From Nanobdellota archaeon (GTDB lineage Archaea; Nanobdellota; Nanobdellia; Woesearchaeales; GW2011-AR9): DNA of 42,603 nucleotides. The stretch lies in the NCBI GenBank assembly GCA_038046425.1, contig JBBSWG010000056.1, positions 1-42,603 of the forward strand. The letters are read 5' to 3'. The translations under genes were made by a program, and so were the position numbers. The notes under the pieces are model-generated. The model was not told the origin of the DNA, made no database searches, and saw nothing but the letters and a program-made list of their open reading frames with translations. Positions 1-42,603 of the stretch are shown here, one piece after another; positions within the stretch are counted from its first letter, which is position 1, and every line of letters begins with the position of its first letter.

Positions 1-179
1 AACTACAAAAACCTTACGCCACCGTTCCTAGAACGGTGGAAACACGGAATTGTAAAATGATGTCCCTAAAGCCCTCACTGTTTTTGATCACAAGACGATG
101 ACCGATACCCCTTATTATCAACAGGAATAAAATAAGAGGGGTGGCTAATAAACATCATTCATTTATATAATAAGAACGC

Positions 180-287
180 CTACGCTGCTGCCATCTTCCT
201 TCTACGCTTTTCCTTCTTGATGCGCTTGCGCTGCCACTTCCAGCGCATCTGCCCTTTCTTCTTCCAGCGGCGGGAACTGCGTTTCAT
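180..287 (-). CDS. rpl41e: 50S ribosomal protein L41e (35 aa, extremely basic)
   Basis: Not in the ORF track (<60 aa). Reverse-strand ATG at 287 and TAG at 180-182. It translates to MKRSSRRWKKKGQMRWKWQRKRIKKEKRRRKMAAA, which matches the archaeal L41e RRWKKKG-MRWKW-KR signature as I remember it. A TTTATAAA box at 311-318 lies about 24 nt upstream. Confidence 0.65.
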   Translation of the reverse strand: MKRSSRRWKKKGQMRWKWQRKRIKKEKRRRKMAAA

Positions 288-321
288 AGCCTACTGAAAT
301 ATAGAGCTGGTTTATAAATAT

Positions 322-429
322 TTACTTCTGGTAGAGCTCTGTTTCTGGATGAAAGGCATACCAAGCGAACCACATCTCCCGCTCTTTGGCGATTTCTCCA
401 CCTGTTTCCAGGTTAGTGATTTTTACCAT
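322..429 (-). CDS. hypothetical small protein (35 aa from the ATG; a GTG at 450 would give 42 aa)
   Basis: Reverse-strand ORF MVKITNLETGGEIAKEREMWFAWYAFHPETELYQK, co-oriented with rpl41e and directly upstream of it. I prefer it over the overlapping +strand ORF 349..570, whose product looks compositionally random. No family recognised. Confidence 0.25.
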   Translation of the reverse strand: MVKITNLETGGEIAKEREMWFAWYAFHPETELYQK

Positions 430-544
430 TCCCGTATTATCCCGTTCCACCTTGACTTTAACTCTACCGACCAAAAGGTTAAAGAAGGAGTGTTTTCTTC
501 TCTCCGATTGTTAAGCTATTACCAAGCCAGTTATTACCTAGGGG

Positions 545-958
545 GTGAATTCCATGGAAGATGCAAATAAATATGTAAATAGCAAATATGGTCCGACCAT
601 ACTGCGGGTAGTATTGGGGCTGTTGTTTATCTTACCGGGACTGAATAAGCTTGCTAACCCCGGGATGATCATCGGCATGCTGGGACAGTTAGGCTTTCCG
701 GCAGCGGGATTGTTTGGCTGGATATTGCTGTTGTCAGAGATTCTTTTTGGAGCAGCAGTATTGGTAGGATGGAAACTGCGCTATACGGTCTGGCCGCTGG
801 TGGTAGTGTTGGCAGTAGCGACCTTGCTCGTAGGTTTACCAGCCTTAGCCAAAGATCCCATGGCTATGATTAACATCAGCTTCCATCTGTTAGGAATAGC
901 GGCTTTGATTAGCCTATACTTAACCGGCGCGGGAGCAATGGCGGTGAAACAGGATTAA
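545..958 (+). CDS. DoxX-family integral membrane protein
   Basis: ORF-track product has about 4 hydrophobic helices. LRVVLGLLFILPGLNKL and SEILFGAAVLVGW resemble the DoxX pattern. The start could instead be the internal Met at 554. Confidence 0.55.
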   Translation: MNSMEDANKYVNSKYGPTILRVVLGLLFILPGLNKLANPGMIIGMLGQLGFPAAGLFGWILLLSEILFGAAVLVGWKLRYTVWPLVVVLAVATLLVGLPALAKDPMAMINISFHLLGIAALISLYLTGAGAMAVKQD

Positions 959-1088
959 TTTTTTTATTTTTTTTCTCATTGTAAATAGCTTAGGAGAGTC
1001 AAAAACTTTTGCGAACATGGTGGAAACACCTTCTTTATGAATGTCCACCATCTCAACCTTTATAAATTTTAAGCCTTTCTGTCGGCAA

Positions 1089-2876
1089 ATGCCCTTCCGC
1101 AAACGAATAGCCGTCATCGACCGCGATAAATGTCATCCGCAAGAGTGTGGTAACTATCTCTGCGCTAAGCTCTGCCCCGTCAACCGGGCCGGAGCTGACT
1201 GCATCTATCCCGGCGATGATACGGGTAAGAAAGCCCGGATTGATGAATTTCTCTGCACCGGCTGCGGCATCTGCCCCGCGCGCTGCCCGTTTGGCGCCAT
1301 AACCATCATCAACCTTCCCAGCCAGTTGGATAAGCCGCCGGTCTATCGTTATGGCGAAAACCTGTTTGAGCTTTACTCGCTTCCTACCCCTCTGTTTGGT
1401 TCGGTAACCGGCATCCTGGGAAAAAATGGTATAGGCAAATCTACCGCTTTGAAGATTCTCGCTAATCTTATTAAACCTAATCTGGGAAAATGGAACAACC
1501 CGCCGGAATTCAAGGAAGTCTTGCAATATTTCCGGGGGACGGAACTGCAACGATTTCTGGAAAAGTCGCAGCGGAACGAAGTTTCCCTATCCTATAAGCC
1601 ACAGCAGGTGGATCTGATTCCTAAGCAGTATTCTGGCTCCGTTCGCGAGTTGCTGCAGCGTATTGCTAAAAATGGGAGATTGGAGAAAGTAACCGAGCAA
1701 TTACAATTGGACCCTTTCCTCGACAATCCCCTCTCTCAAATTTCCGGCGGGGAATTGCAAAAAGTAGCAATTGCTGCCGCTGCCCTTAAAGATGCGAACA
1801 TCTACCTCTTTGATGAGCCTACTTCCTATTTAGACATCAAGCAACGCCTGCAGACCTCTAACTTCATCCGCTCGCTGGCCAGCCAGGATTTAGTAGGAAA
1901 AGAGACGGCCGTCCTGGCCATCGAGCACGATTTAATCATCTTAGATTACCTGACGGATTTCCTAAACATCATGTATGGCCATGAAGGAGCCTATGGTGTC
2001 GTCTCGGGAGTAAAATCATCACGCGAAGGAATTAATACCTTTCTGGACGGTTACCTGCGGGAAGAAAATGTCCGTTTTCGTGATCATCCTATCAAATTCG
2101 AGAAAGTGCAGGAGCGCCAGCGGGGAAAAGCAGTGCCGTTATTAACCTGGAAGAACGTGGAGAAGAAATTGGGTAATTTCCAGCTGCGCACCCAGGAAGG
2201 AATTCTCAATAAGAATGAAATCGTCGGCATCTTGGGTGAAAATGGCATCGGTAAAACGTCTTTTGTGAAGATTGTTGCCGGGCTGCTGCCACCAGATAAT
2301 GGATTTATCGACAAGGAAATTAAAGTTTCTTATAAGCCGCAGTATTTAGAGACGGATTCCGGACAGCTCGTGGCAGAATTTTTACCGGAAGCAGTCCATA
2401 AATATACCAACCAGTTAATTGCCCCGCTGGGGATTGAAGCTTTACTAGCGAGAAAATTGAATCAGTTGTCCGGTGGTGAATTACAACGGGTAGCGATTGC
2501 CCGCTGCTTGTCCCAGGAGGCTCAGCTCTTCCTGCTGGATGAGCCTTCCGCTTATCTGGATGTGGAACAGCGATTGATCGTCTCGAAGGTGATCAAGCAT
2601 GTGGCCCAGGAACGCGAGGTAACGATCTTAGTCGTGGATCATGATTTGATGTTTATTGATTACGTATCGGACCGGTTGATCGTGATTACGGGCGAACCGG
2701 CCCGGCAAGGCTTGCTGCAGGGGCCTTTCTGGATGGAAGAGGGGATGAACTTGTTTCTGCAGGAGTTGGGGATTACGCTGCGTCGTGATCAGCAGAGCCA
2801 TCGTCCCCGGATCAATAAGGTGGGCAGCGTGAAAGACCGCGAGCAGCGGGAACAGAATAAGTGGTATTATAGCTAA
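1089..2876 (+). CDS. abcE1: ABCE1 / RNase L inhibitor-type ribosome-recycling ATPase (N-terminal 2x 4Fe-4S plus two ABC domains)
   Basis: IAVIDRDKCHPQECGNYLCAKLCP and CTGCGICPARCPFGAI are the Fe-S motifs. There are two Walker A sites (GKNGIGKST, GENGIGKTS) and two LSGGELQ signatures. I trimmed the start to the Met at 1089 (MPFRKRIAVID), since the track ORF begins 48 nt upstream. Confidence 0.95.
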   Translation: MPFRKRIAVIDRDKCHPQECGNYLCAKLCPVNRAGADCIYPGDDTGKKARIDEFLCTGCGICPARCPFGAITIINLPSQLDKPPVYRYGENLFELYSLPTPLFGSVTGILGKNGIGKSTALKILANLIKPNLGKWNNPPEFKEVLQYFRGTELQRFLEKSQRNEVSLSYKPQQVDLIPKQYSGSVRELLQRIAKNGRLEKVTEQLQLDPFLDNPLSQISGGELQKVAIAAAALKDANIYLFDEPTSYLDIKQRLQTSNFIRSLASQDLVGKETAVLAIEHDLIILDYLTDFLNIMYGHEGAYGVVSGVKSSREGINTFLDGYLREENVRFRDHPIKFEKVQERQRGKAVPLLTWKNVEKKLGNFQLRTQEGILNKNEIVGILGENGIGKTSFVKIVAGLLPPDNGFIDKEIKVSYKPQYLETDSGQLVAEFLPEAVHKYTNQLIAPLGIEALLARKLNQLSGGELQRVAIARCLSQEAQLFLLDEPSAYLDVEQRLIVSKVIKHVAQEREVTILVVDHDLMFIDYVSDRLIVITGEPARQGLLQGPFWMEEGMNLFLQELGITLRRDQQSHRPRINKVGSVKDREQREQNKWYYS

Positions 2877-2959
2877 GCGAGATTAATTTTTCAGAAGTCC
2901 TGAAAACAATGCGAAAGATTTAAATATACCCAAGTATACCTAAGTAAACTGTGAGCGTT

Positions 2960-3202
2960 ATGGACATTGCTACAACCATTAAAATTCATGAGGAAACGAA
3001 ACTAGAACTGGACCAATTTCGGGAATATAAAAATGAGAGTTACGATGAAGTTATCAAGAAAGTGGTATTCATCGCAAAAACCTGCAAGACGGAACCAGAA
3101 CTTAGCCAGGAAACAATCCAAGCCATCGAAAAAGCACGGGAAAGAATAAAAAAGGGAAAATTCTTTACCGAAGCCGAGGCACGAAGGAGGCTGGGGTTGT
3201 AA
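2960..3202 (+). CDS. putative type II antitoxin (small helical/RHH-like protein)
   Basis: 80-aa product from the ATG at 2960 (the track starts at a GTG at 2951). Its stop overlaps the ATG of a RelE/ParE-like fragment (TAATG at 3200-3204), which is classic toxin-antitoxin coupling. Confidence 0.45.
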   Translation: MDIATTIKIHEETKLELDQFREYKNESYDEVIKKVVFIAKTCKTEPELSQETIQAIEKARERIKKGKFFTEAEARRRLGL

Positions 3203-3300
3203 TGTACGAGGTCATCTTCGATGAGGAAGCCATAGAAACACTTAACAAGCTTCCAAGAGAAATAAAAGAACGAATCTTCAATAAAATTATTTCCACATAA
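3202..3300 (+). pseudogene. truncated RelE/ParE-family toxin (N-terminal 32 codons only)
   Basis: MYEVIFDEEAIETLNKLPREIKERIFNKIIST followed by a stop. This has the typical RelE/ParE N-terminus (..A...L..LP....RI..KI) but only about one third of the normal length. Confidence 0.45.
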
Positions 3301-3316
3301 GAACTTAGATTAACCT

Positions 3317-3967
3317 CTACACCAAATACTGAACCACTGCCCCCAATGAGCTGCCCTTGACCACATAATGGGCAATTTTCTCTAGCTCTGCCGACTGCGG
3401 ATTAAAGGCGATGGCTAACCCCACTTCCTGAAATGCTTCGATGTCCGTTTCACTGTCACCAATGTAGATGCACTCTTTCCCAGAAATCCCTAAATCTTTA
3501 CAGAGATGGCGGATAATTTCTGCTTTCTTATGTTTTCCTGCTCCTACCGGCCAGATGAATTCACCTAAAACTCTCCCGTCTCTGATTACCAGTTCATTGG
3601 CAAAGATATGATCCACACCATAATCATGCTGTACTCTTCTTGCGGCCTCAATGCTCGAAGCGCTGATGATGGCAGTGATGTGGTCCTTCCGCTTGATGCG
3701 ACGGAATACTGTTTCCACACCCGGCAGATACTCTAAAGAATTGACGAGATCATAGTAAGGTTTAGCATCTTTTCCTTTCCACAGCTTGACCACGACCTCT
3801 TCCACCAGTTTATCATAATTGCCATGCAGGTATTTCTTAGTCAGTTCCTTCCCCTACTCTAATGTGCCAAACTTTTTATGCAGCTCCATCCAGAAGTTGA
3901 TGTCTTTAAAGATCACGCCGTCCAGGTCGAAGCAGATAAGTTTGTAGGAGTTTACACTCTTAACCAT
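3317..3967 (-). pseudogene. HAD-IB (phosphoserine-phosphatase-like) hydrolase interrupted by one in-frame TAG
   Basis: The track ORF (3317..3805) carries the HAD motif III/IV region (KHKKAEII, IGDSETDIEAF). The upstream same-frame sequence from the ATG at 3967 encodes MVKSVNSYKLICFDLDGVIF.. (catalytic DxDG motif I). The two parts are separated by a single TAG at 3854-3856 (codon 38). Confidence 0.7.
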
Positions 3968-4057
3968 TTTTTATGATTCCTCGTTATTACCCTTCAAACA
4001 AGGAAAGCAATATAAACTTTCCTCTCTTCTCTCACCTAAAAAGAGGTGTAGTGGACA

Positions 4058-6850
4058 GTGAATAGAATAGGAAGAGTTATTGGTGGTGGTAGTTTGCTTA
4101 GCCTGCTGGTTATCCTTCTTCTTGCCTGGTTTGCTGCTGCCGATGAGGAAGTCCACAATATTACGATGTCCGTACGCAATAGCACTTATAGCCTGGTGGG
4201 GGGAGCGAATCTAACCCTCTTCCAGTATGATCCCGTAACCCTTACTGAGACTCTGGTTGCGACCAATGTCACCGATGGAAATGGGACTGCCCTGTTGCTT
4301 AATGTCAATGACACTACTACCGTTCTCTACTACTTTGATGTCCGCATTTACCATAACGGCACCAGCAATGGCAATACTACCGAAATAAATATTCGCGGCA
4401 CGCCCCTGCCCGGCATAAAATTCAATACCTCCCTGCCGCTGGATGCCAATACTTCCACTATCTATACCGTTCCCGCCATCCGCATCAATTTGTCCGCCGT
4501 GAACAATACCGGGGAACATACTAATTTTTCCTATGTGGTGCTGCCTACTTCATTATCATCTAAAATTCCAATTGCCACGCGCCTGGCTGCCGGCCCCGCG
4601 GCAGAATTATATCTTCCCTATCAGCTCAATTACAGCTTTTTCTTTTTCTTTCAGTCTAATATTACGGCTGCGCCCACGACCCCGCCAAGCCAAGTTTTGT
4701 TTACCAACTTTACCACCTATCAACAACAGAGCACTATTTACATCCAAGATAATCTCACGCGCACGAACATTTCCTTGAGCGGCTACATCACCATAACCGG
4801 AAATACCACTCCTGCCAATTGGTCTCAAACCAGAAACTTGGCGCAGGTGTTCGCTATCGTCAGTTCTGCCGGAGGAACAGCTAAAGGCCTTATTCCTCCC
4901 GTGGGAAATATGAGCACGACTTGGCTGGTTAACTCCACTTGGTTTTATAATGTCACGCTTCCGGCTTCCCGCGCGGGCATTCCCATTTTGGCCAGCCTGC
5001 ATACGGAAAATAGCAACGGGGCCAATCCCTCCACCGAATGGTATGCCGGCTATCAGAATATTACCGCCGTCACGGGCCGGGAACTCAGTTGGAATTTTAC
5101 CCTGACGCGGTTGACAGGAACAAATGCCCGGGAGAATGTAACCGGGGTAAACGCCAGCTACTTCCAGGTAAATCTTATTGATGGAGACAGTGCTGATGCC
5201 GCAGTTACTTCCGCTTTCTGTGAAGTAACCGCCGAAGCCGCAGCCGCGGGTGACGGTACGAACCTGGAAATAAGCCGGATGATTACGGCTCCTGATGGCG
5301 ATGGAAGAATCTTTTTTCCTACCCAGCTAGGCAACTATTCTAACGCCACCGTGGAATGTTTTGCTAGCCGCTTTACCCCACTCAAAACTGAAGTTAATAC
5401 TTCTTTGAATAGCACCACCATGAACTTTACGGCCTTTACGATGCAGTCGATTTCCGCCGCCGGGACCATCAGCGATTACAGCACGGCTATCAAGCAAAGC
5501 ACAACCATCCGTGTCCTGCAGTCTACTTCAGCCTGTAATGTCTTTCATCCTGACTTAACGGCCTGCACGCTGTTCACGACTAACGCCGTGTTTGATCCGG
5601 TCCAGGTTCAGATTCCCTTCGCTACGGTCCATATTACCCTTCCGGATGGCAGTATCATCATGCTCGTGAATCAGCAGATGACAGGAAACGGTTTCGTCGC
5701 CCCCCGTTCCCGCCTGTCGGCAGGAGCAGGAACCTCCGACGGAAAAGATGTTTTTGGCTACCGCTTCGGAGCAGCCGTGCCTAAAGACATCGCCTCCCAG
5801 ATATTTATCGGCCTGCGCTATAATGAAACTGTTGAAGATTCAGGGGAAGTCAATTTTAGCCTGTCCATCCTGCGTGATGATGCCGGGCGAATAGTCTGGA
5901 ACCGTAGCGTTGATGCTGCCGCTTCCCGCCCCGCCCTGTTCTCTGATTACAATGAAACGTTATTGCAGCCAACTGGCGTGCTCGCCAGCAAGACGAACAA
6001 AAGCAAGTTGGTTTACGTGAACACGACTAATAATACTTTATGGTATAGCCTCCCTCATTTTTCTGAGTCTGAGCCGGAAGTTTCTGAGCCGGGAGTTGAA
6101 GCTGCTGCTACCGCAGCGAGAGGAGGGTCGGCTGATGGGGGCGGCGGGGGAGGAATAAGCAAAGCTGTAGGGATCTCGTTTCAGCAGGCTATTAATGGTC
6201 TGGCTAAAGGAAACAGTGCCCTCATTTCCGTAGGCAATAGTGGTTTAGCAGTGGAAACTATCTCGTTTGGCGTCACGGAATCTGTGGGAAAGTTTGTGGT
6301 AACAGTCACCAAAGAAGATCGAAGCAGCCTTCCAGCAGAAGCGCGAAGTTTTAGTGGAAAACCCTACCTCTTCCTGAAAATTGCCACGACCTTATCTGAT
6401 GTGGCTTTATCGAATCCTGCGCTCGACTTCAAAGTGCGCAAAAGTTGGCTGACAGAGAATAAAGTCAATAAAAAAGATATCGTCTTGCTGCGCTTTACTG
6501 CTGATAAGTGGAATAATTTACCAACTATTTTGGAAAAAGAGGATGACTTATTCGTATTCTACCGCGCTGAGACACCGGGTTTCAGTTACTTTGTGATTGG
6601 TGAGCGGCAATCATCGCTTCCTTCCGCTAAGAAAGAAATCGAGCAACCGGAACCAGCAGCTGCTGTAGAGCAGCCAGTTTCCGTCGAGCAGAGTTCACTT
6701 CCCCGAGAGGAAATCGGGAGGGAAGAGTTGGAAAGAGAACAGCAGCCGCCGGAAGAAAAACAACAGAGGGCACCATGGTGGCTGGCCGCTGTCCTGGTAG
6801 TGATTGGTATTATTGTTGGCTGGTTCTATGCCTTCCAGAGGAAGAAATGA
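4058..6850 (+). CDS. large secreted cell-surface (S-layer-like) glycoprotein with a PGF-pre-PGF domain and C-terminal TM anchor
   Basis: GTG start preceded by GAGGTG. There is an N-terminal signal/TM segment (LLSLLVILLLAWFAAA) and roughly 40 N-x-S/T sequons by eye. It has a PGF-pre-PGF-like segment ending ETPGFSYFVIGE, an E/P/Q-rich linker, and a C-terminal helix APWWLAAVLVVIGIIVGWFYAF followed by QRKK. Confidence 0.85.
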   Translation: MNRIGRVIGGGSLLSLLVILLLAWFAAADEEVHNITMSVRNSTYSLVGGANLTLFQYDPVTLTETLVATNVTDGNGTALLLNVNDTTTVLYYFDVRIYHNGTSNGNTTEINIRGTPLPGIKFNTSLPLDANTSTIYTVPAIRINLSAVNNTGEHTNFSYVVLPTSLSSKIPIATRLAAGPAAELYLPYQLNYSFFFFFQSNITAAPTTPPSQVLFTNFTTYQQQSTIYIQDNLTRTNISLSGYITITGNTTPANWSQTRNLAQVFAIVSSAGGTAKGLIPPVGNMSTTWLVNSTWFYNVTLPASRAGIPILASLHTENSNGANPSTEWYAGYQNITAVTGRELSWNFTLTRLTGTNARENVTGVNASYFQVNLIDGDSADAAVTSAFCEVTAEAAAAGDGTNLEISRMITAPDGDGRIFFPTQLGNYSNATVECFASRFTPLKTEVNTSLNSTTMNFTAFTMQSISAAGTISDYSTAIKQSTTIRVLQSTSACNVFHPDLTACTLFTTNAVFDPVQVQIPFATVHITLPDGSIIMLVNQQMTGNGFVAPRSRLSAGAGTSDGKDVFGYRFGAAVPKDIASQIFIGLRYNETVEDSGEVNFSLSILRDDAGRIVWNRSVDAAASRPALFSDYNETLLQPTGVLASKTNKSKLVYVNTTNNTLWYSLPHFSESEPEVSEPGVEAAATAARGGSADGGGGGGISKAVGISFQQAINGLAKGNSALISVGNSGLAVETISFGVTESVGKFVVTVTKEDRSSLPAEARSFSGKPYLFLKIATTLSDVALSNPALDFKVRKSWLTENKVNKKDIVLLRFTADKWNNLPTILEKEDDLFVFYRAETPGFSYFVIGERQSSLPSAKKEIEQPEPAAAVEQPVSVEQSSLPREEIGREELEREQQPPEEKQQRAPWWLAAVLVVIGIIVGWFYAFQRKK

Positions 6851-6964
6851 AAATCCCAATCGCCCCAAGGGGCGGGGTATCTTATTAGTTGGGATTTTCA
6901 ATGTTGCAAATACCCTTGAATGGTTTTTCAACCCAACCACCTCAAGAAGTGGGGTATTTGCAAC
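6849..6964. other. two strong hairpins immediately after the surface-protein stop codon
   Basis: GAAAATCCCAA (6849-6859) pairs with TTGGGATTTTC (6889-6899), with an inner CGCCCC/GGGGCG stem. GTTGCAAATACCC (6903-6915) pairs with GGGTATTTGCAAC (6952-6964). Their function (terminator, processing site or sRNA) is unknown. Confidence 0.4.
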
Positions 6965-7017
6965 AAATAAAAGTATCAGAAACATTTAAATAAAGAGGCG
7001 CCTTGTTGAGAAGCAGC

Positions 7018-7182
7018 ATGAATAAAAGAGCAGGTATATCTACCGGATTACTCGTTAAATTAATAGGAGCAGTAGTCGGCTCTATCGGATTTTTCTTTGC
7101 CGCTTTTGGCCGGACTATCGTAGGAGCTGCGTTTATCGGCTTAGGCGGGGTCTTACTTGCTCTCGGTGAGAAGGTAGGATAA
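7018..7182 (+). CDS. small membrane protein (54 aa)
   Basis: Below the ORF-track cutoff. ATG at 7018. Product MNKRAGISTGLLVKLIGAVVGSIGFFFAAFGRTIVGAAFIGLGGVLLALGEKVG has two Gly-rich hydrophobic helices. The next ORF starts 1 nt after its stop. Confidence 0.4.
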   Translation: MNKRAGISTGLLVKLIGAVVGSIGFFFAAFGRTIVGAAFIGLGGVLLALGEKVG

Positions 7183-7183
7183 G

Positions 7184-7336
7184 ATGGTGGAAACACTTTT
7201 TGTAGGGAGAATAGTAGGAGCAGCTTTACTTTCAGTAGCCCTTTTCATCTCCGCCTTGGTAAAAAAGAATGCTCTGATCTCCGTGGTCATTATTATCCTA
7301 GGGATAGCTCTGTTCATTTTGCTGGGTGGGAATTAG
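7184..7336 (+). CDS. small membrane protein (50 aa)
   Basis: Product MVETLFVGRIVGAALLSVALFISALVKKNALISVVIIILGIALFILLGGN has two helices and is tightly coupled to the preceding mini-ORF. Confidence 0.4.
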   Translation: MVETLFVGRIVGAALLSVALFISALVKKNALISVVIIILGIALFILLGGN

Positions 7337-7409
7337 CATTCGTGCCAGCGTAATAAACAAATACTCCAGAATATAAAAGTTTAAATAAGTGTTTCTCTTG
7401 ACTTAAACT

Positions 7410-7742
7410 ATGGCCGAAAGATATGTAAGTTACCACTTTCATATGAATGAACAGCGAAAGTCTGAAGACGATTTAAAGTTTGCTACCGCCGAAAAAATGA
7501 TGGATGCTTTAGAAAGCCTTTGCCAGGAAGGAGTACAATTAGAAAGAGAGATTAATAATGTTCCTCTGGTGGGGGGAGTAAAGGTATTATCCTTAGTGGG
7601 AAATGCCGTCGTGAAAAATAAAACCAGTGGTGTCGCACCCTACTGTCAGACTGAAATCATCTGTCAAGGGATGCCGACCAGTAATATTGTAGAACGGTAC
7701 CGGGAATTTTATCGTGCAGATCCGAGTTTGATACATTTTTGA
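7410..7742 (+). CDS. hypothetical protein (110 aa)
   Basis: ORF track. An A/T-rich box (ATATAAAAGTTTAAATA) lies about 25-35 nt upstream. No family recognised. Confidence 0.45.
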   Translation: MAERYVSYHFHMNEQRKSEDDLKFATAEKMMDALESLCQEGVQLEREINNVPLVGGVKVLSLVGNAVVKNKTSGVAPYCQTEIICQGMPTSNIVERYREFYRADPSLIHF

Positions 7743-7802
7743 ACAATTAAGAACTTAATTCCACAGTAATGGGGATACTAACTTCTTTAAGTGTTCTTTT
7801 CT

Positions 7803-8120
7803 TCACGTCAAAATGAGGGCGGACCACCGGTCATAGACCGGTGGCATGCTCGCTTCGCTCGCCGCCCGCCCCATTTTGAGCGTGCTCAAAAATATACCGC
7901 CTAGAATTTCGCAGGTGGACTTTGTCCACCAGTCAATAGACTGGTGGTATATTTTTGACACATTAAAGATAGCCACACCCAGAACTTCAGGAGTATTTTG
8001 ACCCTTTCGTTCGAAAACACCGTCCTCAAGCTCCTCATAATACCCTTCTCGTGGTTCTCCTACCTGGAGCTCTAAATAATCTCCCGCTTCATCATAATAT
8101 AAGTGAAGGTTGCCTTTCAT
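7803..8120 (-). CDS. DUF2283-family protein whose 3' third is supplied by a MITE-like insertion
   Basis: The N-terminal 53 aa (MKGNLHLYYDEAGDYLELQV...VLGVAIFNV) fit the DUF2283 pattern (YDxEADxLYIxL ... GIEIxN). The remaining ~51 codons lie entirely inside repeat copy A (7807-7960) and end 2 nt beyond it. Confidence 0.6.
   Translation of the reverse strand: MKGNLHLYYDEAGDYLELQVGEPREGYYEELEDGVFERKGQNTPEVLGVAIFNVSKIYHQSIDWWTKSTCEILGGIFLSTLKMGRAASEASMPPVYDRWSALILT
7807..7960 (-). mobile_element. MITE-like structured repeat, copy A (154 nt, inverted relative to copy B)
   Basis: The reverse complement aligns end to end with 12502-12659. By manual alignment there are 6 substitutions (all transitions) and one 4-nt indel. 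Termini are TGTCAAAA...TTTTGAC(A). It contains internal hairpins CCACCAGTC-TATT-GACTGGTGG, GGTGGAC-AAA-GTCCACC and CCACCGGTC-TAT-GACCGGTGG. Confidence 0.8.
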
Positions 8121-8128
8121 TTTAGTTC

Positions 8129-8251
8129 TTATTTTATTTCTTCAAGACGATTTGCTAGTTCTGAATGACGGGTTGCAAGGTGCAACCAGCATTCCTGAGT
8201 GAGGCGAATTCGCCTTCCACTTCCATTTTCTATTTCAAATATCTGAATCAT
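8129..8251 (-). CDS. small ORF (40 aa), possibly a truncated partner of the DUF2283 gene
   Basis: MIQIFEIENGSGRRIRLTQECWLHLATRHSELANRLEEIK lies directly upstream of the DUF2283 gene and is co-oriented with it. No confident family call. Confidence 0.25.
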   Translation of the reverse strand: MIQIFEIENGSGRRIRLTQECWLHLATRHSELANRLEEIK

Positions 8252-8259
8252 TGTTACCA

Positions 8260-8874
8260 CTAAGCCCTTCCTTTACTTTCCCCTTTCACTATTCCAGCAC
8301 CAATCAAATGGGCGGTCCGGATCGGTTCAGGGATGTAACTATGAGTACAGCAGAGTTTAATGATTTTTACCGCTTCCTCCAGCGCTATACCAGCTGCCTG
8401 AATGAAGATTTTTCCTTCCAAGGCTTTTCTTTCCAAAGCTTTTCCTTCCGGGGCCTTTCTTTCCTTTACGTTTACTTCTTTTGGCTTGCCCGCTTTTTCC
8501 ATCAATTGATACTTTTTCTCCATCCCCAGTTTCTGAAGGGTCTGCTCTAACTTCTCAAAATCCGGCATCTTTCTCACCACCACAATCACCGGAAGGCCCG
8601 TATGCTGGTTCAAGCTATGAATATTGATGACGTTAAATCCGCCCACGGCAATGCCATCCAGCAGAATCGCTTGCAGCTGTGGCTTAAATTTGCTGTTGTT
8701 GATCATCTGGATCAGCTGGTAGGTGGCATCGTCGCCATCAACATTTACCTGCGTGCTGAGCACGCCGTCCATCCATTCCCCGCCGCGGAAGAAAGTGGCG
8801 ATGACCGGAACGGTTTTATCACCTAGATTGAACGGAGCATCGTCAATGCCGAGGAGGCGGATTTGGGATTTCAT
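8260..8874 (-). CDS. DUF99 / UPF0215 family protein (endonuclease V-like fold)
   Basis: LLGIDDAPF, VDGDDAT, LLDGIAVGGFNVI, LPVIVVVRKMPD and PEPIRTAHLI match the conserved DUF99 blocks. It ends in TAG and contains an in-frame 15-bp tandem repeat. Confidence 0.8.
   Translation of the reverse strand: MKSQIRLLGIDDAPFNLGDKTVPVIATFFRGGEWMDGVLSTQVNVDGDDATYQLIQMINNSKFKPQLQAILLDGIAVGGFNVINIHSLNQHTGLPVIVVVRKMPDFEKLEQTLQKLGMEKKYQLMEKAGKPKEVNVKERKAPEGKALERKALEGKIFIQAAGIALEEAVKIIKLCCTHSYIPEPIRTAHLIGAGIVKGESKGRA
8410..8464. repeat. 15-bp tandem repeat (about 3.7 units) inside the DUF99 gene
   Basis: TTTTCCTTCCAAGGC / TTTTCTTTCCAAAGC / TTTTCCTTCCGGGGC / CTTTCTTTCC. It is in frame and encodes KAPEGKALERKALEGK on the minus strand. 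Confidence 0.8.
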
Positions 8875-9072
8875 GTTGTGGGGATTTCATTTTTCAGATC
8901 TTTTCAGACCGAACCGACCCTTTCAGACCGAAAGGAGCATTAGCTCATAAGCTTTTTGCTTTCAATACGCTCTGTTTATTACTAAAAAGTGTAAAGGAAC
9001 ATTTTTATAAGAAGAGAATATTTCCCTTAAGGCATGAACAAAAAGAAAAATATTAATACAGGTGTTTAGAAT

Positions 9073-9573
9073 ATGCCCGTAACTCCAGCTTCTCCTATAG
9101 TACCGGCGCCTTCAGTAGCTTCTTCCGGAACGATTTGGGGCTTCCCGAAGGAAGTTTTTATTGCATTGTTAAAATACGGTGCCCTGGCCGGAGTTATTTC
9201 TGGCGTTCTGGAATTTATCGGCAGTGTATTGAGTTCAGCTACTTCCTGGTTTGGCTGGCTTACTGCTTTAAGCGGTCTTTTTTCTATCTACCAGCTCGTC
9301 AGTGGCGTGTTTTGGGGTGCAGTTTGGGGTGCCGGCACCGTACTGGTAGTAGTAAAATACTATGAGAAATTTCCATTTAAAACGCTATTCATGAAATTTT
9401 TTGGCTTGGCCTTGATTGTTGACGTAGCCATAACCTTGCTCTTTGGTGGCTTTATCCTCCTGTTTGCCGGACCGTTAAGTTTCCTGTTTCTGTTTGGCTC
9501 GCTCATCCTTGCCGATTTGGTCTTTGCCAAAGTAGCTACCCATACTATTCAACCAATAACCCGGCTGCCATGA
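9073..9573 (+). CDS. hypothetical polytopic membrane protein (166 aa)
   Basis: ORF track. It has four or more hydrophobic segments, and its stop overlaps the next gene's start (ATGA at 9570-9573). Confidence 0.55.
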   Translation: MPVTPASPIVPAPSVASSGTIWGFPKEVFIALLKYGALAGVISGVLEFIGSVLSSATSWFGWLTALSGLFSIYQLVSGVFWGAVWGAGTVLVVVKYYEKFPFKTLFMKFFGLALIVDVAITLLFGGFILLFAGPLSFLFLFGSLILADLVFAKVATHTIQPITRLP

Positions 9574-11054
9574 ACAGAATAAGAATAACCCTAGCTAAAG
9601 TAACCAGGGGCAAAATAACCCTGGCCTTCTCATTAATACTTCTTCTCCTAATGCTGGTTAGCTGTGGTCTAGTGAAAGTGGAACGGCAGGAAATTACCAT
9701 CAGCGGTCTAGTAACGGATATGCAGGGAAATCCTCTGGAGGGGGTGAAAATCACTAGCGGGACTTCTTCTGCCCTTACTACGGCTTCAGGGAATTATGAA
9801 TTGGAAAATGTCATTGTTGAGACGGTCAAGCTTCCCACGAAATTAAAGACCAAAGCTAGTGGAGAAGAGCTGGAAGTAACCGGTGAAGGAGAAGAATCAA
9901 TCGTAGAAGGGGGAGTAGAACTTTACTTTTCCATCCACTATGAGCCCTGGGGATATTATGGCTTTACCCGGCTGGTCAATCCCGAGAATTCCCTAGTTAA
10001 CTTCAAATTGAACCAAAATCTCGCTAAGTCTTCACCAGCGTTGGATTCTTCCTCCCCCCAACAGGAGAGTGCTGGCTTAATCAGCAAGGAACGCGGGCAA
10101 GCCATTCAGCCCACGATCGTGGAAGGAACCGTAGGGGAAGAATTGACGGATGGGTATCTGAAGCTCAGAGTATACAATTATCAACTCGGCCCTCTGGAGA
10201 CCTATGCGGATCAAACTGAAGAAGGTCATTTTGCGGTATTTGAAGTGGAAGCAGAAAACCGGTTAGACACCGAAGTAGATTTTTATGATAACTTGAGGGT
10301 GTTAACTGGTTTAGGTGATAAGTACGGCTCATCTTGCCTACGACAGGCCGAAGAAAAAAGTGAGCAGGTTTTTGCTTCTAAGCCTTTAAGGCCAAAAGAA
10401 AAAAGAAGAGGTTTAATCGTCTGTCCAGTCCCTAAAGACACCATGAACCTATTTTTGTTTTATGATGATCAGATCCCTTATTCTATTCAGGAGAATTATG
10501 CGGAGAATTCTAAATTTGGTGAAATAAAAGTGAAGATTTACACTTTTGCCGAGATCAAAGACAAATTAACGGTTGAAGGAAAAATGAATGAATTTGTTAG
10601 TAATGAACTTACCTGGAACCAAATAAAAGTAAATTCTTACGAATTAAGAGATACTGTAGGAACTATCGACTTTTCCAGTTATGATTCTGGTGGCGAGTGT
10701 ATTGATGATTCTCCAGACTTCATGGAAGGATATAGCTGTAAATTTCTGATAGTCGAGCTGACGGTGAAGAACAAAGAAAAACTATTCAAAGAAGAAATAA
10801 CTTCCAATGTATTGAAGAATTACGCCCTGTCGCTGGGAGGAAAAGACAAACTGTTGCGGTTTCCGTATCAAAAAGCCTACGAAATGCTGGATCAGCCTTT
10901 AAATCTCGAGAATATGGCTCCGGGAGAAGAGCGAACGGGACAATTAGTCTATGCCGTGACTGCCGACGTGGAGAAATTTGGGGGCGTCAGTAAACTGGCC
11001 CGGTTACAGTATAAATTTGGGCTTAGTGAGTTCGTCATTGAACTTAATAGTTAA
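9570..11054 (+). CDS. lipobox-containing secreted protein with a CarboxypepD_reg-like domain and two DUF4352-like domains
   Basis: The signal peptide ends LLMLVSC-G (lipobox L-V-S-C). ISGLVTDMQGNPLEGVKITSG..TASGNYELENV resembles the carboxypeptidase-regulatory fold. There are two beta-rich segments of DUF4352 type. Confidence 0.65.
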   Translation: MNRIRITLAKVTRGKITLAFSLILLLLMLVSCGLVKVERQEITISGLVTDMQGNPLEGVKITSGTSSALTTASGNYELENVIVETVKLPTKLKTKASGEELEVTGEGEESIVEGGVELYFSIHYEPWGYYGFTRLVNPENSLVNFKLNQNLAKSSPALDSSSPQQESAGLISKERGQAIQPTIVEGTVGEELTDGYLKLRVYNYQLGPLETYADQTEEGHFAVFEVEAENRLDTEVDFYDNLRVLTGLGDKYGSSCLRQAEEKSEQVFASKPLRPKEKRRGLIVCPVPKDTMNLFLFYDDQIPYSIQENYAENSKFGEIKVKIYTFAEIKDKLTVEGKMNEFVSNELTWNQIKVNSYELRDTVGTIDFSSYDSGGECIDDSPDFMEGYSCKFLIVELTVKNKEKLFKEEITSNVLKNYALSLGGKDKLLRFPYQKAYEMLDQPLNLENMAPGEERTGQLVYAVTADVEKFGGVSKLARLQYKFGLSEFVIELNS

Positions 11055-11142
11055 TAAACCTAATAGTCAATAAAGAGATCCTGCTGATATTTGCTCCTTC
11101 TACTCTTGAGGTTATCTCTCTCCCCTTCTTCTTTATACTTCT

Positions 11143-11925
11143 TTATGCCTCTTTATACTTCTTTTCTTCACTATACCTCTTCCCCAACACATAACCTGCC
11201 ACTATCACCATCACCACACTAAACCATTGCCCTAAACTTAAGCCCAGATAAAGAATATCTTCCCGAAAAAAGTCCATTAAAAACCTACCAATCCCTTCCC
11301 ACAACACCAGATTCCAGAAGATGAAGCCGGGCTTAAACTCTTTCCATGCTGATAAAAACCATAACCAGCCAAACACCGCCATTCGCTGGAAAAAAGAGTA
11401 AATCATGTTAGGGTGCCGGCAGACATCTCCGTAATCAGGGAAAACGACACACCAGCGCCCATTCCACGGTCGGCCAACTAATTCCCCATTCACAAAATTA
11501 GCCAATCTTCCTAAGGCCAGGGCAAACATCACCGGCACGGCTACTATATCAGCAATCTTCCAGAAATCCTTTTGCTTTTTCTTACAATAATACCAGCAGG
11601 CCACTACAATCCCCATCAAACCGCCATGGAAACTCATGCCCCCTTCCCATATCTTCAATAAGTTCCAGGGCTGGAAGAGGTAATAGCTGGGATTCCAGAA
11701 GAGCATGAATAGGCGGGCACCAATAATTACGCCTAAGATTGAATGAAACGCTAAATCAGAGATGTCATCGCTGGACATATCTAAAATCCCTTTTTTCCTC
11801 GCTTGATTTAGCCACCACATCCCCAGCAGGAAGCCTAGGACATAGACTAGGCCGTACCAGCGAACTTCTAATGGTCCGAGGTTCAATAAAGTTGGGTTAA
11901 GGTTGTGGGTCCACATTTTTATCAA
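11143..11925 (-). CDS. lgt: prolipoprotein diacylglyceryl transferase (bacterial-type Lgt)
   Basis: VRWYGLVYVLGFLLG, SFHGGLMG and ALGRLANFVNGELVGRPW match conserved Lgt blocks (Y-G-L, HGG, GRxGNFxNxExxG). The protein has 7 TM-like segments. Confidence 0.85.
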   Translation of the reverse strand: MIKMWTHNLNPTLLNLGPLEVRWYGLVYVLGFLLGMWWLNQARKKGILDMSSDDISDLAFHSILGVIIGARLFMLFWNPSYYLFQPWNLLKIWEGGMSFHGGLMGIVVACWYYCKKKQKDFWKIADIVAVPVMFALALGRLANFVNGELVGRPWNGRWCVVFPDYGDVCRHPNMIYSFFQRMAVFGWLWFLSAWKEFKPGFIFWNLVLWEGIGRFLMDFFREDILYLGLSLGQWFSVVMVIVAGYVLGKRYSEEKKYKEA

Positions 11926-11973
11926 TACCAGGGGGTTAGTGGTAGGTTCTCATCTGCTCCCTCCCCGCGCTGA

Positions 11974-11996
11974 AGAATTTTGCGAAGCAAAATTCT
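11974..11996. repeat. palindromic hairpin repeat AGAATTTTGC-GAA-GCAAAATTCT (copy 1 of 3)
   Basis: 10-bp perfect stem with a 3-nt loop. The flank CCGCGCTG is shared with copy 2 in the opposite orientation. Confidence 0.7.
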
Positions 11997-12098
11997 CACT
12001 ATTCTACCCTTTCCATGCCTAAATCTTTATATATTCTTCCCCTCTTTCTATAAATAAATTACCCTTTCCATAAATTATAACTAAAATCATAAACTAAA

Positions 12099-12464
12099 AT
12101 GATAACACAGGGCTTCCTGATGGAATTTGAACTAGGCCTGCTGCGAGCTTATAATCGTGCGGCCAGAAAAGTGGAAGGGAAAAAAAGTTCTGACGTCTCC
12201 AGCCGGGCTCAGGTGCGGGAAGATTTCATCAAAGAATTCATGGGCACTTTCAGCCAGGAACATTCCGTCCTGGGGTGGGAGATTGAAAAGGGCGGTCATG
12301 ATTCCAGCAAGCTCTTACAGAAAATCAGCAAGGAAGTGGAAGGTAAAGTACGTACTTTCCTGCTGCAGAAAGAGCCTAAAGACCGGGCCACCTTTGAGCG
12401 GATGGTGCGGGACCTGAAGAATGACATTCGGAATGTGTTCTATGAGCGGTATTTGGGAGAATGA
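12099..12464 (+). CDS. hypothetical protein (121 aa)
   Basis: ORF track only. No motif recognised. Confidence 0.4.
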   Translation: MITQGFLMEFELGLLRAYNRAARKVEGKKSSDVSSRAQVREDFIKEFMGTFSQEHSVLGWEIEKGGHDSSKLLQKISKEVEGKVRTFLLQKEPKDRATFERMVRDLKNDIRNVFYERYLGE

Positions 12465-12501
12465 GTAGGGGTGAGGATATTTGAAGATGATTAATTTAAT
12501 A

Positions 12502-12659
12502 TGTCAAAAATATACCACCAGTCTATTGACTGGTGGACAAGGTCCACCTGCGAAATTCTAGGTGATATATTTTTGAGCATGCTCAAAATGGGGCGGGTGG
12601 CGAGCGAAGCGAGCATGCCACCGGTCTGTGACCGGTGGTCCGCCCGCCCTCATTTTGAC
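12502..12659 (+). mobile_element. MITE-like structured repeat, copy B (158 nt)
   Basis: See copy A. This copy is intergenic and ends about 55 nt upstream of the ATG of the first cassette gene, whose TATA-like box CTTTATATA follows the element. Confidence 0.8.
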
Positions 12660-12715
12660 AGAAAGAGCTGAAGATAGAAATCTTTATATAGAGCGGTGGT
12701 TTAGTCCTGCCTACG

Positions 12716-13228
12716 ATGAGCTGGAAAAAGGGTAGGGTGTTGATTAGCCTGTTAGTGTTAAGTTTCTTTCTCCTGGCCTGTACTGATGCGTCAGGAAGCA
12801 TTACTGTTAAACCAATTTGGGATAAAATTTTAAACGTAGCTTCCCTTCAGTTCCTGGGAGTTACCGAAGGAAATGCGCTTATTGCTTTTATGCGTCTTTT
12901 AGTGGCCATTTTAGTTTTTGCGGTACTCTTTGAGTTAGGCCGCCTTACTCCTCTGGGAAGAAATACAGCTATTGTCGTGGCGGCAATCCTGGCGATCATG
13001 TCCGCTATCTTTATTCCCGGCAACCTGTTAGCCGGAATTGGCGGAGCCTATGCTACGGTAGTTGCCTTTGTCTTGCTGGGCATCCCGGTCCTTGGCGGGT
13101 TTTATGCCCTGATGGCCATTCCCGGCACCAGTCGGGGCATGATTGCTTTACGGCTCGCCGTTATCCTGCTCCTACTATGGATCTTAATTTCAATAAAAAC
13201 CCATGCACTAGCAATCACCGGTCTTTAA
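12716..13228 (+). CDS. cassette protein A1: lipobox signal peptide plus 4-TM membrane protein, unknown family
   Basis: The signal peptide ends FFLLAC-T. The product is a paralog of 14065..14598 (AIVVAAILAIMSAIFIPGNLLAGIGGAYATVVAFVLLGIPVLGG vs AAIVAAILATIAVIFIPPNILAATGTGWATLVALVLIGAPVVG). Confidence 0.65.
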   Translation: MSWKKGRVLISLLVLSFFLLACTDASGSITVKPIWDKILNVASLQFLGVTEGNALIAFMRLLVAILVFAVLFELGRLTPLGRNTAIVVAAILAIMSAIFIPGNLLAGIGGAYATVVAFVLLGIPVLGGFYALMAIPGTSRGMIALRLAVILLLLWILISIKTHALAITGL

Positions 13229-13231
13229 ACT

Positions 13232-14032
13232 ATGGCAATCGAACAAGCCTTTGAACAGTTGGCAAAAGCGATCCTGAATTTCGTTAACTTTGGGATTACC
13301 ATACTGACTATCCTGCTGATCTGGGAACTGATTCGCCTGGTGATGGGGCCAAAGCCGGGAGAAGCGGCTAGTGCTGTCGGCAACCGTCTCACTGACTGGA
13401 AAAAAAGCCCGGTGCTGAAAGCAATCAAAAAGGGACGAGGACGCTGGAATACCAGAATGTTAAATGAATACCTGCAGGAGCAAAAAGAAACACAGTTCCT
13501 GAACGAAGCAGTAAAAGCCAGCCAGAATGCGTTGGCTGCAGTGGAAAAAGTACGTGGTGCTAAAGAAATAACCTCAGAAAAAGAGCGGGATGAAATGGTT
13601 AATGCTGTCGAGGAACTGGAAGCGCACCTGAAGGCAGTTAAACATCGCTATAGCCGCGTCAAGCGGGCAACATTCAGGCAGGAGCGGGCCCTGGAACCGC
13701 TCATTAAAAAATGGCGGGAAGCGGGGAAAGATGTTCAAGAATTGATTGCCCTGGAAAATAACCTTCTCAAGCTTCATAAAGAGTGTCTGGCAGAAGTGGA
13801 TACAGTGATGAATCACTATGGAAGATTAGATGGGCATCTTAAAGTAGTGAAGTCCTATCCGAGCTTTCCTATTGCTCTCTCCGGAAGCCCACTAGAAACT
13901 CCATTAAAAGAAATGCAGAATAATCTCCAAGATGAAGTCTATGAATTAGAGGAGATTTACAAAAAGCAAGTGGAGATAGATAAAGAGGTCCAGGCGATAA
14001 TTTCTAAAGTTAAGCCCCTCTGGTCAGCATAA
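13232..14032 (+). CDS. cassette protein B1: N-terminal TM anchor plus long coiled coil, unknown family
   Basis: It starts 3 nt after the A1 stop. The TM helix FVNFGITILTILLIWELI is followed by about 200 aa of heptad-like, K/E-rich sequence. It is a paralog of 14668..15417. Confidence 0.65.
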   Translation: MAIEQAFEQLAKAILNFVNFGITILTILLIWELIRLVMGPKPGEAASAVGNRLTDWKKSPVLKAIKKGRGRWNTRMLNEYLQEQKETQFLNEAVKASQNALAAVEKVRGAKEITSEKERDEMVNAVEELEAHLKAVKHRYSRVKRATFRQERALEPLIKKWREAGKDVQELIALENNLLKLHKECLAEVDTVMNHYGRLDGHLKVVKSYPSFPIALSGSPLETPLKEMQNNLQDEVYELEEIYKKQVEIDKEVQAIISKVKPLWSA

Positions 14033-14064
14033 ATCTTATAAAGCTTTTAGTTCTTCGGTAGAAA

Positions 14065-14598
14065 ATGCCGCAAAAAAGAGCTGGATTGTACCTTTTCCTA
14101 ACTCTTTCTATTATCCCTATTGTATCTGCCCTCTCTCTGGATAGCCTCTGGTCCAACCTCATCACCTTCGGCAACCTTCATTGGCTAGGCTATTCTGATG
14201 CCAACCTCGTCCTGGGCCTGATGCGCATCCTGCTGTGGTTCCTGATCTTTACCTTGTTCTTTGCGGTCATGACTGGTTTGGGAAGCGAGAAAGGTTCAGC
14301 ACCGATGAAATTCTTTGGCCGGAAGCAAGCGGCTATTGTTGCCGCTATCCTTGCTACCATCGCGGTCATTTTCATTCCGCCAAATATCCTTGCGGCCACC
14401 GGTACCGGCTGGGCTACCTTGGTAGCCTTGGTCCTGATTGGCGCTCCGGTTGTCGGCATCGCTTACCTGCTGTGGAAGATTCCCTGGGAAGGAGAAGAGA
14501 CTAAATTCACCGTCTTCCTGAAGATCGTGCTCTGCCTGCTATTGTTTTGGATCCTGTCCGCGATGAAATATCATCTCGGTGCCCTAGGAGTTGGATAA
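14065..14598 (+). CDS. cassette protein A2: signal peptide plus 4-TM membrane protein, paralog of A1
   Basis: ORF track. It aligns to A1 as given above. A CTTATAAAG box lies about 25 nt upstream. Confidence 0.65.
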   Translation: MPQKRAGLYLFLTLSIIPIVSALSLDSLWSNLITFGNLHWLGYSDANLVLGLMRILLWFLIFTLFFAVMTGLGSEKGSAPMKFFGRKQAAIVAAILATIAVIFIPPNILAATGTGWATLVALVLIGAPVVGIAYLLWKIPWEGEETKFTVFLKIVLCLLLFWILSAMKYHLGALGVG

Positions 14599-14667
14599 AG
14601 AGGACTTAATAAAAGATGATTTAATAATAAAAGGAAAAAGAGATCAGAGGAGAAAAGAGTCAAAAAA

Positions 14668-15417
14668 ATGCCCCTAAACCCTTTACCTTTAAGCGACATC
14701 GTCAGTACCACGATGAACGATTTCCTCAATTATGCGCTGACGATAATCTTAGTTATGCTTATCTATTATATCGGCAAATTCTTTTTCGTTCCGCCAAAAA
14801 GCCAGGAGCCAAGCCTGGAAGAGCGCCGGGCAGCGCTGAAAAAGGGCATAGATTGGGTCAAAAGCCTTTCTCCAAAGGAGAAGAAAGAAAAGGAGAAAGA
14901 GCTTCGCCAGCAGGAACGGCAGGTGCGGGAAGAAGAACGAGAAGTTCGCCAAGAGGAAAAAGAGTTGGAGGAGCGAGAAGATAAAGTTGAGCGGGGCGAG
15001 CAAAGGTCCAGGAAAATAACCAGCAATCTGATGAAAGTCATTGCCTGCATCAATAAAGCGATTCAGCAGCGAAACGATAAAGGGGAAGCTAAAAAGTGGA
15101 TTCACCGGGCCAAGCGGCACATGATCAGGGCCCGGGATGTTGATATTATAGAGAAGATTACGCAGGGAACGCTGCACCATGATAAAGCGTTAGAGATCCG
15201 CCATTATCTTGTTCAGATGCGGGAAGCGTTAGACTCTATCCCTCTTGAAGAAGCGGCATTGAAGAGATTTAATCAGAATCTGGGAGCGGTGGTAAGTGCT
15301 ATCGGCCAATTGATTGCCAGGCTCTATGAGCAAGTTGAGGTTCAACGGCAGGCCGCTCAGCAGAAAAAGGGGAAAGCCGTTGGTGCCCGGCCGGTGGCCC
15401 GCTTAAGAACAAGGTAA
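14668..15417 (+). CDS. cassette protein B2: N-terminal TM anchor plus charged single-helix/coiled-coil region, paralog of B1
   Basis: The TM helix FLNYALTIILVMLIYYI shares the pattern F-[VL]-N-[FY]-[GA]-[IL]-T-I with B1. It is followed by KEKKEKEKELRQQERQVREEEREVRQEEKELEEREDK. Confidence 0.6.
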   Translation: MPLNPLPLSDIVSTTMNDFLNYALTIILVMLIYYIGKFFFVPPKSQEPSLEERRAALKKGIDWVKSLSPKEKKEKEKELRQQERQVREEEREVRQEEKELEEREDKVERGEQRSRKITSNLMKVIACINKAIQQRNDKGEAKKWIHRAKRHMIRARDVDIIEKITQGTLHHDKALEIRHYLVQMREALDSIPLEEAALKRFNQNLGAVVSAIGQLIARLYEQVEVQRQAAQQKKGKAVGARPVARLRTR

Positions 15418-15433
15418 ATTTACCGCAGTAAAT

Positions 15434-16627
15434 TTACTCACACACAAACTCATAAACGGTGACCGCTTCCACTTTCTTCTGCTCATTGAATTCCGTGATC
15501 GTAAAATACTGCGTTCCGGGGTTTAATTCCCAGGGTTCGTCCGGATCAAGGTAAATGACTGGAACTTCCACTCCTTCCACCGTTTCCTTTACTGTACTCT
15601 TGGTAATCATTTCATTCAACCATTTCTCCAAATTGCTGTGCTTACCTACTTGCCCGTCATGGAAATGCCCGCCATAGACTGCTTTCGCCTGGGCCGAATA
15701 CTCTAAAGTGATATCTCCGGTAACACAGCCCTGAATATCGGTTCTTCCGGCATCGTTGTGAGGCAACTTGTGGGTAAGATAAATATCTATTTCAGCGGGA
15801 GAGCCTAACCTGCTCCGTTGCTTGCGTTGATATTCACGCAGATCTCCGCCGGTATGCACCAAATTCTTCTTTTCTTCTTGGTCTGAGGCAGTTTCGATAG
15901 CCTGACTAAGAAAATCAGCCGAGTAACCTGAACTGTAATTGACAAAATAATCCTCCAGCGCAATCTTAACGGCCGGATTAGTATAGAATGGCGGCACCTC
16001 CCAAGTATTTAGATCACCTTTTATGATGTATTGCCGGCCAGTTCTGCTGATAATGACCGGAACTTCATCGTCGGCAAGTCCCTCTTCATTGGCTTTATCC
16101 ACAAATACGACTTTCATCGGGTCAAATTGCTCATAGCCTAAGGTAAAATCATGATTGCCCAGGGTGGCAAATACCGTACAGGGAAATTTATGAAATTCAG
16201 TCGCGAGGCGCTTATATGAATCTTCCACAATTCCCATTAAATCATTTTTAAGCTCAAGTTTGTGCTCATTTACTTCTTCCATAATAAGTTTCTGCTGCTG
16301 TGCCAGCAACTGTTCCAATTCTTTCCTTTCCGCTTCGCCCAGGGTATCAGGATTAAACTGCCCGTCTCGAACATGCTTCTGAACAAATTGCCTCAACGTC
16401 TTTTCAGCAGCTCTTACTTCCTCCGTAGCCACGTATTCCATCGTCTTCTGTGCCATTTTGTTGGCCGTAACCTCTCTTCCCTCCTGGGGATTGCCTTCCA
16501 GAAAATCGCCGGTAAAGAACACCGCAGCAATCTGCTCCTTTCGTCGCTGGACAAAGTCCGTTAAGACCGCTAAGCGGTCGTATTCCTCACCTAAGTCCGT
16601 GAAATGTAAGACGGTTAAATCAGCCAT
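15434..16627 (-). CDS. metallophosphoesterase (calcineurin-like) with a ~110-aa helical insertion
   Basis: Motifs VLHFTDLG, FFTGDFLEG, LGNHDF and GGHFHDG. A coiled-coil-like insert lies between the GD and GNHD motifs. A TTTATAAATA box lies about 25 nt upstream of the ATG. Confidence 0.65.
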   Translation of the reverse strand: MADLTVLHFTDLGEEYDRLAVLTDFVQRRKEQIAAVFFTGDFLEGNPQEGREVTANKMAQKTMEYVATEEVRAAEKTLRQFVQKHVRDGQFNPDTLGEAERKELEQLLAQQQKLIMEEVNEHKLELKNDLMGIVEDSYKRLATEFHKFPCTVFATLGNHDFTLGYEQFDPMKVVFVDKANEEGLADDEVPVIISRTGRQYIIKGDLNTWEVPPFYTNPAVKIALEDYFVNYSSGYSADFLSQAIETASDQEEKKNLVHTGGDLREYQRKQRSRLGSPAEIDIYLTHKLPHNDAGRTDIQGCVTGDITLEYSAQAKAVYGGHFHDGQVGKHSNLEKWLNEMITKSTVKETVEGVEVPVIYLDPDEPWELNPGTQYFTITEFNEQKKVEAVTVYEFVCE

Positions 16628-16686
16628 AAAGAGCCTAAAAACACCAGTTATTTATAAACTTTTCTATTTTTATTACTCAATTAGGG

Positions 16687-16941
16687 TTACATTACTTTTA
16701 CTTTCTGCCCCAGCGCTTGCCCCGGCAGGCCTTTCTCTGAGAAATGAGCCCGGACGCTACCCTTTCGGCCGTGTAATTGGGTGATTTTTCCTTTAATTTC
16801 TTTGCCAGCGGGAGAAGTCCAGATAACAGTTTTACCGATGGCTTTTTTCGCTTCTTCCACGGAATCAGCTACTTTCAGCACGTTCTGATATGGTTTGACG
16901 TGATGCCTTCCCATCCGAAAATGAACAACGATGGCTTCCAT
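16687..16941 (-). CDS. rpl35ae: 50S ribosomal protein L35Ae (eL33)
   Basis: [49 protein letters not shown] closely parallels archaeal L35Ae C-terminal sequences as I remember them (..[27 protein letters not shown]..). Confidence 0.85.
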   Translation of the reverse strand: [84 protein letters not shown]

Positions 16942-16963
16942 AGATTGCTAAAACCGGGGCTGA

Positions 16964-16971
16964 TTTATAAA
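16964..16971. promoter_or_regulatory. palindromic TATA box TTTATAAA between rpl35ae and the structured element at 17097
   Basis: It lies 23 nt upstream of the rpl35ae ATG on the minus strand. Because the box is palindromic, it could also fire rightwards. Confidence 0.45.
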
Positions 16972-17096
16972 GATTATTATGAGTAAAGATTGTTGTGGGT
17001 AAAGGTAGTGAAGCTAATAAGCAAGGCGAGGGAACGTGGCTACCAAAAACTATCTCTTGAAGTATCACTCCAGTAACCTGAAGTACAACTAAAAAA

Positions 17097-17441
17097 GGGC
17101 ACAATCCATTTTGTGAGTGATTTCCTGAACAACGCCGCCGCCCGTGCCAAGAGGTGAGCCGAGCGGTGGTGGTTACGGAGCTTTGTTCACCAGTTCCACC
17201 GCTTTTGAATAAGACTATGATTATACGACGATAGACGCAGCGAGCGGTGGCGAGGCTCACGGCACAGGCGGCGTTGTTCGGAGGGAAGGGCACTATCGGC
17301 TCGCTCTTGGCATGTATTTTCTGACTGTGGCGCCTCCCCGGATGGGGCAACCCCCTCCACAGAATAATGTTGATTCTGATACTATCGCTCGCATCTTGAT
17401 AGTGCCCTTCCCCCGAAATCACTCACCTTTTGGATTGTGCC
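17097..17441. ncRNA. candidate large structured RNA (345 nt, three-way junction), identity unknown
   Basis: The closing stem is 17098-17108/17431-17441 (11 bp) plus 17113-17124/17415-17426 (12 bp), separated by a 4x4 U-rich internal loop. Arm 1 is closed by 17127-17139/17267-17279 (13 bp). Arm 2 is closed by 17283-17297/17398-17412 (15 bp perfect). An A6 run at 17091-17096 gives T6 right after the element on the minus strand. Only an implausible 185-aa antisense ORF overlaps it. Confidence 0.4.
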
Positions 17442-17495
17442 TAAAAAAGGAAAGATTTTAGAACTAGTCCCTCTTTTCTAAGTATTGATGATGGC

Positions 17496-18305
17496 ATGAA
17501 GACTAAACATCGCCTTACCGGGTATATCATCCTGGGCCTCGTTCTGATAGTGGTTATCGCCTTAAACTTCCTTTTTCCGGGACTGCGTCAGTTAGCTTCG
17601 CCCTCTTTTGTCCGGGAATACCTGTTAAGTGCTGGTGCCTGGGGCTATCTGCTGTACATCATCATTTTCCTATTGAGCGTTCCCCTGCCCATACCCAGCA
17701 TGCCTTTAGCGGTGGTCGGAGGCTATGTTTTTGGCCTAGTTCTCGGCATTATCCTAACGATGATCGCGGCGATCATCGGCGCGAGCATTGCCTTTTTCCT
17801 CGTCCGGCGGTACGGCGAACCACTTCTGGAAAAGATGGTCAGCAAGCACCATGTCCTGCATTTCCAGCATATCTTCCGGCAACGAGGCGTCAACGGCGCT
17901 ATCATCGCCTATGCTGTTCCGGTCTTCCCCAGCGACACCCTGAATTTTATCATGGGGATGATGAAGATCCGCTGGCCTACCTTCCTGCTGATCGTGATTC
18001 TGGGAAATATTCCACGATATCTTATTGTGACGGCCCTAGGAGAGGACCTGCACCTGGGCTTTACTACAAAATCAATGATTACGATAGCTTTCGCGGTTCT
18101 CTTCCTGCTCATCACCTTGTTCCGCGAGCGGCTCAAGAAAGTCGTGTTTAAGGAACTTCGCACCCTGGAAAAAGAGCTGGGGAAAGAAGCCTATTGGGTG
18201 GAGAAAGAGATAAAAGTGATGGAACGCCAGGCCGGCTTTAGCCGCTGGCGCTGGAGGTTACAGCGCTTTAGAAGAATAGACGAAAGAAGGGAAAAAAGAA
18301 GGTAA
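17496..18305 (+). CDS. TVP38/TMEM64 (DedA/SNARE-associated) family membrane protein
   Basis: VVGGYVFGLVLGIILTMIAAIIGASIAFFLVRRYG fits the family core (GxxFGxxxGxxxxxxGxxxGAxxxFxxxRxxG). It has an Arg-rich C-terminal tail. Confidence 0.7.
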   Translation: MKTKHRLTGYIILGLVLIVVIALNFLFPGLRQLASPSFVREYLLSAGAWGYLLYIIIFLLSVPLPIPSMPLAVVGGYVFGLVLGIILTMIAAIIGASIAFFLVRRYGEPLLEKMVSKHHVLHFQHIFRQRGVNGAIIAYAVPVFPSDTLNFIMGMMKIRWPTFLLIVILGNIPRYLIVTALGEDLHLGFTTKSMITIAFAVLFLLITLFRERLKKVVFKELRTLEKELGKEAYWVEKEIKVMERQAGFSRWRWRLQRFRRIDERREKRR

Positions 18306-18350
18306 AGAAAAAGTGAAAAGAAGAAAGGTATTTGTTTAGCACCTTCAAAA

Positions 18351-19139
18351 TCATTTAATCCTTTTCTGTTTCCTAAACTCAAACTCAATCATCAACGGCA
18401 AATGATCTGAAAAGTGGAATTTTAACACCGAATATTGACACACCCTGATTTGCGGCGAGGTGAGAATGTAATCCAGCCGTCGGGAGGGATGCCAGGCCGG
18501 CTCCGTCAGCGGGATAGATTTCTGGTGTAGGCCAACTTTATCTTTAAGATGCGTTTTAGTAAGCAGTTCCTGGATCTCTTCCTCTCCATGAAAAGTGTTG
18601 AAGTCGCCCATCAGGATGACGGGATTCCTGATCGCATTGACAATCTTAACTAATTCATGAATTTGCCGGGCTCTGGTTTTCCGGCCTAACGCCAGATGAG
18701 CTACGAGCAGCGTTACTGGTTTAGGACAGTGGATAGTAGCCTCAATCACCAGCCGTTTCGTGCCCTCGTGAAAGACATGATACCTTATTTTCTTGAATTT
18801 AAAGCGGGAAATCAAGGCATTGGCCTGCTTATTGAGGATCGGAACATGATGAAACAGCTTTAGCCAGCCATGGAGGGGGTACTTAACTTTCTCAATGAAG
18901 TTATGGAAACCCAGTTTTTCCTCCAGGAAACGGACTTCATCTTTCCCCCGGCTGCGGAGGGAACCAATATCCACCTCAATCAGGGCCAGGATGTCCGGCT
19001 TTTGTTTTTTAAGGGCGGTCACCAGACGGAGGTCGAGATTTTTAGGGGGCTTAAAGATTTTCCAGATCTTTAGGTAATCCCACCATCTCCCCACTAAGCC
19101 TTCACAGTACTCGATGTTATAGGTGATGACCCGAACCAT
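18351..19139 (-). CDS. endonuclease/exonuclease/phosphatase (EEP) family protein
   Basis: VITYNIEY, ILALIEVD, MGDFNTF and the C-terminal SDHLPL are typical EEP motifs. Confidence 0.7.
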   Translation of the reverse strand: MVRVITYNIEYCEGLVGRWWDYLKIWKIFKPPKNLDLRLVTALKKQKPDILALIEVDIGSLRSRGKDEVRFLEEKLGFHNFIEKVKYPLHGWLKLFHHVPILNKQANALISRFKFKKIRYHVFHEGTKRLVIEATIHCPKPVTLLVAHLALGRKTRARQIHELVKIVNAIRNPVILMGDFNTFHGEEEIQELLTKTHLKDKVGLHQKSIPLTEPAWHPSRRLDYILTSPQIRVCQYSVLKFHFSDHLPLMIEFEFRKQKRIK

Positions 19140-19171
19140 TATAATAAGAAATAAACGAAAGTATATAATAT

Positions 19172-20407
19172 TTACTTTAATATCCCATAGCCAATCAGCC
19201 GGAAGCGGTCCCCTACTCTTCTTGAAATAGTAAGGCGATCCCCTTTATTGGCGCAAATTGGCTTCTTTAACGTACAGCTCGTATTCTTCTTACTGGGATC
19301 CGACACGATTCCCACCGTAGCTGCAGAATTGACATTCAACATCAATACTTCATTCTTGGCCAACGGTTTAACTTCCGCCTCTTCTTTTGTCCCTACTACT
19401 CGTTCTAGTAGATGCGTCTCAATCGTGATCTGATAGTGGAGCGGCGGTAGTCTTTCCGGTAAGCCGACTAAGCTGCCCACCAGAGAATCAGATTTGACAA
19501 TACCGGGATCAAGTAACGTGGAAATAGCCATACTTCCCCCCGGTATGATTTCCGGCACCGCGGCCCCTCCCGAATGGATCTGGACAATGGTTGTAGTCAA
19601 AGGCTTCCATATTTTTTTGTTTTTTTCCTCGACGACATAGCCCGGCCGGATCTCGATTTCCTGTCCAACGGTAAACTTTCCTTGTTTGACTGTTCCACCA
19701 AGTATGCCCCCCTGAAGCCGTTCTGGTTTCACTCCGGGCTTGTTGATGTCAAATGAGCGAGCCACCAGCATGATTGGTTCTTTCTGCACATCACGCGGGG
19801 GTGTTGGTATCTGTTCCTGAATGGCTTGCAGAAGCTTGTCCACATTCACGTTAGCCCGTGCTGAGATCGGAATAATCGGGGCATTCACAAACTCAGTGTT
19901 CGCTAAAAATTCGCGGATTTGCCGATAATTCTCCAGAGCTTCAGCATGCGTGGCCAGGTCGATTTTATTCTGGACGATAATGATTTTCTTAATGCCGCAG
20001 ATCTGTAAGGCCATGAGATGTTCTTTCGTCTGTGGCTGTGGGCATTTTTCGTTCGCCGCAATCAACAGCAGGGCGCCATCAACGATGGCCGCCCCGCTTA
20101 ACATCGTGGCCATCAGCGATTCATGTCCGGGGGCATCCACCAGGGAGATCGTGCGCAGGAGCGTAAGCCAATCATCACTGGAAACATGGCCTTTGGGACA
20201 TTTTTCTTTCGTGGTATAACTATTACACTTCTCACAGCGGTAAATGGTAAAATCCGCGTAGCCGAGACGGATGGTGATCCCCCGTTTCAATTCTTCCGAA
20301 TGGGTATCGGTCCATTTCCCCGACAAGCGTTCCGTCAATGTCGTTTTACCATGGTCAACATGGCCGACTAAGGCCAGGTTCAGTTCCGGTTGAATGTGGT
20401 TTTTCAC
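19172..20407 (-). CDS. eif2g: translation initiation factor aIF2 gamma subunit
   Basis: GHVDHGKTTL, DAPGH and QNKIDL are the GTPase motifs. A zinc-ribbon-like insert (CEKCNSY..KCPKGH) is present, and the length is 411 aa. Confidence 0.95.
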   Translation of the reverse strand: MKNHIQPELNLALVGHVDHGKTTLTERLSGKWTDTHSEELKRGITIRLGYADFTIYRCEKCNSYTTKEKCPKGHVSSDDWLTLLRTISLVDAPGHESLMATMLSGAAIVDGALLLIAANEKCPQPQTKEHLMALQICGIKKIIIVQNKIDLATHAEALENYRQIREFLANTEFVNAPIIPISARANVNVDKLLQAIQEQIPTPPRDVQKEPIMLVARSFDINKPGVKPERLQGGILGGTVKQGKFTVGQEIEIRPGYVVEEKNKKIWKPLTTTIVQIHSGGAAVPEIIPGGSMAISTLLDPGIVKSDSLVGSLVGLPERLPPLHYQITIETHLLERVVGTKEEAEVKPLAKNEVLMLNVNSAATVGIVSDPSKKNTSCTLKKPICANKGDRLTISRRVGDRFRLIGYGILK

Positions 20408-20526
20408 CGAAAGCTGAAACCAAGAGCCATTTATAAACGTTTAGATAGTTTGTGATTTCAGTTCTAAAAATTTATAAATAATCATTATTCCCGTAATTAT
20501 TTAGCCAGCTTGGCCAAGGCGAGATC

Positions 20527-20808
20527 ATGACACCATTTAAAATCATCCACCATAAGCAGGACTGCATCAGCTGCGGCGCTTGTGCGGCGATCCAGCCCGA
20601 ATTTTGGGAGATGGATGAACGGGGCTTGGCGCATTTAAAGAGTTCGGTACCGGTGAACAGCCATTGGGAACGGTCCATCAGCACGGAAGAAGAGCGTGCG
20701 GCAAACCAGGAAGCAGCGGATTGCTGTCCGGTAAATATTATCAAAGTGGAGAATTTTGCAAAGCAAAATTCTCCAGCGCGGAGAGAGGGGGGACAATTAA
20801 CACAGTAA
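20527..20808 (+). CDS. small [4Fe-4S] ferredoxin; the C-terminal tail probably runs into a repeat element
   Basis: CISCGACAAIQPEFW ... AADCCPVNII. The last ~20 codons (ENFAKQNSPARREGGQLTQ) are read from palindromic hairpin repeat copy 2. Confidence 0.7.
   Translation: MTPFKIIHHKQDCISCGACAAIQPEFWEMDERGLAHLKSSVPVNSHWERSISTEEERAANQEAADCCPVNIIKVENFAKQNSPARREGGQLTQ
20748..20774. repeat. palindromic hairpin repeat GGAGAATTTTGC-AAA-GCAAAATTCTCC (copy 2 of 3)
   Basis: 12-bp perfect stem. Together with the flank CAGCGCGG it is the reverse complement of copy 1 plus its flank. Confidence 0.7.
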
Positions 20809-20839
20809 TTAACAGAGTAATTAACAAAGTAATTAACAG
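20792..20839. repeat. 12-bp tandem repeat AGTAATTAACAG (about 4 units)
   Basis: ACAATTAACAC / AGTAATTAACAG / AGTAATTAACAA / AGTAATTAACAG, located between the convergent ferredoxin and fibrillarin genes. Confidence 0.75.
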
Positions 20840-20865
20840 CAGCAAGTTGCGCAGTTATATATACC

Positions 20866-21534
20866 TCACGGCTTCTTCACAATAATCAGGCAATGATCTT
20901 TCTGATACGGCTCTAGGATCCGGTAATCAATCACCGTAAACAGTTTCTCCAGCATCCTCCGCACTTCTTCAAAAATCACTTTTGGCTTCTTCGTGACATC
21001 AATACTTCTGGCTTTTACGGCCAGCAGGCCATAGCCCCCTTTCTTCAGGAAGAGCTGGCAGTTGCGGATAAAGATATCAGCCTGATTCCGCTGAGCGACG
21101 TCCTGGTAGACGATGTCCGCGAGACAGATCTTATCGGTGTACTCTTCCGGATGGTTGGCATCAGCAAGAATAGGCACGATGTTCTTGCGCTCTTCAGCTA
21201 AAAAGACCAGATCACGCATCACCCGGGGAGCCGGATCAAGAGCAAAAATAAGCCCTTCTTGGCCCACTATGTCGCTGACAAAGCTTACGGTATAGCCATG
21301 ACTGCTGCCAAGATAGAGAATCACATCACCTTTACGGATGAACACATTGGTACAGCCTTTCGTAATCGTGGCCGCCAGCTTGCTCCTCGTGGGCTCAAAT
21401 TCGCGGTATTCAACCCCGCCCTGCCGGAGAATGTTCTCGGCAAAAGGCATCTTTCCCGGCAACAGGCTTTGGGTGTAGAGCCGATAGCCATCACTGTACA
21501 CTTCAAATATCTTGTGGGGGATTAGTTTAGACAT
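20866..21534 (-). CDS. flpA: fibrillarin-like rRNA/tRNA 2'-O-methyltransferase
   Basis: SKLAATI, VILYLGSSHGYTVSFVSDIVG, ILADANHPEEY and YQDVAQRNQADI match the fibrillarin SAM-MTase blocks. It is adjacent to nop5. Confidence 0.92.
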   Translation of the reverse strand: MSKLIPHKIFEVYSDGYRLYTQSLLPGKMPFAENILRQGGVEYREFEPTRSKLAATITKGCTNVFIRKGDVILYLGSSHGYTVSFVSDIVGQEGLIFALDPAPRVMRDLVFLAEERKNIVPILADANHPEEYTDKICLADIVYQDVAQRNQADIFIRNCQLFLKKGGYGLLAVKARSIDVTKKPKVIFEEVRRMLEKLFTVIDYRILEPYQKDHCLIIVKKP

Positions 21535-21544
21535 GGTACGATGT

Positions 21545-22489
21545 TTATTCCTTCAATTTCTCTTCCAGCTCTTTTTTATACTCTCTGGCCTTAAACTCCC
21601 CTTTAAAATAATCGAGTCGAGAGCACAACGACAATTTATCGGCCAGCCTTCTCGCCGCTTTTCCCCGTTCACTGGCTTTGACTTTTTGTACTAAGGGATG
21701 CTGGTAAAGAAGGCCGTATTTAGGCGAGCGGGCTCCGGAAGTGATATGTCGAAATAAGGCCTTCTCCGCTCCCAGCAGCTGAATGGTTGAGGCCGGAAGA
21801 AGAGCCAGATTCTTTAATCCTTTGGCCAGTTCCAGCAGCTTGGCACCAATGGTTGCCCCCGCCAACTCCAGAAGATTAGGACAGTTCTGCTGCATGACCT
21901 CTTCCAGATACTGCTCATGCTTATGGCGCAGCTGGTATAAGTTAACCAGCTCTTTAGCTAAAGCGGTCATTTCCTCAATATCCTCTTTCTTTAATCCTGC
22001 CCCCATAGTTCCCTTTTCCTGATAATCTTTCATCAATTGCTCGCGGGTTTTCGTAGAGGCCAATTCGGCAAATTTTTCGTGGTCGTGCACTCTCTCAGCG
22101 AGTTCCGGGTAATACCAGCCATACCATTCCCGCAGACGTCTGGCTAGCAGATTAGCCGTCTTATCCAGCTCCTGAACGTTGGCGATGGCCTGAATCAAGA
22201 GCTGGTCTTTAGTGACGGAGGCTTTGATTTTCTGTTTAGTTAGGGCGAGATTCTGCCGGTAGAAAGAAGGGTAATACGATGAATTTTTGAGCGCGGCCAG
22301 CGCGGAGGCTATTTTTTCTGGTGGCAGGTCACGCAGGCCGGGATGGCGTTGCCGTAGTTTTTGGCTCGTTTTGTCTTTCGTCTCTCTCGTGGCATATTCC
22401 TCTGGGGGGGAAAAGAGAATCTTCTCTACCACCTGGAACTGGTTGTCAAAGACGAATGAGCCGATAAGGGAAGTATAGATATATTTCAT
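21545..22489 (-). CDS. nop5: Nop5 (Nop56/58) C/D box sRNP core protein, short form
   Basis: LLELAGATIGAKLLELAKGLKNLALLPASTIQLLGAEKALFRH...PKYGLLYQHPLV...RGKAARRLADKLSLCSRLDYF is the NOP domain. At 314 aa it is shorter than typical archaeal Nop5. Confidence 0.9.
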   Translation of the reverse strand: MKYIYTSLIGSFVFDNQFQVVEKILFSPPEEYATRETKDKTSQKLRQRHPGLRDLPPEKIASALAALKNSSYYPSFYRQNLALTKQKIKASVTKDQLLIQAIANVQELDKTANLLARRLREWYGWYYPELAERVHDHEKFAELASTKTREQLMKDYQEKGTMGAGLKKEDIEEMTALAKELVNLYQLRHKHEQYLEEVMQQNCPNLLELAGATIGAKLLELAKGLKNLALLPASTIQLLGAEKALFRHITSGARSPKYGLLYQHPLVQKVKASERGKAARRLADKLSLCSRLDYFKGEFKAREYKKELEEKLKE

Positions 22490-22596
22490 GCGGCCAGCAA
22501 ATGAAGCAGGGTAATATAAACCTTCGCTTGTAAATGCTTCTAGCTGCCCGTACAGCGAAAACTATATAAAAGAAGCCCCCGGTAATCCTTTTTACC

Positions 22597-23028
22597 ATGG
22601 AAATCAAAGACTGCCAGCCCAACCAGGGCAAAATCGAGGTCGTGGCTGAAGTTGTCCATAAAGAGGAGCCCCGTACCTTCAGCAAATTCGGCAAGAAGGG
22701 AAAAGTCTGTAGCGTCCGTATTCAGGATGCCAGCGGGGAAATCCTGCTGACGCTCTGGAATGAGGATATCGAGAAAGTCAATGTGGGTGATACTCTTAAG
22801 CTCGATAACTGCTGGTGCTCAGAATTTAAAGGCGAGAAGCAGCTCTCCACCGGCAAATTCGGTAAGATTGAGGTTATGCAAAAGTCGGAAGAGAAAACGA
22901 TCTTTACTAACGATCCCGCCGCCTTTGCCCGGGAACCCGGGGAGCAGGAAGGGCAACCGTCAGCGGAAGGAGAAGAAGGCGGAGAGGAAGATGGTGGCGT
23001 TGATGTGGAAGAGTTTGTTGAAGAGTAA
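22597..23028 (+). CDS. ssb: single-OB-fold ssDNA-binding protein with an acidic C-terminal tail (crenarchaeal-type SSB)
   Basis: IKDCQPNQGKIEVVAEVV...VRIQDASGEILLTLWNEDIEKVNVGDTLKLDNCWCSEFKGEKQLSTGKFGKIEV parallels the Sulfolobus SSB layout. The tail is EEGGEEDGGVDVEEFVEE. Confidence 0.75.
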   Translation: MEIKDCQPNQGKIEVVAEVVHKEEPRTFSKFGKKGKVCSVRIQDASGEILLTLWNEDIEKVNVGDTLKLDNCWCSEFKGEKQLSTGKFGKIEVMQKSEEKTIFTNDPAAFAREPGEQEGQPSAEGEEGGEEDGGVDVEEFVEE

Positions 23029-23053
23029 AGCTTTAAATAATTCGCGTTGAACA

Positions 23054-23386
23054 ATGAAACTTCTACCATCCCTGCGGGAGCGAAAGCGTTATGTGGTCGT
23101 CGAAGTAATTACCGAACAAAAATTTTCTTTTCCCGAGCTCCGTGAAGCTCTCGAGCAGGCCTTCCAATCGTTCTGGGGGATCCTGGGAATGACGAAAGCT
23201 GCTCCGCAAATCATCAAAGAAAAATGGAACCACTCCACCCAACGGTTGATCATCAAAGTAAGCCACCTGGCCGTGGATGAACTGAAAGCGGCCCTGCTGC
23301 TAAGCAAAAGGATTAAAAACACCCCGATAATTCTGCGCTCAATCAGCACGTCCGGAACGCTGAAGCAGGCGAGTGCCTATTTATGA
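23054..23386 (+). CDS. rnp2: RNase P protein component 2 (Pop5/Rpp14 homolog)
   Basis: LPSLRERKRYVVVEV at the N-terminus, a length of about 110 aa, and a position upstream of psmA as in the conserved archaeal exosome/proteasome superoperon. Confidence 0.75.
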   Translation: MKLLPSLRERKRYVVVEVITEQKFSFPELREALEQAFQSFWGILGMTKAAPQIIKEKWNHSTQRLIIKVSHLAVDELKAALLLSKRIKNTPIILRSISTSGTLKQASAYL

Positions 23387-23438
23387 GCGATTGACCATAA
23401 AGCGCTGATTATACTCTGCTGAAATGAGGTGTTGAACC

Positions 23439-24164
23439 ATGACGATGAACAAACAGATGATTGATAAGATGGGTTATGATCGTTCTATTACTATGTTTGC
23501 GCCGGACGGCCGGCTGCTGCAAGTAGAATATGCAAAAAAGACGGTTAAGCAAGGTTCGACCGCGTTAGCGATTGCCTGCAAGGACGGCGTGGTGTTCGTG
23601 TCGGATAAGCGCATCAATTCCAAATTGATCGTCCCGGAAGCGATCGAAAAGATGTTTAAAGTAGATGATCATATCGGCGTAGCTGCTGCCGGCATTATTT
23701 CCGACGCCCGCGTACTGGTCGATCGCTCTCAATTACGGGCTCAACAACATTACGTAACTTTTGAATCAAAGATTGATGTGCTCAGCATTGTCAAAGAAAT
23801 ATGTGACTTAAAGCAGATTTGTACTCAGTCTGCTGGTTTGCGGCCGTTTGGCGTTTCCCTGCTCGTAGGAGGGGTAGAAGAGGATGGTTCCGTAAAACTG
23901 TTCCTGACGGAACCCTACGGCTTATATTTCCAGTATCGGGCAGCGGTTATTGGCGAGGGCGAGGCGGAAGTGGACGCTGTTTTGCAGAAGCGGTATCGTT
24001 CGAGCATGACGGTCGATGAGGGCATCAAGCTGGGATTGCAGGCGATAAAAGAGTTTTTGAAGCAGGATTTTAACGTCGAGCGGGTGGATGTGGCCTTTAT
24101 TGAGATGAAAGAGAAGCGCTGGACTAAGTTGAGTGACGAGGAGATTGGGAAAGCGTTAAAGTAA
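23439..24164 (+). CDS. psmA: proteasome subunit alpha
   Basis: YDRSITMFAPDGRLLQVEYAKKTVKQGSTALAI is the canonical alpha-subunit N-terminus. The exact start Met is uncertain because several lie close together. Confidence 0.93.
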   Translation: MTMNKQMIDKMGYDRSITMFAPDGRLLQVEYAKKTVKQGSTALAIACKDGVVFVSDKRINSKLIVPEAIEKMFKVDDHIGVAAAGIISDARVLVDRSQLRAQQHYVTFESKIDVLSIVKEICDLKQICTQSAGLRPFGVSLLVGGVEEDGSVKLFLTEPYGLYFQYRAAVIGEGEAEVDAVLQKRYRSSMTVDEGIKLGLQAIKEFLKQDFNVERVDVAFIEMKEKRWTKLSDEEIGKALK

Positions 24165-24177
24165 AACATTTTTCTTC

Positions 24178-24456
24178 ATGACTCTTTCATTCATCCTAGA
24201 GAGATGCAAGACGAAAGCTGGTTACTCCGCTCAACTGCCCTCGTCACGAAAGTTAAATCTGGACAAGATTAAGCAGCATTTTGTGGTGGTGCTGGCGACG
24301 CCGATTTTGCTCGTTATTCAAGAACAGGGACTGGAGATTGTGGTCCATGGTTATGGTGAGTTATTGTTTAAGAATGGGGCAGCAGGACAGGAAGAGCTGA
24401 TGAAGAAAGTGGCGGAGCAAGTGTATGAAGTAGGGTTGGGGAATGATTCTCTGTAG
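24178..24456 (+). CDS. hypothetical small protein (92 aa)
   Basis: ORF track. LEIVVHGYGELLFKNGAAGQEELMKKVAEQVYEVG faintly resembles the C-terminal add-on of archaeal ThiF/MoeB-like proteins. Not confident. Confidence 0.35.
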   Translation: MTLSFILERCKTKAGYSAQLPSSRKLNLDKIKQHFVVVLATPILLVIQEQGLEIVVHGYGELLFKNGAAGQEELMKKVAEQVYEVGLGNDSL

Positions 24457-24518
24457 GCCAATGAATCTTGTTCGCTGCTCTTAAGAAAAAAATGAGAGGT
24501 TACTTTCGTAACCCCCAA

Positions 24519-24647
24519 CGCCCCGGACCAGATTTGAATTCACCGCTCTCAGAGGGCCTCTCTAAGAACCTCTGGTGACCTGATGGTTAACAGCCATCCG
24601 CTTTAGTCGCAATTAAAATTGCTCTAACCGGGCTAAGCCACCGGGGC
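24519..24647 (-). tRNA. tRNA-Asn (anticodon GUU) carrying two non-canonical insertions (about 21 nt and 33 nt)
   Basis: Minus strand reads GCCCCGG-TG-GCTT-AGCCCGGTTA-GAGC-[22 nt incl. N26]-GATGG-CTGTTAA-CCATC-AGGTC-ACCAG-[33 nt]-TTCAAAT-CTGGT-CCGGGGC-G. All four stems pair. The anticodon GTT is the forward aac at 24589-24591. Discriminator G. Downstream is hairpin GGTTAC-GAAA-GTAACC and then T7. TTTATAAA lies 25 nt upstream. Confidence 0.75.
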
Positions 24648-24671
24648 TTATTCTCTTCATTCACCAAATTG

Positions 24672-24679
24672 TTTATAAA
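24672..24679. promoter_or_regulatory. palindromic TATA box TTTATAAA shared by tRNA-Asn (minus) and the phosphoesterase gene (plus)
   Basis: It is exactly 25 nt from the tRNA 5' end (24647) and 25 nt from the ATG at 24704. Confidence 0.55.
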
Positions 24680-24703
24680 GATTTCGAGGGCATAATCAGC
24701 AAA

Positions 24704-25492
24704 ATGGAAATCAGCCCTGGCCTCGAAATCATCCACACCGCCTTATGGCTCACCCAGAAAAAAATCCTGATCATCAACGACCTTCATCTTGGCTATGAAG
24801 AAGCCTGGCAGCGGAAAGGAATCTTAGTGCCGAAATTCCAGCTGTCGGAGATCATCAAAGAGTTGGAGTCTATTTTAGAAAAAATAGCCCCTGAAAATCC
24901 CACCACGGTTATCATCAACGGCGACCTAAAGCATGAATTTGGGACGGTCTTAAAGCAGGAATGGAAAGAAGTGTTAGCTTTCCTGGATTTTGTGGCTGGA
25001 TTTTGCGAGAATATCGTTATTCTCCGGGGCAATCATGATCCGCTTTTAAGATTTATTGCCGAGAAACGAGGAATTCAGGTGGTAACAGAATATACGGTGA
25101 GCGATATTCTTATTATCCATGGTGATGAAATAGTCGACACGACGTCCCGAACCGGGATAAAACGTCTCATTATCGGCCATGAGCATCCGGCCATCACCCT
25201 AAAAAAAGGCAGCAAGCGCGAGAAGTATAAATGTTTCCTGAAGGGAACGTGGAAAATGCCGGAGGGGAAAACTAGAGAAAAAGCCGGAAAACGGGAAGGA
25301 AAGGCAGCGAAAGAGCTGATTGCCGTGCCCAGCTTTAACCCGCTGTTGGAAGGGACGGATGTGTTAAAGGAGAAGCTGTTGAGTCCGTTCCTGGAAAAGA
25401 TTGCAGATTTTGAAGTGTATGTGGTGGGAAAAGAGGACGTATTCTGTTTTGGGAAGGTGGGGGAAGTGGGAAAGATAGTTAGGTTAAAATAA
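24704..25492 (+). CDS. metallophosphoesterase, SbcD/Mre11-related archaeal type
   Basis: Motifs INDLHLG, INGDLKHEF, LRGNHDP, IIHGDE and IGHEHP. Confidence 0.7.
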   Translation: MEISPGLEIIHTALWLTQKKILIINDLHLGYEEAWQRKGILVPKFQLSEIIKELESILEKIAPENPTTVIINGDLKHEFGTVLKQEWKEVLAFLDFVAGFCENIVILRGNHDPLLRFIAEKRGIQVVTEYTVSDILIIHGDEIVDTTSRTGIKRLIIGHEHPAITLKKGSKREKYKCFLKGTWKMPEGKTREKAGKREGKAAKELIAVPSFNPLLEGTDVLKEKLLSPFLEKIADFEVYVVGKEDVFCFGKVGEVGKIVRLK

Positions 25493-25539
25493 AGGTTACG
25501 AAAAATTGGAAAAATAGCTGGATCTCCTGCCCTGACACC

Positions 25540-25566
25540 AGAAAATTTTGCGAAGCAAAATTTTCT
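25540..25566. repeat. palindromic hairpin repeat AGAAAATTTTGC-GAA-GCAAAATTTTCT (copy 3 of 3)
   Basis: 12-bp perfect stem located between two convergent genes. It overlaps the stop codon of 25565..26359. Confidence 0.7.
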
Positions 25567-26359
25567 ATTTAACCTCGTAATGGGTTATCACGGTATATTT
25601 GTGTAAATACTTTTCCAATCGTCGGTTTAAGTTTAGAATGGCTTCACCACAGGAACGGAGAAAGAGCGGGTGATATACTTTTAATTCTACACTAAACCAC
25701 CCATCACCGTCAGGAATGTAGAGTTTCGCTATCAACTTTTTCTCTTTTTTCTTTGCCGTCCATTCCCAACCCAGAAATTTTCTTTTTGTGTTTCGTTGTA
25801 AAATTTGATAGTAATAAATATGGTTCAATAAGTCGTCACTTGGTTTTTCGAGCCAGGAATCCTGGGGAAGAGAAGAATAAAGTGCTTTTCGTATACTTTC
25901 CCAATACGCCTGCACCAGCAACTCCCCAGAGGGCATCGCCCCGTGACTATTGAGATCCTCTATTTGCTGTTCTCTCGAGGGATAACGGAACTGCAGGGCC
26001 CGTTCCATATATTGTTGGGGAATCCCCACCTCCTGAGCAATCTCACATACTTCGGCAGTGGTAAGACCTTCCTCCTGCTGATAAGGAAGAAGCTGCCGGG
26101 AGAACACAGCAATGGTCTCCTGATCTTCTCTCATCCGGTCAAACTGCTGGAGAGCATGAGCATGGGCCACCAGCTCGGGCAGTTCCGCATAAGAAATCAG
26201 GGGTGTAATCGGAGCTATAGCAACTCGCTGCTCTAACGTAGCGGGGGAAGCTAACGGCTTCGAAGAAGCATCGCCTGGTTGTCCAGCATCTTGTTGCTCG
26301 GGATGAACTTTCCGGTCAGGATCTGGTCTTCGGCCACTATCCGGTTCTGGGGGAGACAT
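25565..26359 (-). CDS. hypothetical protein (264 aa) with a disordered P/D/Q-rich N-terminus
   Basis: ORF track. TTTATAAA lies about 20-30 nt upstream. No family recognised. Confidence 0.45.
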   Translation of the reverse strand: MSPPEPDSGRRPDPDRKVHPEQQDAGQPGDASSKPLASPATLEQRVAIAPITPLISYAELPELVAHAHALQQFDRMREDQETIAVFSRQLLPYQQEEGLTTAEVCEIAQEVGIPQQYMERALQFRYPSREQQIEDLNSHGAMPSGELLVQAYWESIRKALYSSLPQDSWLEKPSDDLLNHIYYYQILQRNTKRKFLGWEWTAKKKEKKLIAKLYIPDGDGWFSVELKVYHPLFLRSCGEAILNLNRRLEKYLHKYTVITHYEVK

Positions 26360-26476
26360 ACCCGACCGTTCTTAGCCTAATTTATAAACTTTTCGTTATG
26401 AATATTACTTAAGAGTAAGCATTTAGTTGTTTTGTTTCTGGCCAGCCCCTACTTGACTCTTTACTCCCAAAATTTC

Positions 26477-27304
26477 TTACCCCTGACACTTCTTACACCA
26501 CCACGTCCCCCTTCCTCCGATCTTCACTTTTTCGGTCGGATGTTTCCGCGGACATCTTTCTTTCCCATACACTGCCAGGAACCGCTGAAAGCGTCCCGAA
26601 CCCTCCAGACTGGTGTAATTTTCAATGGTTGTCCCGCCCTGCTTAATCGCCAGACTGAGAGTAGACTGGATGGACTGATGCAGTTTCTTGATTTCTCTCT
26701 CGGTAAGCGTTTCCACGGTGCGCTGCGGAGCTATTCCCGCACGATAAAGCGCTTCCTGGGCATAGATGTTGCCCAAGCCTACCAGCACCCGTTGATCTAA
26801 CAGCGTGCTTTTAATGTTCGCCCGGCGTTTCTTCTGCAGCAGTTCGTGAAACTGAGAATAGGAACAATCTAACGGCTCTGGCCCTAACGAAGAAAGCATG
26901 GTGGGAATCATTCTTGCTGGTACTGCCACCATCCGGCCAAATCGCCTGATTTCATTGAACGTGAGCGTAGTGCCATCCTGAAAATGAAAGGTCGCGGCAA
27001 CGTATTTGTTGGGATCCTTCCGCTCCCGCTGCTCTTTCTGCTTCCACTTCTTTTCTTGATACTGGAAATGCCCGCTCATCCGTAGATGGGTCAGCAGGAC
27101 ATTATGGTGGCCCTGATTGTTATCTAAATATATTAAAATATACTTTCCCCGACGGGAAATCCGTTGGATGGTACTGGGAATGACCTGCCGGATGGTCTTA
27201 TCCACCACTTTCCGGTCTCTTATTTCTACTGCTTTGATGGTCTTCCCCTGGATTGAACGCTGCAGCTGCCGGACAATCGTTTCTACTTCGGGGAGTTCAG
27301 GCAT
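26477..27304 (-). CDS. mutM: formamidopyrimidine-DNA glycosylase / endonuclease VIII (Fpg/Nei family)
   Basis: The MPELPEVETI N-terminus carries the catalytic Pro2/Glu3. An H2TH region is present (NIKSTLLDQRVLVGLGNIYAQEALYRAGI), with a C-terminal zinc-finger-like CPRKH...GRGTWWCKKCQ. A K/E-rich insertion (QEKKWKQKEQRERKD) is present. Confidence 0.85.
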   Translation of the reverse strand: MPELPEVETIVRQLQRSIQGKTIKAVEIRDRKVVDKTIRQVIPSTIQRISRRGKYILIYLDNNQGHHNVLLTHLRMSGHFQYQEKKWKQKEQRERKDPNKYVAATFHFQDGTTLTFNEIRRFGRMVAVPARMIPTMLSSLGPEPLDCSYSQFHELLQKKRRANIKSTLLDQRVLVGLGNIYAQEALYRAGIAPQRTVETLTEREIKKLHQSIQSTLSLAIKQGGTTIENYTSLEGSGRFQRFLAVYGKERCPRKHPTEKVKIGGRGTWWCKKCQG

Positions 27305-27373
27305 GGTTTCACCACTCGACGTAATTATTCAGCGCTAGGAAGCGGGGAGAGCACCCTAATGTCGAAACTATCG

Positions 27374-27455
27374 GTGAAGCGAGGGCGGGTACGTGAGCGA
27401 GCCAGAGGCGAGCTCTGGCAAGTCAGCGGCGAGCTCGCAGCCGCCCTCGCTTCAC
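27374..27455. repeat. GC-rich stem-closed module (82 nt) sharing its stem sequence with the module at 30688-30838
   Basis: GTGAAGCGAGGGCGG (27374-27388) pairs perfectly with CCGCCCTCGCTTCAC (27441-27455). The interior contains GCCAGA/TCTGGC and the GCGAGCTCGC palindrome. Confidence 0.6.
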
Positions 27456-27514
27456 GATCCAAATAATCACCCTCAAACACAACATATATAAACATTTAGG
27501 GAAAGCGTCAAGGA

Positions 27515-27994
27515 ATGGCAGACGAAAAAGTCCTGCTGGTCTTGCGTCGGTCAAGGAAATCCTATAGCATCGAATATGCCTGTGCCGCTTTCCTGATCAT
27601 TTTGCTTTTGATTCTCTTTGCTCGGGGCACAGTGGTCGCAAAAAGTATTGTCTCTGTTGTCATCGGCATCGCCGTCCTCGCCTTAGTTTCAGCGGAAGTG
27701 GCCCGCCTCTTCTCTTCCTACACCATTACCCAGCAGAAAGTCATCATTACCAAAGGCCTTATCAAGAAGCAGACAAAGAATGTCCATTTCATTCCCTTGG
27801 GCTTTGTACCGGAGATCAACCTGAAGCAGGGCCGGATCCAGCGCCTGCTCAACATTGGCACGGTCTTTATCCATGGCTCGGGCGAGAATTCATTTGAGAT
27901 CAAGGATGTCGATAACCCTCAGCGCATCCTGGAACTGATTGAAGAATTGATTGAAAAGAACCGCCGGGGGGGGTTGATGTCCGTTAAGGAGTAG
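27515..27994 (+). CDS. membrane-anchored bacterial-type PH domain protein (bPH_2/DUF304-like)
   Basis: Two N-terminal TM helices are followed by YTITQQKVIITKGLIKKQTKNVHFIPLGFVPEINLKQGRIQRLLNIGTVFI. Confidence 0.6.
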   Translation: MADEKVLLVLRRSRKSYSIEYACAAFLIILLLILFARGTVVAKSIVSVVIGIAVLALVSAEVARLFSSYTITQQKVIITKGLIKKQTKNVHFIPLGFVPEINLKQGRIQRLLNIGTVFIHGSGENSFEIKDVDNPQRILELIEELIEKNRRGGLMSVKE

Positions 27995-28096
27995 CAGCGT
28001 TGCTTTTCACCTCCTTAATTTATATCGTCCCCAACCAAAAAGTTTATTAAGAGCCCCGTCTCATCCCGGGTATAAAGCCTGTACAAAGAGGTCAGC

Positions 28097-28858
28097 ATGC
28101 CCCACGAGCAACAACAGCAACACAGTTTACGGTTCTACATTGTTATGACTACCCTAGTCGTCGCGGGAATAATTTTCCTGCTCTATTGGAACGAGTCAAA
28201 GGATTTTAGCTTAACCTCCGCGATCGTGGGCGTAGCGAAGAACGATACTTTAGAAAAAGAGGAGCAAACGGCAACGGAGACGGAATCGCTTGAGCATACG
28301 TTTGGCAAGAGTGCCCGGCGCAGTACCCGGGAGGTAGATATCAGCGTGTTGTTTGACCAGATTCCGGCCGTTCGCCAGGAGGCAAAAGTGCAGGATTTAG
28401 AAGTGCGGTTTGACAACCTCAATACGAAAATCACGGTCAACAATGACCGGCTGGAACTAAATAACCTGCAGCAGGTGACGCTGCGGATGAAAGGCTTCAA
28501 TGGCCAGCTGGACCTGGATAAAGTGAGCTTTTCCGTGGCCGGCACGGCAAAAAGCATTGAAGTGAATGATATTGCTTTGTCCTCTAAAGGCGAGATTAAG
28601 ATTGCCTTTGATGACCTCCAGTATGATTATTTAGGGTTTGAAGACATCACGCTAGATACCATAGAATTGCCCCATGGCAACGGACAGTTAACGGTCGCCG
28701 ATAAGCTTACCTATGAATTAGAACAGGATGAAGTGAAGATTTATCTGTTCAACGGTAAAACAGTTGTCGATCGAAGTGCGGCCGACATTCTTTCCCTGGA
28801 AGGTATTGCCAAAGGTATCAGTGTCTCGGGAGCGTTGCTGGACCTGAACCTGCAGTGA
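28097..28858 (+). CDS. hypothetical membrane-anchored protein (253 aa)
   Basis: ORF track. It has one N-terminal TM helix (FYIVMTTLVVAGIIFLLYW) and a beta-rich remainder. Confidence 0.45.
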   Translation: MPHEQQQQHSLRFYIVMTTLVVAGIIFLLYWNESKDFSLTSAIVGVAKNDTLEKEEQTATETESLEHTFGKSARRSTREVDISVLFDQIPAVRQEAKVQDLEVRFDNLNTKITVNNDRLELNNLQQVTLRMKGFNGQLDLDKVSFSVAGTAKSIEVNDIALSSKGEIKIAFDDLQYDYLGFEDITLDTIELPHGNGQLTVADKLTYELEQDEVKIYLFNGKTVVDRSAADILSLEGIAKGISVSGALLDLNLQ

Positions 28859-28904
28859 ATTCTCAAAACTTTCTTGATCTCGAAGAATGAGCCGCAGAGC
28901 ACTC

Positions 28905-29081
28905 TTAATACCACCCCTTCTTTTTCCACTCTTCTTTTTTAATCTTCCTCCGCAGCTCGCCATATTTTTCTTCTGGTGAGAATTTCGGCGGGCGGGCGAG
29001 AAACGTTTCCTGCCCACAGCGTGGACAGGCCTTCGTCAGCGTATACGTTCTACAGGAACCGCATTTAAAGATATGTTCCAT
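28905..29081 (-). CDS. nop10: H/ACA RNP protein Nop10
   Basis: MEHIFKCGSCRTYTLTKACPRCGQETFLARPPKFSPEEKYGELRR has the zinc ribbon plus the PPKFSPEDKY motif. I trimmed the start to the Met at 29081; the track ORF extends to 29129. Confidence 0.88.
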   Translation of the reverse strand: MEHIFKCGSCRTYTLTKACPRCGQETFLARPPKFSPEEKYGELRRKIKKEEWKKKGWY

Positions 29082-29125
29082 GATTTTTATAAGTACATCA
29101 TAAATGTATCTTCCATAATCCTTAT

Positions 29126-29902
29126 TCAATCTTTTTCCCGGATGAACGAAGCTTTAGAAATCTTATCGTTGAACTTCTCCAGGATTCCCTCCACCTTAGC
29201 CAGCTTTTTCTCTGCGGGCTTGTAATCAGCATCTTCCAGCGCCAGGCGATAGCGTCCGGCCCCCAGATACGACAAGGCCAAGGCGGGAGAGATATTTTGT
29301 ATTTCTCCCAGCGTCGCCTTAATCTTCTCTATCCCTGTGGGAGCATAGGTCTGCAGGCGGATTTCGCCTTTCACCACAATCTTCTCCGGCCGGAATTTTT
29401 CGATTACCGCAGCGGTAAGCTCCTCTGCGACCGCTTTTTCCAACCCCAATTTTTCCAGATCGGCCTGGCCCTCCACCAGCTCCTGGAAACAGAGATGCAG
29501 AGAGGAATAATTCTTCAGTAAAGAGCCCGCCAGCTTTTTATACAACTCCCCCACCGGCAGTTTCAGTTTCTTGGCCAGGTTAGCAATGAGCTGCTCGGCC
29601 TTGAGCTCCTGCTTGGTTTCGTCTAATTTAGCCTGCCGTTCGGTCGAATTGACACGACGAAGGGAGAGGTCAATGTGCCCCCTTTCCCGATCCAAACGCA
29701 GAATCTTGCAGATAATTTCTTTGCCCACCACCACATATTCCCGCAAATTCCTGATCCGTCCGGGAGCAATTTCAGAGATATGGATCATGCCCTGCCGCCG
29801 ATATTCTACCAGTTCAACAAATACAGAATTGGGAATGATTTCCGTGACTCTACAGAGCACAATTTCGTCCTCTTCCGGGAAGCCAGGGCGCTGATGGAGC
29901 AT
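29126..29902 (-). CDS. eif2a: translation initiation factor aIF2 alpha subunit
   Basis: An S1 domain (DEIVLCRVTEIIPNSVFVELVEY..GMIHISEIAPGRIRNLREYV), a length of 258 aa, and the conserved L44e-S27e-aIF2a-Nop10 gene order. Confidence 0.9.
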   Translation of the reverse strand: MLHQRPGFPEEDEIVLCRVTEIIPNSVFVELVEYRRQGMIHISEIAPGRIRNLREYVVVGKEIICKILRLDRERGHIDLSLRRVNSTERQAKLDETKQELKAEQLIANLAKKLKLPVGELYKKLAGSLLKNYSSLHLCFQELVEGQADLEKLGLEKAVAEELTAAVIEKFRPEKIVVKGEIRLQTYAPTGIEKIKATLGEIQNISPALALSYLGAGRYRLALEDADYKPAEKKLAKVEGILEKFNDKISKASFIREKD

Positions 29903-29944
29903 GGTTTTATTGGTGGAGCCTGATTTTACTCAGGGAGTAAGGTT

Positions 29945-30124
29945 TTATTCCAACACCTCTAACACCCGAGCAGAGATTTTAGCCTTGCCGCCAGTAGGAT
30001 ACGCAAGTTCCTTATTACAGACTAAGCAGCGGACTAACGTGCTGGCATTGCCAAAGATTATCTGCTCATTCTTGCATTTAGAACAGCGGACCTTGATGAA
30101 CTTGCTTTTAGGTTGGGGGATCAT
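29945..30124 (-). CDS. rps27e: 30S ribosomal protein S27e
   Basis: SKFIKVRCSKCKNEQIIFGNASTLVRCLVCNKELAYPTGGKAKI is the C4 zinc ribbon. I trimmed the start to the Met at 30124. Confidence 0.9.
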   Translation of the reverse strand: MIPQPKSKFIKVRCSKCKNEQIIFGNASTLVRCLVCNKELAYPTGGKAKISARVLEVLE

Positions 30125-30155
30125 GGCGCGGGTATAATCTCTTGATAATATATGG

Positions 30156-30464
30156 TTACACAAACTCTACTTTTTTTGTTCGGATGCCATAGGGCTGGGC
30201 CGTGGACTTATTGCAGGTGGTGCAGGTATATCGCCAATCGGTCTTTTTCGTTGCTTTTGCTCCGGTGCGTTTCCATTTAGTGATAGCCGGCTTGGAATAA
30301 CGGCCTAAATTACCAATACCACGGGCTTTTCCCCGCAACCGGGCGCGATACTTTGATCCTCGGCTCAGTGAACTGGGCTGCCGCTTTTTAGTCTGGGCGA
30401 CTTTTTGGTCGGTATGCTTCCGGCAATATTTACAGTAGCGGCGGATAGTTTTAGGGATTTTCAT
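30156..30464 (-). CDS. rpl44e: 50S ribosomal protein L44e
   Basis: MKIPKTIRRYCKYCRKHTDQKV...YTCTTCNKS. I trimmed the start to the Met at 30464, because the track ORF runs a further 147 nt into the structured intergenic element. TTTATAAA lies 27 nt upstream. Confidence 0.9.
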   Translation of the reverse strand: MKIPKTIRRYCKYCRKHTDQKVAQTKKRQPSSLSRGSKYRARLRGKARGIGNLGRYSKPAITKWKRTGAKATKKTDWRYTCTTCNKSTAQPYGIRTKKVEFV

Positions 30465-30490
30465 TACTAGCGTCCCGCTCTGATAATTGT

Positions 30491-30498
30491 TTATAAAT
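30491..30498. promoter_or_regulatory. palindromic TATA box TTTATAAA between rpl44e and the structured modules
   Basis: It lies 27 nt from the rpl44e ATG on the minus strand and about 33 nt from the first base of module 1 (30531) on the plus strand. Confidence 0.5.
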
Positions 30499-30530
30499 GT
30501 TTCTAAAAAATGTAATACTTCACTATCTTG

Positions 30531-30838
30531 AAGCGGAGGGCTGGCTTGGCCAAGATGGCGAGGCGAGAACTGGTGTCTCGTCAGAGGGTGTGGTAGGTGC
30601 TCCACCGCCAAGCTGGAAGCGAATATTCAGCGAATCCTGAAGTAATTGGAGCACTCGCCGAGCGGCCTGTCAGCCCTCCGCTTCCCAGGAAGCGAGGGCG
30701 GCGCCGGCGGGCTCGCCGCCGCTGGCTGTTTTCCCGCAGCAAATCTGTTCGTGAAACGAAGAAGCGGCGGAACAGACGGACGAAGCCTCGTAATTGGTGC
30801 AGCTCGCCCGCCTCATTGGCGGCCGCCCTCGCTTCCTA
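30531..30838. ncRNA. two adjacent GC-rich stem-closed modules (155 nt and 151 nt); candidate structured RNA or MITE-like pair
   Basis: Module 1: GAAGCGGAGGGCTG (30531-30544) pairs with CAGCCCTCCGCTTC (30672-30685), 14 bp. Module 2: AGGAAGCGAGGGCGG... (30688-30706) pairs with ...CCGCCCTCGCTTCCT (30819-30838), 15 bp perfect and extendable. Both interiors contain further nested helices (for example GTGCTCC/GGAGCAC, GGCGGGC/GCCCGCC, CTGTTC/GAACAG). No credible ORF overlaps. Confidence 0.45.
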
Positions 30839-30904
30839 CTTCAGATTGTTGAAGTATTACCCGCCAGCACAAGATTTATAACATCTTTCTCCACCATTCC
30901 CGGA

Positions 30905-32872
30905 ATGAAGAAGATTATTTGGAGTACCTTGTTCCTCCTCTTTGCAGCCATCCTCTATGCCGATCCGCTTTACCTCGCCGATTCCCTGGTGCTTGAACTC
31001 AATGTCCAGGGCAGCTTTGATTTAATTGCCGAGAAACCAGCAGCCAAACTGCAGGAAGTCACCGCGGACCTCTTGCTCTTTCCCCAGATCGATTTCCGGC
31101 AAGAGCTCGTGACGATGGAAACAACGGGCCAGCGACAACAGAATAAGGTTGCGTTTGCTTGGAATGATCAAGCCATCGAAGGAAAGAAGTTTGGCTATTC
31201 CGCTCAGGTCCGCACCCAGAATAAACGGGTTACCGTATCACAAAAAAATTTCTTCCCGCTTTCTCCGGCTGAGATTCAGGGATTTGAGCAGTATCTTCAA
31301 CCCACCACAACGATTGACTCTAATGACCAGACCATAATTGCCCAAGCCACTAAACTGGCCGAGGGAGAAGACGATTTATTTAAAGTCGTCTTCAAAATTG
31401 CCAACTGGGTGGACGAGAACGTGAATTACGATTTAACGACTCTTACGGCGGAAACCTCCCAAAAAGCCAGCTGGGTCCTGGAGAATAAGCGTGGAGTCTG
31501 TGATGAAATGACCTCGTTATTTGTGGCCATGCTTCGCTCCCTGGGAATACCGGCGCGCTTTGTCTCGGGTGTGAGCTATACCACGTCCGATCTCTTTGAC
31601 TATCCCTGGCAGCCTCATGGCTGGGCGGAAGTATACTTCCCGGACATTGGCTGGGTGAGCTTTGATATTACCTTTGGCGAGTACGGCTACGTCGATGTCA
31701 CCCACGTCAAGCTGCGGGACGGGTTTGATCCCCAGGAACCAGCGACGAGGTTTGAATGGGTGGCTCAAGATGTTGATTTAAAGACGGAAAAACTAGAGGT
31801 TACCGCCCGCGTTGTCCAGCAGGGTCCGCCGGAAGAAGAAGAGGTACAGCTAGAGCAGGAGATCTTAACCGCTGAAGCGGGATTTGGTAGCTATAATCTC
31901 ATCAAAGGCATCCTGAAGAATAAAGCCAACTACTATGCTGCCTCGACATTGAAAGTTGCTGTCCCGGCGGAATTGGAGATTATCGGAAAAAATAAGCGGA
32001 CACTGCTGCTGGCACCCAAAGAAGTGCGGGAAACCTATTGGGTGGTCAAAGTACCGCCGAACCTGGATGAAAAGTTCATTTATACCTTTCCCGTTCTGAT
32101 GTACTCGGAAAAGAATGTTTCAGTGTCAGACCAATTTACCGTTCAGAGCGGAAAACAGTATTATTCCCAGGCGGATATTGAAAATCTCCTGGTGAAAGAT
32201 GAAGAAAAAACCTATTCGCGGAAAATCGCTTTTAGCTGTGATTATCCCCGGCAGATCAAACTGAATCAGCCGGCGAAAGTGCGCTGTATCGTTAAGAATA
32301 CCGGCAATGCTAATTTACAGGACCTCAACTTCTGTCTGGAGGGCGTGTGTGACCTTGTTGACCTTCCCATTAATCAGGAACAATCGGCCGCCATTACCCT
32401 GAAAGCAGACACGGTAGGTTGGAATAAAGTAATCGTCAGCGCAGAGAATGGTTTGGTGGAAAAAAAGTCGGTGTTGGAGTATCAGGTCCTGGACGATCCG
32501 CGGGTAACGGTAGTGATAGATTATCCGGAAACGGTAATTCTTGGAGAGAGTGTACCCCTCACTATCAAGGCCGAAAAAGCATCGTATAGTGAACCACGGG
32601 AGCTGGTCATCATGATTAAAGGGCTGGCTCAACAGCATAAAATTGAAGTGGAGGCGCTGGAGAAAGACCACTCTTTTCAGTTGGAGCTCAATAGTCAGCG
32701 TTTAACTCATTCTAACTGGCTTCAGGTAACCACGACTTGGAAGGATCAGGAAGGGGAAAGCTATGCGAGTCAGCAGATGATTCTTATCCGGGGAGAAGCG
32801 GCTGGTCCGGGCGGGAAATTAAGGCTGTGGTGGAATAAGGTGGTGGTGCTGCTGTATGGACAGAGGGGGTAA
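30905..32872 (+). CDS. secreted transglutaminase-like cysteine protease-fold protein with CARDB-like C-terminal domains
   Basis: I trimmed the start to the Met at 30905 (signal peptide MKKIIWSTLFLLFAAILYA). The core is GVCDEMTSLFVAMLRSLGIPARFVSG...HGWAEVYFPDIGWVSFD (Cys-His-Asp). TTTATAA lies about 30 nt upstream. Confidence 0.8.
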   Translation: MKKIIWSTLFLLFAAILYADPLYLADSLVLELNVQGSFDLIAEKPAAKLQEVTADLLLFPQIDFRQELVTMETTGQRQQNKVAFAWNDQAIEGKKFGYSAQVRTQNKRVTVSQKNFFPLSPAEIQGFEQYLQPTTTIDSNDQTIIAQATKLAEGEDDLFKVVFKIANWVDENVNYDLTTLTAETSQKASWVLENKRGVCDEMTSLFVAMLRSLGIPARFVSGVSYTTSDLFDYPWQPHGWAEVYFPDIGWVSFDITFGEYGYVDVTHVKLRDGFDPQEPATRFEWVAQDVDLKTEKLEVTARVVQQGPPEEEEVQLEQEILTAEAGFGSYNLIKGILKNKANYYAASTLKVAVPAELEIIGKNKRTLLLAPKEVRETYWVVKVPPNLDEKFIYTFPVLMYSEKNVSVSDQFTVQSGKQYYSQADIENLLVKDEEKTYSRKIAFSCDYPRQIKLNQPAKVRCIVKNTGNANLQDLNFCLEGVCDLVDLPINQEQSAAITLKADTVGWNKVIVSAENGLVEKKSVLEYQVLDDPRVTVVIDYPETVILGESVPLTIKAEKASYSEPRELVIMIKGLAQQHKIEVEALEKDHSFQLELNSQRLTHSNWLQVTTTWKDQEGESYASQQMILIRGEAAGPGGKLRLWWNKVVVLLYGQRG

Positions 32873-32879
32873 AGAGACG

Positions 32880-34187
32880 ATGAATCTCCCTTTCATCCCC
32901 CGCACCCTCCTGCTGAGCCTAACTTTTCTTCTGGCCGTACTCCTGCTCCCTCCAGTTCATACCTATCTCTTTCCCGCCATTCTTGTACTCTTCCTCCTCC
33001 TGCTCTTTAATTCCCGGAAAGAAACGGGGAAAGAAGCCCAGTATGATCGGTATCTGTTAGGCCTGCTGCTGCTCACGTTGGTAATGGCAAAATTGCTCTT
33101 CCCTGATCTTGACCAACTGACGCTCATCGTACGTACTTCTTCTCTCAGCGCTTTTGTATTACTCCACGCGGTCCTGCTGATTGGTCCCTGGTCACGCTTT
33201 TCCGCTGCCATACGAAAACTCTACTTCTATCGCCGGCATTTAGGCGTGGCGGTACTGTTGCTGGGAAGCTTACATGCTGCTTTAATCTTCTCCCGCTATT
33301 TTAATTACTCAGTACGAGACACGTTTGGCTCTATTTTCACTGTTTATGGTTTTACCGCTTTGTTCATTTTTCTCTGGCTCGGCGTGACTTCCTGGGATGA
33401 AATACAAAAACGTGTCTCGACACGATGGTGGAATATCGTCCATGGGCTGCTGATGATACTCTATGTAGGGCTGGCCATGTATTTATACGCTCTCCATAAG
33501 AATGAAACTGGGATCATCGCCCACGTGTTCGTTTTAGGATTATTTTTACTCTTCTGGATCATCGTGGCCCCTTACAGCCTGATCCGTAAAGTCCTCGCTA
33601 CCTATGTCTTCGGCTGGAAACAGCTCCATCTACTGATTTATGTTGCTTATATCTCGATTCTGCTGCACGCCTGGTTAGGCTTTTTCACGCTGCAGAACAG
33701 TATCATCAAGGGATTGTTTTGGTTCTCACCGATCTTGATATTTGGATCCCATGCTCTCGGTTGGCTGTACCGCTGGCGAAAAGATCAGCAGATTTATGGA
33801 GAGATACGGGAGATTAATCAACAAGTTATCGAGGGGGACAAAACTTTTATTGGCGTAGCTCGCCAGGATGATCTTCCCGAAGGAAAAGGAAAGAAAGTGT
33901 ACGTGAACCAGCAGCCCGTCGCCCTGTTTAGGCAAGGGAAGGAAATCTATGCTCTTTCCAGTGTTTGTGCTCACCAGAAAGGGCCTTTGGATCAGGGACG
34001 ATTAGTCCAAGGTGTTGTGGAATGTCCCTGGCATTACTGGACCTATGACATCACGACGGGAAGTTTCCTGGGGAAAGAGAACTTTTGCCTGCCACGGTAC
34101 GAAGTACGAGTCAAAAAGGGAGTAGTCTTGGTAAGCCGCGAGCCGGTGAATAAAGAAAAAGTTAAACACTGCTCGTTTTTCATCTAA
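32880..34187 (+). CDS. fusion of a ferric-reductase-like (YedZ/MsrQ-type) 6-TM domain and a C-terminal Rieske [2Fe-2S] domain
   Basis: The TM region has conserved His residues (LLHAVLLIGPW, YRRHLGVAVLLLGSLHA, LLHAWLGF). The C-terminus CAHQKGPLDQGRLVQGVVECPWH is a CxH-x16-CxxH Rieske motif. The start is taken as Met9 of the track ORF. Confidence 0.7.
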   Translation: MNLPFIPRTLLLSLTFLLAVLLLPPVHTYLFPAILVLFLLLLFNSRKETGKEAQYDRYLLGLLLLTLVMAKLLFPDLDQLTLIVRTSSLSAFVLLHAVLLIGPWSRFSAAIRKLYFYRRHLGVAVLLLGSLHAALIFSRYFNYSVRDTFGSIFTVYGFTALFIFLWLGVTSWDEIQKRVSTRWWNIVHGLLMILYVGLAMYLYALHKNETGIIAHVFVLGLFLLFWIIVAPYSLIRKVLATYVFGWKQLHLLIYVAYISILLHAWLGFFTLQNSIIKGLFWFSPILIFGSHALGWLYRWRKDQQIYGEIREINQQVIEGDKTFIGVARQDDLPEGKGKKVYVNQQPVALFRQGKEIYALSSVCAHQKGPLDQGRLVQGVVECPWHYWTYDITTGSFLGKENFCLPRYEVRVKKGVVLVSREPVNKEKVKHCSFFI

Positions 34188-34822
34188 TTCTTCTCATCCT
34201 TAAACTTAATTTTCCCATGACTGCCATCACAGAACGGCTTATTTTTACTTGCTCCACAGCGACAGAGCGTGTAATGTTCTAAAGAGTCGGGCCGGGAATT
34301 TATTTCATCACGCAATTCTACCCCGCCAACCACATAATAAGGCCCCTCCTTGGAGACCCTGATTCCCGGCTGACGGCTAAAGTCATCATAGATTTTCTGT
34401 TTGATTTTATAGCGGAGAGCACCGGAAGGACAGAGCCTGATGGTGGAAATGATCTTTTCCGCAGCCGCCTTATCTGGGTGAGGAACTCTTTTTCCATTCT
34501 CAAATGTCCAGAATACTTCCGGCGAGCGGCCGTCACAGAAGCCAGCGTGAGCACAAACCCCTTCGTTATCTGAAATAGTTACTTCTTTTCCTTGGAAATC
34601 ATGTCGCTCTTGAAGAGTCGCTCCCGGTAACTTGTCGCTATGAAACCTGATTTTTCCATGTGTACCGTCACAGTAGGGCTTGCTCTTAGAATGACCGCAG
34701 CGACAGAGAGCTGTTACCGGCTTGGTTTCCAGTGGCTGGTTATGAGAATTAGTGAAATGAGACAGTTGCCTGACGATATAGGGGCCATCGTTCATGACAT
34801 CGATGACTGGCTTTTCGGGCAT
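34184..34822 (-). CDS. CDGSH iron-sulfur protein (2x CDGSH domains flanking a mono-cluster 4Fe-4S-like segment)
   Basis: CRCGHSKSKPYCDGTHGK and CRCGASKNKPFCDGSHGK, with a central GVCAHAGFCDG...RLCPSGAL. I trimmed the start to the Met at 34822, because the longer track ORF overlaps the tRNA-Glu 3' end. It ends in TAG. Confidence 0.85.
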   Translation of the reverse strand: MPEKPVIDVMNDGPYIVRQLSHFTNSHNQPLETKPVTALCRCGHSKSKPYCDGTHGKIRFHSDKLPGATLQERHDFQGKEVTISDNEGVCAHAGFCDGRSPEVFWTFENGKRVPHPDKAAAEKIISTIRLCPSGALRYKIKQKIYDDFSRQPGIRVSKEGPYYVVGGVELRDEINSRPDSLEHYTLCRCGASKNKPFCDGSHGKIKFKDEKN

Positions 34823-34847
34823 GGTGGATTCCTGGTCAAGAAAAAAA

Positions 34848-35043
34848 TGCCTCGGCCGGGATTTTCGTTTTTCCCCCACGATAGGGGTTGATGAGGGGCT
34901 AGGCCCCTTATTTTCGAACCCGGGTCACCGCCTCGAAAGGGCAGTATGATAGTTTGTCCCTGGACAAACCCTACCGATCGAAGGTTTGTTGCGGTCCGGA
35001 TAGTGTTAACGTTACCAAGTAACGTTATCTACACCACCGAGGC
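34848..35043 (-). tRNA. tRNA-Glu (anticodon UUC), 196 nt, carrying a ~51-nt T-loop insertion and ~70 nt of extra sequence in the D-loop region
   Basis: Minus strand reads GCCTCGG-TG-GTGT-AG-[79 nt containing TATCCGG]-TCAT-A-CTGCC-CTTTCGA-GGCGG-TGAC-CCGGG-TTCGAA[51 nt]T-CCCGG-CCGAGGC-A, followed by T7. The acceptor (7 bp), anticodon (5 bp, one G-U) and T (5 bp) stems all pair. The D-stem GTGT/TCAT has the same pattern I recall from haloarchaeal tRNA-Glu. An A/T-rich box lies about 25-32 nt upstream. Confidence 0.8.
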
Positions 35044-35102
35044 ATTAGGGGCGTGAGCAGGGGATGGTTTAAAAAGATTACTCTAGAATTTTCGGTGTTG
35101 GT

Positions 35103-36014
35103 TTACACGGCCAGAGCCTGCAGGCTCATGCGGATAATCTCCTGATACAGAGGAACGTTATCCAAAACAAAGGTTTCCACCAAGGCCCCAAGCACGAGAA
35201 AAATCAGTCCGAACAGCAGCAAGTACAGGTTGAACCCAAAGACCTCCAGGAAACGCTCTGAGGCAAACTCTTCCAGCAGTACGTCCTTGGAGATGACGCT
35301 GCCGGCAATGGCCGCTAAGAAATACGAGATGGCTTCCAGAATCATGTGGGGAAAGACCACGAGCATGATCACACCAAAAAGGGCAAAGGGATTCTTCCCC
35401 GCGAATAAAGCAGCATTCTTAGCGGTGATGCCAAAGATCGCACCCCAGACAGAAGCATTCCAGGTGATTAAAAAGATAGCTCCGTCACCGGTCAGCAGGG
35501 CGAGTATGAAACACGCTACCAATACCATGAAATTGTTGCTGAGCAAGTCGAAGAAGAGATCACCGGAGAAACTGGTGGCGGCGGCACTGCTAGAAGTGGC
35601 CTGGCCGGCGATCGCATTCCCACTAAAACCCTGCCCGAAACGAATTTCCAGCTGCTCCCGGAACAAGGAGTTGGTCTGAACTGACGGCAGGAGCATCGTT
35701 CCCACGGAATAAACCAGCAGGATGCCCAAGAACAGGAAGATGTAGATGCGCACCACTTCGATGTCATCGCGCCACAAGCTGCGCATGCTTACTTTTTGTT
35801 CGACGGCTTCCTGGCGCTCTTCGATAGAAAAGATCTTGTACATCTCTGGCAATAGCAGCATGGAGGTAAAGGCGACGGCCACTAAAGCAGGGTCGCCGGG
35901 AAATAAGATAGTAGAAATAATCACGGCAATAATTGAGTACACGACCCCCAGAATAAATGCATATCTCCCTTTATTCTCCAGCCAGTCTTCGGGGAAGATA
36001 TGTTCTAAAACCAT
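35103..36014 (-). CDS. SpoIIM-like (DUF95) integral membrane protein
   Basis: The N-terminus MVLEHIFPEDWLENKGRYAFILGVVYSIIAVIIS and the 6-TM layout resemble archaeal stage II sporulation protein M-annotated proteins. Confidence 0.55.
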   Translation of the reverse strand: MVLEHIFPEDWLENKGRYAFILGVVYSIIAVIISTILFPGDPALVAVAFTSMLLLPEMYKIFSIEERQEAVEQKVSMRSLWRDDIEVVRIYIFLFLGILLVYSVGTMLLPSVQTNSLFREQLEIRFGQGFSGNAIAGQATSSSAAATSFSGDLFFDLLSNNFMVLVACFILALLTGDGAIFLITWNASVWGAIFGITAKNAALFAGKNPFALFGVIMLVVFPHMILEAISYFLAAIAGSVISKDVLLEEFASERFLEVFGFNLYLLLFGLIFLVLGALVETFVLDNVPLYQEIIRMSLQALAV

Positions 36015-36050
36015 TTCTGTGCCTCTTTCTCCTTAGAAAAACAATAAATA

Positions 36051-36058
36051 TTTATATA
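36051..36058. promoter_or_regulatory. TATA-like box TTTATATA between the SpoIIM-like gene and the hairpin-array element
   Basis: It lies 37 nt upstream of the ATG at 36014 (minus strand) and about 33 nt upstream of 36091 (plus strand). Confidence 0.4.
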
Positions 36059-36090
36059 CCTTCCGCTTTAGGGTAAATTATTCAGCTTTA

Positions 36091-36332
36091 TGAAGCGCCA
36101 CCAGCATCCTAAGGTCAAAACTCCTACGAGTTTCAGAAGCCGGCGCGTTGCGGGGGGTTGCCCCCTACGGTATCGAAAAGCGAAGCTTTTCGGGACACAC
36201 AAAAAGCATAAGCTTTTTGGTGCCCCGGAAACTTCGTTTCCGTGGACTTCCGAAAATCCCCGGGATTTTCGATAGGGACGCAGTGCCTGCGGAAAATAAA
36301 GCCAGAGTTTTGAAGATGCTGGTGGCGCTTCA
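36091..36332 (+). ncRNA. stem-closed array of six consecutive hairpins (242 nt); candidate structured RNA or 5' leader
   Basis: The closing stem TGAAGCGCCACCAGCATC (36091-36108) pairs with GATGCTGGTGGCGCTTCA (36315-36332), 18 bp perfect. Internal hairpins lie at 36152-36166, 36174-36192, 36200-36219, 36226-36242, 36251-36271 and 36279-36291. An alternative 12-bp pairing, 36309-36320 with 36361-36372, competes with the closing stem just upstream of the ATG at 36389. Confidence 0.4.
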
Positions 36333-36388
36333 CGGGAAGCGAGGAGAGCACCAATACCAGAGCATCTTCAAATCTCAAGGGGGGAAAC

Positions 36389-36685
36389 ATGACTTCGTAC
36401 AAAGCCAAAAGCGTGGTACTCAGCAGAAAGCCTGGTAAGGATCGTGACGGCTACTGGTCCGCTTTTATCGGCCTGTTTGATGAGAACAATCCCCATTTAA
36501 AGGCCAGAGAGCCGGTAAAAGTAGTAGAAATCAAGGACGTGGAGAAAGTACGTATTCGGGACTTGCGTAACATCTCGTATTATTTGATGGGGAATGACAT
36601 TGTGATCAATAATCTCGTCGAGCTGAATATTGAGGTGAAAGAGCATATCGTCACCTTAACCGGAAGGCAGGAGTTGCCGAAATAA
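36389..36685 (+). CDS. hypothetical protein (98 aa)
   Basis: ORF track. A G-rich stretch (GGGGGGA) lies 4-10 nt upstream of the ATG. No family recognised. Confidence 0.45.
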   Translation: MTSYKAKSVVLSRKPGKDRDGYWSAFIGLFDENNPHLKAREPVKVVEIKDVEKVRIRDLRNISYYLMGNDIVINNLVELNIEVKEHIVTLTGRQELPK

Positions 36686-36720
36686 GAGGGAAGGAAGATA
36701 GTGAAAATTTAAAAGTGGGA

Positions 36721-36819
36721 GCCACTGGACAAACCTACAAAACCAATAAAATCAAAGAATTTTCTACATTTAACCAATTATAAGCCATTTTCTGAAGCCA
36801 CTCACCCACTGGACAACCT
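36721..36819. promoter_or_regulatory. direct repeat CCACTGGACAA(A)CCT x2 flanking an AT-rich spacer, upstream of the radA operon promoter
   Basis: GCCACTGGACAAACCT at 36721-36736 and CCCACTGGACAACCT at 36805-36819. The second copy abuts the TATA-like GATATATAAATG at 36828-36838. Confidence 0.35.
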
Positions 36820-36950
36820 CGGCTAGGATATATAAATGAGTTCGTTCTTAAGATAAAACTGTAATCATCAAAACTGATGGTTACCCTCGCCAGCCTGCTT
36901 CGGCAGCTGGTCTGAAATAAAAACCGAAAGGAATAAAAGAGGTGTTTGAA

Positions 36951-37238
36951 ATGCAAACACAAAAAATAGGAAACATTGCGGGAGCTAATCTCCCGGAAAA
37001 GAAAATTAGGGCTGGTGCCGTCTCCGCGACGATCTGGCTCAACAAGGGCAAAACTGCGGCCGGAGAGGATACGGAATACCGAACCGTTGCCGTCGAACGC
37101 AGTTACCTGGATAAGGAGGGCAAATGGCAGACTACCAACAGCCTGCGCGTCAATGACCTGCCGAAGATGGCCGTGGTCGCCCAACGGGCCTATGAATATC
37201 TTGTTCTCAGTGAGCAGGATAATAAAGGGGTGTATTAA
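36951..37238 (+). CDS. hypothetical small protein (95 aa) translationally coupled to radA
   Basis: The ATG at 36951 is preceded by GAGGTG (the track start at 36942 is the GTG inside this SD-like motif). Its stop lies 1 nt before the radA ATG. The beta-rich sequence (AGAVSATIWLNKG...YRTVAVERSYLDKEGKWQTTNSLRVNDL) is faintly PC4/Pur-alpha/Whirly-like, which is speculative. Confidence 0.5.
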   Translation: MQTQKIGNIAGANLPEKKIRAGAVSATIWLNKGKTAAGEDTEYRTVAVERSYLDKEGKWQTTNSLRVNDLPKMAVVAQRAYEYLVLSEQDNKGVY

Positions 37239-37239
37239 G

Positions 37240-38205
37240 ATGGTAGAAGCAAAATTAGTGGTAAAAGTACAGAAAATGTCTATCTCGGATCTGCCAGGGG
37301 TAGGAGCAGCAACGGCTGAAAAGCTGGAGCAGGCCGGATATAAGGACTTGCTTTCCGTAGCCGTCGCGACGATTGGCGAGCTGGTAGAAATTGCCGGCGT
37401 TACGGAAACCATAGCCCGTAAGATGATCAACGCTGCGAGAGACAGCATGAAAATGGGCTTTGAGACGGGCATTGAAGTTCTTAAACGACGGGGAGCCGTC
37501 TTTAAAATCAGCACGAGCAGCCAAAATTTTGACACGATGATGGCTGGCGGGTTTGAAACTGGCAGCATTACCGAATGCTTTGGCGAGTTTGGCTGCGGGA
37601 AGACCCAGATCGGGCACATACTCTGCATCAATGCTTTAAAAGAAGATCCGGAAGCGTATGCGGTCTATATTGATACGGAAAACACTTTCCGTCCGGAACG
37701 GATTCAGCAACTGGCTATAGCTGCTAACATGGATCCGGAAGATCTGCTGAACCGGATTATGGTGGCCCGAGCATATAATTCTGACCACCAGATGCTCTTA
37801 ACGGAGAAAGTGGAAAGCCTGATCAGCGAGCAGGGACGGAAGATCCGTCTGATCGTTGTTGATAGCTTGACATCGCACTTTCGGGCAGAATTTATTGGCC
37901 GGGGAACGTTAGCCGAGCGGCAGCAAAAGTTGAATCGGCACATGCATGCCTTGTCCAAGATAGCGGGAACGCAGAACATCTGTGTCTATGTGACCAACCA
38001 AGTCATGGCTAAGCCGGACCAATTCTTTGGCGACCCGACGACCGCTATTGGTGGCCATGTTGTTGGCCATGCTTCAACCTTTAGAATCTATCTCCGCAAG
38101 GGGAAGAAAGGGACAAGGGTAGCTCGATTATTGGATGCGCCGAACTTACCGGATGCGGAAACAGTATTTGAGTTGACGGAAGGCGGATTAAGGGATGTGA
38201 ACTAA
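37240..38205 (+). CDS. radA: DNA repair and recombination protein RadA
   Basis: HhH N-domain (ISDLPGVGAATAEKLEQAGYKDLLSVA), Walker A GEFGCGKTQ, and Walker B LIVVDSLTSHFR. I trimmed the start to the Met at 37240; the track ORF begins 264 nt upstream in the overlapping frame. Confidence 0.95.
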   Translation: MVEAKLVVKVQKMSISDLPGVGAATAEKLEQAGYKDLLSVAVATIGELVEIAGVTETIARKMINAARDSMKMGFETGIEVLKRRGAVFKISTSSQNFDTMMAGGFETGSITECFGEFGCGKTQIGHILCINALKEDPEAYAVYIDTENTFRPERIQQLAIAANMDPEDLLNRIMVARAYNSDHQMLLTEKVESLISEQGRKIRLIVVDSLTSHFRAEFIGRGTLAERQQKLNRHMHALSKIAGTQNICVYVTNQVMAKPDQFFGDPTTAIGGHVVGHASTFRIYLRKGKKGTRVARLLDAPNLPDAETVFELTEGGLRDVN

Positions 38206-38251
38206 ACGATTAACTTTTCTTTTTATTTTTTTCTTTTGTAAAAAGAGGATC

Positions 38252-39175
38252 TTAATCTTCTTTTCCCGCCAGCCACTTCTCTGCTTCCATCGCGGCCATG
38301 CAGCCCGAGCCGGCAGCCGTGATTGCTTGCCTGAACCGTTTATCCTGCACGTCGCCGGCCGCAAATACGCCGGGAATATTGGTGCGGGTGAATGTATCGG
38401 CCTTAAGATAGCCATTTTCATCCATCGCCAGCTTTCCTTTCAGGAACGTGGTGTTCGGAACATGACCAATGGCTAAAAAGACGCCGGCACAGGTAAGGTC
38501 CGTGATTTTTCCTGTTTTGCTGTCCTTGAGCTTAACGCCCGTTACTTTTTTCCCATCACCTATAACTTCCTCGACGGCCGTATCCCAGATAACAGTACAC
38601 TTCTGGTTCTTAAAGAAGCGCTCCTGCATGATTTTGCTCGCGCGGAAGGAATCGCGACGGTGAACCACCGTAACCTTTGTGGCAAATTTTGTCAAAAATA
38701 ATGATTCTTCCATGGCGCTGTCGCCACCGCCGATCACCATAACTTCTTTTCCTTTGTAAAGCGCCCCGTCACAGGTGCTGCAGGTTGAAACGCCCCTCCC
38801 TTTATACTTCTCTTCTGACGGAATTCCCAACCATCGTGCGCTCGCCCCCGTCGCCACAATTAATGCTTTGGTCTGGATTTTTTCTCCGCTCATCAACGCC
38901 AATTCAAATCCATTTTTTATCTGGTTAAATTCCGTAGCAATATCCACTTTAAATTTTGCGCCAAAACGAGCCGCCTGCTTCTTGCAGATTTCAATTAATT
39001 CTGGTCCAAGAATCCCTTCAGGAAAGCCGGGAAAATTTTCTACTTCTGTTGTCAAGGTAAGCTGTCCACCATCTTCCGGGCCGGAGATAAGGAGCGGGGA
39101 AAGATTAGCGCGAGCCGTATAGATAGCTGCCGTTAGGCCTGCTATGCCTGTACCCAGGATGATGATAGTTTCCAT
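38252..39175 (-). CDS. trxB: thioredoxin-disulfide reductase
   Basis: GTGIAGLTAAIY (FAD), redox-active CSTCDG, GGGDSAMEE (NADPH) and GVFAAGDV. Confidence 0.92.
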   Translation of the reverse strand: METIIILGTGIAGLTAAIYTARANLSPLLISGPEDGGQLTLTTEVENFPGFPEGILGPELIEICKKQAARFGAKFKVDIATEFNQIKNGFELALMSGEKIQTKALIVATGASARWLGIPSEEKYKGRGVSTCSTCDGALYKGKEVMVIGGGDSAMEESLFLTKFATKVTVVHRRDSFRASKIMQERFFKNQKCTVIWDTAVEEVIGDGKKVTGVKLKDSKTGKITDLTCAGVFLAIGHVPNTTFLKGKLAMDENGYLKADTFTRTNIPGVFAAGDVQDKRFRQAITAAGSGCMAAMEAEKWLAGKED

Positions 39176-39867
39176 TAGGTATACCTCTCCACTTTAATAT
39201 TTTCCGGCGCCACCCCTTTCTGCTTCAACACTTCCTGCGTTTCTAAAACAATCTCCTTCAGCCCGCAGAGATAAAAAGTCTTGTTTTGAGCTGGGGACGG
39301 TAGATGCAGCTGCACATGCCCGCGTTTTCCTCCCCAGGCTTCCCGGCTGAGTACGGGAAGGTAAAGGAAATTAGAATGCTTCTCTTCCAGCGCTAGAAAT
39401 TCCTCGTGGAATAATAAGTCTTTCCTAGTCTTATCCCCAAACAGCAACACAAATTTCTTCTGAGGAAATCTGGAAAGGTTCTCCCGAATCATGCTCGATA
39501 ATGGAGTCAGGCCCGTGCCTACGCCGACAAACCAATGCTCGCTGTTCTTGCTTTCCTCAGCAAAGATAAAATGTCCCAGCGGGCCGCGGAAAGTAAAAGT
39601 TTCTCCCGGCTGCATGATTTTAAACATTTCTGAGGCAAAGCCGCCCGGGATAATCATCACGCAGAGATCAACTTTTCCCCGTTCCGAAGGGGAATTAAGA
39701 ATTGAATAGGATTTTAGCCTTCGTGCCCCATCCCGCAGCAGGTCGATGATCACATATTGGCCGGCGGTAAACGTAATTGCCTCCGGAATAGCAAAAGAGA
39801 GGAACATCACTTCTTCCGTTAAATACTTCTTTTCCTGCAGAGTAGCGGTGAACTGATTTACAGCCAT
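39175..39867 (-). CDS. FNR-like FAD/NAD(P)-binding oxidoreductase (ferredoxin reductase-type)
   Basis: The RLKSYSILNSP (RxYS) FAD motif and the GVGTGLTPLSSMI NAD motif. It overlaps the trxB start by 1 nt, so it is probably in the same operon. Confidence 0.7.
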   Translation of the reverse strand: MAVNQFTATLQEKKYLTEEVMFLSFAIPEAITFTAGQYVIIDLLRDGARRLKSYSILNSPSERGKVDLCVMIIPGGFASEMFKIMQPGETFTFRGPLGHFIFAEESKNSEHWFVGVGTGLTPLSSMIRENLSRFPQKKFVLLFGDKTRKDLLFHEEFLALEEKHSNFLYLPVLSREAWGGKRGHVQLHLPSPAQNKTFYLCGLKEIVLETQEVLKQKGVAPENIKVERYT

Positions 39868-39942
39868 GGGCCTGCTGATTAAGCCGGCTGTTTTTAAAAT
39901 GTGTGGAAGAAGGTTTATAAAGTACCTCTCTTTACAGAGTAT

Positions 39943-40032
39943 ATGGATTTTAAAAAAAATTGGGCTGCAGCTTTGATGATTGTTATTATTGTCCTTGCCA
40001 TAATCGTGCTTATACTTTCCTTTCTACGATGA
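39943..40032 (+). CDS. very small membrane protein (29 aa)
   Basis: MDFKKNWAAALMIVIIVLAIIVLILSFLR. The ATG lies 22 nt downstream of a TTTATAAA box (39914-39921), the same spacing seen for other genes here. It is below the ORF-track cutoff. Confidence 0.35.
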   Translation: MDFKKNWAAALMIVIIVLAIIVLILSFLR

Positions 40033-40119
40033 AAATCACCGACATCTTGGCGAACACGAGAAGGATACGATGATGAAGTTTGAGCAAGATGGTGCAATAA
40101 AAGTATAATCTTTTCTCTC

Positions 40120-41145
40120 TCAATACCTCCACCTGGCCTTTCTTCCCCGGTCATCAACGTGGGCAAAGCCGTTAGCCCGGCCTATACCCCCATTCCGGAA
40201 CAGCTTTTCCACTCGTTGATCAAAAGTTCGCCGCTGTTTTATTTTCATCGGCGAGATGTCCACATCTACGCCATCACCAGAAGAATGCCGGCTGATCGTG
40301 GGGTGACGACCATAGACGCGCCGATAGAGACGGTCATTGTAGCCATAGGAGCGATAGCCTGACTGGATGAATAGCGACCGTCCAGCTTGCTTTCGTAACT
40401 GGTCTAATTTTTGCAGGAGGGCCAAGTCCAGACGGATATAAGTATTATAACGGTCCCCAGCATAAGTCTGCATATATTCTTTCCGCGCTAAAGAAGGCGT
40501 GCCGATATGGGCAAATTCCGCCAGGGTGAAATAGCGAGAGACCCGATCATCAAGCGCCGCCCGGGGAACGCGTAACAGAGGATTTCCGGACTGGTTGGGA
40601 TCATAGAATTCTTTTCCCGGGCCGATCAGGTTAGGATCAGTTACCACTTCCAGTTTCAATCCGCTGGGGAAACGCACGGTTTTAGCTTTAATTGGCTTAT
40701 TCTTCTTTCTTCTCTTTCCTGGTGTGCTGGGTGTATACTGTTCCTCATGATCTTCTACTTGGACCTGGCTGGTGGACTTAGCGCGTGGTTTCCGACAAGG
40801 CAGCTCTAAGACCGTATTGGGATGAATGGTACCTATATCTTTAATCCGATTGTAGGCAGCAATTTCTGCTATGGTCGTCCCTTCCCGTTGAGCGATGTCC
40901 CAGAGGGAGTCGTCTTGTTTAACGGTATAGGTTCTGGAAAGATGAACTTTCTGCCCCACCTGCAGCTTTAATGGTTTGATGCCGGGATTACAGCTTAACA
41001 AGTCATCTACGGTTGAGCCAGTTTTATGGCCGATATGCTCTAAGGTGTCGTTAGGCTTAACCTTATAATCGCGGGCTTCAGCGAGAGAAGAGGTGGCAAA
41101 GTAGAGGGCGGTGGCGAGAGTGGGGATGGAAAGGTATGGTTTCAT
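40120..41145 (-). CDS. secreted 2x LysM plus peptidase M15A (DUF882/YcbK-like) cell-wall hydrolase
   Basis: Signal peptide MKPYLSIPTLATALYFATSSLAEA. LysM repeats (YKVKPNDTLEHIGHKTGSTVDDLLSCNP; YTVKQDDSLWDIAQREGTTIAEIAAYN). The C-terminus SGYRSYGYNDRLY...SRHSSGDGVDVDI...GIGRANGFAHVDDRG carries the M15 zinc-ligand pattern H..D...H. Confidence 0.8.
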   Translation of the reverse strand: MKPYLSIPTLATALYFATSSLAEARDYKVKPNDTLEHIGHKTGSTVDDLLSCNPGIKPLKLQVGQKVHLSRTYTVKQDDSLWDIAQREGTTIAEIAAYNRIKDIGTIHPNTVLELPCRKPRAKSTSQVQVEDHEEQYTPSTPGKRRKKNKPIKAKTVRFPSGLKLEVVTDPNLIGPGKEFYDPNQSGNPLLRVPRAALDDRVSRYFTLAEFAHIGTPSLARKEYMQTYAGDRYNTYIRLDLALLQKLDQLRKQAGRSLFIQSGYRSYGYNDRLYRRVYGRHPTISRHSSGDGVDVDISPMKIKQRRTFDQRVEKLFRNGGIGRANGFAHVDDRGRKARWRY

Positions 41146-41357
41146 AGTGGTTGGTGGTGAGAGACGAACTGAGTTTATCCTGTTTTAGAGTTTAAATTTA
41201 AGTGTATACGTTCTATATACAACAAAATACCGGGCCAATTTATAAATTTTTCTATTTTTACTACTATTAAGTAATTTACTGCTAGAAAATTAGCCCTTAA
41301 AACCGCTTCTGGCTCACCGAAAAGTTTATATACTACGTTAGTATTACAAAGAACTAC

Positions 41358-41849
41358 ATGGTTGTGTTGGATAGCTCATCACTCATCCTGCTGGCTAAGA
41401 CTGGTCTATTGGATCTTTTCCTCGCCCAGTTAAAAGAGAGCCCCGTCATTCCGTCAGCGGTATACGAGGAAGGAGTAAAAGCAAAGCGGGCCGATGATGC
41501 TTTCCTGATTAAAGAGAGAGTTAAAGACGAGAGGATACTGATCCATCAATTAAGCGACCACATACTTAGCAATAAATTGAAGCACGATTTCAACCTCGGG
41601 CTCGGAGAGGCAGAGGCAATTGCCCTTTGCCTCCAAAATAAAGCAGTACTCATAACTGACGATAAGAAAGCTATAAGCACGTGTAAGATCTTAGGAATAG
41701 AGTTTGTCACCGTACCGAATATAGTGGTTGAACTCTATCGGAGAAAGATTATCCAGAAACAGGAAGCGGAAGTAGTAGTGAAAAAACTTCAGCTTTATGG
41801 ACGATATTCCGTCAAAATCATGGAAAAAATCAAAGAGGATTTACTATGA
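41358..41849 (+). CDS. PIN-like nuclease domain protein (DUF3368 type), putative toxin
   Basis: VVLDSSSLILLAKTGLLDLF...GLGEAEAIALCLQNKAVLITDDKKA. It overlaps the next gene by 4 nt. Confidence 0.7.
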   Translation: MVVLDSSSLILLAKTGLLDLFLAQLKESPVIPSAVYEEGVKAKRADDAFLIKERVKDERILIHQLSDHILSNKLKHDFNLGLGEAEAIALCLQNKAVLITDDKKAISTCKILGIEFVTVPNIVVELYRRKIIQKQEAEVVVKKLQLYGRYSVKIMEKIKEDLL

Positions 41850-42151
41850 GCACCATGCAAACCGTGATATCTCTACGATTACCAAAAGAAGATCTTACGC
41901 TCATTGAAGAGGTAGCTTCGTGGAAGAATAGCGATAAAAGTACTGCTATTCGGGAGCTGGTGGAACTGGGAGGAATTTACTTTGCTGTTCTTGAATACAA
42001 AAAGGGAAAGATATCAATAGAAAAAGCGGCGGAACTGGCGCACCTCTCTCTTTCCGAGATGATTGATCTACTTGCCTCTTTAGGGGTGGAAAGCAAACTA
42101 GAGATTGAAGATTACTTGGAAGGCGCTAAAACGGTAAAGAAGCTGTTCTGA
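41846..42151 (+). CDS. UPF0175-family protein, putative antitoxin partner of the PIN protein
   Basis: The C-terminal KGKISIEKAAELAHLSLSEMIDLLASLGV matches the UPF0175 helix-turn-helix-like core. The N-terminal part looks RHH-like. Confidence 0.6.
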   Translation: MSTMQTVISLRLPKEDLTLIEEVASWKNSDKSTAIRELVELGGIYFAVLEYKKGKISIEKAAELAHLSLSEMIDLLASLGVESKLEIEDYLEGAKTVKKLF

Positions 42152-42346
42152 ATAATGGAGGGTTATTTTTTATGTTTAGCAGGGGATTAATTTGGAAAGG
42201 GGGGACGGTCTGCGCTGCTAAACTCTCCGAACGGAACGAAGCGAAGGGAGAAGCGTAGCGTCCCTGAGCACCGCAGACCGCAGTCGAGGAGCGGAGATGA
42301 CGCAGGAACCAGCACTAACATAAGAGAAAGTGATTTTTCTTTGATT

Positions 42347-42599
42347 ATGAATAAAAAAGAGCTGGAATTCCTGTTAAAAGAGGTCGAAGTTGGGTGAAAA
42401 CTAGAAAAGGATAGTTGAACTCCTGCGACAGGATAAGTCTATTTCTATCCCTAGAATTGCCGAGAAAGTAGGTATAAGCACGACGGCAGTAGAGAATAAC
42501 ATCGCGAAATTGAAGAAAAAAAGGATTATAAAGAGGGTTGGTTCAGCAAAGGCAGGGTATTGGGTAGTGGTTGGGTGGTCAGAAAAAGTGGTCAGATAG
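42347..42599 (+). pseudogene. remnant of an AlbA_2/wHTH (Schlafen-like ATP-dependent DNA-binding) gene
   Basis: MNKKELEFLLKEVEVG followed by a stop resembles the AlbA_2 N-terminus (..E.E.LEFK). About 15 nt later, in the +1 frame, comes KRIVELLRQDKSISIPRIAEKVGISTTAVENNIAKLKKKRIIKRVGSAKAGYWVV, the typical C-terminal winged helix. The ~350 aa normally lying between them are absent. Confidence 0.5.
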
Positions 42600-42603
42600 G
42601 TGG

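Follow-up and report, generated by a model that had tools for sequence, protein, structure and literature searches.

The minus strand between positions 24647 and 24519 carries what is, with a probability that we put at about nine in ten, a functional Woesearchaeota (DPANN) tRNA-Asn(GUU) gene interrupted by two BHB introns, one in the D-arm and one in the T-arm, both of which would be excised from an expressed precursor. The window referred to below is the whole stretch of DNA that was analyzed, with a length of 42,603 nt. The evidence comes from the spliced product, from the pairing around both inserts and from a series of orthologous tRNA-Asn genes recovered from related genomes (Tables 1 and 2).

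In the raw window sequence, no tRNA was found by ARAGORN or by Rfam, at gathering thresholds or at E<=10. Read from 24647 to 24519, the gene begins GCCCCGG-TG-GCTT-AGCCCGGTTA-GAGC-AATTTTAATTGCGACTAAAGC (21 nt)-G-GATGG-CTGTTAA-CCATC and continues AGGTC-ACCAG-AGGTTCTTAGAGAGGCCCTCTGAGAGCGGTGAA (33 nt)-TTCAAAT-CTGGT-CCGGGGC-G. Removing the 21-nt and 33-nt segments from the 129 nt leaves a 75-nt product which ARAGORN calls tRNA-Asn(gtt), with 21 of 21 stem pairs formed and no stem mismatch in the exons. This is in good agreement with the first-pass annotation, which had described the locus as a tRNA-Asn(GUU) with two non-canonical insertions. Direct reading of the product showed every invariant and semi-invariant tRNA nucleotide to be present, on the D side (U8, A14, G18, G19, A21, R15:Y48) as well as on the anticodon and T side (U33, G53, T54, T55, C56, R57, A58, C61). 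The anticodon GTT (24591-24589) occupies positions 34-36 within the loop CTGTTAA, which is intact as had been stated before, and is accompanied by U33, R37 and G73 both here and in all orthologues. G73 (24519) is the discriminator expected for Asn identity, and CCA is not encoded. The predicted junctions of the spliced RNA read ...GGTTAGAG↓CGGATGG... for exons 1 and 2 and ...GTCACCAG↓TTCAAATC... for exons 2 and 3 (↓, splice site). A group I or group II intron does not fit inserts of 21 and 33 nt, which lack a catalytic core of hundreds of nucleotides and gave no Rfam intron match. We further carried out a SPLITS-like search of both window strands, using 7-bp acceptor anchors plus U8, removal of up to three BHB-compatible segments and a cloverleaf check. 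A full cloverleaf with a TTCRA T-loop was obtained at only two loci, this tRNA-Asn and a tRNA-Glu at 34848-35043, the former being the only two-intron solution. All remaining solutions needed three long "introns", lacked the T-loop consensus and lay inside ORFs.

Table 1. Features of the tRNA-Asn(GUU) locus (window coordinates; ↓, splice site)
Feature	Positions	Strand	Remarks
Complete tRNA-Asn(GUU) gene, pre-tRNA body 129 nt	24519..24647	-	ARAGORN on spliced product; window search; cloverleaf covariation
Exon 1	24622..24647	-	Acceptor 5' strand, U8-G9, D-stem 5' strand, D-loop AGCCCGGTTA, G22-A23-G24
BHB-1 central helix, exon strand TTAG	24624..24627	-	Pre-tRNA 21-24; then 5' bulge AG↓C
Intron 1, 21 nt, CAATTTTAATTGCGACTAAAG	24601..24621	-	24/25 register
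BHB-1 central helix, intron strand CTAA	24603..24606	-	Pre-tRNA 42-45; then 3' bulge AG↓C
Exon 2	24572..24600	-	C25, G26, GATGG-CTGTTAA-CCATC, variable loop AGGTC, T-stem 5' strand ACCAG
BHB-2 central helix, exon strand CACC	24574..24577	-	tRNA 48-51; then 5' bulge AG↓A
Intron 2, 33 nt	24539..24571	-	Between G53 and T54, single register; orthologous 53/54 introns in L138, L139, L145
Intron 2 inner hairpin, 10 bp	24545..24569	-	Pre-tRNA 79-88 with 94-103, loop AGGCC; MFE
BHB-2 central helix, intron strand GGTG	24541..24544	-	Intron positions 28-31; then 3' bulge AA↓T
Exon 3	24519..24538	-	T-loop TTCAAAT, T-stem 3' strand CTGGT, acceptor 3' strand CCGGGGC, G73
Palindromic archaeal TATA-box-like TTTATAAA	24672..24679	.	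Conserved in all orthologous loci
Terminator-like hairpin, 9 bp, loop GAAA, then T7	24486..24516	-	Directly 3' of tRNA

The TATA-box-like palindrome TTTATAAA lies 25 nt from the tRNA 5' end (24647) and likewise 25 nt from the ATG (24704) of a divergent metallophosphoesterase gene; the window holds 11 copies of it where 1.56 are expected. A hairpin and T-run similar to those directly 3' of the tRNA are also found downstream of the L138, L139 and L145 orthologues. A C/D-box sRNA match at 24709-24778 (17 bits, gathering threshold 45) was judged to be due to chance, because its boxes coincide with codons that are conserved in the antisense metallophosphoesterase gene. Pfam analysis of the window proteins identified aIF2-gamma, aIF2-alpha, proteasome alpha, ABCE1, fibrillarin, Nop56/58, RadA and ribosomal protein L44e, a set which shows that the DNA is archaeal chromosome. 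In GTDB genomes, nearly all proteasome-alpha relatives carry a Woesearchaeota, Nanoarchaeota or Nanoarchaeia label; the best match is 93% identical, and a subset was deposited as 'uncultured Methanosarcinales'. Judged from these proteins, the host is a groundwater Woesearchaeota (DPANN) archaeon. It is present in the 0.1-0.2 um fraction of Hainich groundwater (ENA ERZ1292636, ERZ1292641 and ERZ1292643). The window being part of a metagenome assembly, apparent insertions might be thought to result from chimerism of the contig or from wrongly joined repeats. We regard such an artefact as practically excluded, because the identical 129-nt pre-tRNA, along with an identical metallophosphoesterase protein and the same neighbours, is present in six independently assembled contigs (Hainich groundwater data from ENA and Logan runs, that is, different samples and different pipelines). 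Homologous introns at the same sites in related genomes also speak against it.

To place the introns, the splice site was set between the second and third nucleotide of a 3-nt bulge following a 4-bp central helix. As an internal control, the same geometry puts ordinary introns at 37/38 with perfect helices in L027 (CTGT/ACAG) and L010 (CTGT/GCAG). Owing to an AGC repeated on either side of intron 1, its register can be set after position 22, 23, 24 or 25 with one and the same product, and the sequence is compatible with cleavage at any of the four sites. Besides the 24/25 register of Table 1, equivalent placements are 24603-24623 (22/23) and 24600-24620 (25/26). The last of these corresponds to the insert of the first-pass annotation, whose length of about 21 nt was right and whose range, 24599-24620, is one base too long; the GCAAT-TTTA-ATTGC hairpin described within it is present. 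Its assignment to the junction of D-stem and anticodon stem yields the same mature RNA, but the intron is best placed inside the 3' strand of the D-stem, based on pairing (24/25) or on homology with the L140 and L146 introns (22/23). In the 24/25 register, TTAG/CTAA forms four Watson-Crick pairs between symmetrical AG↓C bulges, compared with two Watson-Crick and two G-U pairs for GGTT/GACT at 22/23. The TTAG strand covers tRNA positions 20a-22, where the D-loop ends and the 3' strand of the D-stem starts. Pair probabilities of this central helix are 0.40-0.81 in the unconstrained ensemble, it is also contained in the MFE structure, and shuffling of the intron seldom produced four Watson-Crick pairs at the place of this helix (P = 0.008). 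No inner helix adjoins the core, and the outer pairs G19-C48 and C18-G49 imply a 2-nt bulge. Placing the intron at pre-tRNA 18-37 (TTAG/TTAA) was also considered, which would give a D-loop of AGCCGCGACTA without G18G19; this solution was rejected because L001 and L147 carry contiguous AGCC(C)GGTTAGAGC.

Intron 2 is placed without ambiguity, as no register other than pre-tRNA 77-109 gives the product, and the earlier coordinates of the 33-nt insert (24539-24571) proved exact. Its CACC exon strand overlaps the 5' strand of the T-stem and pairs with GGTG in the intron in exactly the required register; this helix has a probability of about 0.82 in the unconstrained ensemble, is part of the MFE structure, and has a shuffling P of 0.010 for a 4-bp Watson-Crick helix in that register. 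The earlier impression that no BHB could be drawn for this insert and that its splicing geometry may be unusual is thus not borne out, the more so since the CACC/GGTG core covaries (see below). The GGTTC/GAATT pairing proposed instead competes with the CACC/GGTG helix and is not favoured. The inner hairpin of the intron is well defined (G79-C103 probability 0.99) and stacks directly on the 3' strand of the central helix, leaving a 4-nt 5' bulge AGAG, and the outer helix is weak.

Both introns therefore show the BHB core, with a 4-bp Watson-Crick central helix and two bulges in the register of the mature tRNA. Neither shows the strict hBHBh' form, defined as exact 3-nt bulges with helices of at least 2 bp adjoining both of them. 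Because their flanking helices are weak or shifted, both motifs belong to the relaxed BHB class in the sense of PMC3239211. Classical alpha4 EndAs were reported to require strict motifs (PMC3239211), and relaxed motifs with bulges of 1-4 nt are substrates of broad-specificity EndAs with extra loops (PMC3239211, PMC5829648). The same weak or shifted helices could be taken to mean that the inserts are removed or tolerated by a route other than EndA and BHB, for instance through recognition of another fold or by retention in the mature RNA, and the second D-loop insert of the window tRNA-Glu, in which no BHB core was found in any register, points the same way. We nevertheless consider this highly unlikely for the tRNA-Asn: its 3-4-3 cores are in register and covary, relaxed motifs are known EndA substrates, and both positions are standard EndA intron sites. 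The non-canonical archaeal sites listed in PMC4090602 are 20/21, 22/23, 25/26, 29/30, 30/31, 45/46, 53/54, 56/57 and 59/60; 22/23, 25/26 and 53/54 are thus published sites, including in DPANN. A blastn-short search of the window and the related loci found no further copies of either intron, and there is hence no sign of intron transposition.

Orthologous genes were recovered by synteny with the metallophosphoesterase gene, which worked much better than searching for the exons. A fuzzy exon search of 80 proteasome-linked loci found L001 alone, and exact matching of the D-arm 20-mer GTGGCTTAGCCCGGTTAGAG against metagenomes yielded for the most part crenarchaeal tRNA-Ile, among which 53/54 introns were seen, but no close orthologue. 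In every relative recovered, the tRNA-Asn gene stands head-to-head with the metallophosphoesterase gene and shares the same TATA box. Across about ten relatives, the orthologues have between zero and three introns each, at differing sites.

Table 2. Introns in orthologous tRNA-Asn genes (identity of the metallophosphoesterase to that of the window; intron lengths in nt in brackets)
Locus	Identity	Introns
Window tRNA-Asn (reference)		24/25 (21), 53/54 (33)
L138	74%	53/54 (32)
L139	70%	D-loop (about 31, several registers possible), 37/38 (17), 53/54 (32)
L145	65%	37/38 (19), 53/54 (20)
L001	65% (proteasome alpha 93%)	37/38 (13)
L146	65%	22/23 (15), 59/60 (31)
L147	65%	No intron
L140 / L141	64%	22/23 (18)
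L142	62%	37/38 (17)
L143 / L144	60%	30/31 (14)
L010	55%	30/31 (44), 37/38 (14), 43/44 (22)

The first-pass annotation had asked for a comparison of related tRNA-Asn genes, to see whether insertion positions are conserved while their sequences drift. The 53/54 site is shared by four of about 11 genes and its intron sequences do drift, and the D-arm site is common to three; the remaining genes carry other introns or lack them altogether. For L140 and L146, the D-arm intron can be assigned to 22/23 without ambiguity (GGTT/AACC, ending ...AACCAA↓AGC), compared with an end of ...GACTAA↓AGC and a helix of TTAG/CTAA or GGTT/GACT in the window. Based on this similarity, all of them probably descend from one ancestral intron, with the best helix of the window copy having slid by 2 nt. 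The exons of the window gene are well supported by the same series. The intron-free L147 gene is nearly identical to the predicted spliced product, differing only by a D-loop that is 2 nt shorter, a G·U to G-C change at 13:22 and one compensated T-stem pair, and this near-identity fixes the exon boundaries independently. Exon 1 further matches the uninterrupted 5' part of the L001 gene at all positions but one.

Covariation was found both within the tRNA and between exon and intron. In the 11 spliced or intron-free orthologues, 231 of 231 cloverleaf pairs are retained, both partners having changed in 11 of them; not one of 500 shuffles matched this, and slid controls reached 25-47%. Splice sites in some orthologues were picked to yield a cloverleaf, which favours pairing, but the exon sequences themselves are fixed and L147 requires no splicing. 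The 53/54 helix covaries with the T-stem as CACC/GGTG, CGCC/GGCG and CGTC/GACG, the last in two orthologues including L145. In three aligned sequences, 12 of 12 cells are paired with two compensatory pairs, compared with 17-80% for a slid partner, and the exon positions of this helix additionally covary with the 3' strand of the T-stem. These observations bear on whether the locus is merely a decaying pseudogene with two random insertions, the functional tRNA-Asn being encoded elsewhere. A second tRNA-Asn gene could indeed lie in the genome outside the window, and ARAGORN and Rfam do not recognize the raw sequence. The probability of such decay is nevertheless very slight, given a BHB core in exact register in both inserts, exons without any stem mismatch, compensatory change in the cloverleaf and in the 53/54 intron-exon helix of orthologues, conservation of promoter and terminator, and the presence of a tRNA-Asn at this locus in every relative examined.

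For a functional gene with two BHB introns, the following route is proposed. Transcription from the TATA box at 24672-24679 would yield one precursor of roughly 130 nt, in which TTAG of the D-arm pairs with CTAA of intron 1 and CACC of the T-stem with GGTG of intron 2. Both exon segments, which belong to stems of the mature tRNA, would here be paired with the 3' part of the neighbouring intron, and unpaired nucleotides at the splice sites would flank each 4-bp helix. In line with what is established for the splicing of archaeal tRNAs, we infer that EndA would cut both bulges of each motif, four in all, and that an RtcB-type ligase would join exons 1, 2 and 3. The 21- and 33-nt introns would be released, probably as circles, and the freed strands could refold as the D-stem and T-stem of a canonical 75-nt cloverleaf. 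CCA would be added after splicing, because none is encoded. Neither EndA nor RtcB was found among the window ORFs scanned with Pfam, and no tblastn match to EndA was obtained in 1.1 Mb of related loci, with an M. jannaschii sequence as the query.

The suggestion that disruption is a genome-wide property and not the fate of one decayed gene is supported at the level of the lineage by scans of the relatives and by the second window tRNA. In 1.14 Mb of relatives' DNA, ARAGORN finds only 17 tRNAs and models 10 of them with an intron, some wrongly; the three-intron tRNA-Asn of L010, for example, is miscalled as a tRNA-Asp with a 60-nt intron. A BHB-aware scan resulted in 12 class-I genes, two of them uninterrupted, five with a 37/38 intron only and five with non-canonical or multiple introns, such as a tRNA-Val with three introns (L001) and a tRNA-Ile with introns at 37/38 and 59/60 (L080). 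The window tRNA-Glu(UUC) at 34848-35043 contains three inserts and has perfect BHB cores in the D-loop (GTGT/ACAC) and at 59/60 (TTCG/CGAA). Disruption thus seems to be a habit of the lineage. As standard finders miss or mislabel such genes, the tRNA-Asn gene being overlooked entirely by ARAGORN and Rfam, the "missing" tRNAs of DPANN MAGs are in part an artefact of annotation and are not to be counted as genome reduction or host dependence.

The orthologous series, with the same neighbours and promoter and between zero and three introns, is clean; it could serve for dating intron gains and losses and could help define the substrate range of the DPANN splicing endonuclease, and it reveals no new mechanism. 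A broader interpretation can be offered tentatively, as a possibility that we would not bet on. One orthologous tRNA-Asn within a single family-level clade of mesophilic Woesearchaeota has BHB introns spread over at least seven sites (D-loop, 22/23-24/25, 30/31, 37/38, 43/44, 53/54 and 59/60), some inherited with sequence drift and others unique to one genome, and this may reflect rapid and ongoing gain and loss in a lineage with an alpha4/L3-loop EndA. If this is true, the clade would be a second independent natural system, besides Thermoproteales, in which to study the origin, movement and loss of BHB introns, and it could offer a way to find out if relaxed motifs that lack flanking helices represent a new substrate range for the alpha4/L3-loop EndA.

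Split and permuted tRNA genes are present in Nanoarchaeum equitans, Caldivirga and Thermofilum. They resemble the window gene in their BHB-dependent maturation by EndA and in some junction positions, but the gene described here belongs to neither class: its three exons are colinear on one strand in a single 129-nt unit with one TATA box and one terminator. Most of what we describe is known in other archaea, while the orthologous series with zero to three introns at at least seven sites is not already described in the searched literature, where full-text searches found no paper on Woesearchaeota tRNA introns at the level of the locus. Closest in scope is the DPANN survey of Kaneta et al. 2018 (PMC5829648), which includes one Woesearchaeota MAG and reports that alpha4 EndAs with an L3 loop go together with markedly increased tRNA disruption, and that a predicted tRNA set which is incomplete points to disrupted genes that remain hidden. 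The window tRNA-Asn is an example of such a hidden gene. The survey deals with genome-level tRNAscan-SE proportions, with no locus-level comparison of orthologues and no intron turnover at one locus. In ARMAN-2, likewise a DPANN archaeon, tRNA-Pro carries introns at 53/54 and 59/60, and an epsilon2 EndA cuts relaxed motifs (PMC3239211). The T-arm sites are shared with the window tRNA-Asn (53/54) and tRNA-Glu (59/60), and strict and relaxed BHB motifs occur in both systems. However, the EndA of ARMAN-2 is the three-unit epsilon2 form, and the pair of D-arm and T-arm introns in tRNA-Asn is specific to the window genome.

The classic case of tRNAs with several introns and of rapid intron turnover is that of the Thermoproteales (PMC4033280), with examples from Thermofilum, Pyrobaculum and Caldivirga (Sugahara 2008 and Fujishima 2010, reviewed in PMC4033280 and PMC4090602). 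These are hyperthermophilic crenarchaea, in contrast to the mesophilic groundwater DPANN host considered here, and their EndA is an (alpha-beta)2 enzyme with a crenarchaeal loop, compared with the alpha4 form with an L3 loop expected in this lineage (PMC5829648). Repeated transposed intron copies were, unlike in Thermoproteales, not found in the DNA searched here. In other respects, the two systems are much alike. In both, a single tRNA can contain as many as three BHB introns, non-canonical sites are used (22/23, 25/26, 53/54 and 59/60 among them), motifs are relaxed, close species differ in their introns, and genes escape the standard finders.

The second disrupted tRNA gene of the window, tRNA-Glu(UUC), carries three inserts, the first and last of which could be assigned a bulge-helix-bulge (BHB) core. 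Its expected mature form was based on the uninterrupted tRNA-Glu(UUC) of the 1.3-kb metagenome contig L110. For the middle insert, no BHB core was found among the registers yielding a plausible D-loop. Further disrupted tRNA genes were observed in related Woesearchaeota (loci L001, L063 and L080), and in case of the L063 tRNA-Gln(UUG), a second locus, L062, holds the identical mature sequence in uninterrupted form. Disrupted tRNA genes of this kind are both missed and mislabelled by standard finders. ARAGORN assigned the three-intron tRNA-Asn orthologue of the relative's locus L010 (11053-11204, minus strand) to tRNA-Asp(gtc) and gave it a single intron of 60 nt, and another multi-intron gene of L010 (8004-8143) was called tRNA-Phe(aaa).

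Coordinates of tRNA genes, inserts and neighbouring features in the window and in other loci
Feature	Locus	Position	Strand	Details
tRNA-Glu(UUC)	Window	34848-35043	minus	three inserts
tRNA-Glu insert 1	Window	35001-35028	minus	D-loop; perfect BHB core GTGT/ACAC
tRNA-Glu middle insert	Window	about 34952-34993	minus	~42 nt; D-loop, after G19/20a
tRNA-Glu insert 3	Window	34862-34912	minus	59/60; BHB core TTCG/CGAA
TATA-box candidate	Window	24672-24679		palindromic TTTATAAA
sR19-like match (archaeal C/D-box sRNA)	Window	24709-24778	minus	Rfam, 17 bits, E=7.7
CRISPR-DR10-like match	Window	2409-2440	plus	Rfam, 22 bits, E=1.2
LAGLIDADG_3 ORF (Pfam match; homing-endonuclease-like)	L138	2055-2924		directly adjoins tRNA-Asn
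LAGLIDADG_3 ORF (Pfam match; homing-endonuclease-like)	L140	672-1373		directly adjoins tRNA-Asn
tRNA-Val(GAC)	L001	6510-6729	minus	three predicted introns: 20/21, 37/38, 59/60 (96 nt)
tRNA-Ile(GAU)	L080	8613-8725	minus	introns 37/38 and 59/60
tRNA-Gln(UUG)	L063	2298-2409	minus	39-nt insert after position 10
tRNA-Asn, D-arm as in window tRNA-Asn	L110	233 onward	minus	~31-nt intron at about 30/31
tRNA-Glu(UUC), uninterrupted	L110	183 onward	plus	adjoins L110 tRNA-Asn

Upstream of the window tRNA-Asn, the palindrome TTTATAAA is equidistant from two divergent genes: its distance is exactly 25 nt both to the tRNA 5' end (24647) and to the metallophosphoesterase start codon (ATG, 24704). This equal spacing suggests that a single TATA box is used in either direction. 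The window contains 11 copies of the motif compared with 1.56 expected, and its arrangement between the two genes is kept in all orthologous loci.

Two weak Rfam matches in the window are probably due to chance. The sR19-like match, just upstream of the tRNA-Asn promoter, has UGAUGA and CUGA boxes and falls below the gathering threshold of 45 bits. Lying antisense to the metallophosphoesterase ORF, the match overlaps the part that encodes the conserved N-terminus, which accounts for its conservation in the relative's locus L001. The CRISPR-DR10-like match is likewise below threshold (39 bits) and falls within the ABCE1/RLI ORF (1041-2876). Fibrillarin and Nop56/58 genes are located at 20866-22489 of the window.

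The neighbourhood of the tRNA-Asn gene looks like an insertion hotspot, based on the LAGLIDADG_3 ORFs of the relatives' loci L138 and L140 and on the wider spacing in L001, where the proteasome gene lies ~3.7 kb from the tRNA compared with 0.35 kb in the window. In place of the LAGLIDADG_3 ORFs, the window has a 92-aa ORF.

Besides the L110 tRNA-Asn, the D-arm of the window tRNA-Asn recurs as a common 20-mer in hot-spring crenarchaeal tRNA-Ile(GAU) genes on metagenome contigs (L085, L087, L092, L094, L103 and others). These tRNAs carry a 37/38 intron and come in variants with or without an additional ~19-nt 53/54 intron, AGGGGGAAATCCCCGGGAA, placed between CCCGGG and TTCGAAT. The insertion site of this crenarchaeal 53/54 intron is identical to that found in the window tRNA-Asn.

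Follow-up and report, generated by a model that had tools for sequence, protein, structure and literature searches.

A probable MITE-like family of nested palindromic repeats in the genome of a groundwater Woesearchaeon

The window analysed here is a stretch of 42,603 nt of DNA, and the contig to which it belongs derives from a groundwater Woesearchaeon, a DPANN archaeon. The top homologues of the transglutaminase-like protein encoded at 30905-32872 are labelled Woesearchaeota or Nanoarchaeota, identical contigs are contained in assemblies from the Hainich aquifer, and the locus is surrounded by archaeal housekeeping genes, namely rpl44e, rps27e, and the genes for eIF2-alpha, fibrillarin, Nop5, the proteasome alpha subunit and RadA. 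The region of interest separates two divergently transcribed genes. To its left is rpl44e, whose gene call ends with the ATG at 30464 on the minus strand and whose product matches Pfam Ribosomal_L44, and to its right is the transglutaminase-like gene, which starts with an ATG at 30905 on the plus strand and has a Pfam Transglut_core match. No transposase domain is encoded within the 42.6-kb window or the 2 kb beyond its ends. Several other features of the window can be noted. A DUF3368 (PIN-like) gene overlaps a UPF0175-family gene at 41358-42151, forming a toxin-antitoxin-like pair, and at the window end a direct repeat (ATGGGGTTTTGAGAAGTCGCCGCCACTCG..., at least 60 nt long) flanks about 1.9 kb containing a TrmB-like regulator. 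Further GC-rich hairpins are seen in the same region (42190-42300 and about 42640-42760; L021:11280-11400 and 13230-13282), which could represent a different repeat family or mark where an integrated element ends. Lastly, an imperfect 21-nt inverted repeat with a perfect 14-bp core (6895-6972) is situated immediately downstream of a 930-aa ORF, and a perfect 13-bp palindrome with a 3-nt loop is present at 20747-20775; both of these could be terminator-like hairpins.

The coordinates of the features at the rpl44e locus and of its relatives in the window are collected in Table 1. A preliminary description of the locus reported two tandem stem-closed modules upstream of rpl44e, and both are there, with perfect closing stems of 14 bp for module 1 (30530-30543 with 30671-30684, GAAGCGGAGGGCTG) and 16 bp for module 2 (30687-30702 with 30822-30837, AGGAAGCGAGGGCGGC). 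The element as a whole extends further than was then proposed, with the two modules enclosed by an outer imperfect inverted repeat of 22 nt that is 77% complementary and whose left arm holds a local 5-bp hairpin (CTTCA at 30518-30522 with TGAAG at 30529-30533). The left edge of the repeated unit is position 30512, as marked by a step in contig depth and by loose ends. The right outer arm is not common to other copies at an identity of at least 80%, and AGAAAGCTAAATAATTAC is found there instead (loose end at 30835). The GC content reaches 0.62 within the modules compared to about 0.45-0.53 nearby, in line with the earlier remark that the locus is far richer in GC than its surroundings. The segment 30525-30845 folds at -166 kcal/mol on the plus strand (z = -6.0) and at -158.6 kcal/mol on the minus strand (z = -6.6), both relative to dinucleotide shuffles. 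The window contains nine perfect inverted repeats with arms of 13 bp or more that lie within 400 nt, against a mean of 0.27 and a maximum of 2 in 200 dinucleotide-preserving shuffles, and the excess over chance that had been roughly estimated before is thus confirmed. From this excess, the perfect stems and the fold z-scores of about -6 taken together, it follows that the modules are real and not products of chance. The elements contain no believable ORF, with one 48-aa ORF call present as a singleton in a protein collection, and a six-frame chimeric query for paralogous ORFs gave no match.

Table 1. Coordinates of the rpl44e-locus element, the TATA boxes beside it, and related elements of the window
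Feature	Position	Strand	Description
Left outer arm	30512-30533	.	GTAATACTTCACTATCTTGAAG; inverted repeat I7, pairing with 30839-30860
Module 1	30530-30684	.	155-nt GC-rich hairpin module
Module 2	30687-30837	.	151-nt GC-rich hairpin module
Right outer arm	30839-30860	.	CTTCAGATTGTTGAAGTATTAC; local CTTCA..TGAAG hairpin
TATA box (predicted)	30491-30498	minus	TTTATAAA; 13 nt outside left arm, ~30 nt from rpl44e ATG
TATA box (predicted)	30875-30882	plus	TTTATAAC; 14 nt outside right arm
Module 3	27374-27455	.	82-nt hairpin
Sister composite element	17099-17440	.	Outer arms and two hairpins, layout as at the rpl44e locus
Further family member	36091-36332	.	242-nt stack of perfect sub-hairpins
End/arm sequences of the elements			GTAATACTTCAC, GGCACAATCC

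A predicted TATA box is found on each side of the element. The preliminary description had recognised the left one, a palindromic box at 30491-30498, and had assigned to it the start of module 1 transcription; the box is present, but it fits rpl44e on the minus strand. Given its distance of about 30 nt from the rpl44e start it is most simply the promoter of that gene, probably giving a near-leaderless mRNA, and it need not serve the modules as a promoter. The right-hand box (30875-30882) is, again judging by its position, the probable promoter of a leaderless transglutaminase-like gene. The same arrangement recurs elsewhere, with element ends 13-15 nt from the boxes at 30491-30498, 30875-30882, 27485-27492 and 36050-36057, and the flanks of other copies show the same TATA spacing. 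All of them have a flanking gene that starts some 27-30 nt away, the right spacing for a promoter, and most simply they are predicted promoters of near-leaderless flanking mRNAs. The fpg start codon, at 27304 on the minus strand, is only 15 nt from the arm GTAATTATT (27320-27329), and a TATA-like box of fpg thus appears to be inside the AT-rich arm; this repeat may supply the fpg promoter.

Within the window there are several relatives of the rpl44e-locus element. Module 3 has a perfect 15-bp stem (27374-27388 with 27441-27455, GTGAAGCGAGGGCGG) and degenerate outer arms at 27320-27337 and 27456-27470, and in other copies its core has GTAATACTTCACTATTCTGAAGCA in front. The 13-mer GAAGCGAGGGCGG that the preliminary description noticed in both module 2 and this 82-nt hairpin occurs exactly at only four places in the window, all of them arms within the stems of these two modules. 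The sister composite element has imperfect outer arms at 17099-17124 and 17415-17440 (85% complementary over 27 nt when taken as 17098-17124 with 17415-17441), and these enclose modules at 17127-17279 (153 nt, 13-bp stem) and 17283-17412 (130 nt, 15-bp stem). The sequence CTAAAAAAGG is present as a direct repeat on both of its sides (17089-17098 and 17441-17450). The member at 36091-36332 is closed by a perfect 18-bp stem, TGAAGCGCCACCAGCATC, that starts with TGAAGCG; in other copies this core is preceded by GTAATACTTCACTATCC, and many of these carry interior deletions. The left flanks at 27320, 30512 and 36073 are alike, following the pattern GTAAT.A.TTCA......GAAGCG, and the ends that the family has in common consist of an AT-rich outer arm of the GTAATACTTCAC type and a GAAGCG stem base. 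The elements of the window are strictly intergenic and the family covers about 3-4% of it.

Three further observations concern sequences near these elements. The segments 7807-7967 and 12500-12660 are two copies, inverted relative to each other, of a further palindromic element that is rich in GC and about 160 nt long (TCAAAATGAGGGCGG...), the first of which was called a MITE in the preliminary description. An unpaired 18-mer, GGAAGCGRGGAGAGCACC, adjoins two different modules (at 27338-27355 and 36335-36352, with 17 of the 18 positions identical), and no complementary partner for it is present in the window. In the left flank of the sister element (17040-17098), degenerate arms of the GTAATACTTCA type stand alone (CTTGAAGTATCAC and CTGAAGTAC), and these look like remnants of older elements.

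The abundance of these elements was gauged by mapping the Logan contigs from seven metagenome runs of groundwater to the loci; each of these runs contains at least 69% of the sampled words of the locus. In all seven, the summed contig depth rises about 10-60 fold inside the elements, with steps exactly at their borders. Run X1 illustrates this, with a depth of 12-15 in the flanks and about 196 inside the rpl44e-locus element (30512-30860), 12-16 and 612 for the module 3 core, about 15 and up to 945 for the 17099 element, which has sharp edges, about 17 and 353 for the 36091 element (20-35 times its flanks), and about 13 and 473 for the 7807 element, which is likewise multi-copy. Module 1 is at about 10-15 times the depth of its flanks across the seven runs. 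For the module 3 core a depth of 444-688 against 9-16 in the flanks suggests some 40-50 copies, a figure that, like all copy numbers given here, comes from Logan contig word depth and is a rough measure. The additional contigs match the depth of the host contig in every run and the depths co-vary across runs, so the simplest reading is that tens of copies reside in one genome; the data point to tens of family copies per genome in the host population. The arms of the 17099 element still reach a depth of 220-756 at an identity of at least 97%, which points to a recent expansion of the family. Short-read contigs of the host end inside or at the elements, and we note that, these being repeats, short-read assemblies of this organism break at such positions.

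Comparison of the copies reveals that the elements are modular. The segment 17128-17282 is exactly absent in some copies, with GG in its place, and module 2 has a shortened interior in others (joints 30693>30769 and 30734>30802); many skip joints are found at the 17099, 30687 and 36091 modules. There are also chimeric copies, in which the 5' part of the 17127-17279 module is followed by the module 1 interior (loose end at 17163). The arm GTAATACTTCACTATC fronts both module-3-like and 36091-like cores in other copies of the same population, and one type of outer arm fronts three different core types. The proposal that the family is defined by its terminal inverted repeat is thus supported by the recurrence of GTAATACTTCACTATC before other cores, and by a sister element of the same architecture. 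The accompanying claim that the interiors are all unrelated does not hold. The module 2 interior is homologous to 17140-17266 in reverse orientation (local alignment z = 11.2 against shuffles), and 26 of 31 positions agree when the 3' interior of module 3 is compared with the 5' interior of module 2 in reverse complement. When 17127-17279 (plus strand) is set against 30687-30837 (minus strand), 9 of the 30 consensus pairs are kept by two-sided changes; that is, paralogous cassettes keep their helices through compensatory changes. Because both strands fold equally and the stems are Watson-Crick palindromes, this upkeep is not assignable to the RNA of one strand, and it is compatible with a role for the hairpin as single-stranded DNA or as RNA.

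Direct evidence of mobility is available for the sister element. A 3369-nt contig in runs X5 and X7 contains a joint, 17088>17441, that skips 352 nt and at which 10 letters fit both sides. The skipped sequence corresponds to the 342-bp element together with one copy of CTAAAAAAGG, and the empty allele has a single CTAAAAAAGG. The empty-site contig has a depth of 15.7 in X5 and 8.12 in X7, which come from two different studies, and in both runs the filled junction (17056-17127, on a 72-nt contig) is present beside the empty allele. The element at 17099-17440 is therefore mobile; its insertion is segregating and has given rise to a 10-bp target-site duplication. Polymorphic empty sites, which in the preliminary description would have made the elements plain MITEs, accordingly exist at this member (in X5 and X7), but none was seen for 30512-30860 in the seven runs. 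Nor was an empty-site allele found for 27320-27470, and at neither 30512-30860 nor 27320-27470 is there a target-site duplication, with the flanks sharing no direct repeat of 5 nt or more. At the rpl44e locus synteny breaks exactly at the element (30465-30905) relative to four related sequences, L006, L007, L009 and L010. In the Woesearchaeon studied here the genes rpl44e-rps27e-eIF2alpha adjoin the transglutaminase-like gene, and in the relatives tRNA-Glu or other genes do.

The modules are absent upstream of the transglutaminase orthologues in all four of these relatives (L006, L007, L009 and L010; the four orthologues have 76, 75, 70 and 65% protein identity), so that conservation in orthologous intergenic regions, a possibility raised at the outset, is not borne out; no long inverted repeats were found over 13 kb of the relatives' sequence. 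The upstream region is occupied by a tRNA-Glu with insertions in three of the four. In these tRNA-Glu(UUC) genes (L006:20-215 and L007:2650-2900, both on the minus strand, and L010:1-35) the D-loop, the T-loop and the anticodon region are interrupted by insertions, and the interrupted gene escapes ARAGORN; after brute-force removal of two segments the program calls a tRNA in 1618 of 7344 trial splicings, the commonest anticodon being TTC (755). In wider searches, a 23-mer from the module 1 core matched only a bacterial coding region among GTDB species representatives, an arm-plus-stem pattern gave only four chance matches in JGI metagenomes, and three element patterns returned nothing from IMG/VR. 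No copy of the inverted termini, which had been thought worth seeking more widely, was found in these three collections. The family is lineage-specific, and a literature search found no published description of it.

Matches to known RNAs were sought as well. The preliminary description left room for a known Rfam family, but there were no matches at the gathering threshold in the whole window, and at E < 10 the four loci gave noise only, the best being microRNA-precursor models on generic hairpins. ARAGORN found no tRNA, and no T-arm motif is present at the modules. We also considered a bulge-helix-bulge intron or a split tRNA, reading both strands by eye. The perfect closing stems are free of bulges and are therefore not bulge-helix-bulge splice sites, and about 45 nt are left after removal of the modules. 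Pairing in trans through the 18-mer GGAAGCGRGGAGAGCACC yields no tRNA-like product, and comparison by eye with the motifs of SRP RNA, RNase P RNA and 5S rRNA gave no match.

We consider it likely that 30512-30860 is one copy of a multi-copy, lineage-specific, non-coding family of nested palindromic repeats, MITE-like in its nature and a BIME/REPIN-like mosaic in its construction. Of the candidates put forward in the preliminary description, MITE-like palindromic elements are thus favoured, and structured sRNAs are disfavoured by the lack of an Rfam match and by the absence of the modules in four relatives. The plan of an element would be a pair of AT-rich GTAATACTTCAC-type outer inverted arms placed around one or two hairpin cassettes that are rich in GC and have GAAGCG at the start of their stems. 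The rpl44e copy would have arrived as 17099-17440 did, through the action in trans of a transposase whose gene lies elsewhere in the genome. Situated 13-14 nt behind the TATA box on either side, it would fill the one neutral stretch that this compact pair of divergent promoters offers. More generally, the elements would persist nowhere but in the short neutral gaps that separate divergent promoters standing back to back, although insertion may instead be targeted to the vicinity of TATA boxes. The missing target duplication and the broken synteny of the rpl44e copy would be best explained by recombination between two copies, which is conjecture, or by age. Retention of the perfect stems is probably due to a role of the hairpin, formed in single-stranded DNA or in RNA, in propagation or stability, and frequent slippage and deletion would trim the interiors. 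Several observations sit less easily with a MITE, including the lack of an empty-site allele (in seven runs) and of a target duplication at the rpl44e copy, the similar situation at 27320-27470, and the lack of a transposase in the window and the adjoining 2 kb. In addition, a classical DDE-type MITE does not need compensatory upkeep of its internal helices, which fits a functional RNA or hairpin-dependent single-strand transposition equally well.

Movement as single-stranded DNA is the foremost alternative, although we regard it as doubtful. Here the elements would be mobilised not by a cut-and-paste DDE enzyme but by an HUH/Y1 transposase, in the manner of REPINs and RAYTs or of IS200/IS605 elements and PATEs, with the GC-rich stems and the small subterminal CTTCA..TGAAG hairpins acting as recognition structures. 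It would account for both GTAAT-arm copies in the window (30512-30860 and 27320-27470) being without target duplications, and it is consistent with the small hairpin that each arm has of its own, with the mosaic of nested palindromes, and with the compensatory helix upkeep between paralogues; changes of a like kind are reported to have been seen in REPINs by Bertels and Rainey in 2011. However, the long imperfect terminal inverted repeats and the 10-bp duplication of 17099-17440 are not products of Y1/HUH enzymes, and neither a GTAG or CGTC tag nor a conserved target tetranucleotide is found beside the ends. The same stable folds (z about -6) and compensatory changes between paralogues could instead reflect structured sRNA genes transcribed from the adjacent TATA boxes, either a multi-copy RNA family or an RNA serving the spread of the elements themselves. 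The boxes 13-15 nt outside the element ends at 30491, 30875, 27485 and 36050 would suit this, as would the minus-strand TTTTTTAG directly after the outer arm at 30503-30510 and 17090-17097. Yet each TATA box is already accounted for by a near-leaderless flanking gene, the T-run at 17090-17097 belongs to the duplicated target, and perfect Watson-Crick palindromes that fold equally on both strands carry no strand signal; with the failure to match Rfam, the orthologous locus of the relatives without modules, and copies that vary by the presence or absence of whole modules, by interior deletions and by insertion polymorphism, an RNA gene family seems distinctly unlikely.

The position of the elements, always between divergent promoters and at a fixed 13-15 nt from the TATA boxes, and their dyad symmetry, would also be expected of operator-like sites at which a regulator controls the promoter pairs rpl44e/transglutaminase, fpg/bPH and spoIIM/orf98. 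But 150-340 nt of nested hairpins is much more than protein binding would require, the genes on either side have unrelated functions, and the copies are polymorphic and absent in relatives, and we give this explanation very little credence. A bolder proposal is that these are archaeal REPIN-type replicators that spread through a single-stranded or RNA intermediate under selection on the fold, and that are placed preferentially 13-15 nt behind TATA boxes bound by TBP and TFB. We hold this to be improbable. If it were true, the preferred placement would amount to promoter-targeted integration, of which we know of no description in archaea.

Returning to the MITE-like repeat family that we favour, only the fixed promoter spacing and the compensatory hairpin upkeep go beyond an ordinary MITE. 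For annotation, the rpl44e locus and those at 7807, 12500, 17099, 27320 and 36073 are to be treated as repeat elements and not as sRNA genes or ORFs. The family illustrates that an active and modular set of palindromic repeats can exist in a DPANN genome of small size, and since both alleles of one insertion (17099-17440) still coexist in the aquifer population, this insertion could be used to mark strains.

The elements share features with several known systems. PATEs are derived from IS200/IS605 elements in archaea and cyanobacteria, are without long terminal inverted repeats, and have ends in common with an insertion sequence carrying tnpB. The elements described here resemble them in being archaeal and non-autonomous with hairpin ends and without target duplication, and differ in that no tnpB-type partner and no conserved target tetranucleotide were found. 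The Correia elements of Neisseria and the Rickettsia palindromic elements are about 100-150 bp long, abundant in small genomes and situated beside promoters, and can affect their neighbours; the former are single fixed units with a TA duplication, and the latter often insert in frame into genes. The likeness is in the abundance of palindromic repeats adjacent to promoters, whereas the hosts and sequences are different and the elements in the window are all intergenic.

REPINs and BIMEs, which are doublets and mosaics of REP sequences mobilised by RAYT transposases in bacteria, are comparable in that palindromic hairpin units are arranged in mosaics, are intergenic and of high copy number, and undergo compensatory hairpin upkeep, and in that the GTAAT-arm copies lack a target duplication. 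RAYTs are to our knowledge bacterial, and no RAYT (Y1 transposase) gene is present in the window. REP units are of 20-40 bp with a GTAG or CGTC tag (PMC3733652); in contrast, the units here are of 80-240 nt, their stems begin with GAAGCG with no adjacent GTAG/CGTC tag, and one of the elements, the sister element, is bounded by terminal inverted repeats and flanked by a target duplication. MITEs provide a further comparison, and a Woesearchaeal genome is among the MITE-densest archaeal genomes in a published census, with 105 per Mb (PMC11602168). Like MITEs, the elements are small (about 80-350 bp), non-coding, bounded by terminal inverted repeats, intergenic, taxon-restricted and present in tens of copies, and one member (17099-17440) has both a 10-bp target duplication and a polymorphic empty site. 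Unlike MITEs, they have an interior made up of GC-rich hairpin cassettes, nested and perfectly paired, which are exchanged, lost or truncated from copy to copy and whose pairing is preserved by compensation, they have no known parent insertion sequence or transposase, and the rpl44e copy shows no target duplication. The elements are best explained as a new family of a known type, MITE-like nested palindromic selfish DNA.

Follow-up and report, generated by a model that had tools for sequence, protein, structure and literature searches.

On the minus strand of the window, by which we mean the whole stretch of 42,603 nucleotides analysed here, a sequence of 196 nt at 35043..34848 can be read as a gene for tRNA-Glu with the anticodon UUC, interrupted at three places. 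Its four exons are colinear within the 196 nt and share one promoter and one terminator. The features of the locus are the following, in window coordinates:

35068..35075, minus strand: TATA-like box TTTTTAAA, at -32..-25 from tRNA position 1
34848..35043, minus strand: whole interrupted tRNA-Glu(UUC) gene, 196 nt, made up of 75 nt of exons and 121 nt of introns
35029..35043, minus strand: exon 1, 15 nt, GCCTCGG TG GTGT AG, tRNA positions 1-15, delimited by the homolog L146 and the splice-motif register
35001..35028, minus strand: intron 1, 28 nt, position 15/16, delimited by homologs and motif
34996..35000, minus strand: exon 2, 5 nt, TCCGG, or U16 C17 C17a G18 G19, delimited by the uninterrupted D-arms of the homologs L146, L188 and L136
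34954..34995, minus strand: intron 2, 42 nt, position 19/20, boundaries taken from homologs
34913..34953, minus strand: exon 3, 41 nt, tRNA positions 20-59, from the remainder of the D-loop to TTCGAA
34862..34912, minus strand: intron 3, 51 nt, position 59/60, delimited by homologs and motif
34848..34861, minus strand: exon 4, 14 nt, with U60, the 3' strands of the T-stem and the acceptor stem, and discriminator A
34841..34847, minus strand: run of seven Ts, an archaeal-type terminator right after the discriminator; the homologs end in T-runs too

Counted from the first nucleotide of the gene, the exons occupy positions 1-15, 44-48, 91-131 and 183-196, and the introns positions 16-43, 49-90 and 132-182. 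Exon 3 holds the rest of the D-loop, the 3' strand of the D-stem, the anticodon arm with the loop CTTTCGA, the variable region (4 nt), the 5' strand of the T-stem and TTCGAA. The stems are those listed in a preliminary description of this DNA: acceptor GCCTCGG/CCGAGGC, D-stem GTGT with TCAT, anticodon arm CTGCC-CTTTCGA-GGCGG and T-stem CCGGG/CCCGG, with discriminator A and the T7 run also where that description had them on the minus strand. All stems pair save for a U13-U22 mismatch, which is common to every homolog, and CCA is not encoded at the end of exon 4.

As the anticodon loop is uninterrupted, the gene has no intron at 37/38, and the earlier claim of a tRNA-Glu(UUC) with three introns, all at non-canonical sites, is confirmed by boundaries that homologs now fix. 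Some measurements in the D-loop had to be revised. Two insertions were rightly recognised there, but they measure 28 and 42 nt, not ~26 and ~40; the two strands of the D-stem are separated by 81 nt on recount, not 79; and the central piece with G18G19 is present as TCCGG (35000..34996) and not as the longer TATCCGG. The T-loop insert, put at ~51 nt, is exactly 51 nt long (34862-34912) and contains both hairpins attributed to it, AGGGGC/GCCCCT and CCCC/GGGG. Repeats at the junctions leave several equivalent splice frames: the heptamer CGAAAAT, present at both ends of intron 3 with its short AA repeat, makes 57/58, 58/59 and 59/60 equivalent, as had been pointed out, and an AC repeat does the same for frames of intron 2 lying 1 or 2 nt further 3'.

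Two other kinds of disrupted gene were considered. A split or permuted tRNA gene is ruled out, since the exons lie neither at separate loci nor in permuted order. Group I and group II introns are built around a self-splicing ribozyme core and run to hundreds of nucleotides; they too are ruled out, the inserts being only 28, 42 and 51 nt long with no Rfam match. Gene callers leave the tRNA locus as an unannotated gap of 281 nt, and the downstream CDGSH gene starts at the ATG at 34822.

To delimit the exons, we relied on a metagenome scan with a pattern of the anticodon-arm and T-arm exon, which returned 120 tRNA-Glu loci. The exon ACTGCCCTTTCGAGGC(G/A)GTGACCCGGGTTCGAA of the window gene is common to nine distinct genes, along with a similar ATCTTTTTAAA promoter box, and these differ in their introns. 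L146 is free of introns; L188 and L136 carry a T-loop (59/60) insert alone, of 40 and 35 nt respectively; L085, L087 (identical to L162), L107, L127 and L179 have a single insert after GTGTAG (15/16), of 22-32 nt; and the window gene has three inserts. The D-arm GTGTAG-TCCGG-ACTATCAT is uninterrupted in L146, L188 and L136, and this fixes the exon boundaries of the window gene. The contigs carrying these homologs have a GC content of 32-41%, against 47-48% for the window, and the genes that flank them encode no protein in common with it. The homologs therefore come from other genomes and do not represent a second copy of the window's tRNA-Glu gene; only the tRNA and the promoter sequence connect them with the window.

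The unspliced 42.6-kb window gives no tRNA with ARAGORN and no match with Rfam, whether gathering thresholds or E≤10 are applied. The homologs served as a control: no interrupted one is recognised by ARAGORN or Rfam, and only the intron-free L146 is found, by both programs (57.3 bits with Rfam). Once the three inserts are removed in silico, the window gene yields a product of 75 nt that ARAGORN calls as tRNA-Glu(ttc). This product is identical to L146 at 71 of 75 positions, and the four differences amount to two compensated pairs in the acceptor stem. When five distinct spliced sequences are compared, the acceptor stem varies at pairs 4-69 and 5-68, which are C-G in some and U-A in others while pairing stays at 100%, a covariation that would reflect selection on the stems and that we count as support. 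The 196-nt precursor has a folding energy of -80.1 kcal/mol (z = -4.3 against dinucleotide shuffles), and its minimum-free-energy fold has a closed acceptor stem and two bulge-helix-bulge-like junctions, which are the motifs of introns 1 and 3 described below. No other hidden tRNA appeared in the window with Rfam at E≤10 or with a custom scan for T-arm and acceptor; the Rfam scan missed the exons of the gene itself at this threshold, and so has little power for hidden tRNAs here.

Splice motifs were scored in the canonical geometry of a bulge-helix-bulge (BHB): the exon strand of a 4-bp helix H, a 3-nt bulge cut after its second nucleotide and an inner helix, then H', a 3-nt bulge cut again after its second nucleotide and an outer helix. 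Each junction, taken at the splice sites defined by homologs, was compared with 5000 shuffles of its intron. The 14 junctions examined in the window and homologs all (14/14) share one orientation and register, with a central helix of 3-4 bp, and the register of introns 1 and 3 recurs in nine homologous introns.

Intron 1 forms a relaxed BHB of the HBh' type. Its central helix is GTGT/ACAC (GUGU/ACAC in the transcript, H = 4), its inner helix TAACGTTAC/GTAACGTTA has 9 bp, the 5' and 3' bulges are AG↓A and TA↓T (the arrow marks the cut), and there is no outer helix; none of the 5000 shuffled introns matches this combination of H = 4 and an inner helix of 9 (P<0.0002). The 15/16 introns of the five homologs have GCAC as H', giving U13·G and not U13-A, and at least three unrelated inner helices. 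Intron 3 is of the relaxed hBH type, with the central helix TTCG/CGAA (H = 4) and the 5-bp T-stem CCGGG/CCCGG as outer helix (P = 0.018 against shuffles for H = 4 and outer helix = 5). Its 3' bulge is AA↓T, and at its 5' site, AA↓A, the structure widens into a multiloop that bears two hairpins. This arrangement is the T-loop equivalent of the canonical one at 37/38. The 59/60 introns of L188, L136 and L197 have unrelated sequences at the same site and in the same register.

The second intron is a harder case. The preliminary description had proposed folding each junction in search of BHB-type motifs, and the relaxed motifs at introns 1 and 3 answer to that expectation, but the motif of intron 2 is weak, with 3 bp in the primary transcript (H = 3, P = 0.25 against shuffles). 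We also scanned the primary transcript for a canonical BHB around intron 2, in both orientations and in all frames. The best-scoring motifs were rejected because their boundaries would leave a D-loop of >20 nt, against the mature D-loop fixed by the homologs. After removal of intron 1, a 4-bp helix GUCC/GGAC becomes available (H = 4, P = 0.04), with bulges GG↓A and AA↓A that reproduce exactly the homologs' D-loop, AGUCCGGACUA. This motif is minimal, with a 4-bp central helix, an inner helix of 1 bp and no outer helix, and the fold that bears it lies 4.6 kcal/mol above the predicted minimum of the intermediate from which intron 1 has been removed. A chance probability of ~0.04-0.05 is not compelling when taken alone. 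Two tRNA-Glu genes that are not orthologous to that of the window, L197 and L166, have 19/20 introns with the same GUCC central helix and the same GG↓A bulge in a contiguous geometry; in L197 the motif is canonical, with an inner helix of 6-7 bp (P<0.0002).

Is intron 2 an intron at all? Only introns 1 and 3 might be spliced by the tRNA-splicing endonuclease EndA, the 42-nt middle insert being retained as a hairpin that expands the D-loop, or removed in some other way. The site of the insert, after G19, is in a region of the D-loop that varies in length, the insert has a stable 9-bp hairpin of its own (ACAAACCTT/AGGGTTTGT), and its BHB motif is both minimal and absent from the predicted lowest-energy fold. 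We know of no tRNA, however, for which a D-loop expansion of ~40 nt has been described. The features shared with L197 and L166 at 19/20 also speak against retention, as does a 4-bp helix that appears once intron 1 is gone, in the very register that yields the mature D-loop of the homologs. On this balance we hold retention of the middle insert, or its removal by another route, to be very unlikely, and continue with a gene spliced at three sites.

None of the introns appears to be mobile or to encode a guide RNA: BLAST of all three against the window and ~2 Mb of loci gave short matches at chance level only, and, read by eye, they contain no UGAUGA or CUGA box of the kind expected for C/D-box guide RNAs.

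The gene and its flanks (311 nt) are found, without a single difference, in three contigs (L201-L203) of 5-25 kb that were independently assembled from different Hainich groundwater samples. In four Logan contigs, exon 1, intron 1, exon 2 and intron 2 are contiguous, and the contigs end inside exon 3. An assembly artefact or chimera, with inserts brought in by mis-joined reads of co-occurring tRNA-Glu variants, would fit the fact that the Logan contigs all stop in this conserved exon, a place where assemblers seem to struggle, and several tRNA-Glu variants do coexist in the same aquifer. The three identical independent contigs and the unbroken run from exon 1 to intron 2 effectively refute it.

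A real locus may still be a dead one. In a decaying pseudogene, the three insertions would have accumulated in a tRNA that is no longer expressed, while another tRNA-Glu(UUC) gene serves the cell. The failure of ARAGORN and Rfam to recognise the gene points in this direction, as does the want of a convincing splice motif for intron 2 in the primary transcript. Decay, however, is hard to reconcile with 75 exon positions that are all intact and differ from homologs by compensatory stem changes only. The TATA box and the T7 terminator have been kept, placed as in the homologs; the ATCTTTTTAAA box lies at an equal distance upstream of L085, L087, L146 and L188. Each insert occupies a site where independent homologs have BHB-type introns in the same register. 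As for the other gene that would serve the cell, the intron-poorer homologs belong to other genomes, as their GC content indicates, and tRNA genes are usually single-copy in DPANN genomes. We consider a pseudogene quite unlikely.

We thus favour, with a probability of about 0.85, a functional tRNA-Glu(UUC) gene at 35043..34848 whose transcript is spliced at three sites. Transcription from its own TATA-box promoter would give a precursor of ~196 nt. EndA would then cut three BHB-type motifs, an RNA ligase would join the four exons, and CCA would be added post-transcriptionally. In intron 1, the 5' strand of the D-stem would provide the exon half of the 4-bp central helix, alongside the 9-bp hairpin of the intron. 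In intron 3, this role would fall to T-loop positions 54-57, stacked on the T-stem, and in intron 2 to G15-U16-C17-C17a. The last of these has a consequence for the order of events. Because intron 1 separates G15 from U16, the central helix of intron 2 cannot be completed before intron 1 is excised, and this would favour removal of intron 1 first; we give that order roughly even odds.

The host can be placed from the remainder of the window. This contains archaeal informational genes, namely those for fibrillarin, Nop5, Pop5, aIF2α, aIF2γ, ABCE1, the proteasome α subunit, RadA and L44e, and just upstream of the tRNA is a gene for a SpoIIM-like membrane protein that has homologs with 66-89% identity in 80 genome bins, mostly labelled Woesearchaeota, Nanoarchaeota or Nanoarchaeia. 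Together, these point to a DPANN archaeon of the Woesearchaeota group, and the analogy with ARMAN-type archaea drawn in the preliminary description is sound in that respect. Synteny does not extend to the tRNA: in none of the 80 Woesearchaeal loci does this tRNA adjoin the SpoIIM-like gene, and no orthologous tRNA was found in these loci, where ARAGORN finds almost no tRNAs.

Neither EndA nor a ligase is encoded in the 42.6-kb window, as judged from Pfam searches of 40 ORFs and NCBIfam searches of the 10 with no Pfam match. Two of the loci from Woesearchaeal relatives do contain an EndA gene (L063:8163-8759, 198 aa; L052:2989-3615, 208 aa). Both proteins are of the α type, with N-terminal and catalytic Pfam domains (PF02778 and PF01974), and their closest solved structures are the catalytic subunit from N. 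equitans (3IEY_A, E=2e-36) and the α4 enzyme from M. jannaschii (1A79, E=7e-35). They are colinear with this strict-specificity M. jannaschii α4 EndA, the Woesearchaeal protein having no insertion. Kaneta et al. 2018 (PMC5829648) describe DPANN EndAs of the α4 type that carry an "L3" loop, in association with disrupted tRNA genes, and include a Woesearchaeote genome in the sample. That the EndA of the host would have relaxed specificity, as the preliminary description predicts, is an assumption.

These observations can be combined into a wider reading, which we offer tentatively and hold to be rather doubtful as a whole. Splicing order would be imposed by structure, intron 2 becoming a substrate only after excision of intron 1 and ligation; BHB introns would be actively gained and lost in groundwater Woesearchaeota, where the tRNA-Glu genes of related genomes, though identical in their exons, range from intron-free to three-intron forms, the sites being the same three throughout; and a single-unit α-type EndA with no broad-specificity loops would handle the relaxed motifs.

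The gene also has a practical bearing on annotation. Since ARAGORN and Rfam miss both this gene and its interrupted homologs, annotation of DPANN genomes with tools of this type would wrongly suggest that tRNA-Glu is missing. Kaneta et al. 2018 take the incomplete tRNA sets of new DPANN genomes as a sign that disrupted genes have escaped identification there, and call for manual searches for such tRNAs in these lineages (PMC5829648). The tRNA-Glu(UUC) locus provides a worked example of a disrupted tRNA with exon boundaries defined by homologs. The series of homologs with identical exons and no intron, an intron at 15/16 only, at 59/60 only, or all three makes a compact natural system for BHB intron gain and loss outside Thermoproteales. 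In addition, the way in which splicing of intron 2 is predicted to hinge on that of intron 1 lends itself to a simple in-vitro test of relaxed-motif recognition by an α-type DPANN EndA.

How does this gene compare with known systems? It is well known that archaeal tRNA genes can have introns away from the canonical position, from one up to a known maximum of three (PMC3239211, PMC4033280). The window gene equals this published maximum, and to call three introns in one tRNA 'extreme', as was done earlier, is an overstatement. Disrupted tRNA genes have already been published for DPANN archaea, as have archaeal tRNAs with several introns, up to three; what is new here, and well supported, is a tRNA-Glu with three introns, all non-canonical, in a Woesearchaeon. 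Less ordinary are the apparent need for intron 1 to be removed before intron 2, the intron differences between genes with identical exons, and the possibility that an α-type EndA with none of the known specificity loops handles relaxed motifs.

In Thermoproteales, tRNA genes have up to three BHB introns each (Sugahara et al. 2007/2008, as summarised in PMC4033280 and PMC3239211). The resemblance is close: up to three short introns occur at non-canonical positions that include the D- and T-arms, the motifs are of the relaxed hBH and HBh' types, and the presence of introns varies between closely related tRNA genes. Those hosts, however, are hyperthermophilic crenarchaea with an (αβ)2 EndA, whereas that of the window is a mesophilic groundwater DPANN archaeon (Woesearchaeota). 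The window gene also differs in that its three introns all lie away from 37/38, and in that they show no sign of repeated or transposed copies within the window and ~2 Mb of loci.

Among DPANN archaea, ARMAN-2 (Ca. Micrarchaeum) has an hBH intron at 59/60 of pre-tRNA-Cys(GCA), which its EndA cleaves in vitro, and two T-loop introns in pre-tRNA-Pro(GGG) (PMC3239211). The tRNA-Cys intron has the architecture of our intron 3. ARMAN-2 has an ε2 EndA of three units that bears a specific loop, whereas that of the Woesearchaeal relatives is of the single-unit α type, and of the three introns of the window gene two lie in the D-loop.

The same isoacceptor is interrupted in Methanopyrus kandleri, where pre-tRNA-Glu(UUC) has an HBh' intron in the D-loop and a canonical intron; efficient in-vitro removal of the D-loop intron was obtained only with a broad-specificity EndA (PMC5829648). 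The non-canonical HBh' D-loop intron is common to both genes. The M. kandleri D-loop intron lies just before A21, whereas those of the window lie at 15/16 and 19/20, and the canonical 37/38 intron has no counterpart in the window gene.

The nearest parallel for order of removal is a eukaryotic one. The nuclear tRNA-Ile(UAU) of Cyanidioschyzon merolae has three BHB introns, in the D-stem, at 37/38 and in the T-loop, and their ordered removal was established experimentally (PMC3728597). In each of the two genes, a single tRNA is interrupted by three BHB-type introns, with sites in both the D-arm and the T-loop. In C. merolae, a eukaryote, each BHB can fold on its own, with an order of removal that correlates with the stability of the motifs, whereas in the window gene intron 1 interrupts the central helix of intron 2, and the order of splicing would be imposed by the structure itself.

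Interrupted tRNA-Glu(UUC) genes also occur in other metagenomic loci, and about 11% of the 120 loci retrieved by the exon-pattern scan carry one. Five such loci and one further tRNA call are listed here:

L197, ~870-1060: tRNA-Glu(UUC) with a canonical 23-nt intron at 19/20 and a 92-nt intron at 59/60
L166: tRNA-Glu(UUC) with a 30-nt intron at 19/20
L116 and L120: tRNA-Glu(UUC) with inserts around positions 20b-22
L137: tRNA-Glu(UUC) with a long insert in the T-loop, the 3' T-stem being unclear
L127, 7087-7175 (-): 89-nt 'tRNA-???' with a 4-base anticodon, called by ARAGORN

The last of these lies about 800 nt away from the interrupted tRNA-Glu gene of the same contig, and may be a further intron-containing tRNA that was mis-parsed.

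At the window's own tRNA locus, all four short Logan contigs (L204-L207) end within the conserved tRNA exon 3 (…GGCGGTGAC). Such ends are as expected if the assembly graph branches there, with co-occurring strains having exon 3 in common and differing in T-loop intron content.

Downstream of the tRNA gene lies a CDGSH iron-sulfur gene:

34184-34879 (-): longest CDGSH open reading frame

This longest frame has a GTG start and overlaps the final 32 nt of the tRNA gene; in public gene calls, the start is an ATG at 34822, 26 nt past the tRNA gene, giving a protein of 212 aa. An over-extended CDGSH coding sequence call could mask the tRNA gene.

Elsewhere in the window, we identified a candidate small RNA, genes for two envelope enzymes and a gene for a probable surface protein:

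24709-24778 (-): match to the archaeal C/D-box sRNA sR19 (Rfam, weak: 17.1 bits, E=7.7)
11143-11925 (-): homolog of prolipoprotein diacylglyceryl transferase, Lgt (PF01790, E=4e-67)
40120-41145 (-): protein with LysM and peptidase M15 domains
4058-6850 (+): 930-aa protein with a C-terminal match to the PGF-pre-PGF domain (NCBIfam, E=5e-23)

Close to the 5' end of the sR19-like match is a UGAUGA-like C box, and close to its 3' end is CUGA. The match lies at the border of an intergenic gap spanning 247 nt, with the fibrillarin and Nop5 genes 2-4 kb off, and may represent a genuine guide sRNA. The Lgt homolog and the LysM/peptidase M15 protein are two bacterial-type envelope enzymes in an archaeal (DPANN) setting, and may be horizontal acquisitions or have host-interaction functions. 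The 930-aa protein, for which Pfam gave zero matches, is probably a surface protein bearing an archaeal sorting signal.

A tRNA splicing endonuclease, EndA, of the single-unit α type is encoded by two Woesearchaeal relatives:

L063, 8163-8759 (-): EndA, 198 aa
L052, 2989-3615 (+): EndA, 208 aa

Compared with Methanocaldococcus jannaschii EndA, their catalytic domain is without insertion; at the N-terminus they carry about 25-35 additional residues, rich in lysine, that the M. jannaschii protein lacks.
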